A DNA stretch of 64,000 bases from a virus: the IMG/VR virus record IMGVR_UViG_3300029566_000004; one strand, 5' to 3'. The position numbers and the translations under genes are program-made. Of the stretch, positions 1 through 64,000 are shown piece by piece. A model generated the notes under the pieces. That model was not told the DNA's origin and ran no database searches. It worked only from the letters and a program-made list of their open reading frames with translations. The stretch's first letter is position 1. Each line of letters opens with the position of its first letter.

Positions 1-3000
1 TTAGAATTATCTACACACCAAACAGATAGAACACGTTTATCAGAATTGTTTACATTTTGTGATAGTTTAATTTTTAATATAGATATTAAATGTAATTTAA
101 GGTCATCTTACCCATATGTTTACAAAGGAGCTTATAAAATTGAATTAGTACGTATTTTAAATGACACTGAATTAGTATTAGGAACGCTCGATATGAATGC
201 ACTGGTGGGTGATCCATATGGATATTATTCTTATTTACCACAATCTATTGTTATTAATTTAGATGCATTGCGTGAAGAGAAAAATGATTTATTCCCAGAA
301 TCTGCTATCTTGCAATTAAAAACATCATTAGTAACACCTTTTGAATATCGCACAGAAACAGGAGAGACATTGTTAATTCCAAGTGCTGTTTCTGCATATA
401 CACCTACATTAACTTATTAGATACCAGAATTAGTGGGTTTAAAACAATTTTTAACTACTGAAAAAATAACTATTTTACCTCCTTTGGTAGAATTTAAAAA
501 TTGTTCACTAGAAATTGGATTTAATACTACACATAAAAATCATACGTTTAATTTATATTAGCCTTTATAGAGTTCTGAAATGGTTGTCCCAATTTGGGTT
601 AATTATGATGAAGATACGAATACAAATATTGATTTTACTGATAGAAACAAACGCACATCATTATCATTAGAAGAATTTCGTTCTTCAGAAGAAAATCAAT
701 GGTTAATAGATGATGAATTAGCTACATGGCTAAATGCTATGATGAATAATACAAATAAGACCAATCCAGAAGCTATGTATGATGAAATAAAATATTCTAA
801 AATTGTTAATTATTTAAAACGTTGTAATATTAATCGTGCAACTGCTTTGTAGGAGTTTGGATTAGAAATTGCTCATTTGGCTCCTGAACAGAAAACAGAA
901 TTAATGCAAATGGTTAATACAAAAGAATTTTTAAGTGCTTATTCAGATATGCTTGATTTAAGCGCATTAATTGAAACAGATTGGCAAGAATTAATTGCCG
1001 CAACTAAAAAGGCAAATTAGTTGTTGTTGCGTCAGTATTTACCTAATGCGCAGGATAACTTACTTGTAGTTGATAATTCAGTTTCACTACTAGATAGTGA
1101 TTGTGAATTATTAGTTACTCCTACTGATTTTACAGATACTTATGCAACATTAAAAATTGCTTTAAAACGACGTGGGCCATTATATAATGGTAGTAATTAT
1201 TTACATTTAGTATTAGCGTTTAAAGAAAATATTGGTATTCAAATACCTGATGTAAATAATGAAAGAAAATGGAAGTATGCCATTGCTGATGGAACAACAT
1301 TTATGGAATTACCTACATCTCCTGACGATTCAGTTCCAAGAAATTCTACTTTAGTCAGTTGGATTAGTTCTTCAATATCTGATGATGACTATTATAAAGT
1401 AGCTATTGATATTTGGAATGGAGAACAAAGTTTTAATTTAGCTTCTAATATTATAACTTTATAGATTCCAATTGATGCAGCTTTTGTACAAGGACTAATT
1501 CCTCTTAAAATTGAAAGTGACGTAAATTCATCTATAAATACGCAAATATTTACCAATGATAATTTTGCTTCATTATTTACAACAGTTAAACAAAACATGC
1601 CAATGCATACTTGTTTGTTTTATCTTTATAAAGAATAGATTTCTACATCAAATACTCGAGATTATTATTCATTACCAGTTGGCAATGAACTTAAAGGATT
1701 TTTTGCCTCAGACTTATGGTGGTCAACAGAATCAGCTCAATTAAATGATTTATTAGTTTATGTATCTCGAGAATCATCGACATCTGCAAATGATTGGGAA
1801 TTTAGGCAGGGAGATTCTTTCAATGGTTTATATTTAAATAAATCAGCAGAAAATGCAGCTTATGGTATATTATTTCCTATTTAGTTTACAAATATTGAAG
1901 ATGATGAACCACTTCCTAACGTTTCTGAGGAAATCATTAATCAGAATCATAAAATTCAAGTCAGTTTTAATATTGAAGGCATAAAATCGGGTGATTAGTT
2001 AGAAGTTATTGTAAAACGTTGTACTAATGGTATAGAAACAATTCCAATTTATCAAATTTTTTAGCAAAATCGTTCGGTTAATTTTACTTTAGACGCAAAT
2101 CAACCAAGTAATGATTTTTATGTATTTAAATTTTTATACAAATAGGCAAATCTAAACTCACAGCCTGTATCTTGTTGTCTTTCTAATTTTCAATGTTCAC
2201 AAAAACATTGGGTAATTACGTCAGGATCAACGGATTTAGTAACTGGTGCATGGCAAGACGTTTTAGCATTTAATGTAATAAATCAATATAATATTAGTAA
2301 TGAACCAAAAGTTAATGGCTATACGTTTGCTCATAGTTATGTGGCTAAAACATTAGAGTTAAGTTATAAATCTAATATTGTTTTAACTACTGTATTAACT
2401 GATTTCTAGTGGCCTGATAATTTACAAGATTGGAGTGATATTTTAGAAGATAAATTAATTAATTTTCATAAGTATGATGTTCGAAAAGCTTTTAATCAAT
2501 TAAACGAAAAATTCGCTGAGTTATTTACTGATTTAAATATGTCTGTTTTACTTAATAATCATACTTGGCGCACCTAGTTTAAAATTTACTTATTAAATTG
2601 GTTGGGAATTTTAGATACAAGCTCTATTCCTATATCAAACGATCCAACCATTTTTGATATTTGGCAAGAAACTGCGATGCCCTTAAATGATATACTAAAT
2701 TTATAGTTAAAATACTTTACAGCAATTTACAATTATTTTCTTAATCTTTTAAATATTTGGTATTCAAATCAAAATATACAAGAATTAATTCCTTATTATG
2801 TAAGTGCTGATAATTTATTACTATTTAAAAATGAAATAGATTTATTGCAAATTCAATATGATCATTTAATTCTTATGATGAATGAATTAAATGAAAAAGT
2901 ACAAGCTTTATTTCCAAAATATATAGATTCTGCAGTTGAGACTATTGTTTCATTGTGGAAATTACCAACTGGAACTAATATTGGTCCGAACGATTTTGAG

Positions 3001-3435
3001 CGTGAATATAGCAATTTTTTAGATTATTTTAGTTAGCGTTATAGCGTTTTGCTATATCAATATAAATTATAGCCTGAAGAAACTAAACAATTTTATTTGA
3101 CTGGTCCATGGGAATTAATTCCGCCTATAGAGCATGAATATATTCAAGACTTATTAGATTCTACAGATTAGAAATAGATTAATTTATTGCCTTGGCTGTA
3201 GAGAATATCGACTACTGAGAATAGAACTCGTATTGATTCTAGTTCTATACGGGGTATTTTATTTTTCAACCATACCCCATATAAAAGCAATATTCTTAAT
3301 TTAGATGTCATAGAAGCAAATTCTAATGAATTAGTGATTGAACCTAATATTGAACTCATTCCTATATATACAAATACCGGTCAGATTTCTGGATATTTGA
3401 AAATACAGGATATTCGAGACGCTTTAGCTTTGTGA
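1..3435 (+). CDS. Large virion structural protein (tail/baseplate region), 5' end outside window; needs TAG read as sense
   Basis: Frame 1 is open from base 1 to TGA 3433-3435. Track fragments 46..420, 580..852, 1021..1464 and 2845..3036 are all in this frame. Every interruption I read is TAG (19); none is TAA or TGA. No catalytic motif recognised, so function is inferred from position only. Confidence 0.7.
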
Positions 3436-3486
3436 GATAAAGGAGGTCATATATGTATATAAAAACAAATATAAAGGAGGGATAGT

Positions 3487-6400
3487 ATGAGTAAATTATA
3501 CCCTCCAATCATTGAAAGTCGTTTACCCGCATTTAGTTTAACAGGTGGTAAAGGGTTAACTATTCCTTATCGCCAGAACCCTGCCGTTGGCGCTAATGAA
3601 GTAGATGGCTTTATTTGTTTAATTAAAACCTTGGGTGGTACAGAAAAAGGACGTTTATATTCTTAGACTAAGCCCAATTTAACCAATAATCTTGGCACTG
3701 TTACTTTTACATGGCATAAGCCAAGTACCGCAGAAAACAATGATAAGATAAAAAAGAGATTCGATGACAGCGCAGTTTTGTTAGCTTCATCTCCGCTCGA
3801 AGCTAGCGGAAGTGTGCCTGATACTGCTCATGATACTTCAGAATATATTTTAGGGCACCCTAATTATCAGTTAGAAGTAAATCGTATCTATAATGATGTA
3901 AATGATACAAATGCACTTGGTAATGAGCAATCATTAGACCATATACCAACAAGCGGTTATGATCCTGCCATTATTGAATTGATTAAACCAGAATATATAC
4001 CGCAAGATTCGGCATTTTTAGATGCAAGTCCAGGTGTATTGGCAGTTGAGGATTCATCCCCTACTGGAGGTACTGCTTTAATTGGTGATACTTCACAAGA
4101 AGATTATGATAATTATAAAAATATACCAATTGGCATTCGCGGCAATGCGATATTAATTAATAATAAATAGAATTATACTAATATTATTGATGAATTAAAT
4201 GGACAAACTATTTATAATACAGAGGGCAATTTTAATTTACAATACGATCAATTTTATAAAATTTAGTTGGCTTATTATCAAGGCGATGCAACTAATCTTG
4301 ATAATTTGTCTATTGGTTATTTTTCTGATGTAGCAATTATTAAATGTGTAAATTTGCCTAAAGCTATTATTGAGAATTTATCAATTAATTAGATTAATAT
4401 TATGAACAATAAATTTATTGGTGTCGTAAATAATTTGTATGGCACTGATAGACTTTATTCGTATCGTTTTGTTGTTGAAACTGTTAAATTAAATACTGAA
4501 CATGAGCATTAGATTGTATATGATACTGGTGAAATTTTATATACTGATTTTGATGATAAAATTTATACTAATTCTGATAATATTCAATTACGTTCTAGTC
4601 GTGTTGAATTGATTTATAATCAAGATCTAGAGTATATGCACAAGTACTATGTTACATTTTACGCAACGACCACTACAGGAATTAAAGTAGAATCTCCAAG
4701 CTATTTATTTAAAACTGGATATGCGATTCCTTTAAAATTTCATACACGTTATACACGACTTTTGGCGGAACCATTAATTAATAGTGGTGGTGTCAAGTTA
4801 AGCTTAACAACTGAACATGAAGCAATTGATACCAATACGGGGGAAAAAGTAATAACAAAAGATACAACTTTGTACAATGGTAAATTCCGCATTCTACGTT
4901 CAGATTCTCATTCTAAATATAAAACTTGGGATGAAATATTTTCTTTTGAATTACATGGTGAACATTTAGACCGAGCTTTATTTAATGATTTTACAATTGA
5001 ATAGAATACTGGATATCGCTATGCGCTACAACAATATAATCAAAAATTAGTTTCCAATAAATTATTGTCTAAAATAATTCATATTGATTATGAAGATATT
5101 TATCTGTCAGATGAAGACCATTTATTGCGAGTATGCTTTAATCCAAATATTTCTACCTTTAAACCAACAATTTTAGAATCTAAGTTGGAAACAATTGGTA
5201 GTAAATACCCTTATATGTTTAGAAATGGAATTGTAAACTATAAAGAATTTGCAATTACAGGCTTAATTTCTTATTTAATGGATAGTGACAATGTATTTTT
5301 ACCATATGAAGAAAGTATTTTTCAATTTGTAGAAAAAGAACCTCGTACAAACACTCGTAGTAAAATTGGTGTTAAACTTCCTGAAGAGTTTGACACAAAT
5401 AAAGATTCTATTAATTTAGTCTTAACTGATTTAACTGGTTAGAATATTTAGTATGAGCGTGATTTTAAGTTAAAAGTATTAAATTGGTTAACAAATGGCC
5501 AACCAAAATTATTACGTACGCCAACCGAAGGAAACTATATCGTTCGCTTAACCGGCGTATCATTATCTCCGTAGGCAGCTTTAGGGCGTATGTTACATAG
5601 CTTTAGTTGTACCGCATATGAAATCGATGAAGTAAATTTTGCGAATTTACAAAAATATCATTTATTGCGAATTAAATCTATTGCACCTCCAGAAGAGATT
5701 GAGTTAATATCAGACCAATTTGTATTTGATGAGCATGATTGTAAGGGTTTAATTAATCAAACTGATTTTTAGGCTTATTCAGATGAACAAGTTGGTGAAA
5801 CGAATTATCCTATTACCGCAATTCATATCCCAACTCAATCTGAATTGCTTGCAGCTATGCGTGATGACGGCGGATGGATTAATGGTTGGGCCAATCAAGT
5901 ACCACAGAATCTAACTAATGTGCGTTTTGAGGGATTTATACCAGGGTCTTATATTGGTTTAACCATGATTTCTTCTACTACTGGTGAAACTTATAAAGTG
6001 CCAATTTTAATTGGATTATCTGGTTGTTATAATGTATTAACTACAGATAAAATTAGTTTAGTTTATCCATTATGGGTACCGCCAAAACGCGTATGGAAAA
6101 TAAATGAAAAAATTAACTCTAAGGTAAGTAAGTTTGGTGCGCTTGGTTATTATACATATGAAGCGCAATCATTTAAAGGAACTATGTATTATTCTTATAA
6201 ACCATATTTAGTAGATAATACATTTAATTTAATTGATAGCGTTACTTTATCAGAAGATTTTATTCAAGTAACTGGATTACCTCGCAATTTAACGGCAGCA
6301 GAAACACCAAATTTAAAATATCCAAGATATTATTTTAATGTTAAAAATTAGTTAGATTTATTTGAATTTTATCAATTACATAATTTATTGACTAATGTGG

Positions 6401-8022
6401 CATATATTCATTCGATGCATTTTAGAGCACGTGATATTCTTGACTGTTATTTAATACCAGCACAAGATCTGTTGCCTTATGATTGGGATGAAACAAAAAA
6501 TGATTTTATTCAAGTAAATCGTTAGGGACAAGTCTTTTTATGTCGCACAGCGACTGCAGTGCCTTATAATAGTCCAAGGACTTATGACGGCAAGATTCCA
6601 TTATTAGTGAGTGAATTATTAGACCGCACTATTTATAGATGCCATTATTATAAAGATGGTCATGAACAAGTGAAAGATTTTGATGGCTGGCTTTTAAAAT
6701 TGGCTTTAGACAATTAGCATCGTAATATCCCAGAATGGGATTTTATTCATTATAAGTCAAATAGCTTAATTCAAAAATCATTATATGATTATGATTATGT
6801 TTATTTTAATAATTTACAATGGATGACTACTTGCGAAATTCCAGATGATAATTTTAATGCACAAATTACAATTGTTGTAGACGGTGAAGCCAGCGATCCC
6901 ATCACTTTTAATTATAATAATAATTTAACAATTACTGTAAAAACTGTTTCAGCAGAAGACGAGCAAGTATTAGCAAAAACGAAATTAACTACTGCCCAAG
7001 TGCAAATTAACCGTGATTCAAATGGTTATTCTTTCTTTGATTATCCTATTGGAACAACTTGCGAGATTGCGCTTGGGGCTAATGTTTAGGCGGATGCGAG
7101 CTTAACTGTAGCGCATTTAACTTATCAATTTCCCGCTTCCGCAGCGGCTGATACGTGGGCAAGAATTTTAAGTTGGTTTAGTGCTGCATTAAAAAAATAT
7201 TAGCAAAATTTTGCTAATAGTAACTCATCTTTAGATAGAACTTATTGGGATTATTAGATGCGTCATATTTGCTAGATCTACTTAGACTACTTAAATTGGT
7301 TTTTAATTGAAGCAAGTACTGTTGATCAGCCATTAATGATACCACCTATGCCTAGTTATAATTATTTTGATAATGCAGGAGTCAGTTTACCTTAGCTAAA
7401 CTATTGGAGAAATTTAGAATATTTATATGCAGATAGTGAAAGCTTTCCGCTAGAAAATGAAGAGCCAAAGTACGATCAAAATAATTTGATTTTTGCAGAT
7501 AAACTATACAATTATATTATTAAAGATATTAAGGCAGCTGAAATATCTGCCGCAGCGCCGGGCATTTATCGTGCGGCAGAGCCCATTTCTAATTTAGTGG
7601 GTTATATAGATAAGAATGGACAACTTATTACTTCAGTTGAACAAAATGGTTTAATTATTATTCCAAATAAAAGTGCTTTATTATTAGAAATGTCTCCTGA
7701 ATTGTTAGCTATTGAATCTAGTACTTCTAATATAGAAAATCAGTTAATGACGAATGATTTATATTCTGCGAAATCATTAAAAGATCTGGCAGCAAAAGAA
7801 GAACTTTCAATTCCCTTAGAATATGGCTACTATAAAGTTACAAATGATCTAACAGAAAATGAACTACTTAAACTAACGGTTGGTGGCAAATCATTGGCGC
7901 AAGTTATGCAAGACAATAATTTAGTAACATTGCATAAAAATACAATTTTATAGGTTATTCCTCCATTATATAGTAATGGTATAATAATTAATCCTACTAC
8001 TGGAGTTAATAATCAAGGATAA
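3487..8022 (+). CDS. Large tail/baseplate structural protein (1511 codons), TAG read as sense
   Basis: ATG 3487 follows AAAGGAGGG (3474-3482). Frame 1 runs through track fragments 3778..4170, 4609..5004, 5065..5442, 5590..5772, 5845..6351, 6823..7089 and 7486..7953 to TAA 8020-8022. Read codon by codon: 19 in-frame TAG, no TAA/TGA. Confidence 0.75.
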
Positions 8023-8039
8023 AAAGGAGGACTTTTATT

Positions 8040-11000
8040 ATGTTATATGATGCAAATTTTTTACAAAAACTAGATACACATCACGAACATACATATTACG
8101 TCCGAATACAAGCATTAACCTTTGATGAACGTCCACTAGAGCAGTTAGAAGGACGTATTACTTCTGGATCAATTAATCTTGATGGCAAGAGCGCAATTCG
8201 GCGCTCTTGCTCATTAAGCTTTATTGCTGAAGCAACTGAGATTAATGATTATTATTGGACATTTAAATAGAAATTTAAAGTTGAAATTGGTTTAGAAAAT
8301 AAAGTTGATGATTCATACCCATCTCGAATTTATTTTAATATGGGAACTTTTTTTATTACTAGTTTCAGTTCAACTTTTACTACTAATTCTGCCTCAATTA
8401 GTATCCAAGGAAAAGATAAAATGTGTTTATTGAATGGAGAATTGGGCGGCATTATTAATGCTGAAACAGATTTTGGTACTTATGACTATACTGATGCAAA
8501 TGGTGTTACAACGAATTATAAATTAACTATTCAAGAAATTGTTACAGATTTAATTTATAGTTATGCTCAAGAGCCATTATCTAATATCATTATATAGGAT
8601 TTAGATGATGTTGGTTTAGAATAGTTAGATTATAAGAACGACGATCCAATGTTTTTAATTCGCTCTTTTACAAGTGAGCGTTATGTGCTACCTTTGTTTA
8701 GTAGCGCTGATGTGACAGTTTATTGCTGTAAGGAAATCGGAAAAGACCAATATAAGTTTTCAGTATAGAAATTGAATAATGATAAAGTAATTATTTATGA
8801 TAGCCTAACTCGACCACTATTAGATAATAATTACATTGCTACACGATTTACATTTGAAGAAATGGATGAAACATAGACATATACGGCTGAATAGTTAAAT
8901 CAAATGCAATTATATTGCGCAGCTAAAATTACTTATGGTGAAGCAGTTGGCTACCGGGTTTGTCCATTGGTCTATGCGGGAGATTTAATTGCTAAAGCTG
9001 GCGATACAATTACTTCTGTGTTAGATAAAATTATAAAAATGTTAGGTGAATTTGAATATTTTTATGATGTTGATGGACGTTTTGTATTACGTCATAAAAA
9101 ATCATTTATCAATACTGTTTGGTTGCCAGAAATGGTAACAATTAGTTCGGATGAGGGAAGAGATCGTTATTGGCTAGATTATCAATATGCAACACCATAC
9201 ATATATGAATTTAAAGATACTAAATTAATTACTAATGTACAAAATTCTCCATAGTTAGCTTCAATTAAAAATGATTATACGGTTTGGGGGGAGCGCGTTT
9301 CTGCGGCCGGTGGTAAAGTACCTATTCATAGTAGATATGCTATTGACACTAAGCCAATTATATATGTCAGTGTTGCTCCTGATGCCGAACCAAATGTCTG
9401 GACTACTTTATCAGAAGCTGAATTTAAACACTATCAACTTAATATGCCATGGCTTAAGTAGCGTTTATTGTCGCGCATCTAGCTACATGCGTCATTAGAT
9501 TGGCGTGAATTAATTTATCAAATGGCTAAGGAATATCGTCAATACAATCATAACCATAACAATTTAGAATTTGAAGACTATCAAATTACGCTGGCAAAAC
9601 GCAATGAACCTTATTATCCAAATGGTCATACTGGCTATGAGCAATATTATATTGATTTAGAAGGTTTTTGGCGTCAATTATATTGGCCTTATGATAATAC
9701 TGATGAAGATGTTTTAAATGAAATGAGCGTTTATAATAAAGTAGTAGATTATAGTGAAATAAATAGTTCTAATTTATCTTAGTATTATATTAATGGTGTA
9801 TACCGTCCTAATAGTGCTGGATTAAAAATCTATTCTGAATAGGGAACAACTGAATTAGAATTAAAAACTACAGAGCATCCATGTAAGTTATATGGCACAA
9901 CTGATAAATGGGTTATTTTAGATAGTACTCATTGGTATTATGTTGATGAAAATGGTAAAGGATTTAATATTCCTACTGAATTAGGAATCAGTGAAATTCC
10001 GCAAATTGGACAATTTACTACTAAATTAATGCATGGTTGGTATACGTATGATACTATTCGTAATTTTTTAGAAAAAAGTCCAAGTGCAGATACATTTGTA
10101 AAATTTATTTATACTACGGCATATGACATTTCAAGTTAGTTGTGGTATAAATATTCTGATATTTCGCAATCTTTTATACCTTATTTGGACCAATATGACT
10201 ATTGTCCTATTTTAGCCACAGAAAATTATCCTATTGAAGGAATGACTATTAAAGAATATTATGAAAGAACATTTGTGGATGGAGAAGCGATATATAATGC
10301 AATTTCTGAAAGCTATAAAGGTTCAAAATATATGTTATATATTTTAAATGATGTAGATACAAATATAAAAAATATTCTACAGTAGAAAGATATGTGGTTG
10401 TCATTAATATCATTAATTCTTGAACGCAATCAATTACTATATTCCTCTTGGAGTAATTGGCAGAAATGGCTCAATGACAATGATTTTATTGAATTATTAA
10501 CATCAATTACCAATAATGTTTTATAGCAAGACTCAATAGAGCGTCGTTGGTGGCAAAATGAAATAATGACTACAGCTGATGCTATAATAGCTTTGCGTAT
10601 TGCTTTAGAGATGGAAGCATCTTCTCCTGAGTTATTATTGAAATATGATTGGAATCATGATGGATAGATTACTCTTACAGATGCTTTATTGATTATGCGT
10701 TCAGTATATAATCTTGATATGATTAACATTTCTTTGCCCAGTAGTATTTCATTAATAGATTTAAAAAACTTTATACAAAATGTAACAAATAATTATGGTG
10801 AAATAGTAGATAATTTAAGTGATGAGTTAATTGCGCAATATGATTTAGATGATGATGGATAGATTAATGAAGTTGAAATTTTTCTATGGACTTATATTTA
10901 TAATTCTTTGGTGTTAGCTGATAACTCAGAATTATCAAAATTAAACCCATTGGCACATTTTATTGTATCAAACATAATAGCTTGTCCTAGTGCAATTTAT

Positions 11001-12083
11001 GATTATTTTGTAAATTCTACTAGCACTAAGGATTAGCCCTTAATTTATGATGATTTAATTGGTTTAACTGTACAAATTAACAACACAGAGCTAATATCGG
11101 AATTATTTCAATTATTAAATTTTAATTCACTTTATCAATTGTAGTGGCTTTTAAATATGTACTATGATTTTATATATGATAATTTCTCTGTTTTGAAAGA
11201 TGCGCATATGTTATCATATCAATTATTTATAAATCAATTAGCTGCAAAAACTGATTTATACTATAATGCCAATAGTAATGAAAGTAAAAAAATGTAGTTT
11301 AATAAATTTATTACTTTATTTAATTCACATTACATTTATGATAATTTAAATTATTATAATTTACAGCATATAAAAATACATCCAATTTTATCAACATTTT
11401 ATCATTTAAATGAGCAGCCTATTGAACAATTAGCGATTATTCCATATGATATTCATGGTAATCCCACTTATTTAACACGTCACTATGAGAAAATAAATTA
11501 TTATACTCGTGATTTATTATATTATGGGGCGAGTGATGGTATACGAGCATATTGGAATAAAGCAGTTTATGAAGCTCCTTATACATTAAATTTCTGGTTT
11601 GATTTTTTAGATACAGATGGTAGTATTTCGGCATATGCTACATCCGAAATAGGAGACAGGCCAATAGTGGTTAATGATACTAATTTAAAATCCATTTTTT
11701 ATAGAGAAATTCCAAAAATTTTAATTTATACTTTTGATCAATTCCAAGATGAAAAAATAGAATTAAAATCTGGTTATGGCTATATTTTATTGCCAGCTGG
11801 TTATGAACAATATTTTTCTATTTCTTCACGAGGATTAAGTATTAAAAATAAAATTGATGATTTACTTTATCAACATACCTATTGCAATTAGACAATAAAT
11901 TTAACTTGTATACCTATTTATTATTTAGATGTAAATAGTCGTATTTATATTGGTGATAAAAGATTAGGGATTGATGATGATTTCGCCATTTAGAGCATTA
12001 GTTATTCATTAAATTATAATGGCACGATGTCTTTAAGTGCAGCAAAAATTTAGCCTAATTCAATATTTGAGAGAGAGGAGTAA
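8040..12083 (+). CDS. Tail-associated/baseplate protein with two dockerin/EF-hand-like Ca-binding repeats (1347 codons), TAG read as sense
   Basis: ATG 8040 follows AAAAGGAGG. The frame links track fragments 8040..8270, 8340..8597, 8904..9254, 9522..9782, 10140..10385 and 11667..11891 and ends at TAA 12081-12083. 22 in-frame TAG, no TAA/TGA. Loops DWNHDG(TAG)ITLTD and DLDDDG(TAG)INEVE lie near 10645-10900. Confidence 0.75.
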
Positions 12084-12088
12084 TTAGC

Positions 12089-12511
12089 ATGGCAAAATTA
12101 ATTGAACAATGGTTGCCTCCTATGGATAAATTAGGGAATTTAAATTTAATAGATGAATAGGGTAACCCAAGCAATACTTGGGTTATCCCTTTACAAAAAC
12201 GGCAAGTTGCATCGATTGGTATTCAAGGTCCAGAAGGATTAATGTTTAGTATTAATGGCGCGCCAACTAATAAAACTAATTATTTGACTATTGGTGCTTA
12301 TGGTGTTTATAATTTAACACGTCATGATATTCAAGATTTAACCATTCGATCTATTACTATTTATTTTACAGAAACAAATAGTAAATGGTTAACAAAAAAT
12401 CCTTGGCCAATTATTGTTGATGTTGTTTATAGCGAAGAAGAATATAAATTCATCGAAGCTACTACGCCTGATACAAATAATTCAGATCTAATTAATGATT
12501 CCAGTAAATAA
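12089..12511 (+). CDS. Small virion-associated protein (140 aa), one in-frame TAG
   Basis: ATG 12089 follows GAGAGAGGAG. Same frame as track ORF 12242..12511. One TAG near 12158. Ends at TAA. Confidence 0.6.
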
Positions 12512-12531
12512 GAGAGAAAGGAGATTATTAA

Positions 12532-15500
12532 ATGAGTAATATTATTACAACGGATAGTTTATATAATAATCAATTTACATAGAATTCTACATATAAAGAA
12601 TTACTAATCTTTAGAAGCAGATGGGATGCAGATAACCAACCCCGTAGTGGCACGGGCGCACTTGTTAATAATGAAGAAAAATTATTTTGGATAAAAACAA
12701 TTAAAGATTACCCATATGTAGAAATCAGTCATGGCAAACCAAATATGGAATGGGCTGATGGTACTGCTACGCCACTTGTTAATTCTAATAACATTTGTGT
12801 ATCATCCTCTGTGGCTAATAATCCGGTTGCTACAAACGCAACTGCATTGGAATGGGGATCGCAAATCCTTATTGCTAAGCCAATTGTTGCAGATACAGGT
12901 CATGTGATTGGTACAAAAAGTACAGGCATTAATATTCCAAAAGTTAATGCAATTGAAAAATTAGAAATGCGCAGTCATACTGCTAATAATTAGATAGAGT
13001 ATACTTTTGCGCATAAAACTATTAACAATCCGCCTAATTCCTCACCAATTGCAAATGCAACGGTTATTCAAGAAAGTCAAAATAATACTAGACCTAAATC
13101 TAAAATAAAATTTGGGAAAACTTATGATATATCACAAGATCAATTTGATCAATGGGGTCATTATCTATCTCAATCTACTTAGACAATAGATATGCCAAAC
13201 ATTAATGCAACGTCTCCAATAAGTGTTACTTTAAACAATGGTGACGCTTAGATATCTCATAGTCTGGCAACAATTGTTGAAACTACGCCACAATTTTCAA
13301 CTTATACTAATTCTACGAACACGAGGGTCAAACTGCCAGAATTGACATTAGAAAATAATTATAATTTAGAAGGCCCTCATACAGATGCATATGGACATGC
13401 TAATGCATAGGCGCAATTTGGTTTTGCTTTACGACATCACTTACCTTTAACCAGGAAGGCTACAGCGCATACTTATTTAAGTGATACTACTGGTAAAACT
13501 ACAGCAATAGCTAGACCAAAGCGTGACGGAGACGCAAGCAGAACTGCTCCAGAAAACCCAATTTCATCGCCTATTGATAAAATTAAAATGGCAGCAGTTA
13601 TTTATGCAGGAGATAATGATGGCAATCGTCAGTCTTGCGTATATTTAAATGATTCTACAGATACAATAATCAATATTTATTTTTTAAATAAATCATTAGC
13701 TACTAATGCTGGATTGCGCAATGCGTATTTAACTTTTACATTTCCAACAAATATTACAGTTACAGAAACTATTATGAATCAATCTTACATAGCTTCTACT
13801 GATACGCAATATCATTATTAGTTACTTAATAATCCAGATATAAATAATCCAATTAATATTTTAAAATTATCAGTGCGTTCAACAGGGATGATAAATAAGT
13901 CAGCGATTAATATATAGGTTACACCAGCTATTATTGAAGCGATTGATATCCCATGCACAACGGCTACTAATCTAGATGATAATGACCCTGATTCGAATAC
14001 CATTATAACTTGGCAAGAAGATGCAATTTTACAAACGCCAGTAATGCAATTTAATGAACAAGGTCATATTAATGATATTTTAACCAAAGGCATTGCTTTC
14101 CCACATTATACTACTCCTTATGGACGAGAAACTACATTTAGTAAGGCAATTGACTATTTAAATCGTTATTTATCACCTAATCCTCGTAATAGTGTAATTG
14201 ATTAGTATTTAACTGGCGCGTCGCCAATAATTGAAATTCCTACAAGCGATTCTCCTGGGTCTGGTGATTAGTAGATTTATAGTTCATATATTGAAGTAGT
14301 TTTATAGGCTTGTTTATTAAATAACGGAAATGGTTTAGTAACTGGCAAGTCTCTATCTTTCGCTGGCTTACAATTTTCTTTATATCAATATGATGAAACT
14401 GCAAATAAATGGCAGCCTTATGTTTGGCGCAAATCTATTTCGACAAATCAAGCTGAATTAGAGATTGGTAATAATAACAATACTTCTAATACTGGATACA
14501 TTTATTTAACTGATACTAAACAACGAATTGCTTTTGTTTTATCATAGCCTTATATAACAATAAATAATGAAATTTAGAAATATATATTAACAGGTAATAA
14601 TGTTGAATTACTATGGGATACATCAACTTATGGTTATGTTATTAATTTACCTGCGGTTAAAGATATTTCTCAAATTAATCCATATTAGTTAATTCAAATT
14701 TCATTAACTAAAGACGAAAGCTATTCTCCAAGCCCATCGCCAGATGTGCATAATGTTGAATTTAGAATTTGTGCAGCAATGAGAACTGGACTTAATACCC
14801 CACAAGGATGTAAGTTTTCTTTATATAAATCTATACAAGGAACAACTTTATACGATCGAATTGGTGCTCCTTATCAAATTAATGATATTTATATTGATGA
14901 AGCAAATTTATTAACAGATGTTAATCATTATGAATTTTATACTTCATAGATATAGACTATTGATTCCAATAGTCTTAATACTATATATGTAGGTTTGGAT
15001 ACTACAACAAATCAAACAATAAGTTTTAATTATGTAACTTGTCAATTGGCAGAAGAAATAGCTATAGGGAATAATGTTATTGCGTTTAAAAAGTTTACTC
15101 GTGGTATTAAGCCATCTATGGATCAATATGTGCTATTTGTCGTGGTAGACGAACAAGGTTATCCGCCAGTCAGACCAATTAATCCTACAGCCAGTGAATC
15201 TGAACAATCTTCTAAAAATGCAGGAATGGAAAATCGTATATCAGCTTTAGAGCAAGCCACATTACAATTAACTAATATTAGTGATTTAAAAAGTGTAAAC
15301 AATTTAATTTCACGTGTTGCTAATTTAGAAGATGAAATTAATCCTATTGAATATGACGCTGCAGTTGGGCAAATGATAGCAAAAAATCGTTTTGAGAAAA
15401 TTGATGCATAGACCAAATATTTAAATAAAAATAATTATCCAATAGATTTAGCTGATGCGTTTTCAAAATTATTAATGTGTTATACTGGATTAGTGAAAGA

Positions 15501-15645
15501 ATTAGCTGGTAAATTCTATAGCGATAATTAGAATCAATTTATAGCGACATTTGCATTGCCTCTTCTTAAAGAGAATGATAATTAGTCATATTTACCTAGC
15601 GATGATATACCTTCGTTAGATTCTAATACAGGAGGCGGTAAATAA
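12532..15645 (+). CDS. Tail fibre/spike-like structural protein (1037 codons), TAG read as sense
   Basis: ATG 12532 follows AAAGGAG. The frame joins track fragments 12745..12993, 13588..13821, 14746..14949 and 14995..15411 and ends at TAA 15643-15645 (TAATG overlap with the next gene). 19 in-frame TAG, including a tandem TAG-TAG at 14269-14274. Coiled-coil-like segment near the C terminus. Confidence 0.7.
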
Positions 15646-16133
15646 TGAATCTGAATTCAATTTTAGGCAATTTTGTTAAATTTGTACGTGGCACTCCAAC
15701 TGCATATAATAATCTTCAACAAAAAAATCCTGATACATTGTATTTTATTACTGAAGACAATGCTTCTTCGGGTAAATTATATTTGGGAAATAAATTAATA
15801 GGTGGCTCTATCACAGGAGCCACCTCTCTTTCTGAATTAGTTGATGTCTTCTTAGATAATAATTTATCGGTTAATCATATTTTAGTCTATGAAGGTAATC
15901 ATTGGGTTAATAAAGATATTCGAGATATTTTTGAGATATCTATTGGTACAATGCAAGGCGCAACTAAAGATACTGATGGTAAAATAGGTTTAGTACCTGC
16001 GCCGCAGGCCAATCAATAGGACACTTATCTTCGAGGAAATGGAACATGGGATAATCCTATAGCTACATACTCTGAACAAATTAATACTATGATTCAAGAA
16101 AAATTACAATGGTCTACCATTGAAGAAAATTAA
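15645..16133 (+). CDS. Tail fibre protein (short), one in-frame TAG
   Basis: ATG 15645 follows GGAGG. Track ORF 15645..16019 stops at TAG and continues to TAA 16131-16133. N-terminal VKFVRGT..YNNL..NPDTLYF fibre motif and YLRGNGTWDNP after the TAG. Confidence 0.65.
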
Positions 16134-16159
16134 AATAAATAAGAAAGGAATTTTTATTT

Positions 16160-17692
16160 ATGGCGACAAAATTAAATACTGCTGTAACGTTTGTACATGG
16201 TACACAAACTACATTAAATACTAAAGGTATTACCAGTGGTCAAATTTATTTTACTACTGATACTAATCGTTTGTATTGGGCAGATCCCAGCGATAGTGGA
16301 ACATTAAAATGGATTGATGGCGTGAGACGCACCAATGCATTGCCTAGCGCTCCGGGTTCATATAATCCAAGTGGTTCAATTTTAGTTGTTACACAATCTG
16401 ATGATAATGGTGCATATGATGGAGTCTATATTGCCGATGATACTAGTTGGATAAAATTAGATGCAACTACATTAAATAGTAGTATTACTACCGATAATAA
16501 TACCGCGCATATTTCTCTAACTCCTCAAGGAAAATATACTAAGGGGACAATGTTTGATATTAAAGGAGACGGCAATGTAACAATTAGCTCTGATTCAAGC
16601 ACAATTACTATTTCTGTTCCGACTCCAACTAATACGCATTTAGTTGCTAATGACCATGCTTTATCCGCGACTATAACTAATGGCGATTTATCCATTAATA
16701 TGTCTGCCTCTGATAGCGAAAATAATACAGTCAATGGTAAGATAATTATTAATGGCGGTTCAAATATTCATATTGACCAGAATGAGCTTGGCAATATCGA
16801 ACTTTCTGCAACTAATACTTAGCTTGCAGCTACCACCACCGCAGTTAATTTAACACCAGCATCTTCAACGAATGGTGTTAAAATTGTTACAACTATTTCT
16901 GATACTGCTTCTAATGCGGCTACTGGTAATTTTGAGCTTGTTGGCGCTGATGGTATTGCGATTTCCCATAATAATAATGTTATTACTTTAACAGGTGGTG
17001 CGGCAGGAGTTATTGGAAATATTAAAGATTATGTAAATTAGGCATTAGCTGATGCTCTTGGTGACTTAGACGCTATGAAGTTTAAAGGCGCAATTAGCGT
17101 AGCTGATTTTAATAATTTAAATCCTAGTACATTTGAAAGTGGTTGGGCTTATAAATTTATTACTTCTGGCACAGTAACAGGCGCTTCTGCGGATGTTGAT
17201 ATTGGTGATATGGTTATCATGTCACAAGATGCAAGGAATAATTGGATTTATAATATTATTCCTTCTGGTGATGACACTGATGTTTATTATACACCTTCTA
17301 ATGATGCTACAAATCATCAGGTTAAATTCACTGATAATACTGGCACTTTAACAGTAGCACATAAAATTATTGGTGCTAATGGTATTACTACAACTGCTTC
17401 AGTAAATGGCAAAACTTTAACTGAGACAATTAAACATGTAACAATTACACCAACCAGTACAAAAGCTACAGTTGCTAATAATTTCGTATCTACAATGACT
17501 TTTGATGACTACGGTCATCCGAGTACAGTTACATATGCACCTGCTCATGTTGCTGTAACACCTACTGCGAGCTCTTCAACTGTTAATACATTTATTAATG
17601 GTTTAACATTTGATACTTATGGTCATGTTACCGCATACACAAACGCTACTGTTGATATCGATACAAATATGTATTGGCATACACTTAGCTAA
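16160..17692 (+). CDS. Tail fibre protein (510 aa), two in-frame TAG
   Basis: ATG 16160 follows AAGAAAGGA. Track ORFs 16160..16822 and 17075..17692 share a frame and are bridged by TAG at 16820 and 17039. N-terminal VTFVHGTQTTL..GQIYFTTDT motif. Repeated TFDxYGH segments. Confidence 0.7.
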
Positions 17693-17716
17693 TTTTAAAG
17701 AAGGGAGTTGATAATA

Positions 17717-17962
17717 GTGCCAACTTCTATTATTCCAACAACGATACCTATTAAATTTATTACAACTTCAGCAGCTAATTTAAATGATATTAATATAGTG
17801 GCTGGCCAAATTATTTATACTACTGAAGGCAATATTTATTATGATCAATCAAATTTATCGCGTGTACGCATGACTATTGAACCTACTTTTACAGTTGAAA
17901 ATAATTCAACAACATTAATAATTGGAATGCCTACACATACTCCTCCAGTAGTTACCAAATAA
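17717..17962 (+). CDS. Small fibre-associated protein (81 aa)
   Basis: GTG 17717 lies 9 nt after AAGGGAG (the track starts at TTG 17708). The IKFITTSAANL..GQIIYTTEGNIYY motif is paralogous to the two fibre N termini upstream. Ends at TAA 17960. Confidence 0.55.
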   Translation: MPTSIIPTTIPIKFITTSAANLNDINIVAGQIIYTTEGNIYYDQSNLSRVRMTIEPTFTVENNSTTLIIGMPTHTPPVVTK

Positions 17963-17970
17963 ATAAAAAA

Positions 17971-17998
17971 AGGGACGTAGATAAAAATCTACGTCCCT
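17971..17998. terminator. Bidirectional rho-independent terminator between convergent late operons
   Basis: 12-bp perfect stem AGGGACGTAGAT / ATCTACGTCCCT with loop AAAA, flanked by an A-run upstream and TTATTTTATTT downstream. Confidence 0.8.
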
Positions 17999-18010
17999 TA
18001 TTTTATTTAC

Positions 18011-18406
18011 TTATTTATTCTCACGTACTTTAGCTTCAATTAAAACTTTAATATAGCTTTCTAAGTCGCCATATACTTCGTTTAAATATGTTTTAGCTTC
18101 GTCAGTCAAATTATTAAGTACTGCTGTATACGCCATGGTAAAAGCTTCTTTCTATGCTTCTGCTGTAAAGGCATTTTTACCCTTGAGCGCATCAACATAT
18201 GTCTAGTTTACAGCAATAACTGCATTGGTTACCGTGTCGGTAAGCATTGCAATATATTTCTTTGATAGCTCATTATCAGCATTTGCTGCAAGTGTTGCTG
18301 ATTTAGTTCTAATCCATTGAATTATAAATGGGACTAAAACACCTAACAAAGGAATAATACACATTTCAAAAATCTTACCCAAAAGTTCAACTATTTCTGT
18401 TGGCAT
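18011..18406 (-). CDS. Membrane protein, holin-like by position (131 aa), two in-frame TAG
   Basis: ATG 18406 follows GAGGTG. Hydrophobic N terminus (IFEMCIIPLLGVLVPFIIQWI). Track ORF 18203..18415 stops at TAG 18203; a second TAG is at 18152. True stop is TAA 18011-18013. Confidence 0.55.
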
Positions 18407-18421
18407 ATATATCACCTCAAC

Positions 18422-18913
18422 TTATTTTAAATTTGCTCGATACTTAACTTCTACTAAATTATAAAGATCGTCGCCATCATGATTTCCGTGTAATGCATTA
18501 TAAATTCGATGCTCGTTTGTAATGTGTTCAAATTCTTTTAGTGTAATTTCATGATCATTCTCTAATAAAGCACGACATTCTTCTTTAAATTGACGTCCTT
18601 GAATAGATAATATACCTTCTGTTAAAGTTGTTAAATTATTTTGATTATTTATAATCTAAGCATGAATTGCTTTATTTTCAGCGGCAACTTTATTTTCATC
18701 CTCTTGGATTATTTTTAGTATAGAACGCTAATAATCATCTAAAATTGTCTTTATATTTTCAGCAATTTCTTTATTCATTTGCTCTTGACGGTCTTCAGTC
18801 CTTTTTTTACGTTGTTTATACATAAGTGTTACACCAGTGACAATACCACTTGCAATTAAACCAAATACGAACTCAAGCCAATATTTGATGATAAATTCCC
18901 AGATAGCATTCAC
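18422..18913 (-). CDS. Membrane-anchored protein with long helical C-terminal part (lysis-module candidate), two in-frame TAG
   Basis: GTG 18913 lies 9 nt after AGGAGG. N-terminal transmembrane helix (WLEFVFGLIASGIVTGVTLM). TAG at 18728 and 18656. Ends at TAA 18422-18424. Confidence 0.55.
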
Positions 18914-18929
18914 TTAGATAATCCTCCTT

Positions 18930-18958
18930 TCTATATAATGATATTTTTTATCTGTCAA
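18930..18958 (-). promoter_or_regulatory. Sigma70-like promoter candidate upstream of the membrane-protein genes
   Basis: Minus-strand TTGACA (18953-18958), 17-nt spacer, TATAGA (18930-18935), directly upstream of the SD of the 18913 gene. Confidence 0.4.
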
Positions 18959-19007
18959 TTATTATGAAAATTATTTTAATAAAATAAAAGAATGTTGGCC
19001 TTGAAGG

Positions 19008-19481
19008 TTAAGACCAATCAAAGCCAACATTGTTCTTTACATATGCAGCACCTATACAGATAGCGTCACTTTCATCTTCAGATACTTTTTTATTATAGTG
19101 ATTTAAGACATATTGCTATGCGTTTTTTTTCTATATTCCACGCTCTTTTCCTTTAATGCCAAGTACTGAACGCCAATGCGCGCAAGTATAAATTATATAA
19201 TTTTTACCGAATAGTTCAACAGCTAATTCTTCTAATACTCCAAGAACTTTGCCTAAAATTTTATAAGTTTGTGGATCTTGCTATAACTATATATCTTCTA
19301 ATATCATAAATTCTATTTGATACTATTGGCATAACTATTGTACTGACTATCGTAAAATCTAAAGACGCGTACCCAAATGCTCATTAGTCAATTTAATAGT
19401 ACCACTTGCAATTAATTTATCTCCATCAAAAATACTATATCCTGTTACATGACTTGCCTAATCGAGTGCAAGGATTCTCAA
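19008..19481 (-). CDS. RuvC-like Holliday junction resolvase (157 aa) with nine in-frame TAG
   Basis: N terminus (M)RILALD(TAG)ASHVTGYSIFDG. Central ILEDI(TAG)L(TAG)QDPQTYKILGKVLGVL. C-terminal DESDAICIGAAY. Putative TTG start overlaps the dUTPase TGA (TTGA). Ends at TAA 19008-19010. Absent from the ORF track because TAG fragments it. Confidence 0.7.
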
Positions 19482-20020
19482 TGACTAGACCCAAAGCCCC
19501 CGATACGCTCCTTCTCGGCAACGTCATCTTCGGTCTTTATATATTTTTTAATTATTCCTTGCCCAATATAATCACCCTTTTGGATGATAATAGGAATTGG
19601 CGAGAAATTAATTAATTGGAAAAAAATTTCCCCCTCATTATCAGGATTGTTATAATAGTCAGCATCCACAATGCCGACTGCATTAGCCATTACAAGCCAA
19701 TGTTTATGAGGGAGAGAGCTACGAGCCATGATTTCAAGATATTCATCATCAGCTAACTTCACTTTCATTCCAGTAGACACTAATACAGGACGAGCATCTG
19801 CGGATTTTGTTAAGGTAGCCATTTGTGCCATGGTTAATTCAGGAGCGGCGATAGGGTTGCGATCCCATTCATGTTTCATGTCATATACCAAGCGTTCATA
19901 TGGAGGGATAATTTTCTCTTCTGCTGCTTGAAAATCATAACCGGCCGAACATTTAGTTGCCCGCGCGGGTAAAATCAAATTAGCATTATCAAAACGACTT
20001 ACAACTTCAAATTTTGCCAT
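19478..20020 (-). CDS. dut: dUTP pyrophosphatase (trimeric dUTPase)
   Basis: MAKFEVV start at 20020 after AGGAGAG (the track start 20146 is an upstream extension). Motifs SAGYDF, VGIVDADY and C-terminal GGFGSS. TGA stop. No TAG. Confidence 0.85.
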   Translation of the reverse strand: MAKFEVVSRFDNANLILPARATKCSAGYDFQAAEEKIIPPYERLVYDMKHEWDRNPIAAPELTMAQMATLTKSADARPVLVSTGMKVKLADDEYLEIMARSSLPHKHWLVMANAVGIVDADYYNNPDNEGEIFFQLINFSPIPIIIQKGDYIGQGIIKKYIKTEDDVAEKERIGGFGSSH

Positions 20021-20039
20021 AATATACTCTCCTAAATTA

Positions 20040-20297
20040 TCAAAAGTTGGGTTCATTACCATAAGAATAAGAAATAGTTGTAATACCATCAGGTTCTTTT
20101 TCATCATTGAATAAACGATTAAGTGTAACACGATACCAAGTATCAATTATTTCTCCTTTAGCTTTGCGTTCACGATATTCACAATTGTACTTAATAAGGT
20201 CACCTTTTCCATCTGCTTTTGCGGCCTCTATTAATTGTTTGGCAGCGTCTTCGTTAGGAACTCGATATATTTCTTGCGTTTTTAATAAATAATTCAT
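20040..20297 (-). CDS. Hypothetical protein (85 aa)
   Basis: Intact track ORF in operon context; RBS-like AAGGAG upstream. Confidence 0.5.
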   Translation of the reverse strand: MNYLLKTQEIYRVPNEDAAKQLIEAAKADGKGDLIKYNCEYRERKAKGEIIDTWYRVTLNRLFNDEKEPDGITTISYSYGNEPNF

Positions 20298-20306
20298 ATT
20301 AACTCC

Positions 20307-20570
20307 TTAAATAATTTCAATGTGCAGAGGAGGATGCCCTGCATAATATTCTTTACTGATGGCGAGTGCGTCACCAGCAATTTTGCTTGCTAACTCTCGA
20401 GGAGCAGCAACTACGATTGTATCACAATGATAAGTATAATAGAAAGCACAAAGTATTGTGCCGAGATCATATATCTTACTATATGCGATTAATGTTGGAT
20501 GCTCATTATTATCAACTAAATAAATAGCCTACATATTAGAACCAATTTGTACTTCAGTTGTTATTTTCAT
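20307..20570 (-). CDS. Hypothetical protein (87 aa) with one in-frame TAG
   Basis: ATG 20570 overlaps the upstream TAA (TAATG). TAG at codon 14 (20529-20531). Ends at TAA 20307-20309. Without read-through, 270 nt would be non-coding in a packed operon. Confidence 0.5.
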
Positions 20571-21094
20571 TATGCCACCCCATTTATAATACCTTGTTTG
20601 TAATCAAAGAAAACATAGCAATAAGTACCTTCATCATTTGTAATCCAGATTTCAGCCGTCCAAGTATCTTCATTTACAGTAATATCTTTAATTTCACCTA
20701 GATTTTCAATAACTTCCATAAAGATATCACTTAATTCTTCATTACTATAATCATCATGATGGAAAATAGTAATGTAACGACGTTCCCAGCATATAAGAGC
20801 CCAATAATTTTGTTCAGGCATACCCGGATCCATAGTTGCGCCAAACATACGATAAATATCTGTCTGTGCCTTGCGCAACTGTTCATCTGTCATTGGTTTT
20901 AATTGTGCAAAAATACTAGAATTTAAATCTGCTAAAGTAATTGTGAACTCACCGCCATCCAATTTTACTGGTTCCCAACTACCATTTTTACATTGATACA
21001 TTTTCTTATCTTCTTCCACAAGCGCATATTCATTTTCCATGTTCTCACGATATGGAAGAGCATCTAATATTTTTTTTGTTTTAATATTTAACAT
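20570..21094 (-). CDS. Hypothetical protein (174 aa)
   Basis: Intact track ORF; AAGGGAG upstream of the ATG. Confidence 0.55.
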   Translation of the reverse strand: MLNIKTKKILDALPYRENMENEYALVEEDKKMYQCKNGSWEPVKLDGGEFTITLADLNSSIFAQLKPMTDEQLRKAQTDIYRMFGATMDPGMPEQNYWALICWERRYITIFHHDDYSNEELSDIFMEVIENLGEIKDITVNEDTWTAEIWITNDEGTYCYVFFDYKQGIINGVA

Positions 21095-21122
21095 ATATTT
21101 ACTCCCTTACTATTCTATATAT

Positions 21123-21131
21123 ATTATACCA
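21123..21131 (-). promoter_or_regulatory. Extended -10 promoter element (TGgTATAAT) followed by ATATATAGAA
   Basis: Minus strand reads TGGTATAATATATATAGAATAG. Same -10 and downstream motif as the other early promoters; the -35 is weak. Confidence 0.35.
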
Positions 21132-21142
21132 TAAAATATTTT

Positions 21143-21604
21143 TCATTTCTACTCGTCATATACTTTAGCAGTGTTAATTAATATACGTTTTAATTGTGGA
21201 TCCATACTAAATCTATTAGCATTTTTTTCAATACTTTTTAATAGGTTACCATCTAACTGACGCTCGGAAGCAGCCTTCCAGTCGCAAAACATTTCAACAA
21301 TATCAATTAAATTCATATCATCAATACTATTATCAAAATGCTCTGGATGATGCCTATATTGAGCATAATGGTGTTGAAGCGCACCATTCATTTTTTCTAA
21401 GCATTCGCGATACTCCGGACTATCATAAGTTAATTCGGAAAGCTTAGGCGTATATTCTGTAAAGACTTCAAGCTCAGGGTTTTCGAGTTTAGCTCTATCA
21501 TGTTCAAGTCCACGAGCATATAGCTTATTAATAAATAGCTATATATACTCGCGCACTTTTTCAATATGTTTATAGGTTTCAACTTTACATTCAGCTTGTG
21601 TCAT
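21143..21604 (-). CDS. Conserved phage protein with HHY..YRHHPEHF / DWKAA motifs (DUF5662-like, tentative); two in-frame TAG
   Basis: ATG 21604. TAG at 21539-21541. Track ORF 21149..21391 ends at TAG 21149 and continues two codons to TGA 21143-21145. Confidence 0.5.
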
Positions 21605-21605
21605 A

Positions 21606-22816
21606 TTAACCACACTTACTATATCCACAGTCAATACATGTTACACAACCCATTTCATGTTTTAGATCTGCACCGCATTGAGGACATTTTTCTTCTAATA
21701 GAGTTTGAGTCTTTACTTTATGTTCATTATTAAATTTTTCCCACATTTCCATTAACGCATTTCCGATGGCGACAGGGCAGCATGAACCCGGAGATACGTC
21801 ATTCTTTGTAGCGCGGCGCACCGCATAACTAGGACAGGTTCCACTGCTCTTAAGCTGATCAACAATTTCTTCAATAGGAGTACCATTGCGCGCAGCCAGA
21901 CTAATCATACGCGAAAGTCCAATCATAAAGTTGTTGCATCCACCGGTACTTCCTTTGCTTAAATAAGTATTACGCAAATTGCCATCTTTATCAAAGAAAG
22001 CAGTTATATGTAGTGAACCACATCCAGTAGTTAAATGATGTTCCATACCTAAGCAATCAGAAGTGCCTTTCTTCGAAACTATCTTTTTAATCTTAGGTTC
22101 TTCGACCGCAGTTTCAGATTTCTTTTCTCCTGAAGTAGCGTTAAGAATAGCCGTGCGCGCACATCCAGCACGAAAGACTGTAATACCCTTTAAGCCATGC
22201 GACCATGCATTCATATAAATGTCGCGTACGTCATCAACCGTTGCTTCATTGGGAAGATTAACCGTTGATGAAATACTTGCATCTATGTGTGCCTGCCAGG
22301 TGCTTTGCATCTTGATACGATTAATGGGTTCAAGTTCAGCAGAAGTAATAAACCATTCAGGTAAGTCCGCATCATCTTTAATGCCATGGGCATCCATGTA
22401 TTCTTTAACTATTGGAGTATATACTTTGTAGGTTACGTCCTTACCATGTAAAGACTTCGTAGTACGAGTATAATAATTAGCAAAAATGGGTTCAATGCCT
22501 CCTGAAATGCCCAGCATGGTGGACAACGTGCCTGTAGGCGCAATGGTTAATAATTGACTATTATATAGACCAGCGCTTTTAAATCCGTTAATTGCTAATC
22601 CATTTGGATTGTAGTGTCGCTGAATAAAAGATGAATTTATTACTTCGGGAATATATTTAGGATATGGCGTGCCATGTTCAGCTGCCAATTTGCTGCTTGT
22701 TGCAATAGCGGTACGCGCCAATAAAGTACCAATTTCATCACTAATTGTAAGGGCTGCTTTGGAACCATAAGTAATTTGCATTTTAATCAATGCATCAGCA
22801 AGACCCATGATACCTA
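21606..22816 (-). CDS. nrdJ: Class II (B12-dependent) ribonucleotide reductase, exon 3
   Basis: Starts (L)GIMGLADALIKMQITYGS, completing the IGLG.MGLAD motif begun in exon 2. C-terminal CPQCG..CVTCIDCG zinc ribbon. TAA stop. Confidence 0.8.
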
Positions 22817-23752
22817 CATTAAATCTAATTATTTCTAATTAGAATGGACTATCTCTTCAATATTTATTATTGTTTTGCACTTCGAATAGTAACTCATCTT
22901 CTATTCTACTGGGCTACACTCATCACCCATAGTCTCTACACCTTTTTTAAATATATTTCCATTTATAACCAAAAGCTTTTTTGCTATCTTTGCATCTTTT
23001 ACAAATATCTGAACTAGGAGTTTGACTAACTGTTAAATGCTATTTTATACACCAATCACCAGCTTCTTTTAAACTGTTGAAAATTTTAATTATTTTATAA
23101 TCGTCTGTACACATAGCTACTTTTTTACTATTTTTTTCCCTTATTTTATTTTTAGTTTCTTCTGTGTGGTGATGATTATAAAAAGGATTTTTTTCTCCTG
23201 TTCTTAATGATGCAATTTTTGATATTTTTTCTTTTGTTTTTTCATTATGCCTATGACCATAAAAAGGATTATTTTCTCCATAAAGTTTTTCTCCCCCATC
23301 GGTCATATTATATCCATTTGGCATTTTTGAATTAAAATATTTTATATAATACTATTCTAATTCTAATAATTTTTCTTTATCATCTTCATATACAACAACT
23401 TCATATTTAAAATTTTCCCAACCATATTTTTTAATTGCTCGCCCTAATAAAGTATTATGATTTATATCATCATTTTTATGTCGGCGCATTCTTTCTTTTA
23501 AAGTAGCTGTAGTATATCCGATGTACAGTTTATTATTTATTATATTGGTTATTTTATAGATACATCCCATATTATCACTTCCTTTGAAATATAGGAAATA
23601 TATTTAAAACTTGGCACGGTATTATCATATCCTTTTTATAGGACTTAGACTCCCTTACCCATAATATAATTACTTATTTCTGGACCGTTAGCCGAATAAT
23701 CGACACCCCTGAGTAATAGGGTTCACAAAATTTTAATTGACCTAGATTTTTA
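22817..23752 (-). mobile_element. Group I intron 2 in nrdJ (936 nt) carrying a GIY-YIG homing endonuclease gene
   Basis: Exon 2 ends ..ATT GGC T (U) and the intron ends ..AATG (omega-G). R-like element GTAGAGACTA (+ strand 22931-22943) and S-like element AGATAGTCCA (22845-22855). Splicing restores the frame and the RNR motif. Confidence 0.7.
22857..23570 (-). CDS. GIY-YIG homing endonuclease (I-TevI/Seg-like, NUMOD3 repeats), TAG read as sense; 3' end uncertain
   Basis: GCIYKITN..LYIGYT, then NPFYGHRHNEKTKEKIS and NPFYNHHHTEETKNKI repeats. Track ORFs 23352..23570 and 23040..23324 share a frame and are joined by TAG 23352. TAG also at 23040 and 22914. The canonical ending AFGYKWKYI* sits in another frame after an A5 run near 22977. 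Confidence 0.6.
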
Positions 23753-24305
23753 AGCCAATTTGACGCCAATCGCGCACACTATCTCTTTGCTCTTGCAGAG
23801 GATGACGATACAGTCCCTCATCTAAAACATCGTTAAGTGCACGCACTGCAACATCAACTGCCCGTTCAAATTCTTTCCATTGAAATTCTCCATTTACAAC
23901 AAACGCAGCCAAATTTAATGAACCAAGTAAACAACTGCCGCCAGCGGGCAGTGGCTCTTCGGCGCAGGGATTAGTTCCAGCATATTCAAAATCCGGATGA
24001 GTATTTAGCATATTTTCTTGTTCAATTCTATCCCAAAACAAAATACCTGGCTCTGCATAATTCCAATTTTGTTCACAAAGCAAATTAAATAAATCTTTTG
24101 CTTTTACGGTTTTACTAATTACTTCACCTGTTTCAGGTCGAGTAAAACTTAATTCCCAATCGTTATCATGTTGTACAGCGGTCATAAAGTCATCAGTTAC
24201 GCGTACAGAAATGTTAGCATAATTAACTTTATTTAAGTCACTTTTGATTGTGATAAACTTTTCAATATCGGGATGGTCGCATCGCATGGAAATCATTAAA
24301 GCCCC
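23753..24305 (-). CDS. nrdJ: Class II ribonucleotide reductase, exon 2
   Basis: GALMISMRCDHPDIEKFI continues the ..QNGRR of exon 1. Contains NPCAEEPLPAGGSCLLGSLNL. Confidence 0.8.
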
Positions 24306-25286
24306 CATAGTGGACTATATCTTATTTATTATATAATAATAAACTCGGGCGCTAATACGGTCTTATTGTTTCCTCAACCGTTAGTCTCTACACCTTCTAC
24401 TGCTTTTTCTTCAGTAGCTTGGCTCGGGGTTGTTGGGCCTTCCCCGAATTCACCCAATTCAAGACGCAGGGCTTGTGCTTTATCGTATTTTCTTTTTAGA
24501 ATAATAAAACTATCGTTTGGATAAATAAAATTTAAAAACTTTAATACATCTTCTCTATTGGCGAATTCTAATACGAAACAATTTTCATTAGACTTTGGTC
24601 TAATAATTGTTGAAATTGCGCATTGTTTTAATAAAATTTGTTGGATTCCTTCAAGTATTTTTAACGAAGAAGTAAAAGAGATTTTTTGCCATAATCTATT
24701 TCGGTCTTTTCTTCTACCCCATGTTAAACATCCGTCTCCATCAAAAAATCCTTGTACCAAATATTTTTCTAAATTTTTAGGAATAATGGGACAATGTTTA
24801 TTTTCTTTTGAAGAACAATGCTTATTAAAATCAGTAATTAAATCTAAATTACCAATAGTAATTCTAGCGCGAGGAAAACGTTTGGTTTTTGGAATATAGG
24901 TTAAATCTTCTGTATAATTTGCTCCAATGTATTCTGCAATAAATTGTAATATCTTTTTATCTTCTAAACAACACCCAAATTCAACTACATTATCATTGAT
25001 GTATCCATCTGCTAAAGCATAGCCAATAATATAAGCTTTTTCTGGAGTATCAATTTTATTAAACATTTTTGGGTTTTTATATTTAGGTTTTTTATATTTA
25101 GACTTGTCATTTAACCCATATTTAGTAATCCAATATTCAATAGTTGATTTTGCTTTTCCAACAATCTTTGCAATTTCTTGTTGTGTTAATCCTTTTTCTA
25201 AATATTTTTCTAATAGTTTTCTATTCACAGAAAGAGCCTCCTACTCTATATATTTTCGGAAACTTACAATTTAATTAAGCAAGTTT
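24306..25286 (-). mobile_element. Group I intron 1 in nrdJ (981 nt) carrying a LAGLIDADG homing endonuclease gene
   Basis: Exon 1 ends ..AGA CGT (U) and the intron ends ..ATG (G). R-like GTAGAGACTAA (24382-24394) and S-like GATATAGTCCA (24311-24321). Confidence 0.7.
24374..25228 (-). CDS. LAGLIDADG homing endonuclease with N-terminal HTH (284 aa)
   Basis: Two LAGLIDADG motifs (YIIGYALADGYI, LVQGFFDGDGCL). GTG 25228 follows AGGAGG. No in-frame TAG. Confidence 0.8.
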   Translation of the reverse strand: MNRKLLEKYLEKGLTQQEIAKIVGKAKSTIEYWITKYGLNDKSKYKKPKYKNPKMFNKIDTPEKAYIIGYALADGYINDNVVEFGCCLEDKKILQFIAEYIGANYTEDLTYIPKTKRFPRARITIGNLDLITDFNKHCSSKENKHCPIIPKNLEKYLVQGFFDGDGCLTWGRRKDRNRLWQKISFTSSLKILEGIQQILLKQCAISTIIRPKSNENCFVLEFANREDVLKFLNFIYPNDSFIILKRKYDKAQALRLELGEFGEGPTTPSQATEEKAVEGVETNG

Positions 25287-25736
25287 ACGTCTGCCATTTT
25301 GTCCAATTTGTTCGGTCACTTGTGAGAAAGTGTCCATGAAAGAAACAGCGCCACTTGTTGTTTTGGCTTGATTATGAACTCTTGCACCTGCTGGAGCCAA
25401 TTTACTAATATCAATGCCGCATCCTCCACCATATGAATAAGTACGTGCCAACTTTTTACAAGTTTCATAAATACTTTCAATGGAGTCCTCTGGAGGACTA
25501 ATAACATAACAATTACTATATGTTACTCGCTCTATCTGCTCACTTACATTTCGGTTAGAAAGAATACGACCACCAAATAAAAATTTCTTATCAATAATTA
25601 ATTGTTTTACTTCTTCATGACCATTACTAATACGGTCTAACCATTGGTCAAAACTTTCATCACCACGACGATATTTTTTCTCCCATATATCAATACCGAG
25701 AGTATTATTTTCGCCTAACCAATCTTGTATTGTCAT
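25287..25736 (-). CDS. nrdJ: Class II ribonucleotide reductase, exon 1
   Basis: MTIQDWLG..FGGRILSNRN..YGGGCGIDISKL..QIGQNGRR. The three exons total 737 codons in one frame. Confidence 0.8.
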
Positions 25737-25805
25737 AAGTTACTCCTTTATCTAAATGTAGTATGGTGTGGGGATACACCTACTATATATGGATTTTATA
25801 ATAAT

Positions 25806-26387
25806 TTATTTAATGTAATTTACCCAATCATCTATGTATCCTTTAAGTACTTCAGCTTCTTCTTCAGTAGTTAAAGAACCATCAGTTCGCATAATGATTG
25901 TATTCTCTCTATTTGAAATATCGAATTCAGAGAAATCAAATCGGTCAGTATTATACCGCCTTAATACTTCTTCCACATCTGGAGTATTCTCTCGTGAAAG
26001 CTGGCGTATGAGCCGTATATGGTCTGGGCAATCGCACATAATTAATAAGACATTTAAAAAGTCATGACTATCAAGAGCTTCCACCCCAGCAGGATTGAAG
26101 ACTCCAAAGTTTAATTTATCTTCGGCTAAATCAAGAACACTTGTGCCATATACCCAGCCATTAAATTCAGCTGCTTCAAGCATCTTACCTTCTTCAATTA
26201 GTTGAATAAATTCATCTCTGGTTATAAAATGATAATCTTTACCATCTACTTCATAATCTCTTGGTGGACGCGTAGTATAACTTACTTTTATGTGCGCTTC
26301 TGGATATATTTTTGCAAGGGCTTGGAGCAGCGCATCTTTGCCTGCTCCAGCCTTACCACATATCGCAACTATATTATACTTCTTCAT
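25806..26387 (-). CDS. Guanylate kinase-family (d)NMP kinase
   Basis: P-loop CGKAGAGKD and signature YTTRPPRDYEVDGKDYHF. Confidence 0.75.
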   Translation of the reverse strand: MKKYNIVAICGKAGAGKDALLQALAKIYPEAHIKVSYTTRPPRDYEVDGKDYHFITRDEFIQLIEEGKMLEAAEFNGWVYGTSVLDLAEDKLNFGVFNPAGVEALDSHDFLNVLLIMCDCPDHIRLIRQLSRENTPDVEEVLRRYNTDRFDFSEFDISNRENTIIMRTDGSLTTEEEAEVLKGYIDDWVNYIK

Positions 26388-29300
26388 CTTCCTCAGTTGT
26401 GCCTCCTTGATAACGAGTATCTTGTAAGATTAAATCTCCATTGCTTTTTACTTCGTTAATTTTATATAATTGATGTCCTACTGTGCTTGCATATTTCTTA
26501 CAAATGAAATTATCCCCTGAACGCATTCCATTTACAATTATCATATTACCACGCTTAAACCAAGAACGCTCAACTATATGTTTCTTGCCATCCGCTCCAC
26601 GTTCAGAAATCTGTCTATCAAATAATGCGAAATATTCTTTTCTAAACTTTACTTCAACAACGCCATCGGGAGTCAGCAAGGTTACTGTACTTTTTGTTTT
26701 ATTTCTATCAATACAAGTTCCTGCAATTTTCGTTAACTTAAAAAGTGGAATAGTTTTATTGCCACGATACCAATACTTATCAGCTTCTGGCTCTTCTGGT
26801 AAATCAAAGAAATCACTTAAACCATATTTTTCATTATTGATATTTAATAACTCGTGGTCATGATAATAAATACATGCAGCTTCCATTTCCCAATGTGAAA
26901 TTGTTCCGGACGCATATTTATCCCATTCTTCTTTGAACAAAATTGTATTTAACTTGAATAATAAATCTGATTTATTTTGCATCATCCAATGTCTAAATAT
27001 ATCCATTTCGCTTTGATATATCTTATCCCACTGTTTTGCATTCATTAAATCTCCATCAATTAATCTTTCCCAACCTTGACTAATTAAAAAATCAATTGCG
27101 CGCACGTCTAACCGATAATTTATATCTGATGCTTTCTCACGACATACTGCTTTGAGATAACGATTAAATTCATAAATGCGCAGACCGCGTTCCATCTTTT
27201 CATCATCTAATGGAACCAAATTGTATTTTAGTAATGTAGGGAAACTTGTTAAGTTCAAATTTGTCTTTGGCTCACAAGTTGTCCATAAATACCATGCCAT
27301 TGTAAACTTGCGGTCTTCTATACTATCAAAAGCTCCTGCTTTGATAAGTGAAATCATTGCTTGTTTTTTTGGATGTGCTCTATTTACAAAATCTTTTGGT
27401 GATGTATATGGACGATTCTCAATTATAACTTTGATAAAATCATCACCAACATTTACCAAATTCTTAAATCCCATTAAGATACAATTATTTTTTACATCAG
27501 GCGTAAAGCCATATTTTGAGGTATTAATATCAACTAACTTAACATCAATATCAGATGTTGTCAATTCACCAATAGCTTTTGCAATTTTACCATAATTAGT
27601 ACTTGCGCCACCGTCTTCATCAGTTGCACCGCTATTTACAATTAAACAAGCTGTATCCCAATATATTGAATTCCAATGAGTGGAAAGATAAATCATCTGT
27701 ACTCCAACAAATGAATACGGTAATGAATGATTTTTACTAAATGCATATCCAAGACTTGGTGCAATCGCTGTAAACCAAATATAATCTGCATAATGTGCGT
27801 CGCCCACATGCTCATATAATTGTTTACGCAAATCGGGAATTTTTTTCATTTGTTTCTTTGCAACAATTTTACGAGCTGCGTTTGCTTCTCCCAAAGTAAA
27901 CTTTGCAATATCTTCATCCATTAAAATTTCCATCATTTGCTCTTGAAGAGGAACTGTGCCATAATACGCATCACAATACTTATGAAACGCCGCACGCTGC
28001 TTATCATTTAATCCTCGAGTTAACATTTCCTCTTCAAACTCATTAGGATGTTCTTTTATACGAACATATCTATCCTGCTGTGGCTCTTTGCCTTTCTCAG
28101 ACATAAGACGCATCAACGCCGATGCCGCAGTCATCTCTAACATATTTTGCGGTTTGAGCTTTTTTGCTATCATCAAACCAACACCTGTTGCGAACTGGAA
28201 TACGTCGAGAATATCTCCCGCCGCAAGGTGATCCCAAAGTTCTTGATTAGTTACATCTATAACTTCTGGATGGAGATATTGATTATAAAATGTTCTCAAA
28301 TCAATATCTTCTATTTGTTTATCTTCCTTTAACATCTCATAACATTTGATAATTTTATCAGATGCTTCTGTTACAAGGAAGTCATACTTTGTATCACCAG
28401 CGGCTTCTGCCTCATGCAAATCCCAACAAGTTACTAAATCCCAACCAGGAGAACGCATAAATGATGCGGTTTCAAATGGGTTATCACCATACAAAATTAC
28501 ACCACTTGCATGTACTCCACGCTTATTGACAAGACCGCAAATATAAACTATGATATCTAATAAGCCAGGATATTTATTTACTTCCTCTAAGAAAGATGTA
28601 ACAGGTTTCCTATCTCTTTCTTCATTTCCATATATAACATCATTAATCTCCCATAAGAAACCACGCTCTTGTGGAATGAGAGAAGACATATATTGCGCTA
28701 TATCTACATCAATTCCATCGGGATATTCTTCACTTCTATATCCACGACAAGCAGTTTGGATTGCAGATTTAGTTGCTTCTGTACCAAATGTGACAACCTG
28801 CACAACACCAAATTCTCCGCGTTCTTCTCTTATCTTTTCAAAAATCAAAGGACGCTTACTTGGCGCAAGGTCAATATCAATATCAGGTAATTCCGCACGT
28901 TCTTTATTTAAAAACCTCCAGTATGGCAAGTCCCAACGAATCGGGTCAAGCTGGGTGATACCCAATAGATAATTAGATAAAAAACCTGTTGCTGAACCAC
29001 GACCGGGACCTACGATGCTACCGCACTCCCAAAATAAATTAATATAATGTTGGAATGTATTAAAATATGCAAATAGACAATCGTCTAACTTTTTTCCGAT
29101 ATCTTGAATAATATCAGCTTCAACGCAAATGCGGTCAATATAATTCCATTCCCACAAACCTTTTTCTATTAATCCTTCAAGACATTGATTAATCCAATAT
29201 CTCTCTTGAGGATTATCTGATGTTCCTAAATCTTGAATGATTTTCCATCGGCCCTTTAATTCATCGGCATAATCATTATTAACACCAAAATAATGATGAT

Positions 29301-30261
29301 ACTCACTTTTATCGTATTCTTTAACTTGAATCTTTGGAATAATCTGTTTGCGCTCAAGGCTAAACCATTGAATTTTTTTTTGCAGCTCTTGACTATTTTC
29401 AAACATCCAATCAATTACTGCCTCATCTTCAATGCTCTTTAACATTAATTCTTTGACTTCATCGGGAGACATTACATATGTATACTGATAGAACTTATCA
29501 GTTTCACGGTCGCCATCTTTAGAAGTCAAATACGCACGATGAATTGGTCTATCTTCTGGACGCAGATAATGAGCATCAGTACCAATAACCATAGGGATGC
29601 CCAATGCTTTACTTATCTTATATAAAGTTTGATTAACTAATATCTGTTCTTCATCTGTGCTTGGAGCGCACTCAATATAAAAATCAGAACCAAAAATATC
29701 TAAACAATAATTTAAGAAATTATTGATATTGTCATAATAAATCTTGGCGTTTTGATTATCTCCAACTGCTCTTGCCTTTGCCATCAATAAAGCATTAGAT
29801 GATAACTCACCACCAATACAAGCACTTGTTGCAATTACATGTCCAGGATTTTCTTTAATAATTCTCTTTAAATCTTCCTTTAAAGTTGGAACACGTTCCA
29901 GACGACCATATTCATATATGTTTGTCCATGCAAGTGAACTTAATTTTTTAAGTTGTGTATAACCGTCATTATCCTTTGCAATTAATATAAAGTGATAATA
30001 CTTTTGCTTCGGTTCTCTGGTCTCTGTAAGATAAATTTCATTACCTAACGCAATCGTAAAATCTGGGTCGGTTTCGCGCATCGCTTTCGCTAATTTATTA
30101 ACTGTCATATGCGCACAAAGAGCTTCGTGGTCCGTTATTGCCAAACCACTTAGCCCTAATTCTTTCGATGTTTTAATTAATGCTTCAGGTCGATTAATAC
30201 TATCAAGTAAGCGAAGATTTGAATACATTGTATGCGCATGGCAATTAAAGTATGTGTTCAT
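26374..30261 (-). CDS. dnaE: DNA polymerase III alpha subunit (DnaE-type, N-terminal PHP domain)
   Basis: 1295-aa intact ORF. PHP motif CHAHTMYS..DHEAL and GPGRGSATGFLSNYLLGITQLDP. No TAG. Confidence 0.9.
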   Translation of the reverse strand: MNTYFNCHAHTMYSNLRLLDSINRPEALIKTSKELGLSGLAITDHEALCAHMTVNKLAKAMRETDPDFTIALGNEIYLTETREPKQKYYHFILIAKDNDGYTQLKKLSSLAWTNIYEYGRLERVPTLKEDLKRIIKENPGHVIATSACIGGELSSNALLMAKARAVGDNQNAKIYYDNINNFLNYCLDIFGSDFYIECAPSTDEEQILVNQTLYKISKALGIPMVIGTDAHYLRPEDRPIHRAYLTSKDGDRETDKFYQYTYVMSPDEVKELMLKSIEDEAVIDWMFENSQELQKKIQWFSLERKQIIPKIQVKEYDKSEYHHYFGVNNDYADELKGRWKIIQDLGTSDNPQERYWINQCLEGLIEKGLWEWNYIDRICVEADIIQDIGKKLDDCLFAYFNTFQHYINLFWECGSIVGPGRGSATGFLSNYLLGITQLDPIRWDLPYWRFLNKERAELPDIDIDLAPSKRPLIFEKIREERGEFGVVQVVTFGTEATKSAIQTACRGYRSEEYPDGIDVDIAQYMSSLIPQERGFLWEINDVIYGNEERDRKPVTSFLEEVNKYPGLLDIIVYICGLVNKRGVHASGVILYGDNPFETASFMRSPGWDLVTCWDLHEAEAAGDTKYDFLVTEASDKIIKCYEMLKEDKQIEDIDLRTFYNQYLHPEVIDVTNQELWDHLAAGDILDVFQFATGVGLMIAKKLKPQNMLEMTAASALMRLMSEKGKEPQQDRYVRIKEHPNEFEEEMLTRGLNDKQRAAFHKYCDAYYGTVPLQEQMMEILMDEDIAKFTLGEANAARKIVAKKQMKKIPDLRKQLYEHVGDAHYADYIWFTAIAPSLGYAFSKNHSLPYSFVGVQMIYLSTHWNSIYWDTACLIVNSGATDEDGGASTNYGKIAKAIGELTTSDIDVKLVDINTSKYGFTPDVKNNCILMGFKNLVNVGDDFIKVIIENRPYTSPKDFVNRAHPKKQAMISLIKAGAFDSIEDRKFTMAWYLWTTCEPKTNLNLTSFPTLLKYNLVPLDDEKMERGLRIYEFNRYLKAVCREKASDINYRLDVRAIDFLISQGWERLIDGDLMNAKQWDKIYQSEMDIFRHWMMQNKSDLLFKLNTILFKEEWDKYASGTISHWEMEAACIYYHDHELLNINNEKYGLSDFFDLPEEPEADKYWYRGNKTIPLFKLTKIAGTCIDRNKTKSTVTLLTPDGVVEVKFRKEYFALFDRQISERGADGKKHIVERSWFKRGNMIIVNGMRSGDNFICKKYASTVGHQLYKINEVKSNGDLILQDTRYQGGTTEEDEEV

Positions 30262-30302
30262 TTCTTCCTCCCTTCATAATTTTATAATATTCTTACTTTA
30301 TA

Positions 30303-30331
30303 AGTATACCATATATTTTTATCAAAATCAA
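30303..30331 (-). promoter_or_regulatory. Early promoter (TTGATT-N17-TATACT) upstream of dnaE
   Basis: -35 at 30326-30331, -10 at 30303-30308, exact 17-nt spacer. Confidence 0.5.
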
Positions 30332-31520
30332 TCATGCTTTACAATAACCAATTTATCAACGGCACGGGTAGCCGCAGTATAAAGCCAGCGCGCATGTTCA
30401 GTTTTATTAAATGGAAACTTTTCTTCCAGAACTAATACTTTATCCCACTCGCTACCTTGCGCTTTATGGCAAGTGATTGCATATCCATATGAAAACTCTT
30501 TTGGTAATAAATCTCCATAACGATTTTTTGCACGATTAAGCTTATATGCTAAACGCCAATCGCAACATTTTTCACCAGTTAAAAGCATAATGCGATCACC
30601 CATAACCGCAGGATAAATACTTCCATTAGCAACAAAATCAAAATTCAGAACATCAAATTTTTGTATAGGTTCGTTATAAATTAATTGACGGGGTAACTTT
30701 AACCATTCTTGGCTACTATTAGTTAATGTGCCGATTGTTCCATTTACTAATGCGTCACCATCATAGTTAATACTTTCCCAATAATTACGCAAACAAATAA
30801 CTTTATCTCCATCTTCTGGGTTAATACCTTTGCCCAGAAGTGCGCGAATATTATTATTCTGCGCAAGGCGTTGCATATTTGTACCAACGATAACTTGGTC
30901 ACCCCATAACAGCATCCCAGTATTTAAACTATGATTAGGCAATATCATTACATCATTACCTTTCCAATCATCCAATGTTGCGTTTTCACGAATTTTCATT
31001 GTAAGCTGAATGATTTCTGAGTCCATGGCCTGACGCACGATTTCATCAAGGAAAACATGCGGATGGTCAAGTAAATGATTATCTTCATCTGTATCTATTG
31101 GTGGCAGCTGAAATGGGTCGCCTAAACATATTACATAAACTTTATGCTTAAATAGCTGGTCCATAAGACTCTTTGGCACCATACTGACCTCATCAACTAC
31201 AACAATAGTAAAGCCAAGGGCGGGCTTAGGCTTATGCATAAAACCACCGGCAGGGCGAGGCACACTATCAAATAAAAGTCGATGCATTGTCATAGCATTA
31301 GGATTACCCTTTTTGCGCAAAACCTCGGCGGCTTTGCCAGTGAAACTGGCATACGCAATTTGTTCCGGAGCGACATCAAGAGCTTCAACTATAAATCGCA
31401 CAAGAGTTGATTTACCTGTTCCAGTTAAGCGTAGCCAGCAATTACGGTGTATTTTTCACCAGCGCGATGCCGAGCTACTGCTATTTTCAGTCCTTCTTCT
31501 TGACCTTTAGTCAAAATCAT
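30328..31520 (-). CDS. SF1 RecD/Dda/Pif1-like DNA helicase; reading frame changes inside the Walker A region
   Basis: ATG 31520 after GGAGGA encodes MILTKGQEEGLKIAVARHRAGEKYTVIAGYA, then TAA (31425-31427). The -1 frame continues LTGTGKSTLVRFIVEAL.. (track ORF 30328..31401) with VVVDEVSMV, GDPFQLPPI and CHKAQGSEWD. Confidence 0.7.
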
Positions 31521-31571
31521 GACTTACTTCCTCCATTTCTTGAAGTTTTAAATTTTTTATTTTCTATAATC

Positions 31572-31600
31572 ATTATATCATAATTTATAAAATTTTTCAA
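31572..31600 (-). promoter_or_regulatory. Promoter (TTGAAA-N17-TGATATAAT) upstream of the helicase
   Basis: -35 at 31595-31600, -10 at 31572-31577 with a TG extension, 17-nt spacer. Confidence 0.55.
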
Positions 31601-31642
31601 CAATTGCTCGCAAAATTTCCAAAAGCATTTTTTAATTAGGTT

Positions 31643-31679
31643 TTCGGGTCTCGCATCCACTACCGGGCGGAGACCCGAA
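31643..31679 (-). terminator. Stem-loop after the recJ-like gene (possible terminator)
   Basis: 10-bp stem TTCGGGTCTC / GAGACCCGAA with a 17-nt loop. The downstream tract is only moderately U-rich. Confidence 0.4.
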
Positions 31680-31689
31680 CGGATACATT

Positions 31690-33435
31690 TTAGAAGTAAT
31701 AAGGCCAATTTCGTGTCACATAATAATCCTTAATTTCTACTTGTGGTTTTTCATATCCACCATAGTTATTAATTTTACATTCACCAATAATAGTAAGTTC
31801 ATGACCACCCATTGTGTCATGTAAATTTTCATATTCCTCGTCAGACACTTTAAATTTAATAAAACTTAAATCACCAAAACTAATATGAAGTGTATTTGCT
31901 TTATATAAATTTACATTATCCGCAGTTACATTAACATTTGTAATAGCGACTAGTGGTTCAGCTACGCCTTGGCCCCAATAATCATACAACGCACCAATGT
32001 CTAAAATTGTTTGCTCTAAATTATCATCAGTACGATGTAATTCTAAATCAACAAAATAACAAGGAGAAAAATCAATATCAGCATATTTTTCATCTAAATA
32101 ATTAATTAATTTAGTGAAATTTTCATCTTTAATACTGACACCACCCGCATTTGCATGACCTTCGCAATATTCAACCAATCCACTATCTAAAAACATTTGC
32201 CGCGTATCGGTGATGGGAATATGGGGTGCGCCACGCATTGATCCTTCCCAATACTTCACGCCATCGCGCTCTACCTCATTCAATATTGCTGTTGGATGCC
32301 TCCAATAGTTAGCAATTTGTGTAGCAATTAAACCTGTCAAATTTTTATCTGCTGCTTTTTCTTTTGGCATCTTAACTGCAATTAATACATGGTCATAAAG
32401 GCAATTGTCAGCAATAATTTTTTCAACAATCGCTTTAATATCATCACGGTCTTTTTCTTGATGACGTTTAACATTGCCGCAAGTGCGCACCGCCTGTTCG
32501 ACACGCATTTCTGTCATTCCCTTTTCGCCGCGCTTAGTGGATGGAATTTGTTCATATGCGCGGAAAGTTAACATGGATTCAAATAACAATAGGCGCTCTT
32601 GTGCATTACCAGAACGGTTAATTGCATTAATAAATGGCGCAATATAAAATGCCACTTTAAAAGGATTTAAAGAACCTTGCACTTTAAATTCTTGCTTCTT
32701 TACCATTTCTTTTAAGAACGGATTTGTGATATTTTGTAAACCTTGTTCAATAATAAAACGCACTTCATATGAATTTAAATCCATAATATCAGCAATAATA
32801 CCAACAGCAGCTAAATCCATAAAGCTTTCAGAGTAATCAATACCTAATAATTTATCTAAATAAGCACAAAACTTATATACCACTCCGGCGCCTGACAATG
32901 ATTTAGTAGGATAATCACACATTTGATTATTTATAATACAAGCATATTCTGAAACATGGTCAGCTAAGTGATGGTCGATAACTAATACATCACAACCACG
33001 TTCAGCAAGTTGTTTATGCACATCATAGTCATTGCTGCTGGAATCGGGCGCAATTACAAGTTTGATATCCTTAGGTATAGTATTTAATTTAAGTCCATGA
33101 GATTTATCATCATGTACTCGATAAGTAATATTATTTTGAACATATGCAGGGAATAAACAATTTAAATAATTAATTAACAAAGCCGCAGAAGTATAACCAT
33201 CACAATCTGAATCAACTTGAATTAAAATTTTGTCTTGCGCTTTAATATGTTTAATTAACATTGTTGCCCCTTCACGTACATTCATTAAACACTCAGGCGC
33301 AATTAAATCATCTTTAGTCGTATGTAAATAATGATTTATATTTTCTTTTCCAATTATTCCTCTATTAGCAAAAATTTGCTCAATCGGACTCAGCTTCGGA
33401 TTCCTTGGTTGTATCAACTGATATTGTAGACTCAT
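31690..33435 (-). CDS. DHH-family RecJ-like single-strand-specific exonuclease
   Basis: DSDCDGYTSAALL, VIDHH and GGHANAGG-like (EGHANAGG) motifs. 581-aa intact ORF. Confidence 0.75.
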   Translation of the reverse strand: MSLQYQLIQPRNPKLSPIEQIFANRGIIGKENINHYLHTTKDDLIAPECLMNVREGATMLIKHIKAQDKILIQVDSDCDGYTSAALLINYLNCLFPAYVQNNITYRVHDDKSHGLKLNTIPKDIKLVIAPDSSSNDYDVHKQLAERGCDVLVIDHHLADHVSEYACIINNQMCDYPTKSLSGAGVVYKFCAYLDKLLGIDYSESFMDLAAVGIIADIMDLNSYEVRFIIEQGLQNITNPFLKEMVKKQEFKVQGSLNPFKVAFYIAPFINAINRSGNAQERLLLFESMLTFRAYEQIPSTKRGEKGMTEMRVEQAVRTCGNVKRHQEKDRDDIKAIVEKIIADNCLYDHVLIAVKMPKEKAADKNLTGLIATQIANYWRHPTAILNEVERDGVKYWEGSMRGAPHIPITDTRQMFLDSGLVEYCEGHANAGGVSIKDENFTKLINYLDEKYADIDFSPCYFVDLELHRTDDNLEQTILDIGALYDYWGQGVAEPLVAITNVNVTADNVNLYKANTLHISFGDLSFIKFKVSDEEYENLHDTMGGHELTIIGECKINNYGGYEKPQVEIKDYYVTRNWPYYF

Positions 33436-33739
33436 CGATGGTTTCCTCCTCTGCTGTTATAATTGGATTTGTGATAGGATCGTAGTTATCACTTATATCA
33501 ACATGACACATATTTTTTAATTTACGACGACCTTCACGATTATTTACTCCATGATTAATCACTTTTAAGAATGCTTTTGCGAGTGACTCATTTTCTTCAC
33601 GAGCCTCTTTTAACATATTTTCTACATCGACGAGATAATCTGTTAAAATTCCTACATTCTTATTATATTCTGCGTCTTTTGGCGCATATAAAGTAACCGC
33701 CATCAGAGCATCAATTACTTCTTGTTGTTTATGTTTCAT
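33380..33739 (-). CDS. Hypothetical protein (119 aa)
   Basis: Intact track ORF in operon; overlaps its neighbours by a few codons. Confidence 0.5.
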   Translation of the reverse strand: MKHKQQEVIDALMAVTLYAPKDAEYNKNVGILTDYLVDVENMLKEAREENESLAKAFLKVINHGVNNREGRRKLKNMCHVDISDNYDPITNPIITAEEETIDESTISVDTTKESEAESD

Positions 33740-34839
33740 AATATTATTCTCTCCTTAAATAATTGCATAAATTTTTCTGGGCCTTCATCGGTTGGGCTCG
33801 CTTTATATGAAGTAATTAAATGTTTATCAAAAATAAAGGATATTAATACTTCATTTTTATATTTTTTATGTAAACCTAAAAGTTTTGCTTTTAAACGTTT
33901 AAATTCACTATCACCTAACTCTTGGAATTGTCGGTCAAAAGCAATAATAATTTCTTGCACTCTATCTTCAATCAATAACTGTATTTGATATGATGATACA
34001 CTGCTACCACAGCATGCAACCGATATATCATTTTCCAAACCAAAATAACTTTGAAATTGTAGAGTGGATTTTTCACTTTCAAAAACAATAGCTTTACCCA
34101 TACGCTTTATATTGTCTTTTGAATTATTAAGGTTATATAAATTTAATCCAAGAGAATGATTATATTGTTGTTTATTAATAATCATTGGACGATATTTACC
34201 AAATCGTTCTGCATCTTCTTTGACCATCGTTCGTCCGCGCAGGCCTATAAATCGACCATCTTTATCAAAATGAGGAATACTAATTTGATCAGTAGAAAAA
34301 TTATATCCTATTTGCGCATGCGCTAATATCTATGGTTTAATATGATCATTAATCCAAGGCGTTAAATAATTCGGATTAATTGCCAATGGTCCCAATATGC
34401 GTTTATCATATTCTTTTAATTGCGGTACTTGATTTACTGTTGGAATATCATTAATCTTATCATATGCAATTAAATATTGCCAATCTGTTAAACCAAGATC
34501 TTCTGTATCACCTAAATCAATAACTATATTAAATTTAGCAGCAAGATAACGCACCGCATCATTTAAATCCATTTTGCGATTAGATTGAATTTGAGCAACT
34601 TTAATTGTTAATTCAAATATATCAAAAGCGCAATCACAATCAGTATAACATTTAAATAAATCACTATTTTCGTAAAAATAGAGTTTTCTACTTCCTTCTC
34701 CAGGCGGATTATGACAGATGGTATCAGAGATAAAACCAAAAGGGGTGAACTCTGGATTGCCACCCCATTCAGTTACTAATTGAAAGTAGTCATCAATGGA
34801 TAACTCTTCTCGAATTGCCTTCTTATCATAATCTTGCAT
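33736..34839 (-). CDS. dnaG: DnaG-type DNA primase (zinc-binding plus TOPRIM), one in-frame TAG
   Basis: Track ORFs 34330..34839 (Cys/His zinc-binding region CHNPPGEG..CYTDCDC) and 33736..34227 (TOPRIM: IVFESEKS, IIAFD) share a frame. They are bridged by TAG 34330-34332 plus an open 100-nt segment. Confidence 0.7.
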
Positions 34840-34841
34840 AC

Positions 34842-35117
34842 TTAACCTTCAATGATGACTTTGCAACACCAGCCGAGAAGACCAAATTCTTTTGTGACAA
34901 CTTCACATAAAAATTCCATAGGTTTCATATTTGCTGGTTTTTGTTTGATATAAAATTTTGCCATATCTTTTGGCATCTTATATTCATAAGGATGACCATT
35001 TGCGTATGTGGGCATTGAAATTGAATCATCAACCCTGGGTGTTAATTTCTTTTTTGTAAATTTCTTTTGTGACGTACTCTTAGACTTTCGAGTAATAATA
35101 TTTTCACTAAAATTCAT
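34842..35117 (-). CDS. Hypothetical protein (91 aa)
   Basis: Intact track ORF; AAGGAGGA upstream. Confidence 0.5.
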   Translation of the reverse strand: MNFSENIITRKSKSTSQKKFTKKKLTPRVDDSISMPTYANGHPYEYKMPKDMAKFYIKQKPANMKPMEFLCEVVTKEFGLLGWCCKVIIEG

Positions 35118-35126
35118 ATATCCTCC

Positions 35127-35625
35127 TTAAAAAGCACTTGGCTCTTCTGTAAATATTTTTAAATCTTCTATCGATTGAATTGCATAATCATATGAAGTGC
35201 AAAACATTGGCTTAATACGACAACAGCCCAAATCTGCTTTACACCACAGATATATTCCTTTCCATCGTCCACGCCTATTTTTATATACTGATAATTTTAA
35301 ATTCGGTGTATCAAACGTATTAGAGCTTAAAATTGTCTGTAATGCTTCTAAATCTTCTGATTTAACTGGAAGATAAATACCACCCCAGTCAACTTTATCT
35401 GCAATAGCTTTTGCACCACGCAATAAGTTTTGGTCAGGAGTTGTAGCTTGTTGATAATCCATATTTAACTGCGTTGCAGACATTATAAAGATTCCATACT
35501 TATTACATATATCTTTAAGCCGAATGGAAAGCATGTATAAGATATTATCTTCTCGAAGTTTAATTCCGCCACTTCGACGAGTGATTTCTTCCAATATTTT
35601 AAGGGAAGTATGAATATAGTCGTGA
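35127..35625 (-). CDS. dnaB: DnaB-like replicative helicase, exon 2
   Basis: (F)HDYIHTS..IFIMSATQLN..LRGAKAIADKVD..YKNRRG (RecA-fold C-terminal motifs). Confidence 0.75.
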
Positions 35626-36665
35626 CACGTTATTCTCATATTTCTATGAGCGCTGACTATCTCTTACTACATAAAAATTTTTATGTAGGACACCTTTTCG
35701 GCATTTAACTGGCTTCGTTTCCTAAAACCAGACTACGTATCAATAGTAGCCCTACTCCCCCGTCCAGAAGACCTGGGGGATAGTCGATACAGCTTCTTTT
35801 TTTAGACGTTATTCCAAGTTCTATTTTTTATTATATCAGCGACTGTTGATCTAGAACATTTATATTCTTCTGCTAATTTACTATAAGATATTTTTTCATT
35901 TTGATATCTTTTTCTAATTTCATTAGCTATTTCCTAATTCATTTTTGTATGTCTTCCTTTTTCAATATAGTCTGGCATAATATTTTTATATCTTCTTCCA
36001 GACCAAATATTTAAAAATGAATTATAATGTAGTCGTTCTGAATATTTTTCTTTATAAATTTTACTTGGACTTTCTCCATTTTTATAAGCAATACGTAATT
36101 CTTTTATCTCGCTTGGGGTTAACTCTGCTTGCCCCCAAGTTAATTTTTCTTTCTATTCCAATGTTTTTGGCTTAGAAGCGTTTTTTCCTCCAATTTCAAT
36201 ATTATATCCATTTGGAATTAATGTATTATACTAAATAATATAATATTTTTCTAATTGATTTAATATATCTATATCGGGAATATCTTTAACTAATATTTCA
36301 TAAGTAAAATTTTCAAATCCATATTTTCTAAACGCTCTATGCAATGGTGAATTATATTCACTACTGTTTTCATTTTTATATGAACTTTTATGATTATTAT
36401 ATCTTTCATTTTTTGGACTAATTGATTGTCCTATATATTGCTTATTATTAATTTGATTTATAAATCGGTAAATAATTCCCATAAAATCAACTCCTTTCAA
36501 TATCGTATGAAAATAGTCAATTATATTTTAATTACTCCCGTCCAAAAAAAGTTTGCCACGGGATTCCCATGCATTACTGTTTAGGGTTCCCCGTTAGCCA
36601 CAATTGTGACCCCGCTGATTAGCGGAAAAGTGTTTCACTGTCCCGTCACCCTTTCAATAGGGTCG
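35626..36665 (-). mobile_element. Group I intron in the dnaB-like gene (1040 nt) with a GIY-YIG homing endonuclease gene
   Basis: Exon 1 ends ..GTG TT (U) and the intron ends ..ACGTG (G). R-like GTATCGACTA (35781-35790) and S-like AGATAGTCAG (35653-35663). Both flanks are about 85% identical to the thyX-like intron. Confidence 0.7.
35802..36482 (-). CDS. GIY-YIG homing endonuclease (226 aa) with three in-frame TAG
   Basis: ATG 36482 follows AAAGGAG. GIIYRFINQ..QYIGQS, ..YYII(TAG)YNTLIPNGYNI, C-terminal HTH-like region. TAG at 36231, 36153 and 35934. Frame checked triplet by triplet to TAA 35802-35804. Confidence 0.75.
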
Positions 36666-37696
36666 AACACGTATTTAATGTCATGATCACGGATATTTTT
36701 CTTAATTTTATCCTCAACGTCTTGTAGGGAGAAGTCAGGCAACTGTTCAATATATAGCGGGGCACTCGCAAGTACTGTGGCGGCTTCGCGGACTCTATCC
36801 TCTTCATCACCTTGATATTTTCCATTAATAATATGCTCCTCATTTACATTTGCTAAAAACGCAAGCATCATTGTTTGCAATTCTTCTATATCTTGCTCTG
36901 TACTTATATACAAAGTCGGTTCACAAGTTCCATTTTTAATCCATCCAAAAATTTCATCATAAATTTTATTACAAGAAATGAAACAAGCATCTGCAATCAT
37001 ACTACGAGATTTACCAACGCCAGTAGGAGCTGAACGCAGATAAAATTTCTTTAATCGTGCGCCTCTTGTAACTGTGTTGATAAGTGGACCATATAATGGT
37101 ACTCCAACTTCTGGATATGCTTTCAAGCGGTCAATTAATTCTAATGCCCCTTCTCCAGCTTGTGTTGCTTCGCCAAATTCATTATCTACATATTCAGCGC
37201 GAATAGACTCAATTTTCCCATCAACCTTGTTTGCAATATCTTCTAAGGTTGAATTATCTAACCATTCTTCTTGCATTTGTTTGCGTTTAGTATCTAAAAT
37301 ATTATCTGGGTCATAGATATCTGATACATCAATACCATATTTATCATATGCTCGCAATAATGACATTTTCTTCATTCTGCTATAATAATAATCAAATGCA
37401 TCAGGGATTGCCGCTTCAGATACTTTAGCTAACCATTCATTTCCCTTATTGTTTTTAAATACTGCTTCTGCCTTGGGGCGACTACTAAAAAAGTCAGCAA
37501 TATTTTCTAATGTAATTTTTTGTGCACCCAATTCATAAATTTTATATATAGCACCAAAGGTAACACGATGAAATTCATCAGGAAAATCTTCATCTGTGAT
37601 AGTATATTTATCTGTGAAGTCCAATAGACTAGGATTATTATAAACGCATCCAATAACTTGCATTATACTTGGAACATCAACATACTTACTTGCCAT
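36666..37696 (-). CDS. dnaB: DnaB-like replicative helicase, exon 1
   Basis: MASKYVDVPSIMQVIGCV start at 37696 after GAGGAG. Walker A SAPTGVGKS. Ends ..HDIKYVF. Exons sum to 509 codons in frame. Confidence 0.75.
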
Positions 37697-38198
37697 CAAT
37701 ATTCTCCTCATCTAAAAATGTAAAAACTTTTCTTTTTTTCATTGGTTCACGCTGTGGAGATTTTATAACTACCACAACTTCATTAGGTTTCTCAATTACC
37801 TTACCCTCATTTAATTTTTTAGCTAAATATAATTTATAATAATACTCTTTAGCTGCAGGATAAACATATGGTACAATACCAATAGTTGGATTAGCGAGAG
37901 TAGGACGATTATGTAAAATTTCAAAATAATAAAATAATGTGCGATATATGCCAGAATATGAAAAACCTAAACGGCTGATATATTCAGTTATTTGTTTTTG
38001 AATATTTGGATGAACATAATCCATTTTGAAAAGTTTTTTTACATATTCTTCTAATTCAATTTGTTCATGACGTTCGACAGGAATATTATTAATGCTACAT
38101 TGTTTGTGTGCATATCGTTTTGTGTTTTCAATCTTAATACACTCTTCTTTGTCCCTATCGAACATTTGACCGCAATAGTAACATTTTACTCGATGCAT
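37686..38198 (-). CDS. Zinc-ribbon protein (170 aa), unknown function (helicase-loader position)
   Basis: N-terminal CYYCG..HKQC. First gene after its promoter, immediately upstream of the dnaB-like gene. Confidence 0.5.
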   Translation of the reverse strand: MHRVKCYYCGQMFDRDKEECIKIENTKRYAHKQCSINNIPVERHEQIELEEYVKKLFKMDYVHPNIQKQITEYISRLGFSYSGIYRTLFYYFEILHNRPTLANPTIGIVPYVYPAAKEYYYKLYLAKKLNEGKVIEKPNEVVVVIKSPQREPMKKRKVFTFLDEENIDGK

Positions 38199-38216
38199 AC
38201 ATCCTCCTTCATTATT

Positions 38217-38245
38217 ATTATAACATAATTTTATAAAAAAATCAA
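38217..38245 (-). promoter_or_regulatory. Early promoter (TTGATT-N17-TATAAT)
   Basis: -35 at 38240-38245 overlaps the U-tract of the upstream terminator. -10 at 38217-38222. Confidence 0.6.
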
Positions 38246-38272
38246 CTCACAGTTATAATAACCGTGAGTTGA
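38242..38272 (-). terminator. Rho-independent terminator after the AAA_24 ATPase gene
   Basis: 9-bp stem TCAACTCAC / GTGAGTTGA, followed on the minus strand by TTTTTTTAT. Confidence 0.7.
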
Positions 38273-38285
38273 CCGAAATTATCTG

Positions 38286-39281
38286 TTATGAAAGCTGCTT
38301 TAAGTCGTATATAATAAGGTCAAGTTCTGCAGCCTGTGCCGGTGTGCATTCTCCAACCTTCTTTCCAACTCCAAGATGACTCTCTACAATTTTTGTAATT
38401 TTCTGAGCCATAGTTGGACTATTGGTCTGCATTAAATGTCCAACGATGGACTGGAATTCATCCATTAATGCATTAAAGTTATAAGAAGTAGTTGGGGCCT
38501 CACGATTTGCTTTTTCATCCGTAACAAAATTGTTACTATGTTCAGCAGCTTCTTTATCAATTGCTTCACCAATTGCATTCACTAGTGAATCATAATTAAA
38601 ATCAATTACTGCAGGGATATACTTAAAACGAGAACCAGCGATAAAGCGAGGAGTTCCACGCATAAAGAGTTTAGTTACAACTTCGCCATTTTCAGCTTGA
38701 ACTTCACGAGCATAACCAATGATATCACAAGTACGTTCACAAACTAAACGACCACGAGTATCCAGAGTGGGAACCATCTGATTAAACTCTGTACCAGTTT
38801 CATCCTTAAATGTCTTATCAACATCGTGACTAATTATAACAAGACCGTAATCCATCTGAATAATCTTACGAAGACATTCATCAAATTCTTGCATAACGAG
38901 CTTATATCCTTTACCATAGGGGATATCACCGATTGCTTCATAAGTAACTTTTTCATTACTCTCTTGTGAGCAAATAGCCTTTTCGCAATAACCATATGCG
39001 ATATCTGCAGTATCAATAATAACTGTTTTGAACAGCTCTTTGACTTCTGGGTCATTTAATTCACGTAAAGTTTTCTTAAATTCAGACCAAGAATTAATAG
39101 GCTTTACCATAATTCCGGGAATTGCATTATAGCCTTTTTCGAAAGCAAGCAATAACGCACCAGGAAATTTAGAGGCAACAGTGGTCTTTCCACTCTTTGC
39201 AGCGCCATAGAAAAATACTGAATACCCTCTTAAATCTCGACTAACTTTATGTGGTTTAATACTCAATAATGAATTTGCCAT
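38286..39281 (-). CDS. AAA_24-family (Sak4-like) ATPase
   Basis: Walker A GAAKSGKTT, Walker B VIIDTAD. 331-aa intact ORF. Confidence 0.7.
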   Translation of the reverse strand: MANSLLSIKPHKVSRDLRGYSVFFYGAAKSGKTTVASKFPGALLLAFEKGYNAIPGIMVKPINSWSEFKKTLRELNDPEVKELFKTVIIDTADIAYGYCEKAICSQESNEKVTYEAIGDIPYGKGYKLVMQEFDECLRKIIQMDYGLVIISHDVDKTFKDETGTEFNQMVPTLDTRGRLVCERTCDIIGYAREVQAENGEVVTKLFMRGTPRFIAGSRFKYIPAVIDFNYDSLVNAIGEAIDKEAAEHSNNFVTDEKANREAPTTSYNFNALMDEFQSIVGHLMQTNSPTMAQKITKIVESHLGVGKKVGECTPAQAAELDLIIYDLKQLS

Positions 39282-39301
39282 AATTTACTCCTTTTCTAAA
39301 A

Positions 39302-39318
39302 AGGCAAGAAACTTGCCT
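39302..39318 (-). terminator. Short intra-operon hairpin (attenuator/terminator candidate)
   Basis: AGGCAAG-AAA-CTTGCCT, followed by TTTT on the minus strand, between the SSB-like and AAA_24 genes. Confidence 0.4.
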
Positions 39319-39326
39319 CTATTTCA

Positions 39327-40280
39327 TTAGAACTTAAAGTCACCAGTTGCAGGAACAGTGGTTGTCTTAATCGCATTAGCTTGATTGGCTCTCCATTCAG
39401 CCGTACGCTGTTTCTTTGCTGCAAGTTCCATTTCTCTATCACTCATTGCCTTTTTGAGTTCATTTACAGTAATAGTATCTTCACTATCCCATTCATAAGC
39501 TTCGGCACGCGCGCCAGTGATAACCCAGTCCTTACGACTGTGACTAATTTCACGAATAGAAGGCTCGCCAAATGCAGATTCCTCTGTAATTGTGCGAGTT
39601 ACTGTGGCAGATACTTGATTACCCCAAATATTAGTAAATACGGGTTCTTTAGAGCTAGCGCCTAAACTAAGGAAATAATTAATTGCATTAGGATTGGTTG
39701 CAATAAAATCTACAGGGAGCAGAACATTACGGAAATCAAAAATACAACCCTTAACAATAAGACCATCAGGAATATTTTTATCGGGGTCGCCTTCGCGCTC
39801 AGTAGTTCCTGTGATAATCATATCAACTTTGAAAGTATTACGACGCTTCTCATCAGCATCAAGATTATTATCAGTAATAATATGGATAAAGCCACCTTCA
39901 TTACGCTTTGTACTTACCAAAGTTTCCTCATCTTTAGTAGTAGTATCATACCATTCATTTAAACCGATTGCAGAATCAATACGAATACGTGCAGCTTCAT
40001 TCCAATCAGAATCCATAACAGTTTTAATCTTACCGTTAAGAATATCCATAAGAATAGGATAATTTGGGTTTTTCTTAGTCTTATTGGGATAAGTGGGTGC
40101 AACATAGGTAAAATGAACAGATACAATATTAGTATGATTATTATCAGTAGCAATATCAATAGTGCCAGTTACATATGGGGTGCCAGGGTTTTTAGATTCT
40201 TTACTAGATTCCTTAGCCTCAAGTTTATGTGCATATAAAATTCCTTCAATATGTGTCTAATTAATCATATTTTTCTTCAT
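39327..40280 (-). CDS. Putative ssDNA-binding protein (317 aa), TAG at codon 8
   Basis: ATG 40280 follows AAAGGAGAAG. MKKNMIN(TAG)THIEGILY.. continues in frame into track ORF 39327..40049. Function is inferred from position next to AAA_24 only. Confidence 0.5.
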
Positions 40281-40323
40281 AATTATCAGCTTCTCCTTTA
40301 ATTTATTTTCATTCTGTATTATT

Positions 40324-40352
40324 ATTATAACAAATTTTTTATTTTTTTTCAA
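40324..40352 (-). promoter_or_regulatory. Early promoter (TTGAAA-N17-TATAAT)
   Basis: -35 at 40347-40352, -10 at 40324-40329. Confidence 0.55.
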
Positions 40353-40355
40353 TCT

Positions 40356-40786
40356 TTACTTAGATATTTCATCTCCAAAAAGCAGAACATCCGCATAAGG
40401 TAACTGTCGTGCAAACTTCATAAAATCTTTCGACCATTCAGTTAATTTATGGTATCTACGCTGAGTTGGCAAACACATTTCATAAAGATTTTCATAATTC
40501 ATAGTGACTGTACGAGTTTGCAAAAAACTTTCTGGCAACCAACGAATCAATTCTTTCCAATATTTCTTATCTTTTGTTTCAAGATATTTTTGACGTAATG
40601 ATTCACAAATATTAATTATAGTTTTTGCTGCTGATTCATTTAATCCAGTTTCAATTTCATGCATTACATCAGAATGATAGTCATCAATTTCAAAACAATC
40701 TAATGTAATTGGTTTACTTGTAAGTTTATGCATAGTAGAAGTCGAGTTAGCAGTAGTACCTACTTTATAAGTATCAAATTCTTTCC
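40356..40786 (-). CDS. ThyX-like (Thy1-fold) protein, exon 2
   Basis: (W)KEFDTYKVGTTANSTSTMHKL.. continues ..APLYW from exon 1. Confidence 0.6.
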
Positions 40787-41381
40787 CATTTATGGACTAT
40801 CTTTTACTCTCTAATGAGAGGATACCATTTCGGCATTTAATTAGCTTCGTTTCCTAAAACTAAACTACGTATCAATAGTAGCCCTACTTCCCTGCCCAGA
40901 AGGCCTTGGGAATAGTCTCTACAGGTTCATTTCAAACACACATTTTAAATATAAAACTTTACTCTACGTCTAAACTATAGCCTTCAATCTCGGCTTTAAT
41001 TTCAAGCTGGTACAAATATTGCCCCATAGCACTTGCTTGTGACTTCCACTGCTCCATAGGGCAATTTGGTTCAAAATCAAGCTTACCAGCTTCTCTCTTT
41101 ATAATCATTGAATGGAGTTTATTATACTTGTCCTTAACAAAATAATACTCTCCAATCGCCCTACTCTTATAATCATCAGATTTTAGTAATTCAATAATCC
41201 TATCAAACGTCATAGTAATTGCCTCCTTAAAATAACAAATCCTTAGTTTACAAGTTATATGTGTGTGTTTGAAATGTTTCCCACGGGATTCCAATGGGGG
41301 GTTCCCCGTTAGCTATATTTTACAAAAAATATAACCCTCGCTGATAGACGAGAAAAGTATTTCATTGGCAGAAAGAATTCT
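40787..41381 (-). mobile_element. Group I intron in the thyX-like gene (595 nt) carrying a non-nuclease ORF
   Basis: Exon 1 ends ..TAC TGG T (U) and the intron ends ..AAATG (G). R-like GTAGAGACTA (40913-40922) and S-like AGATAGTCCA (40793-40802). Paralogous to the dnaB intron. Confidence 0.7.
40959..41213 (-). CDS. Intron-encoded 84-aa protein without recognisable homing-endonuclease motifs
   Basis: ATG 41213 follows TAAGGAGG. MTFDRIIELLKSDDYKSRAIGEYYFVKDKYNKLHSMI..; predicted helical. No GIY-YIG, LAGLIDADG, HNH or His-Cys motif seen. Confidence 0.5.
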   Translation of the reverse strand: MTFDRIIELLKSDDYKSRAIGEYYFVKDKYNKLHSMIIKREAGKLDFEPNCPMEQWKSQASAMGQYLYQLEIKAEIEGYSLDVE

Positions 41382-41772
41382 ACCAGTAGAGTGGAGCAGT
41401 AATATCAACAGATACTATAATTTGTCGCATAAATTTACGATGCTCTGGACCAGCCATAATAAGCTTATGAGCAAGATTTAAATCATCAGGACACAAAGCA
41501 GCATATTCTACATAACTACCATCAGTATGAATAATAGAACGCTGTGTAATATCTTTTACAGTCTTGGCATATAAAGTATCATAATCGGGATCGAGCATAT
41601 TTAAATGAGCTGCTTCCAACCATTTTGTCGCTAGACTCTATACAGTCGCACCGAATACAATAATAGGCTTAGTTCCAAATTCGCTTAAAGATTTATTCCA
41701 GCTATTATGAGGATTTCGCATTCCTCGAAATGCCCCCTCAAAATTAAACACTCTTATATTTTCAAATTTCAT
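41382..41772 (-). CDS. ThyX-like protein, exon 1, one in-frame TAG
   Basis: MKFENIRVFNFEGAFRGMRNPHNSWNKS.. TAG at 41638-41640. ..EHRKFMRQIIVSVDITAPLYW. Exons sum to 273 codons. Confidence 0.6.
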
Positions 41773-41995
41773 TTTTTAAATCTCCAGCATTTTCTATTAT
41801 TAAATTAATACCGCTATCAGAAGGTGAAGACATAGTTGTATAAGTGGAAGAAGTCCAGTTCGGATTTGTCAATATATAACTTATTCCCTTACTATGATAA
41901 CCTTCCTAAAAAGCTTCATATAATAACTATTTTAATTCATCGACTGTAAATGTAATTTTACCATCTTTGTCAGCTGTAAAAATTTTAATCATCAT
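41762..41995 (-). CDS. Hypothetical protein (77 aa) with two in-frame TAG
   Basis: ATGATG at 41995 follows GAGGT. Its TGA overlaps the thyX-like start. Not in the track because TAG fragments it. Confidence 0.45.
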
Positions 41996-42004
41996 AATTT
42001 TACC

Positions 42005-43045
42005 TCATTTAATACTATAACCAAATTCTTTTGCTCCAAAATAATTTTGCCAATAGATTTCTCGTTCATTTAAAAGTTCTGGAGGACATTCCTCGATTAC
42101 TTCAAACATAAAATTCTCAACACCATCGGCTTGCATAGCTGGATACAACTTATTGCGAGTTTGCGCTTCAGCGCCTAACCCGCGTTTTATGTGCTGGCGC
42201 CAACGGTCGGCAAAACGCACGCATTGACCTACATAGCACATTCCATTTAAAGTATTTGTAATTTTATAAATGCCCCCTACTTTATCACCAATTACACGAC
42301 CAATTAAATCGGTTGTAGGTTTTTCATAGTAACATTTATAAATTAATTTATTGAGAGTTTCTGGATTGTGTAAATACGGAGTGATACTTCGTAATTTTTC
42401 AATCTCCAATAGGTCAGTAGAAGGAATTTGTAACATATAGAAACTTTGCTGTTGCGCGTCAAGCATCATGCGTTTATAAGATTCAATGGCTGCCCGAGTT
42501 TTCTCTTGACATTCATTTAATCTATGGCGCTCTGATATAAATTGTTTGCGTAATTCTTTAATTTCATTTGCAAATTCTTCTTTTACTATTAAAAAATCTG
42601 ACCGATATTTATCAATTTCTTCTTGATAATTTTCGGCTTCTCGTTGAGCACTTTCCTCAAAGGAAGTTTCCATTCGCGCTTTAGCTTTATCATAAATTGC
42701 GCTGACGGCTTCTCTTGCCATTTCTTCAGTTGTTCGTGCATTAAAATCTAATTGACTAATGCGAGCATTAAGTTCAGCTTCTTCTGACTATAAAAAACCA
42801 ATGCTAAGATTAAGTGCATCTTCTCGTTCTTGTAAATCTCGGATAGTATTATTTTCCTGCTCAATGAGTTGAGAAGCTTCAAGCGCCTCAAGGCGCAAAT
42901 TGTCTCTCTATTCTTGTAGAATAGCAATCGACTTCTTCTATCGAATAATTGAGTGCTTTCTACTAAAATAAATATAAAAGTGTGCGCCGATGGAAATCAG
43001 ACTTATTGTTCCAAATATTATTAAAAGTGATAGTTCAATCGGCAT
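42005..43045 (-). CDS. Membrane-anchored coiled-coil protein with C-terminal GIY-YIG/T5orf172-like domain (346 aa), three in-frame TAG
   Basis: ATG 43045. N-terminal transmembrane helix (LSLLIIFGTISLISIGAHFYIYF). TAG at 42938, 42908 and 42788. C terminus GGIYKITN..CYVGQ..RWRQH..NE.EIYW. Confidence 0.6.
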
Positions 43046-43060
43046 AAGTTAAAAAATTAA

Positions 43061-43083
43061 GGGGCAGAAACTTGCCCTGCCCC
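43061..43083 (-). terminator. Rho-independent terminator
   Basis: GGGGCAG-N9-CTGCCCC, followed on the minus strand by TTAATTTTTT. Confidence 0.7.
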
Positions 43084-43104
43084 TATTTGAAAGACTTTAT
43101 TCGA

Positions 43105-43371
43105 TTACTCTTCCTCAGCATCGGGATCGAAAGCCATACCAGCATCATTAAGAGAGAGGAACTTGACTTGCTTATGGGTTCCATCCTCAAGCTCAATCTC
43201 AGCAACGGTACGAACACCCAGCTTCTTGCGCTGAATAGCAGAAGTAAAAATACCATCAACCTGACGCTTTTCGAGACCGAGAGCCTCAGCAACATCAGCA
43301 GCAGTAAGGTTAACACCCTTGTTTTCCTTTAGATAATTAAGAACATTCTTTGAATTCTCTTTCATAGCCAT
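43105..43371 (-). CDS. Small acidic-tailed protein (88 aa), monocistronic; possible DNA-binding protein
   Basis: Has its own promoter and terminator. C-terminal DPDAEEE. No motif recognised. Confidence 0.5.
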   Translation of the reverse strand: MAMKENSKNVLNYLKENKGVNLTAADVAEALGLEKRQVDGIFTSAIQRKKLGVRTVAEIELEDGTHKQVKFLSLNDAGMAFDPDAEEE

Positions 43372-43439
43372 AATACATTTTTCTCCTTTAGATTAAATAA
43401 TTTTTTATTATTTGTAGCATTTCTTTTGCTTACATTATT

Positions 43440-43468
43440 ATTTTACAAAAAATTTTTAAGAAAATCAA
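43440..43468 (-). promoter_or_regulatory. Early promoter (TTGATT-N17-TAAAAT)
   Basis: -35 at 43463-43468, -10 at 43440-43445. Confidence 0.5.
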
Positions 43469-43656
43469 GATTGATTGAGTATTTTTAAAACTTCTTCGTC
43501 AATCTTTTCCATATCTGCAAGATCACTATATCGATTGCAAATATCTATTATTTCTTTTTGAGCAGCATATCGCGCATTGGGGTCATCAGAGTTTCGCATA
43601 ATTAACTCAAGTTCAGCTAGCCGTTGCGCAATGCGCTTAATTTCGCGTTTCGTCAT
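43465..43656 (-). CDS. Hypothetical protein (63 aa)
   Basis: Intact track ORF with its own promoter. Confidence 0.45.
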   Translation of the reverse strand: MTKREIKRIAQRLAELELIMRNSDDPNARYAAQKEIIDICNRYSDLADMEKIDEEVLKILNQS

Positions 43657-43679
43657 ATTTATTCCTTATTTATATACTT

Positions 43680-43708
43680 ATTATACAATAAATTTTTTAC
43701 AAAGTCAA
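43680..43708 (-). promoter_or_regulatory. Early promoter (TTGACT-N17-TATAAT)
   Basis: -35 at 43703-43708, -10 at 43680-43685. Overlaps the 3' end of ligA. Confidence 0.55.
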
Positions 43709-45673
43709 GAACTGCTGCTTAAAGTCGTCCTCAGAGATAATAGGAATATTCAACTTTTTCGCTTCAGCATTTTTAGTTGAGGTTGATGTAATATCATTGT
43801 TAATAAGATAGTCTGTCCGAGAAGATATGGTAGAAACAACCTTGCCTCCGTGCTTCTCGATATCCTTTTGAAGAGCGACGCGATTAGGGTATTGCCGCAG
43901 CCGCCCAGTAATTACGATTATTTTTCCTTCCAATGATTTCTCCACTTGCTGTTCTATTGGAGATTCCTCAAATATTATATAATTTTTTGCGAGATTATCT
44001 GCTTCATCATAATTAAATTTCATGATGGCATTATGTTTCTCCCATCCGTAATTAGGCAACGTAAAAAACTGGAAGTTATTTTTAATCGCATCTCTAAAAT
44101 TATTATACGTTTTAAACCGAATTGCTAAATCTCGTGATGCGGTTGCTCCAATTAGAGGAATCCCAAGAGCACATAGGAAACGCTCAAAGGTAGTGTGAGA
44201 ACTAGTTTTAATAGCGGTTAAAACGTTCTCTACGGATTTAGGTCCGAATCCGTCCTTTTTCTCCCATATGCTAGCATAGTCATCTAAATGATAGATGTCG
44301 GTGATAGAATTAACCCATCCCCATTCAATCAGTTGACCTAAAGTGGCTACTGATATACCCTTTGCATCTAATCCTTTTTTGCCAAGATAATGATCTAATC
44401 GATTAATTAATAAACCGGGGCAATAAGAATTAGTACATACCAGTACTTTAACTCCTTCATTCTCCTTGATTTGAGTTTTATGAGCGCAAATAGGACATGT
44501 TTTAGGAATTGTCCATCTGATTTCAAAGTCTTTACTGCCATCATTTGGACTTTTATATACTTGTGGAATTATCATATTTGCTTTATATATGCGTATCGGC
44601 TGTCCTGTATATGACGGACGTGGACCTAAAAGGTCTTCCATTACGCTAATATTATGCAAACTGGCTCGTTCTACAATAGACCCATCGGCATCAACTGGCT
44701 CAAATACTGCTACTGGTGTAAGAACTCCAGTACGACCCATTGTCCATTCAATAGACTTTAAAGTCGTATCATATAATTCGTCTTCAAACTTATACGCAAT
44801 AGCATTATTAAAATGATGTGCGGTTGAGCCAAGTGTATCACGCAAACTTAAATCATCATATTTGAATACAACGCCGTCAATTGGATAGCTCATTTTTTCG
44901 GAACGAACTTTAATGAGTTCAATTGCTGCCTTTAAATTTTCATCCTGCTTAGAGCAACACCAGTATGGAACAATCTCAAAACCATACATATCAGCTGCTT
45001 GTAACTGTGCAGAAAGTGTATTTTCGGCAGTATTAAATGGTTCAATTACGTCCCAAACCACAAATGTTAATTTGCGATTGTATGATACTTTTGCATCTAA
45101 TAATCTTATACTACCAGCTGCAAAATTTCTTGGATTTTTAAATTCACTTTCAAATTCTTTAAAATCCTTATAAGTACAAATAATTTCACCATCTAATACA
45201 ACACGTTGCTTATATGAAATATGTTTAGGAATAGTTGGATTGATTTTCATATTATGAAGAATATCCTCTCCAACATTTCCATCGCCACGTGTCTCAGCTT
45301 TTACCAACACACCATTTTCATATGTAAGAGAACAAGTAAGACCATCCATCTTTGCCATAGCTACCCATGGGACACTATTAGACCGGCCCAAGAAATCCTT
45401 AACTTCCTCTACGCTCTTAGTCTTTGCTAAAGAGAGCATAGGATGATCGTGTTTAACTTTAGAGAGGGATGTTTTTACTTCAAAATGGATTTTAGCTGTG
45501 GGTGATTCGGGCAAAATTATACCACTTAAGCGCTCCATGCGCTCAAGTTGAAAATAATTTTTATCCCAATCTGCATCGGACATAATAGGTTCACCCTTAT
45601 CATAAGCTTCCGTCGCTTGATTCAAGAAGTCTATTAAATTGTGCATTTCATTGATGATATAATCCTTACCCAT
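43697..45673 (-). CDS. ligA: NAD-dependent DNA ligase
   Basis: MGKDYIINE start at 45673 after AAAGGAG (the track start 45760 is an upstream extension). Adenylation motif AKMDG, Cys4 zinc finger CPIC..CTNSYCP, C-terminal BRCT-like region. Confidence 0.85.
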   Translation of the reverse strand: MGKDYIINEMHNLIDFLNQATEAYDKGEPIMSDADWDKNYFQLERMERLSGIILPESPTAKIHFEVKTSLSKVKHDHPMLSLAKTKSVEEVKDFLGRSNSVPWVAMAKMDGLTCSLTYENGVLVKAETRGDGNVGEDILHNMKINPTIPKHISYKQRVVLDGEIICTYKDFKEFESEFKNPRNFAAGSIRLLDAKVSYNRKLTFVVWDVIEPFNTAENTLSAQLQAADMYGFEIVPYWCCSKQDENLKAAIELIKVRSEKMSYPIDGVVFKYDDLSLRDTLGSTAHHFNNAIAYKFEDELYDTTLKSIEWTMGRTGVLTPVAVFEPVDADGSIVERASLHNISVMEDLLGPRPSYTGQPIRIYKANMIIPQVYKSPNDGSKDFEIRWTIPKTCPICAHKTQIKENEGVKVLVCTNSYCPGLLINRLDHYLGKKGLDAKGISVATLGQLIEWGWVNSITDIYHLDDYASIWEKKDGFGPKSVENVLTAIKTSSHTTFERFLCALGIPLIGATASRDLAIRFKTYNNFRDAIKNNFQFFTLPNYGWEKHNAIMKFNYDEADNLAKNYIIFEESPIEQQVEKSLEGKIIVITGRLRQYPNRVALQKDIEKHGGKVVSTISSRTDYLINNDITSTSTKNAEAKKLNIPIISEDDFKQQFLTL

Positions 45674-45703
45674 AGCTTTCTCCTTTATTTTTCTTACATA
45701 TAT

Positions 45704-45732
45704 ATTATACAAAAATATTTTTATAAAGTAAA
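45704..45732 (-). promoter_or_regulatory. Promoter (TTTACT-N17-TATAAT) upstream of ligA
   Basis: -10 at 45704-45709, weak -35 at 45727-45732. Confidence 0.45.
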
Positions 45733-45738
45733 GAAAGA

Positions 45739-45758
45739 GGGGAGAGACAAGCTCTCCC
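45739..45758 (-). terminator. Rho-independent terminator after the topoisomerase A subunit gene
   Basis: GGGAGAG-N5-CTCTCCC, followed by a T-rich tract on the minus strand. Confidence 0.65.
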
Positions 45759-45764
45759 ACTATC

Positions 45765-48113
45765 TTATATTTTGCTAACTGATTTAATCTGTTTATTCTG
45801 TATCATTAAATTGCCTTGCGCCGCACGTCCCATTAAAGGTATCTCCGTAGCCTCCAAAAGAATGGAATTTTTATCACCAAAAATAAGGACCTGGTCTCCA
45901 TCTTGAATTAAAGTAGCAGCTACAATATTATTTTCTCCCTTTGAAACCATTATACCACGTGTGCGGCGATTTTGCTTGGGAATTTCATTTAAGCGAACAC
46001 GTTTACCGTATCCACCATCAAAGAATAAGCCCAAATCATCAGTATCATTATGGATAGGCAAGACGCACACAACTTCATCATCTTCTTTAAGATTGATTGC
46101 AATATTTCCAACAGTCAATCGACTACTTGCAGCCCAATCTGTTGTAGATAATCTGAGCGCATACCCCTTCTTAGTAACTACAATTACATCTTCATCTTTT
46201 AATAATACTACATTGGCAAGTTGGTCGCCTTCGCGCAAAGTAATAGCACTTAAACCTGTCTTTTTACGCGTTCTTATATATTCTGACAGCTCAGTTTTTT
46301 TCATATAACCCTGTTTGGTAATAAAGCAAACATATTCAGAATTAGTATTTCTATATAACGAATAAATAACTTGTGCGTGTTCGCCATGTTCCATTGCAAC
46401 TAAACCATCTACTGGAATACCTTTACTCTTATTATCACCATTTGGAATATCAGCAACAGGCAAACGATACAATTTACCGCTGTCACTAAATATCATCAAT
46501 GAATCGGCAGTTGTAGTACGAATAATCATTGAAGTTAATTCTTCTTGTATCTTTACCCCCTTACCTTTACGCTTTTGAGGCTTATAGATATCAGAAGGAA
46601 TGCGCTTTATGGTATTGCCATGTGTTAATATAATCATACAATTTTCAGGAGTTATTGCTTCATCATCAGTATTTTCTAAACTAATATCAAGAATTTGAGT
46701 GCGGCGAGGGTCACCATACTTTTTAGCAATAGCACGCCATCCTTCAATTAATTGATTATTAAATTTAATTGTATCATTTAGAACATCTTCAATACGAGCG
46801 ATTTCATTTAATAAATTATTTTTTTCTTGTCTTAATTTTTCAACTTCAAGATGCGCTAAACGACTTAATTTCATATCAAGTACAGCTTGCGCCTGTTCTT
46901 CATCTAATATGAAATTTTTTATTAATGCCATTTTTGCATCAGCTACTGAATTAGCCTGTTTAATGGCAGCAATAACTTCATCAATATTAGCTAAACAAAT
47001 CAATAAACCATCAATAATATGAATTCGATGACGATATTGATTAATATCATATTCAAATCCTCGACGATATACATCTTTTTCATGGTCAATATGTGCTTGA
47101 AGAAGTTGTTTCCAAGTAAATACTTTCGGGAATCTTCCAGCATCCAAAAGTGTGAAATTAATACCAAAATAATATTGTAAAGAAGTTTCTTTGTAAAGAT
47201 AACGAATTACTTTTTCTGGTATTACGCCTTTATGCAAATATATTTTAATTAAAACAGTTTTCTTTGTTAAATCATTATGACGCTCAATGCCGGGATTATC
47301 TTCCCGTTGTTCAATTTCTTCCAACTCTTTACAAATTGTGTTTGTGTAAACACCATATGGAACTTCGGTTACTTCTAAACAATTCTCTTTCGCATCATAA
47401 TTTATAACTGAACGCAATTTACAAGAGGCTCCATGTCCATTTTTAATTGCTTCTTTTACTTCACTTGCATTTACCAGAATTGCACCAGTAGCAAAGTCTG
47501 GAGCGCAATAAATATCATCAAAAGTACAATTTGGATTTAAGGTTAACTTTTCTAAAGCTAAATTGATATCTTTAATATTAAATTGAGGTACACTAGATGC
47601 CATACCAATACCAATTCCAGTAGTACCATTAACTATATTATAAAAGCCCTTAGAAGGCAAAACTGCGGGATACTGTTGTGTGTCATCATAATTGTTGCGC
47701 CATTCCGCAATTGTATCTTTTTTGATATCAGTAAAAAGATAATTAGAAAATTCACTTAAACGCGCTGATGTATAACGCATAGCTGCCCAGTTTCCACTTT
47801 CTATTGGAGAACCTCCATTGCCTTCTACTTCAATTAGAGGATAACGCATGGCAAAAGGCTGGCCCGCACGCATAATAATGCCTTCCGCAGAAGTATCACC
47901 ATGAATATAAAAATCAACCATTGCCATACCAACAGCATTAACAGTTTTCTTAAATGAATTAGTATGGGTTAATTTATGTGAATGCATTGAATAAAAGATC
48001 TGTCGTGCAGAAGGTTTTAAGCAATCTCGCGCATCTACAAGCGCACGAGACTGCAAAACAGCTCCGCTATATTGTACGAAAGAATCACTAATTACTTGTT
48101 TTAAATCACTCAT
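45765..48113 (-). CDS. Type II DNA topoisomerase, subunit A (GyrA/ParC-like)
   Basis: LKPSARQIFYSM and active-site AMRYTSARL. C-terminal beta-pinwheel-like repeats. 782 aa, no TAG. Confidence 0.85.
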   Translation of the reverse strand: MSDLKQVISDSFVQYSGAVLQSRALVDARDCLKPSARQIFYSMHSHKLTHTNSFKKTVNAVGMAMVDFYIHGDTSAEGIIMRAGQPFAMRYPLIEVEGNGGSPIESGNWAAMRYTSARLSEFSNYLFTDIKKDTIAEWRNNYDDTQQYPAVLPSKGFYNIVNGTTGIGIGMASSVPQFNIKDINLALEKLTLNPNCTFDDIYCAPDFATGAILVNASEVKEAIKNGHGASCKLRSVINYDAKENCLEVTEVPYGVYTNTICKELEEIEQREDNPGIERHNDLTKKTVLIKIYLHKGVIPEKVIRYLYKETSLQYYFGINFTLLDAGRFPKVFTWKQLLQAHIDHEKDVYRRGFEYDINQYRHRIHIIDGLLICLANIDEVIAAIKQANSVADAKMALIKNFILDEEQAQAVLDMKLSRLAHLEVEKLRQEKNNLLNEIARIEDVLNDTIKFNNQLIEGWRAIAKKYGDPRRTQILDISLENTDDEAITPENCMIILTHGNTIKRIPSDIYKPQKRKGKGVKIQEELTSMIIRTTTADSLMIFSDSGKLYRLPVADIPNGDNKSKGIPVDGLVAMEHGEHAQVIYSLYRNTNSEYVCFITKQGYMKKTELSEYIRTRKKTGLSAITLREGDQLANVVLLKDEDVIVVTKKGYALRLSTTDWAASSRLTVGNIAINLKEDDEVVCVLPIHNDTDDLGLFFDGGYGKRVRLNEIPKQNRRTRGIMVSKGENNIVAATLIQDGDQVLIFGDKNSILLEATEIPLMGRAAQGNLMIQNKQIKSVSKI

Positions 48114-48279
48114 TTATTATTACCTCTTTCGCCTTTAAACAAACGCGATATGGATGACCGCCAGTAGGATAAAATACTACATTATGTGTTTTTGCGGTAA
48201 AAGTAAAGTCAGCTATTCCTATTCGATTAATATATTGACCAGCTATAACTTTTACATGTTTAAATATACGTTCACTCAT
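48106..48279 (-). CDS. 57-aa protein between the two topoisomerase subunit genes
   Basis: ATG 48279 follows GGAGGT and overlaps the subunit B TGA (ATGA). Its own TGA overlaps the subunit A ATG. Below the track's size cutoff. Confidence 0.45.
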   Translation of the reverse strand: MSERIFKHVKVIAGQYINRIGIADFTFTAKTHNVVFYPTGGHPYRVCLKAKEVIINE

Positions 48280-50138
48280 TCTGCTACCTCCGTAAAGTCA
48301 ACATTGTTAAATATAAAGTCGCGACGTGGAACAATATCTGTACCCATTAAATCATAAAGTAAATCAATTGCTTCTGGAGAATACTCCATTTGTTCAAAAC
48401 GTTGGAATTCATCAGTAAACATAGATTCCTGTGCTTCCTCAGGCTCCAATGTGCCCAATCCTTTACAACGCTTAATTTCACCTTTTATTTGTCCACGTAC
48501 TACATTAAATTCGTCATCATCAAAATAATAACTGCGCTTTTTACCAGTAGATACAACCCAAAGAGGTGAACGCAACCAATATAAACGACCTTCTTTAATG
48601 AATTCTGGAGCTAAATATGTCAAAGCAGACATAATTAATAATCCAATATGATATCCATCACTATCAGCATCGACGCAGATACCAAGTTTACCGTAACGCA
48701 ATTTTGAAGCATCATAGCGTCCGGGAATAATATTCATCGCACTTAAAAGCAATTTAATTTCCTCGTTTTGATAAATATCTTCCTCACTATTAGATAAGCA
48801 ATTAATAATTTTACCCCGAATAGCTAAAAGTCCATATTTCTTATAATCACGAGCTTGTGCCATACCGCCCATAGCCGAGTTACCCTCTACTATTAGAAGT
48901 GTGGAGTTTGGGCCTAAATATTCTGCATCTTTTAACTTATCAGATTGGAATACTTTGCGCTTTTGATTGCGTTCAATATCTTTTGTCGTTTCTAAAGCCT
49001 GCTTACGAGCTTTTTCTGCGGCTGCGTCGGCTTTAGTAACTCGTTTGACTAAATTAGCTACTGTAGCAAATTCATCACGATATGCTTTTTCCATCATCTT
49101 TAAAGCATTGGAAAATGCTGTTGAGGCCATGGCTCTTAAATTAGCATTATTAATTTTAGTCTTAGTTTGATTAGCAAAACTAGGCTGCGCGACAGAGCAA
49201 TTAATTACATAAAATAAATTTGCACGAATTAATTCTCCATCATAAGTTTCACCTGTTAAAGTGTTAAATGTACGGGTAATTGCCATTTTTGCGCCTGTAA
49301 TCGGGGAACCTCCTTCAGGACAACGTAAACCATTTACGAAAACGTATGAGGTTTCATGCTTACTACCCCATTGAAATGCTATTTCTAACTTATCGGTACC
49401 GTCAGTTACAGTTTCATGAATAATATGCGGGTGAATCGGGTTTTTTAGATTATCTTTTACAAAATCTATTATACCATTTTTAGCATAATGCGTTATTTTT
49501 TCACCTGTGTTTGAATTATATAAATTAAAAGTAATTCCGCTATATAAGTAAGAAATATTTTTAATATCTTCGCATATGCGTTGAAAGCTGTAATGAATAG
49601 GTTCATCTTTAAAAACTTCTGGGTCTGGAGTAAAGCGAACGCATGTTCCATTAGCGTGTTTAGTTGGATATTCATGATAATCAATTAAATCGCCTTTGAA
49701 AAATATAGCTTTTGCCATTTTCCCATCACGGCAACTTTCAACAACAAAATCATTAGAACTTAAACAGACACATTTTGCTCCGATACCATTTAAACCTGAA
49801 ACATTTTTATATACGCCTTCTTCAAATTTACCACCAGTGTGAGATTTTGAATAAATAGATACTAAAACATTTTCTCCATTTTCACGGATACCAAAAGGAA
49901 CACCACGACCATAATCTTGGACTTCAATGGTGTTATTGTCTTCATCAACGCTAATATCAATTTGATTTCCATATCCACAGAGGGCTTCATCGGTTGCGTT
50001 GTTAATAATTTCTTTGAATGCTTGATATGTGCCTTCATTATCTGCGCTACCGAGATACATTTGAATACGAGTTCGAACGCCTTCTTTAAAACTTAATGAT
50101 TTTATGTCGTCGATACCGTAATTATTTTTTCTTTCCAT
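48276..50138 (-). CDS. Type II DNA topoisomerase, subunit B (GyrB/ParE-like)
   Basis: GHKL ATPase region (GLNGIGAKC, HTGGKF) and TOPRIM (EGNSAMGG, IRGKIIN, DADSDGYHI). 620 aa. Confidence 0.85.
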   Translation of the reverse strand: MERKNNYGIDDIKSLSFKEGVRTRIQMYLGSADNEGTYQAFKEIINNATDEALCGYGNQIDISVDEDNNTIEVQDYGRGVPFGIRENGENVLVSIYSKSHTGGKFEEGVYKNVSGLNGIGAKCVCLSSNDFVVESCRDGKMAKAIFFKGDLIDYHEYPTKHANGTCVRFTPDPEVFKDEPIHYSFQRICEDIKNISYLYSGITFNLYNSNTGEKITHYAKNGIIDFVKDNLKNPIHPHIIHETVTDGTDKLEIAFQWGSKHETSYVFVNGLRCPEGGSPITGAKMAITRTFNTLTGETYDGELIRANLFYVINCSVAQPSFANQTKTKINNANLRAMASTAFSNALKMMEKAYRDEFATVANLVKRVTKADAAAEKARKQALETTKDIERNQKRKVFQSDKLKDAEYLGPNSTLLIVEGNSAMGGMAQARDYKKYGLLAIRGKIINCLSNSEEDIYQNEEIKLLLSAMNIIPGRYDASKLRYGKLGICVDADSDGYHIGLLIMSALTYLAPEFIKEGRLYWLRSPLWVVSTGKKRSYYFDDDEFNVVRGQIKGEIKRCKGLGTLEPEEAQESMFTDEFQRFEQMEYSPEAIDLLYDLMGTDIVPRRDFIFNNVDFTEVAE

Positions 50139-50614
50139 TTATCATGCTCCTTATCGCCATCGGCTGACGCTAAACGATCTGCAACTTCATTCCATTTAAC
50201 GCCGCTATGACCTTTTACTTTTTCTAATTGTATACGATAACCTTTTTTATATAATTCATAATATTCTTTTACAATATCAACATTTTCGGCTATCTTTCCA
50301 GAACTATTTTTCCAATCATTATTAGCCCATTGAAACATCCATTGATTAAATGTGTTAACCGCGTATGCACTATCACTAAAAACAATTGGAAAGTTAAAAA
50401 GAAAACTATCTAATGTAGTTGCTTCATAGATATTAATTCCATAATTCTTTAAGCAATACAAGACAGCTTTCAGTTCTTCGCGATTGTTTGTTGTGTTTTC
50501 ACATCTCTCTCTATATATATTATAGACAAAATTTTCGTGATTGTCAACTGCGATTACTCCGAAGCCACCTGGACCGGGATTTGGATAGGCACTTCCATCA
50601 CAATATATCTTCAT
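50102..50614 (-). CDS. rnhA: Ribonuclease H (type 1)
   Basis: MKIYCDGS start at 50614 after GAGGGTG. Catalytic-residue contexts DGS, NNREELKA, SDSAY, GHSG..NE.AD. Confidence 0.8.
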   Translation of the reverse strand: MKIYCDGSAYPNPGPGGFGVIAVDNHENFVYNIYRERCENTTNNREELKAVLYCLKNYGINIYEATTLDSFLFNFPIVFSDSAYAVNTFNQWMFQWANNDWKNSSGKIAENVDIVKEYYELYKKGYRIQLEKVKGHSGVKWNEVADRLASADGDKEHDKWKEKIITVSTT

Positions 50615-50861
50615 TTTTATCACCCTCTTCAAGCCAGGCTAATTCCATTTCTAACCATTTCTTATAGTCCGCTCGAGAGACGGCATCAAGATATACACCT
50701 GAACGCACAGCAATTACCAAATGTTCATTAAACTGCTGATGAAGAGCTTCAAAAACTTTACGAGCTTCTTCATAATCAATTTCATCAGTAAAGCGTACAA
50801 GAATAATATCGTTTTCATTAACGGGGAAAGATGTTATTTCATATTGTTCATTAGCTGTCAT
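50598..50861 (-). CDS. Hypothetical protein (87 aa)
   Basis: ATG 50861 lies 8 nt after AAGGAGG (the track starts at TTG 50867). Confidence 0.5.
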   Translation of the reverse strand: MTANEQYEITSFPVNENDIILVRFTDEIDYEEARKVFEALHQQFNEHLVIAVRSGVYLDAVSRADYKKWLEMELAWLEEGDKNEDIL

Positions 50862-50885
50862 ATACAATACCTCCTTTACTATATA

Positions 50886-50914
50886 ATTATATCATAAAAT
50901 TTAATTTTTTGCAA
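50886..50914 (-). promoter_or_regulatory. Early promoter (TTGCAA-N17-TGATATAAT)
   Basis: -35 at 50909-50914, -10 at 50886-50891. Confidence 0.55.
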
Positions 50915-50921
50915 TAAAAAT

Positions 50922-50953
50922 AAGCCATAGGATATTAAGACATCCTATGGCTT
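50922..50953 (-). terminator. Rho-independent terminator
   Basis: 12-bp stem AAGCCATAGGAT / ATCCTATGGCTT with an 8-nt loop. Confidence 0.7.
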
Positions 50954-50968
50954 ATGTAATTATTATTA

Positions 50969-51364
50969 TTAATTTTCTTCATAGTCTTCATTCATTTTTT
51001 GCTCAATATTATCAGATGTTGTATAATTATATTTTAATGCATTTGCTTCTTGTTCGAGTCGAGCGTTTAATTCTGTCATGACAGATTCATATTTAACTCC
51101 ATCTTTTGTGTTTTCTTTGGTGGATTTTCTATAGTAAAAACCTTGACTAACACCGTAAGCAGTCCAAGGGAGACCAACCATTGCAGTTAACCAAGGCAGT
51201 TCACCAAAATATGCATTTTTAACACATATATAGGCTAAAATAATAAAAGAAAGACTAATTACCCAAATTAGAGCTGACTCTTGGATTAAAAGAACTTTAG
51301 AAAATTCTTTTTTTGGCTGTGCTTTTTTCTTTCTTTTGGTTTTGACTTTCTTGTTTTTATCCAT
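50969..51364 (-). CDS. Membrane protein (131 aa, two predicted transmembrane helices)
   Basis: Lys-rich N terminus, then VLLIQESALIWVISLSFIILAYI and LPWLTAMVGLPWTAYGV. Confidence 0.55.
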   Translation of the reverse strand: MDKNKKVKTKRKKKAQPKKEFSKVLLIQESALIWVISLSFIILAYICVKNAYFGELPWLTAMVGLPWTAYGVSQGFYYRKSTKENTKDGVKYESVMTELNARLEQEANALKYNYTTSDNIEQKMNEDYEEN

Positions 51365-51390
51365 AACTTTAATCCTTTCGAGAAAATAAA

Positions 51391-51411
51391 AAGGGGGCTT
51401 TTAGCCCCCTT
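51391..51411 (-). terminator. Rho-independent terminator
   Basis: AAGGGGGCT-TTT-AGCCCCCTT, followed by TTTTATTTT on the minus strand. Confidence 0.7.
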
Positions 51412-51416
51412 ATATA

Positions 51417-51878
51417 TTAGTGACGAAGTTTATTTACTTCATCCAAATTAATCCAACAAGGTTTATTAAAAATTTTACCGAAATGATCCCATTCTGTTTC
51501 AATGAGTAAACGATCCCCAGGATTGCATGTTCCTACCTTATTGCTCTCCACCGTAGGATTATCGTAAACTGTTATTTCGCCCTCTTCATGAACAAGCACT
51601 GAATAAGGAAGTGCAGTATACATAATATAATTACCATGAGATTTTTTTACATAACCAATTTTATTTGGTTGATATCTTAAAATAACTTTAAAATATTCTT
51701 GATTAAAATCATCAATAATATATACACTTTGATGATAGCTTAAAATATCAAGTACGTTAGGACTCTTTGTCTCTGTATCAGGACTATCCATTACAGAAAC
51801 AGTCTTAGTCTGAGCGGTATAAATACCAATAATTCTAGAATGCTCAGGTGCTTTAGTTTTGTTCTTAAATAAACTCAT
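51417..51878 (-). CDS. Hypothetical protein (153 aa)
   Basis: Intact track ORF in operon. Confidence 0.5.
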   Translation of the reverse strand: MSLFKNKTKAPEHSRIIGIYTAQTKTVSVMDSPDTETKSPNVLDILSYHQSVYIIDDFNQEYFKVILRYQPNKIGYVKKSHGNYIMYTALPYSVLVHEEGEITVYDNPTVESNKVGTCNPGDRLLIETEWDHFGKIFNKPCWINLDEVNKLRH

Positions 51879-51892
51879 TACATTTTTCTCCT

Positions 51893-52311
51893 TTAAGTTA
51901 ATTTTCTTGCCAAATCGGCAACTTTACTACGATGAACATATCGTAATTCAATTTCGCCATATATATCAGTATTGCGGAATACTTTTGACACTCTTTTCAT
52001 TCCATTATGAATACCAGCATATGCGGGTGAATCAACTTGTGTTTTATCATCACCATCAATAATACATATTGAATTTTCACCAATGCGAGTGAGCGCAAGT
52101 TGCATCATATCTATATCCAAATTTTGAGCTTCAGAAATATATACACCACTATTATCAGGTGTTTCATATCCACGAATATCAGATAAAGGCAATAAAATCA
52201 ATTGTTCATTATCAATTAATGCCTCTACCTCCATACGACTACCTAATTTACTAATTAATAAGTTACCAATTTGTGAATCAAGTAATTTTTCATCACGAGT
52301 ACCGGGATAAT
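51893..52311 (-). CDS. PhoH-like ATPase, exon 2
   Basis: (Y)YPGTRDEKLLDSQIG.. completes the LG(F/Y)xPG..EK motif. Contains ISEAQNL and GDDKTQVD. Confidence 0.7.
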
Positions 52312-53589
52312 CATTTTAAAGCCTTATATTTTTCAATATAAGATAGACTATATCTTAATTTCGGTTTAATAAAGTTTTATATAAATCATATTTTCTTTGT
52401 ATATACATAGTAGAATCGTTATAAAGAATATCTAAAATTTTTGTTACCTATTTATATCCTCTCCACTGACAATGCCAAGCGGTAGTATAGAAAGGCTTAT
52501 TATGTTCTGTTTTATTTATTAAATTATCTATTAATAAAACAAGTTCATTTGCTATACCTTCATGGTAACTTGTAAAATTTAAAGTAACATCGCTACTTTT
52601 ATTTTCACTGAAACTTATACTACCATCTCCATCAATTAATCCACGTATAAAATCCCTTAAAAATTTTTGTGGAATATTTTTAGGAAGAGAATTAATTTCA
52701 TAGGTTTTATTTGGTACTATATTATATTTTTGTAAATCTTGATATATTTGTTCATCACAAAATTCTAAACTATAGCATTGATTTCCTCTATTATCTAAAA
52801 TTAAATCACTATCAATCTAAAGAACAGTTTTTAATTTATCTAAGATATCTCTATCTTTAGCCTATAACGATATTCTAATTCGCCCTTGCTTTCCAGGAAT
52901 TTTACTAACATTACCATCGGTAAAAAGTAAACCTATGAAATAAGCTTTATCTGGAGAGTCTATACAAGAAAAATAGTCACTAATTATTCTTTTGTTAACT
53001 CGATTGGTTGTCTTTTTAGTTAAACCCAATTCTTTTATTAAATTTCTTAAGGTTTCTTTATCCCAACCAAATTCTTGAGCCAATGTTTTTAAATCTTCAC
53101 TCTCTTCGCAATAGCGTTGTTTCAAAATTTTTAACTGTTCATTAGTTAAAGTTTTCTTTTTTCTTCCGCCTCGGATAGGAATATTAGCCTAAACTATAAA
53201 TTCTCTAACTTGTCGATAGTTATACTTTGAATTTTGTGATAACCAAGTAATGGATTTACCGTTTACATATTCTTGAATAATTTCTTCTTTTGTCATTTTG
53301 ATTTCCTTCTTTCTTAAAATATTTTCTATTATATATAATTTTTAAAGAAAGAAGTTTTTCTTTTTTTGTCCCGAAATTTCCTGCGCTTCGAAAAATAATT
53401 ATATTTTTCTACTCCCTTGCGGGATAGTCGTTGAACCTTCCTCTATTCGAGGCTTGGCTGCTGATTGCCCAATCTTTTTAATTTTCATACTTTCACACTT
53501 AGACTTATTTCATTCTTATGTTGTAGTTTAAAAAGCTTAAGGGGTTTCCAGCAATTCACAGGATTTTACTAGAGCTTATCCCTTTGTTA
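52312..53589 (-). mobile_element. Group I intron in the phoH-like gene (1278 nt) with a LAGLIDADG homing endonuclease gene
   Basis: Exon 1 ends ..CTA GGG T (U) and the intron ends ..AAAATG (G). R element GTTCAACGACTAT (53424-53436) lies upstream of the ORF. S-like GATATAGTCTA (52344-52354) is near the 3' end. Confidence 0.7.
52355..53296 (-). CDS. LAGLIDADG homing endonuclease with N-terminal HTH (313 aa), four in-frame TAG
   Basis: ATG 53296 follows GAAGGAAA. Motifs YFIGLLFTDGNV and FIRGLIDGDGSI. Track ORF 52862..53125 is the central fragment. Codon count matches the coordinates exactly when TAG is read through. TAA at 52355. Confidence 0.75.
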
Positions 53590-54430
53590 ACCCTAGCTTT
53601 GCGCTATTCCTAGTCGCAACAGTATTACAAAATATTACAATTTTACTGATTTGTCCTTTTTCCAATTTGGAAAATAAATAACCGAGTGCAAGAGTAGTTT
53701 TACCAGAGCCTGGCGCCCCCTTAAGCATTGTGACTTGATTTTGTAAAAGACTATCAACCGCACAAGCTTGATATATATCTCCGCGAATTGATTTAATATC
53801 GCCAAATAGTCGTGAAGAAAATACACCATACTTTAAATGCCTATGCGACATTCCAGTCCATACTACTGTATCTATTGGTTTATGATTTTTATCACATATA
53901 ATTAAATATTGTCCGATATTTAAATTATATATATTTACATTTTGATTTGAATAAAAATAACTTAATTCATCATCTGATAAAGTTTTTTCCATATAACCAG
54001 TATACTCTGGTTCTTGGTCATATCCAACCATTTCGATTGAATCATTACCAAAAATTAAATTAGATAATATAAATAAAGACATGTCATTTGTTACAAATAC
54101 AACTTCATCAGGATGATATTTTATATCATAATAAGTTGCGCAAGCTAAAATTCGCATATCGTTATTATCTAAATATAATCCAACTTTCTGTAAAGGCTCA
54201 AGCATTTCTGGTTGATAATTAATTACATCGTATTTATCAATATTATGGTATAATTGATTTAATAATTGTCTTGCCGTATATTTTATATCAGAGTCTTTAT
54301 TGGCAGATACTTTTATCAATTCCAGCTCTTCTAAAGTAATTGATGAAATGGCAAATCGATTATTAAATAACTTACTTCCCATCACTAATAGACTGCTGGT
54401 ATCATAAAATTTAAAAGTTGTCGTCCTCAT
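53590..54430 (-). CDS. PhoH-like ATPase with N-terminal PIN-like domain, exon 1
   Basis: Walker A GAPGSGKTT. Ends ..VATRNSAKLG. Exons sum to 419 codons in frame. Confidence 0.7.
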
Positions 54431-54464
54431 CTAACTCCTCCTCATAAGTGTTGGGTCTTGGTGA

Positions 54465-54671
54465 CTAGAACCCAATCACATTATGAACAATTTCACCACT
54501 TTGTTCATCTGTGATTTTTATAATTTCACTTTTTATTTTGGTAATTTTTATCATTATTTGATATTTCCATTTTTCAAAAACCACCTGTATCAATTCAGTG
54601 ATACCTACTAATAAAGGGTATGCTATGGTTGTAAATATAATACCTAAAATAAAATTAATCAAAATAGTCAC
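54465..54671 (-). CDS. Small membrane protein (68 aa)
   Basis: GTG start after AAAGAGG. Hydrophobic N terminus ILINFILGIIFTTIAYPLLVGI. Confidence 0.45.
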   Translation of the reverse strand: MTILINFILGIIFTTIAYPLLVGITELIQVVFEKWKYQIMIKITKIKSEIIKITDEQSGEIVHNVIGF

Positions 54672-54717
54672 CTCTTTTCATAGCCTTCATAAAATTATAG
54701 ACGATAGACTAAATTGA

Positions 54718-55152
54718 TTAATTTGATTTGGCCTTTCTTAATCTGCGAATTGCAGTGTAAAAATGATTCTTTGCTTTTAAATAAGCAGCTAATTCAAGTC
54801 TTTGTTGTGCAACTAATTTTTGAATTTCATGTAAATCATCTTCAATTTGTTTAATTTTACGTAAAAGCATTTTAGATTCATAATTATTTGGATTATGCTT
54901 AGAACTTTGATCTATATTATGTAAAAATTTTTTTAATGTATATAATTCAGGTTTTATAATATAATCACGAATATGTTTATTTAAAGCGATAGTGGCGCGC
55001 ATTTGTGCAATAGTGCATCCAGTTTTCTCACTCATCATATCTCTGTCTTCTTCAGCACATTGTGCAGTTTTAGTTATTGTAATTCCATCAGGAGCGATTA
55101 AAGTACAAGTTGCTATGCCTTTTTCTGCGTCCCAATTAATAAAATCTTTCAT
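54718..55152 (-). CDS. Hypothetical protein (144 aa)
   Basis: ATG follows AAAGGAGG. First gene after its promoter. Confidence 0.5.
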   Translation of the reverse strand: MKDFINWDAEKGIATCTLIAPDGITITKTAQCAEEDRDMMSEKTGCTIAQMRATIALNKHIRDYIIKPELYTLKKFLHNIDQSSKHNPNNYESKMLLRKIKQIEDDLHEIQKLVAQQRLELAAYLKAKNHFYTAIRRLRKAKSN

Positions 55153-55185
55153 TAAGAAACCTCCTTTGTTCTCAATACTACTATC

Positions 55186-55214
55186 ATTATACCAAAAAAA
55201 TATTTTTTAAGCAA
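55186..55214 (-). promoter_or_regulatory. Promoter (TTGCTT-N17-TGGTATAAT)
   Basis: -35 at 55209-55214, -10 at 55186-55191. Confidence 0.55.
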
Positions 55215-55289
55215 GTTTAGCCTTTTTGGTAAAAAATTTTCCATATGCGATTTTTGGTTCAGTTTCGGTCGAGTTCGAGTATAACAAAA

Positions 55290-55310
55290 AGCCCAGCACT
55301 AAGCTGAGCT
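55290..55310 (-). terminator. Rho-independent terminator
   Basis: AGCTCAGC-N5-GCTGGGCT (one mismatch), followed by TTTTTGTTAT on the minus strand. Confidence 0.55.
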
Positions 55311-55358
55311 TTATTGGAATGAATCAATATGGTAAAAAATAATAAAAATCAATGTTTC

Positions 55359-55910
55359 TTATCCAGAAGTGATACAATTGCGCATTTGTTGTTCCATATC
55401 GGCAATTATTTCATCTAATGATATCGGCTTGCAATCATGTGCATCTACCGATACATTATATACATATGGCAAATCATTATAGAATTTGCGTTTGTCATGT
55501 GTATGGCCCGAAAGATTGAGCGTCATCTGCTTAAGTGATTCACGCTCAAGGTTGCCTGTCATACAAGGGTAATGGGTCATGAAAAAGTGATGTTTATTAT
55601 ACTTGAGCTTAATCGCAAGCGCAACTTCAACCACATTCGGGCAAGTGCGGTAAAGCGCTTCGCGTGTATCAGTATCATGATTACCTAAAACAATATGTAC
55701 TCGGCAAGGAATTTGCAGAAGATATTCCAATCCCTTCTGGTTATCTCCAAGCATTACATCGCCGAGAATATAAAGATCATCATCGGGTTGAAGTTGAAGC
55801 AGATTATGAAGAATAACCCCATTCATTTCTTCTACGTTATTAAAACCACGTGGTTCATATAAAAATGCGCGGTCATGATTAAAATGGAGGTCAGAAGTTA
55901 CATAAATCAT
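55359..55910 (-). CDS. Calcineurin-like metallophosphoesterase
   Basis: SDLHFNH, GDVMLGD, GNHD and GHTH motifs. Confidence 0.7.
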   Translation of the reverse strand: MIYVTSDLHFNHDRAFLYEPRGFNNVEEMNGVILHNLLQLQPDDDLYILGDVMLGDNQKGLEYLLQIPCRVHIVLGNHDTDTREALYRTCPNVVEVALAIKLKYNKHHFFMTHYPCMTGNLERESLKQMTLNLSGHTHDKRKFYNDLPYVYNVSVDAHDCKPISLDEIIADMEQQMRNCITSG

Positions 55911-55932
55911 TTTTTACCTCTCTTTTCTGCGT

Positions 55933-56487
55933 TTAATACACTTTATTTTCATAAGGCGATTCTAAATATAAAACCTTTACTGATATTTTCGTATCATTTT
56001 CTGGACGTTCAAATGAATTCCACATACGAGTAACAATATCATCTGGTACAATAGCATGGTAAGCGCGCTGATGATTACGCTTTATCGTTTCTTTTAACGA
56101 GGCTCTGATAACAAGCACCGTTACTTCAACATTGGACAAATCCAAACGCTTTAACACTTTTAAACGAGATTTTTCAGTTAAATGAGTTGCATCAGCATAT
56201 ATACGAGTAGGCCCTTTGGCATCATTCAGATAATTCTGAATAGTTTCAATAAATTCATTGAAAACTTCGGTTTCATGAGTAAAATAATGGTCGTCTTTAG
56301 ACTGCATATAGCTAAAGCGAATTTCATCGCGAGATACTACAGCGCAATCAGAACCGATAGCATTTGCTCGCAACCAGGTGCTTTTCCCAGAGCCAGGAGC
56401 GCCGCACATCAAGAAAAGCTGTTTCTTTTCAGGCTCTTTATTAATCTCCACAGGTTTTTTTGATTTCTTAAAAAGATTAAATTCCAT
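55933..56487 (-). CDS. P-loop kinase (AAA_33 / polynucleotide-kinase-like)
   Basis: Walker A CGAPGSGKST followed by VVSRDEIR (the phosphoacceptor-binding motif of PNK-like kinases). Confidence 0.6.
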   Translation of the reverse strand: MEFNLFKKSKKPVEINKEPEKKQLFLMCGAPGSGKSTWLRANAIGSDCAVVSRDEIRFSYMQSKDDHYFTHETEVFNEFIETIQNYLNDAKGPTRIYADATHLTEKSRLKVLKRLDLSNVEVTVLVIRASLKETIKRNHQRAYHAIVPDDIVTRMWNSFERPENDTKISVKVLYLESPYENKVY

Positions 56488-57214
56488 AGATATTTCCTTT
56501 CACACGGTCATAAAACGGTATATGCTCACAAGTGTCTAAATTTAATAGTATCGCTCCACCAGACCAAAAAGAACCATTATCGATATCGATTTTATGGTCA
56601 TCACCATATATAAGCAGAGTAGGCTCATGCGGCACATCCATATGTAACTCATCGACTACAAAAGGAATTGGAGTATGACCATGGACGCATACTTCATCGG
56701 GTCGCTCACCGTTATCTTCTGGCACAATCACCTTATCACGAAAATGATTTCTGTCCCAAATTAAATCTTCACGGATAGGCAAATCTTTACGATATGGAGT
56801 ATATCCCGCATGCGATAAATGCCAAATTGTGTTATTTTTTTCACTAAAATAATCCATATGTATAGGCAGTGTGCGCAAACGATCCAACCATACTTTGCGC
56901 TCTTCTGGGGTCTCTTTTAACCAGCCCCTATATGTATCATAGCCGTCATTCACTATTACTAATTCAAGAGATTCATTGAAAGGATAGCCAGCAAGACACT
57001 CTTCCATGGCATTTATAAGCATATCTTCATGATTGCCCATCAGATAGATAAACTGCGGATTAGTGTATACAGCTTTGATTAATTCCCAGTTCTTATAACC
57101 ACGATCGCCGCAATCGCCTAAACAAATTACTTTATCTTCTGGTTTAATATAATCGAGAATTTGCTCATAAATATCATACATACCGTGTAGATCTGAACAC
57201 ACATACATCGACAT
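56477..57214 (-). CDS. Ser/Thr-type (lambda PPase-like) metallophosphatase
   Basis: SDLHGMY, GDCGDRG, GNHEDM and GHTP motifs. Confidence 0.75.
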   Translation of the reverse strand: MSMYVCSDLHGMYDIYEQILDYIKPEDKVICLGDCGDRGYKNWELIKAVYTNPQFIYLMGNHEDMLINAMEECLAGYPFNESLELVIVNDGYDTYRGWLKETPEERKVWLDRLRTLPIHMDYFSEKNNTIWHLSHAGYTPYRKDLPIREDLIWDRNHFRDKVIVPEDNGERPDEVCVHGHTPIPFVVDELHMDVPHEPTLLIYGDDHKIDIDNGSFWSGGAILLNLDTCEHIPFYDRVKGNIYGI

Positions 57215-57245
57215 GTTAAATTTCTCCTTTTATTTTTCTATATAT

Positions 57246-57274
57246 ATTATAACAAATTTTTTTATAAAAATCAA
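57246..57274 (-). promoter_or_regulatory. Early promoter (TTGATT-N17-TATAAT-ATATATAGAAAA)
   Basis: -35 at 57269-57274, -10 at 57246-57251. Confidence 0.6.
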
Positions 57275-57296
57275 AGGCGGCTGTTATGCCGCCTTT
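57273..57296. terminator. Rho-independent terminator (symmetrical A/T flanks)
   Basis: AAAGGCGGC-N6-GCCGCCTTT. Its U-tract overlaps the -35 of the next promoter. Confidence 0.7.
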
Positions 57297-57299
57297 TTC

Positions 57300-57473
57300 T
57301 CAATCCTTTTTCTTATTATCTAGCAGAAGTGAAATGTTTAAGCCGCAGCATTTATATTCTGAATTATATAGCATACATTTCTCTTCAAAACATTCTTCGA
57401 CCTTTTCGTTACCAGTAAAGGGATCTGTACGAGAACGCAATGGACAAAGTTTTATTTCTACAAGTCTACCCAT
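57300..57473 (-). CDS. Small Cys-rich protein (57 aa)
   Basis: ATG 57473 follows GAGGT (the track start is further upstream, inside the ligase gene). Six Cys residues. Confidence 0.45.
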   Translation of the reverse strand: MGRLVEIKLCPLRSRTDPFTGNEKVEECFEEKCMLYNSEYKCCGLNISLLLDNKKKD

Positions 57474-57480
57474 ATATACC

Positions 57481-58911
57481 TCACATTTCTGATGCGATAT
57501 CTGCATCGGCAACATCAATTGCCTCTTCAGTTATAATACCAGATAAACACTTAAATGTGAAATTCTTGTGTTTATAGGCAGTAAATGAAGGACGATTTAC
57601 AATACGGACCACTACACCTTCGCGCACATGGGTTTTACCTATTGGGTCTGGACCGTCGCAGTAAGTTTCAGCAGCTTCCATTACCCATTCTCCGGGAGTT
57701 TTAGTAACATAATCAATAATTCCTTCACTATTTAGATATAGAATATTGCGGTCATTACTATCTGGAATGCGGAGCTGCTCAAACACAGGAACAGTTTTAC
57801 AACCCATTTGCTCACAACGATAACGCATATAGTCAGGAGTATATTCTACGACATTGCCATCCTCATTAGTCATAGTCATACGATATACATAGAAATCAGA
57901 CTGAGACACAGGCTCTGGGATGCTAAATACACTGATTTCATCACGATAGAATTTTTTGCGCTGACCAGTTGGCTCACAGCCATATGAGAATACAGTAGTA
58001 GGACCATACTGACGCTCAAATTCTTTATCGTTTAACTTTTTATTACTTACTGATCCCATAATAGGCGCACCAGAAGTAGTAAAACCAACAACTTCGTAGA
58101 ATACTTCTTCACCCTTATGAAGTTTGCCTTCGAAGAACTTTGCGTGTGGCTCACGGAATTCATTAGAGCCATAGAAACCGCCATCGAAATTGTCAAGTAC
58201 AGTACGACGAGTACCAGTTACATAACCCCAATCATAAATTGGCTTGCCGGGACGACGGAATAGTTTGTCCCAAAAAGTGCGCTTCATACCCTTAAACACT
58301 GGCAGATAACCGGTGCGCTGAGAGGTGCCATGCAATTTGAGTGTAATCTCAATCTCGTCACCAGGCTTAAAAGCGTTAAGATTATACGCAAGTTGTTCAG
58401 TATCGGCGTGCTCGTTAAATAAAGGCGCAATAGGTATATTCTTAGGCTTATTCTTACGAGTGCGGTTTGGGCTATTAAATTCATTATGAGCCTTTACCTT
58501 AGGAATATATTTATCACAAATCCCGTGGCCATTAAGCTCATGGATAACAGCGCCTTCAGTTAAGAGAGACATATCTACACCAGTATATGCTACTGAGTCA
58601 AGAGCCATAAAGATACCATCAGAAGGTTCTCCGCGCAAACGAATAGTCTTGATGTTGCGCTTATCAGGCTCAAGATATCCACCAACATTTTTACCAGTTT
58701 CATCCTTGCGACGTACAAGATTATTCTGTGCGCAAAACTCTTCGCTTAACTGAAGCCCAGATGGGAAATAAATACCCATATCACCAAGTTTTACATCCAG
58801 ACCAACGCAAGTTTCACAGTCAAAGAACTTAGCGATTTGTAACTTATTGGCGTTCATATGTGGACGCAACTCTTTTACTTTCACTACATAACCACAGTGA
58901 GTAATACTCAT
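57481..58911 (-). CDS. RNA ligase-like nucleotidyltransferase (N-terminal OB-like domain plus adenylyltransferase)
   Basis: MSITHCGY start at 58911 after AAGGAG (ATGA overlap with the upstream gene). Candidate motif I KLHGTS. The architecture recalls the DRB0094/Rnl5-type ligases. Confidence 0.55.
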   Translation of the reverse strand: MSITHCGYVVKVKELRPHMNANKLQIAKFFDCETCVGLDVKLGDMGIYFPSGLQLSEEFCAQNNLVRRKDETGKNVGGYLEPDKRNIKTIRLRGEPSDGIFMALDSVAYTGVDMSLLTEGAVIHELNGHGICDKYIPKVKAHNEFNSPNRTRKNKPKNIPIAPLFNEHADTEQLAYNLNAFKPGDEIEITLKLHGTSQRTGYLPVFKGMKRTFWDKLFRRPGKPIYDWGYVTGTRRTVLDNFDGGFYGSNEFREPHAKFFEGKLHKGEEVFYEVVGFTTSGAPIMGSVSNKKLNDKEFERQYGPTTVFSYGCEPTGQRKKFYRDEISVFSIPEPVSQSDFYVYRMTMTNEDGNVVEYTPDYMRYRCEQMGCKTVPVFEQLRIPDSNDRNILYLNSEGIIDYVTKTPGEWVMEAAETYCDGPDPIGKTHVREGVVVRIVNRPSFTAYKHKNFTFKCLSGIITEEAIDVADADIASEM

Positions 58912-59783
58912 TTTATATCTCCTTTCTGAACAACAGTCCAATTTAAATTTTGATAAGTCAATTTATTCATATCTGACCAAATAATTTTTTTTGCAAGTGC
59001 TTTGTTGTCACGCTTATACTTAGGCATTGTTTTACGAATATGATTACACAGCCAATCACAAGCCTCTGTAAAAGTATTAAAACTATGTTTAAGTGCTTTA
59101 GTATCAGCATCATAAGCATATATGCATTCAGTATTATTGATAATTGCTTTGCGTGCTTTAGGATCAAGGCCCAAACGTGTAACTGCGGGCTTTGTTCCTT
59201 TCGCTACGAGTGCAGATTTATTTATTTCTGTTTTAGGCTCATAGTCCGGGAAAGGATGACCTTTTACCGTACCTCCTTGGTTCACCTCATCAAAAACAAT
59301 TTTGAGAAATTCGGCATCTTCAAGAGCATTATGCGTCTGAACGAATTCCTCTTTTTTATAATAATTTACAACTTTAATAAGAGCAATTTCTTTAATTAAT
59401 CCAAAATGATTTTTAACAGTAGGAGCATAATTCACAAGGTTAGCCGCAATCAAAGAAAGTGACATTTGTGCGGTTATGCTAGTAGCTTTTTTAATTGCTT
59501 TACGCACAAATGTTAAATCTGTATTGCCATAACAGAAAAAGCGGCAAGGTGTGCCATCATTATGTTCTAATACCCAATAGAAAAAATGAGTAAATACATC
59601 ATCTAAACTGGGCGCCGCTTTATTCATTCCATCAGTAATACCAGTTAAATTAGTAATAAAAGAAGTAATTTTCTTATCGGTATAAACCATACTGGAAAAT
59701 TTTGCATCTGTCTCACTAACGCAACCAATTGAAATAATTTCATTGGAAAATTGTGTTGCTTCAAAGTCAATAAAATAATTCAT
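58908..59783 (-). CDS. DEDDh (DnaQ-like) 3'-5' exonuclease with extra C-terminal domain
   Basis: FIDFEAT (Exo I) and HNALEDAEF (Exo III). Confidence 0.7.
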   Translation of the reverse strand: MNYFIDFEATQFSNEIISIGCVSETDAKFSSMVYTDKKITSFITNLTGITDGMNKAAPSLDDVFTHFFYWVLEHNDGTPCRFFCYGNTDLTFVRKAIKKATSITAQMSLSLIAANLVNYAPTVKNHFGLIKEIALIKVVNYYKKEEFVQTHNALEDAEFLKIVFDEVNQGGTVKGHPFPDYEPKTEINKSALVAKGTKPAVTRLGLDPKARKAIINNTECIYAYDADTKALKHSFNTFTEACDWLCNHIRKTMPKYKRDNKALAKKIIWSDMNKLTYQNLNWTVVQKGDIK

Positions 59784-59784
59784 T

Positions 59785-60627
59785 TTATACCTCTAAGAAA
59801 CTTTTAAGTTTATTACTTCTTATAGGATTACGCAGTTTAGTCAATGCTCGCTCTTCAATCCGACGAATCCATTCTCGACTATAACCAAGTATTGTACCCA
59901 CTTCTTCAAGCGATCTTTGAGAATGCCCATCTATGCCAAAACGCAATTTAATTACTTCACGCTCTTTTTCAGGAAGGGTATCTAAAACGGTTGAAACCAT
60001 GGTCTTTAATTCAATAGAATAAATAGCATCAATAGGATCAACAGAATTTTCATCTGCAATTAAATCTCCAATGGTTGTTTCATCTTCATCAGTAAGAATA
60101 GTATTAGTTGAAATAGGTTCTATAAAAAACGAAGTAATTTCTTCTACTTCTTTTGAAGTCAATCCCATTGCTTTTGCAATTTGATGCTTGGTTGGCTCAT
60201 GACCAAGAGCTTGACGCAATGCTTCTGTGGTTTTACGAATTTTATTATAAGTCTCTTGAACATTAGCGGGAATGCGTGCAGTGCGATTCTGATTAACAAT
60301 TTCACGTCTAATCGCTTGTTTAATCCAATAAGTAGCATAAGTTGAAAATTTATTCGTAGAAGTCAAATCAAATTTTTCAATTGCTGGAATAAGTCCTATA
60401 CTACCGATAGAAATAAGATCATCATTATCAAGCCCAGAGCATGTATAACGTCCAGCAATAGATTTAACAAGACGCATATTATGCATCATCAATTCATTAC
60501 GTGCTTCAATGTCGCCAGTTTGAGCGCGCTTAAGTAATTCGCGTTCCTCTTCAAATGTTAACAAGTCATAACTGTTCAGTTTAGCACGATAAGCATGTGA
60601 ACTATTGATGTCATTAATTGTACTCAT
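59785..60627 (-). CDS. Sigma-70 family RNA polymerase sigma factor
   Basis: Region 2 (NMRLVKSIAGRY..DDLISIGSIGLIPAIEKFD..FSTYATYWIKQAIRREI), region 3, and region 4 (EREVIKLRFGI..SLEEVG..SREWIRRIEERALTKLR). Confidence 0.85.
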   Translation of the reverse strand: MSTINDINSSHAYRAKLNSYDLLTFEEERELLKRAQTGDIEARNELMMHNMRLVKSIAGRYTCSGLDNDDLISIGSIGLIPAIEKFDLTSTNKFSTYATYWIKQAIRREIVNQNRTARIPANVQETYNKIRKTTEALRQALGHEPTKHQIAKAMGLTSKEVEEITSFFIEPISTNTILTDEDETTIGDLIADENSVDPIDAIYSIELKTMVSTVLDTLPEKEREVIKLRFGIDGHSQRSLEEVGTILGYSREWIRRIEERALTKLRNPIRSNKLKSFLEV

Positions 60628-60674
60628 TGACTTCCCCCTTATTTATCTTTATCTTTCTTTGATTTTCTATATAT

Positions 60675-60703
60675 ATTTTATCATATTTTTTTTTAAAAAT
60701 CAA
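60675..60703 (-). promoter_or_regulatory. Early promoter (TTGATT-N17-TAAAAT-ATATATAGAAAA) upstream of the sigma factor operon
   Basis: -35 at 60698-60703, -10 at 60675-60680. Confidence 0.55.
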
Positions 60704-60721
60704 AAAAGGTATATACACTAG

Positions 60722-60763
<42 letters not shown>

Positions 60764-60775
60764 GTCGTATAGTTG

Positions 60776-61613
60776 TCATGTACAGAGCATACATGGAGCA
60801 AGATTACGCCCAGTATTTAATATCTGCGTTTTATTATATTCACGCCAACGTTTAGCAATATTTTCAATATTTTCTATATCATAATAGAAATACTCAAAAT
60901 GCAGATCTTCAATACGATCAATGTGATAATGACCCATAAGCCAAGCATATCTAATTTTGATTTTATGGCGTAATTCCTCGAGCCATTTTTCCATAGTAGT
61001 ATCAACTTCACTTTGTTCAATAAAGCTAAGGAATTTATCGAAGGGGCGCATAGTAAAAGGTGCAGTATGAGACATTACAAAATCAAATTCTGGAGAAGTT
61101 TCAAATAGCAGCTCTGCGTCTTTCATCTCTTCTGGAGTTAATTGCTCATCAGAGAACCAACCACTTATTTTTGGATCATTATTTCCCTCGCACAAGCCAG
61201 CTCTTGCGAGACGATACCATTTATCTACAGAATAAGCACCACCAATTATTGCAACACGATAGCCGCCAATCATATATATGCCATAGTCAAGAAAATATCG
61301 AATGCGAGGATATTTTGGCTCCATATAAATCCAATTTTGGACATTCTCGTCATAGATTTTTTGCATCCCATTAATGGATTGCGGTCTTGCTTCATGATTG
61401 CCACGTAGACAGTAATAATAACATTGCGTAGTATTTATAATAATTTCCTTGGTATCTACATCGCGTTTGTTGAGATAATAATTGAATCCTACATCACCCA
61501 ATATGATTACTGCGGCCTCGTCGTCGAACACGCATGGCACACTTTGCATTGCATAAAGGCTACCATGAACATCGCTAACCCATAACAAACCATTTTTTTA
61601 GTTTGTTACTCAT
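60776..61613 (-). CDS. Calcineurin-like metallophosphoesterase; frame change in an A7 run 7 codons after the SD-supported ATG
   Basis: GAAGGTG-N8-ATG 61613 encodes MSNKLKK. The long ORF (track 60776..61588, VSDVHGS, GDVGFN, GNHE) is in the +1 frame from the A7 run at 61593-61599. Confidence 0.65.
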
Positions 61614-61646
61614 ATTATATCACCTTCTTTACTATTTTCTATATAT

Positions 61647-61675
61647 ATTATAACAAAAAATTATAAAAAAATCAA
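61647..61675 (-). promoter_or_regulatory. Early promoter (TTGATT-N17-TATAAT-ATATATAGAAAA), leftward arm of the divergent region
   Basis: -35 at 61670-61675, -10 at 61647-61652. Confidence 0.6.
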
Positions 61676-61754
61676 ATTATTGCTTTGGACAAACACAGTT
61701 AAATCTTATAGGTATTTTTTCAAAGTAAATGACCGTATGAAGGAGGTGCTAGAT

Positions 61755-61934
61755 ATGATTACATTAATGTCAACTAATGGTCAGGTTCAATATGACCATG
61801 ACGAATGGGTTGTTGACAAAGAAGAAGACTTAAAATTATTGCCGAGGAAAAGCGGTATGGGAAGTGTCGCTATTGTCATATCTACCGGAAAAGTGTATAT
61901 GAAGGATAGCTCCGGCGAATGGAAGGTAATCTAA
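61755..61934 (+). CDS. Small protein (59 aa), first gene of the rightward late block
   Basis: ATG 61755 follows GAAGGAGGTG (the track start 61680 is an upstream TTG). Confidence 0.5.
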   Translation: MITLMSTNGQVQYDHDEWVVDKEEDLKLLPRKSGMGSVAIVISTGKVYMKDSSGEWKVI

Positions 61935-61935
61935 T

Positions 61936-62184
61936 ATGGATTTAATAACATATGCTTTATTAAAGCGATAGATAGCTGAAAGCGGAGTTGATATTGAAAC
62001 TATCATTCCCCATATAGGTGAAAATGGGAATTGGTACATCGGTGATAAAGACACAGGCGTTTCTGCGTTGCCCCCAGACGTAACTAACGTAGACATAGCT
62101 GACATCCAATAGGAAAAAGATGTTACTTTATATATTTTTGGTGGGTCTGCCTCCCAAGTTTTACCAAAGGAGGAAAATGAATAA
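61936..62184 (+). CDS. Small fibre-associated protein (82 aa), two in-frame TAG
   Basis: ATG 61936. TAG at 61969 and 62110. IGENGNWYIGDKDTGV motif. TAA overlaps the next ATG (TAATG). Confidence 0.5.
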
Positions 62185-62708
62185 TGTCCAAAGTATTAAA
62201 AGCGGTCGTTTAGCTGCGACGTGATAATGAATTTAATTTTGAACCTATTGCGAATTCATTCGTTCCCGCCAATGGCGAAGTAGTTCTAATAGATACACGT
62301 CGAGATGGTTTGCGTGCAAAAGTAGGAGATGGTAAAACTCCCTTGGCCAATCTTATTTGGACTGATGCACGTTATCGCGATACCGTTGTGACGGGGTATT
62401 ATGATGAATCTGAAGATGTTTTTTATGAAACAGATGCCAAAGAAGTAACTTTATCTGCCTATACCAATCGTCTTTATATTGACAGATGGCGCAATAAAGT
62501 TTATTATTTTAATGGATTAACTTACGTATTAGTGGATGGGACTTGTCCCCCCGCATCCGCTACAATACCTGGCATAGTTAAATTATATTCTACTACTGGC
62601 CAGAACACAGATGGCACAATGACTCAGAAAGCAATTACTGATGCATTAGACACAAAGTCTAAAGCTTCTGTAGATTTGCAAGATGAGCTTTTAGTTTTTT
62701 CAATTTAA
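62184..62708 (+). CDS. Tail fibre N-terminal-domain protein (174 aa), TAG at codon 10
   Basis: AAAGGAGG-N9-ATG 62184. MSKVLKAVV(TAG)LRRDNE..PANGEVVLIDT..LRAKVGDGKTPLANL matches the widespread fibre/hyaluronidase N-terminal motif. Continues into track ORF 62310..62708. Confidence 0.7.
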
Positions 62709-62723
62709 GGAGGAAAAATTTAT

Positions 62724-64000
62724 ATGACATATACTTATGCAAATGCTCCCGTTCTTTCTAAAATTAAAATCGGTGATAATTATTATTATATGAAAGATGC
62801 CGATGTACGGGCAATACTTGATACGTTTAATAATGCGATCGTAACTGGTACTATTGCCGCAAACGCAAGCGATGGTAATACTACAGATTTAGTTACTTTA
62901 GGTGTTGTTAAAGATTATGTTAACGCACAAGTTGGTACTATTAATAAGTTTGACGTCGAAGTTGCAAATCCTGATAAAATTTTAACTACTCCTACCGCTG
63001 ATGATATGTATATTCTTTATTTAGTTCCATCAGAGAATGCTGCTGCTGGTAGTTATGTTGAATATATTGTATTACGTTCCGGTACTGAAGGCAATTATAC
63101 TTATGCTTGGGAGCAGATTGGCAATACAACTATTGACTTAACAGGTTATCTCTCTACTGATGCAACTGTTGCTGGCGTTAAATTCACTAATGGTAATGTT
63201 TCAGCCACAGCCTTAAAAACTGCATTAGACCTTGATAGCCTTGGCGCTTTTGCAAAAGCGGATACTGGTACTGCTACTGTTGTAAATGGTGTTGAGGATC
63301 ATTCGTATCAACCTGCTGGTAATGTATCAGTAGTTCCTGGTTCTACTACTGCAACTGTTACATCTACTGGTACATATACTCCTGCTGGTAATATAACGGG
63401 TAGTGTTGTAGCTAGTGGTAATGTTTCAGCTGCTAAGAATAATGAAAGTGGCGCATTCCAGCTTAGTGGCTCTGTCGCTGCTCCAACAATTAGTGTTGTT
63501 CTTTCAAACGATAATTTTGTTAAGACTGCTGATGCTGGTTCATTACCTTCTTTCACAGAGGGTGCTTTTACAGCTGCAACATTAACTTACTCTAATAGTA
63601 ATTTTGCTACTAATGGTTCTATTGCTTCAATTGGTAGTGGTGAAGATGCTGAAACCTTAATCTTCACTGCGGCAAGCACCGGTTCTGCAAGTAATATTAC
63701 CGCATTTAATGGTGGTTCTAAGGCTGCTGACACTTTTAGCGCAGGCGCGCTTCCCACTTTCACAACAGGCAGTGCTGCGATTGGTGTTACTAGTGCTACC
63801 GCAACCGCTCCATCCTTTACCGGAGATAAATTTGACTTTACGTTTATTGGCACAGCTGCTACTGTTTCTGCCAACTTTGAAGGCACAGCAGCTACTATTA
63901 ACGTAAGTGGTAATTATGACAAGACTACGATTGAAAGTGCGTCCTTTACTGGTACCACTGCAACTCTGTCTCATAATGTCACTACTGGTACAGTTACTGT
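62724..64000 (+). CDS. Repetitive tail fibre protein, 3' end outside window
   Basis: AAGGAGG-N8-ATG 62724. Frame open to the window edge (over 425 codons), so it is absent from the track. Thr/Ala/Gly-rich with repeated (S/A)LP(S/T)FT.G and Y.PAGN units. Confidence 0.7.
   Translation, partial: MTYTYANAPVLSKIKIGDNYYYMKDADVRAILDTFNNAIVTGTIAANASDGNTTDLVTLGVVKDYVNAQVGTINKFDVEVANPDKILTTPTADDMYILYLVPSENAAAGSYVEYIVLRSGTEGNYTYAWEQIGNTTIDLTGYLSTDATVAGVKFTNGNVSATALKTALDLDSLGAFAKADTGTATVVNGVEDHSYQPAGNVSVVPGSTTATVTSTGTYTPAGNITGSVVASGNVSAAKNNESGAFQLSGSVAAPTISVVLSNDNFVKTADAGSLPSFTEGAFTAATLTYSNSNFATNGSIASIGSGEDAETLIFTAASTGSASNITAFNGGSKAADTFSAGALPTFTTGSAAIGVTSATATAPSFTGDKFDFTFIGTAATVSANFEGTAATINVSGNYDKTTIESASFTGTTATLSHNVTTGTVT

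Follow-up and report, generated by a model that had tools for sequence, protein, structure and literature searches.

The T4 td intron, one of the described systems closest to the locus presented here, is a group IA2 intron with P7.1/P7.2-type hairpins and an ORF in P6a for the GIY-YIG homing endonuclease I-TevI. Phage group I introns are usually viewed as selfish elements whose own homing nuclease is their only cargo, and the persistence of nuclease-less introns is an old question. Outside the phages, fungal mitochondrial rRNA introns encode the ribosomal protein rps3. The cargo of bacterial and phage group I introns listed in review comprises only nucleases, maturases and the IStron of C. difficile, in which an IA2 intron is joined to IS605 transposases, a non-nuclease cargo; introns without an ORF are mobilised by collaborative homing with free-standing nucleases (PMC3984707). 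The T4 nrdB intron, whose I-TevIII is defunct, is mobilised in trans by MobE (PMC2790892).

The second system relevant to this locus is the Sequestin family (PF21825; SequestinA-J and Y16Q of T4), proven to neutralise a bacterial immune signal. Of 13 members assayed, ten inhibit type I Thoeris and three are inactive, while none inhibits type II Thoeris, CBASS or Pycsar; SequestinA binds 3'cADPR in a 1:1 ratio, releases the ligand intact, was modelled as an antiparallel dimer with two pockets, and loses its activity in the mutants E12A, Q47A and R61A (10.1101/2025.07.12.664507). A second group presented the crystal structure of a Sequestin domain, which binds 1'',3'-gcADPR tightly, and an N4-like anti-defence hot spot with an Acb4-Sequestin (10.64898/2026.06.04.730250). 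The word intron is absent from the main text of both papers (10.1101/2025.07.12.664507; 10.64898/2026.06.04.730250), and full-text literature searches on intron cargo and anti-defence returned no paper linking the two.

The locus described here lies in a 64,000-nucleotide stretch of viral DNA (IMG/VR record IMGVR_UViG_3300029566_000004), the window, all genes of its 33-44 kb part being located on the minus strand. There, a selfish intron seems to carry a predicted counter-defence gene. The intron and its host gene are arranged as follows:

41382-41772, minus strand: exon 1 of the thyX-like gene, with one in-frame TAG at 41638-41640; from translation and comparison of the spliced product with uninterrupted homologues
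40787-41381, minus strand: group I intron of the thyX-like gene, 595 nt; from the break point in a relative (L103), U.G at the 5' splice site, the terminal G and the covarying core
40356-40786, minus strand: exon 2 of the thyX-like gene; from translation and match to uninterrupted homologues

The interval 40787-41381, already singled out in the first-pass annotation, coincides exactly with the intron boundaries on the minus strand. For this intron and its sister in a dnaB-like gene, described below, boundaries were placed by the group I rules that the exon ends in U and the intron in G. At the 5' splice site (a slash marks the junction here and below) the thyX-like gene reads ..CUACUGGU/AGAAUUC, the last exon base being 41382, and at the 3' splice site ..CCAUAAAUG/GGAAAGAA, with the terminal G at 40787. 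The same metagenome yielded L103 (IMGVR_UViG_3300045988_165556), with flanks 95-97% identical to those of the window, which is without exactly 40787-41381; its junction reads CTACTGGT/GGAAAGAA, and the insertion/deletion polymorphism at the thyX site is precise to a single base. Excision restores the reading frame of the host gene exactly, and the product spliced in silico regains the motif APLYWWKEFDTYKVG, present in L103 and in other uninterrupted homologues. As to the host gene itself, the name thyX-like used in the first-pass annotation appears to hold at the level of fold only. The model of the spliced protein (pLDDT 88) has exclusively ThyX proteins as its best 50 Foldseek matches in the PDB (best E 4.6e-7, TM 0.45-0.57), but no sequence match was found in Pfam, NCBIfam or the PDB, and DTYKVGTTANSTSTMH stands in the region of the ThyX motif RHRxxS..SxRY instead.

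The elements of the predicted ribozyme, with helix names as assigned in the present analysis, are given in 5' to 3' order:

41366-41385, minus strand: P1 hairpin, read from the sequence; exon UGGU and intron AGAA are followed by a UUCU loop, a second UUCU and the guide GCCA, a U.G pair lying at the splice site
41356-41360, minus strand: 5' strand of P3 (AUACU), long-range partner at 40822-40826; 100% of cells pair, with double changes in three of five pairs
41314-41354, minus strand: hairpins A (41335-41354) and B (41314-41333), between P3 and P4; in L002-type relatives an ORF lies in the loop of B
41283-41309, minus strand: P4-P5-P4' (ACGGGGAA..AAUCCCGU); six pairs invariant in the family, P5 covarying
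41262-41276, minus strand: 5' strand of P6a, a 15-bp stem with 40928-40942 closing the ORF-bearing loop; nine of nine tested pairs covary
40928-40942, minus strand: 3' strand of P6a, partner of 41262-41276, with the same covariation tests
40841-40917, minus strand: 5' strand of P7 (40912-40917), P7.1 (40888-40912), P7.2 (40864-40882) and P7.3 (40841-40863)
40795-40826, minus strand: 3' strand of P3 (40822-40826), P8 hairpin (40807-40820), J8/7 and 3' strand of P7 (40795-40800)

The P1 pairing at the thyX site is UGGU/AGAA-UUCU-UUCUGCCA and that at the dnaB site GUU/C..GGAC; throughout the intron family, whatever the host gene, P1 is a hairpin of the form xGGU/...GCCx that puts a U.G pair at the splice site. 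The fold was tested over 12 helices (61 pairs) in 18 relatives trimmed of their ORFs. Of the cells, 93.8% form standard pairs (shuffles 74.9%, slid controls 39-45%), and compensatory cells number 207 against 66 expected, values that none of 500 shuffles reached, these shuffles ignoring the relatedness among the 18 relatives. Changes on both sides occur in 36 of the 61 modelled pairs. The 5' strand of P7, P7.1 and P7.2 are each paired in 100% of cells and P7.3 in 98.9%, with compensatory changes in P7.1 and P7.3. When strands were matched with their own or with foreign partners, none of 2000 permutations performed as well as the true combination, either for P3 (27 distinct strand pairs) or for P6a (31 distinct strand pairs), the P6a duplex energy being -8.0 kcal/mol for self and -3.5 kcal/mol for cross pairs. 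A real fold is favoured by the slid controls and by the large number of different helix variants. Rfam searches of the window, at the gathering score and then up to an E-value of 10, gave no intron match because the ORFs split the RF00028 model. No match was obtained with L189, an ORF-less relative from the thyX site; another ORF-less relative, L264, aligns with RF00028 over its full length at 42.4 bits, below the gathering score of 50 (E 9e-10). In an ORF-less relative the Rfam Intron_gpI alignment coincides with the P4-P5-P4' region. Judged by its boundaries and core, 40787-41381 is a group I intron, predicted to be self-splicing, inside a gene of ThyX fold.

A sister intron with an ORF of its own lies in the same window:

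35626-36665, minus strand: group I intron in a dnaB-like helicase gene, 1040 nt, with splice sites UACGUGUU/CGACCC and AAUAACGUG/UCACGAC and the same core
35802-36482, minus strand: ORF of homing-endonuclease type with GIY-YIG and HTH domains (Pfam GIY-YIG, HTH_7), 226 aa, in the P6a loop of the dnaB intron

The terminal G of the dnaB intron is at 35626. The spliced product reads KYVFHDYIHTS, a string found exactly in more than 70 uninterrupted homologues of 67-86% identity; one of the search patterns contained this string, the tblastn matches nonetheless spanning all 241 query residues. The match is continuous in all 80 loci listed, and uninterrupted genes are common. That this intron carries a GIY-YIG gene, as the first-pass annotation had it, is borne out on the condition that TAG is read through: the ORF has three in-frame stops, all of them TAG, and ends in TAA, and with such reading it yields a GIY-YIG and HTH protein. 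Equally sound is the claimed homology of two pairs of blocks on the minus strand, 35626-35801 with 40787-40958 on the 3' side and 36530-36640 with 41270-41375 on the 5' side. Aligned pairwise, both share long exact runs, and three motifs common to the two introns, 24, 15 and 32 nt in length, have exactly two occurrences apiece in the 64 kb window (0.00, 0.26 and 0.00 expected by chance). The two insertions are thus homologous introns of one group I family with the same core. It does not follow that this core spread to two genes within this genome, as had been concluded. When the comparison is confined to the ribozyme cores, identity between the two introns amounts to 75% in the 5' core and 80% in the 3' core, whereas the thyX-site intron shares 96% identity in the 3' core with L185 and 89% with L189, both at the thyX site in other phages. 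Since it is closer to these than to its own dnaB neighbour, the comparison points to two site-specific lineages of one family, with no recent copying within the genome.

The cargo of the thyX-site intron is of a different kind:

41222-41228, minus strand: Shine-Dalgarno sequence AAGGAGG, 7 nt upstream of the ATG of ORF84; from the sequence
40959-41213, minus strand: ORF84, a Sequestin-family (PF21825) gene of 84 aa; from Pfam, homologues, conserved residues, an AF2 model and dN/dS

ORF84 matches PF21825, a family now named Sequestin by Pfam, over residues 14-71 with 43.6 bits (cut-off 24.8, E 2.8e-11), and also matches PHROG 774. Its 106 homologues are 61-100% identical over the aligned part, and all the close ones are annotated PF21825. 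No nuclease domain or motif was found as a family match in Pfam, PHROGs or NCBIfam, and the first-pass description of a non-nuclease ORF behind a strong Shine-Dalgarno sequence and unrelated to the gene in dnaB is upheld; the ORF is intact. AF2 predicts with confidence (pLDDT 94.7) a hairpin of two helices, at 15-41 and 53-77, preceded by a short N-terminal helix at 3-10. Sequence and profile searches of the PDB gave nothing meaningful, and Foldseek searches with the model against viral predictions and the PDB gave nothing below an E-value of 0.27; these fold searches are uninformative, as a helical hairpin offers little signal. When ORF84 is aligned with SequestinA-E, its residues R18, E22 and Q59 fall on R8, E12 and Q47 of SequestinA and are invariant. 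The position of R61 is occupied by lysine (K73), as in nearly all members of the ORF84 subfamily, which is further characterised by an extra PNCPMEQW segment between the helices and by the short N-terminal helix. With K73 in place of R61, the ligand of ORF84 or its affinity may differ from that of SequestinA. The dN/dS values among intron-borne alleles of ORF84 are 0.04-0.13 (at dS 0.36-0.61), which indicates that purifying selection has maintained the gene while inside introns. No consensus match to a sigma-70-like promoter was found upstream of ORF84 within the intron on the right strand, so ORF84 is probably transcribed together with the thyX-like gene.

The family was surveyed in IMG/VR with one exact 23-mer from the 3' core, which samples one sub-lineage and gives approximate counts: 105 stretches carry it, and both core halves are present in 79. 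At the site APLYW/WKEFD of the thyX-like gene, relatives differ in intron and cargo. L103 has no intron, L189/L241 and L218/L259 have an intron without an ORF, L185, L195 and L209 carry a 176-aa GIY-YIG ORF in the same loop, and nine loci carry a putative HNH-like ORF, likewise in that loop. A Sequestin gene occupies the intron in the window and in L279, L213, L251, L256, L274 and L001-L016. The L002-type intron at this site is 1.65 kb long and has three ORFs: the hairpin B loop holds one of 89 aa, P6a a Sequestin bearing an N-terminal duplication, and P8 a DUF7211/acetyltransferase-like ORF of 182 aa. The family may have three insertion slots, the hairpin B, P6a and P8 loops. It is also worth mentioning that a Tad3-family gene is located directly upstream in L002-type relatives. 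Orphan ORFs of 56-95 aa, a dozen or so distinct ones, occur in the three slots, and small orphan ORFs are present in about 17 further introns of the family; searches with ten of the small ORFs against Pfam and ten against PHROGs (nine in common) gave only weak zinc-ribbon hints.

The closest view of an exchange comes from L195, which was recovered from the same metagenome. From exon 1 up to and including P4' it matches the window at 98.5% identity, then diverges across P6a and the ORF, and returns to 90% identity in the 3' core and exon 2. Near-identical phages of one metagenome thus hold either a 176-aa GIY-YIG gene or a Sequestin gene in the same loop, in agreement with the earlier suggestion of a hitchhiker that replaced the nuclease gene. 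Homologues of the 84-aa ORF exist both inside introns and outside them. Free-standing Sequestin homologues of other phages, with no intron cores nearby, are 76-86% identical to ORF84; in cultured phages the closest relatives reach at most 58% identity, and the copy of Thomasclavelia phage TR-TP1, 50% identical, is free-standing. Most simply, these comparisons suggest that the intron loop took up a free-standing sponge gene, which there replaced a gene for a nuclease. A further nuclease gene is found next to the host gene:

42005-42721, minus strand: free-standing GIY-YIG gene adjoining the thyX-like gene on its upstream side, with homing-endonuclease matches in Pfam and PHROG; probably outside the element

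It is intact and 96-99% identical in intron-less, GIY-YIG-intron and Sequestin-intron genomes alike. Collaborative homing by this gene was considered and rejected as a simple explanation, the gene being intact beside the intron-less allele as well; because of this coexistence it is unlikely to be the mobilising nuclease.

Taken as a whole, the group I intron at this locus, with its complete Sequestin-family gene in P6a, quite probably encodes an anti-Thoeris sponge, would persist through the benefit it confers and might home in trans. ORF84 would be transcribed within the early or middle message of the thyX-like gene, a gene of nucleotide metabolism, and its own Shine-Dalgarno sequence would serve for translation, either of the precursor or of the excised intron. 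An antiparallel dimer of the ORF84 protein would sequester TIR-made 3'cADPR or a related nucleotide, and the Thoeris effector would be kept silent. An intron without its own nuclease would persist by benefiting the phage through its cargo, and also by disrupting the target site of the nucleases of sibling introns. As a speculation, the Sequestin intron might home in trans: in a mixed infection the nuclease of a sibling intron would cut the intron-less allele, and repair would copy the Sequestin version. We infer that such a nuclease of sibling introns in co-infecting phages is a likelier helper than the gene at 42005-42721.

Other explanations differ from this one in the function of ORF84 or in the nature of the insertion. 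ORF84 could have the Sequestin fold and bind another nucleotide signal (a cADPR isomer, His-ADPR or a cyclic oligonucleotide), or have another role, and not be an inhibitor of type I Thoeris. K73 replaces the very arginine whose alanine mutant is inactive in SequestinA, the inter-helix segment and the short N-terminal helix are peculiar to the subfamily, three of the 13 tested Sequestins are without anti-Thoeris activity, and other sponge families bind several ligands. The exchange of arginine for lysine is, however, a conservative one, R18, E22 and Q59 are invariant as in active Sequestins, and none of the 13 acted on type II Thoeris, CBASS or Pycsar; on this evidence a different target is rather unlikely, while retaining a real chance. 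Far less probable is a role of ORF84 as a maturase or splicing cofactor required for excision. Its position inside the intron and the maturase activity of some intron ORFs (PMC3984707) would suit such a role, but the thyX-site intron also exists without an ORF (L189/L241, L218/L259) or with nuclease ORFs, relatives 76-86% identical stand free in phages without the intron, and ORF84 has no LAGLIDADG or RNA-binding signature. An even smaller probability attaches to a novel or degraded homing endonuclease. Beyond its location in the loop used for nuclease genes by sister introns, ORF84 has little in common with one. It matches no nuclease family in Pfam, PHROGs or NCBIfam; as a complete PF21825 domain it can be aligned over its whole length with free-standing homologues; purifying selection on it is strong; and its model is an 84-aa helical hairpin without a catalytic fold. 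The novel homing or maturase-type factor proposed in the first-pass annotation is therefore abandoned in view of the family membership, the free-standing relatives and the ORF-less versions of the intron; equally, a conserved gene with 106 homologues and a complete domain is not a fragment of a degraded endonuclease.

The insertion as such could also be a non-splicing cassette that splits the thyX-like gene into two separately translated pieces, as the lack of an Rfam match in the window and the run of exon 1 into a TAG and then a TGA would allow. Upstream of the conserved WKEFDTYKVGTTANSTST block, however, exon 2 offers neither an in-frame start nor a ribosome-binding site, the boundaries conform to the U.G and terminal-G rules, the modelled core covaries across relatives with double changes in 36 of 61 pairs, and the polymorphism with L103 is base-precise, so that a cassette is highly improbable. 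The reading of a self-splicing intron that carries a Sequestin-family sponge gene is preferred to all of these.

What gives the locus a wider meaning is that an intron loop holds a gene from a family with proven activity against a bacterial immune signal, and that this cargo is under purifying selection and, in phages occurring together, alternates with nuclease genes at a single site. If ORF84 is active, introns can pay their way by means of counter-defence genes, such genes could pass from phage to phage by homing, and intron loops would be a cheap place to seek new anti-defence genes. A broader generalisation, possible but on the doubtful side, is that the intron family serves as a general mobile carrier of small counter-defence and accessory genes, that the orphan ORFs are unrecognised anti-defence proteins, and that nuclease-less introns spread from one co-infecting phage to another by means of sibling nucleases. 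Were this carrier role real, homing would be a delivery system for immune evasion.

Compared with the T4 td intron, the thyX-site intron is likewise a group I intron in a phage gene of nucleotide metabolism, its self-splicing being predicted. In both, the P6a loop contains an ORF with its own ribosome-binding site, and the stretch from P7 to the 3' strand of P3 includes hairpins of P7.1/P7.2 type, a layout resembling subgroup IA2. The sister dnaB intron and many other members of the family come closer still to td/I-TevI by having a GIY-YIG ORF in the P6a loop. No DNA similarity to T4 was detectable by blastn; the thyX-site intron differs from td in carrying a Sequestin-family gene and no nuclease, and in having two hairpins between the 5' strand of P3 and P4. 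With the T4 nrdB/MobE pair it shares the possibility that an intron lacking a functional nuclease is spread or retained by means of one encoded elsewhere, but the adjoining free-standing GIY-YIG gene coexists here with the intron-less allele. The IStron and the rps3 introns are similar in using a ribozyme loop as a slot for a gene other than a homing endonuclease, while the cargo at the thyX site is a predicted counter-defence gene in a virus and one of several interchangeable alleles.

With the Sequestins, ORF84 has in common the Pfam match, the size class, the two-helix hairpin and the R/E/Q pocket residues. It differs by the lysine at the position of R61, by the extra inter-helix segment and, above all, by being intron-borne, the described members being stand-alone or fused to Tad2 or Acb4 (10.1101/2025.07.12.664507). 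Finally, as in anti-defence islands, Sequestin genes are found here in variable, exchangeable loci near replication genes; in contrast to those islands, the exchangeable locus is not intergenic but is the loop of a predicted self-splicing intron within a coding gene.

The thyX-like gene that carries the Sequestin intron is an intron-insertion hot spot. Its spliced product (from 40356-41772) belongs to a very large family of at least 8000 homologues, all at E ≤ 1e-5, and no Pfam domain was found in it. The fold is that of ThyX, but DTYKVGTxANSTSTMH stands at the place of the ThyX motif RHR..S..S.RY; the protein may be an uncharacterised nucleotide-modifying enzyme.

Directly upstream of this gene lies a free-standing nuclease gene:

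42005-42721, minus strand, free-standing GIY-YIG gene, 238 aa

The N-terminal part of its product is long and coiled, with the nuclease domain at the C-terminus. The gene is intact, at 96-99% identity, in genomes of all three kinds: those with an intron-less thyX-like allele, those with the GIY-YIG intron, and those with the Sequestin intron. Compared with the window, L103, a closely related contig with the intron-less allele, contains an additional 1.1 kb (5035-6130; the matching window point is ~39142-39145). This insert encodes a 279-aa LAGLIDADG-type ORF, which the window lacks and which is a further mobile nuclease with a presence/absence pattern.

In the related contig L002 the intron at the thyX site is 1.65 kb long (2470-4126) and contains three ORFs in three loops; the same type is found in L003-L007 and L288:

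hairpin B loop, 89-aa hydrophobic ORF
P6a loop, 116-aa Sequestin with a duplicated N-terminus
P8 loop, 182-aa DUF7211 protein that weakly matches GNAT acetyltransferases

L002 also carries, next to the intron-bearing gene on its upstream side, a gene of the Tad3 family (1551-2228; PF25185), whose name denotes Thoeris anti-defence; it is also present in L003-L005, and the contigs carrying it, L002-L005, are large, up to 390 kb. Since the Tad3-family gene adjoins the intron-bearing thyX-like gene, two predicted anti-Thoeris genes lie within ~1.5 kb in these contigs.

About 12 distinct small ORFs of 56-95 aa are spread over the P6a loops of about 17 introns of the family:

introns with small P6a ORFs, L198, L204, L212, L216, L217, L223/L235/L277, L237, L250, L252/L255, L266, L278

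Ten of these ORFs were scanned per database, with no Pfam or PHROG family found and weak zinc-ribbon hints in one ORF; all of the small ORFs may be additional cargo of the accessory or anti-defence kind.

Several genes of the window are interrupted by in-frame TAG codons:

41638-41640, one TAG, thyX-like exon 1
34330-34332, one TAG, primase gene
~40258-40260, one TAG, YorF-like gene
36231-36233, 36153-36155 and 35934-35936, three TAGs, GIY-YIG ORF of the dnaB intron

These genes are conserved and otherwise continuous, and end in TAA or TGA among those checked. Counting TAG as sense raises the long stop-to-stop frames from 12.4k to 18.7k codons, and in the public-source translation of the intron-less thyX-like allele (P0107) TAG is rendered as Q. 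TAG appears to be recoded in this phage; the 64-kb window contains no tRNA gene.

A second, compact kind of group I intron, unrelated to the thyX/dnaB family, is present in L221 (2532-2784, minus strand; Rfam RF00028, 72.6 bits, above threshold). The thyX/dnaB family itself, with a GIY-YIG ORF, occurs in the Enterococcus phages EF1 and EF5 (the EF1 copy, L022, at ~131.2-132.1 kb of MF001358.1), adjoining a gene annotated as DNA polymerase III alpha subunit; in the existing annotation the ORF is only a hypothetical protein. Prevotella Lak megaphages show 83-84% identity to a 75-nt core segment of the same family.
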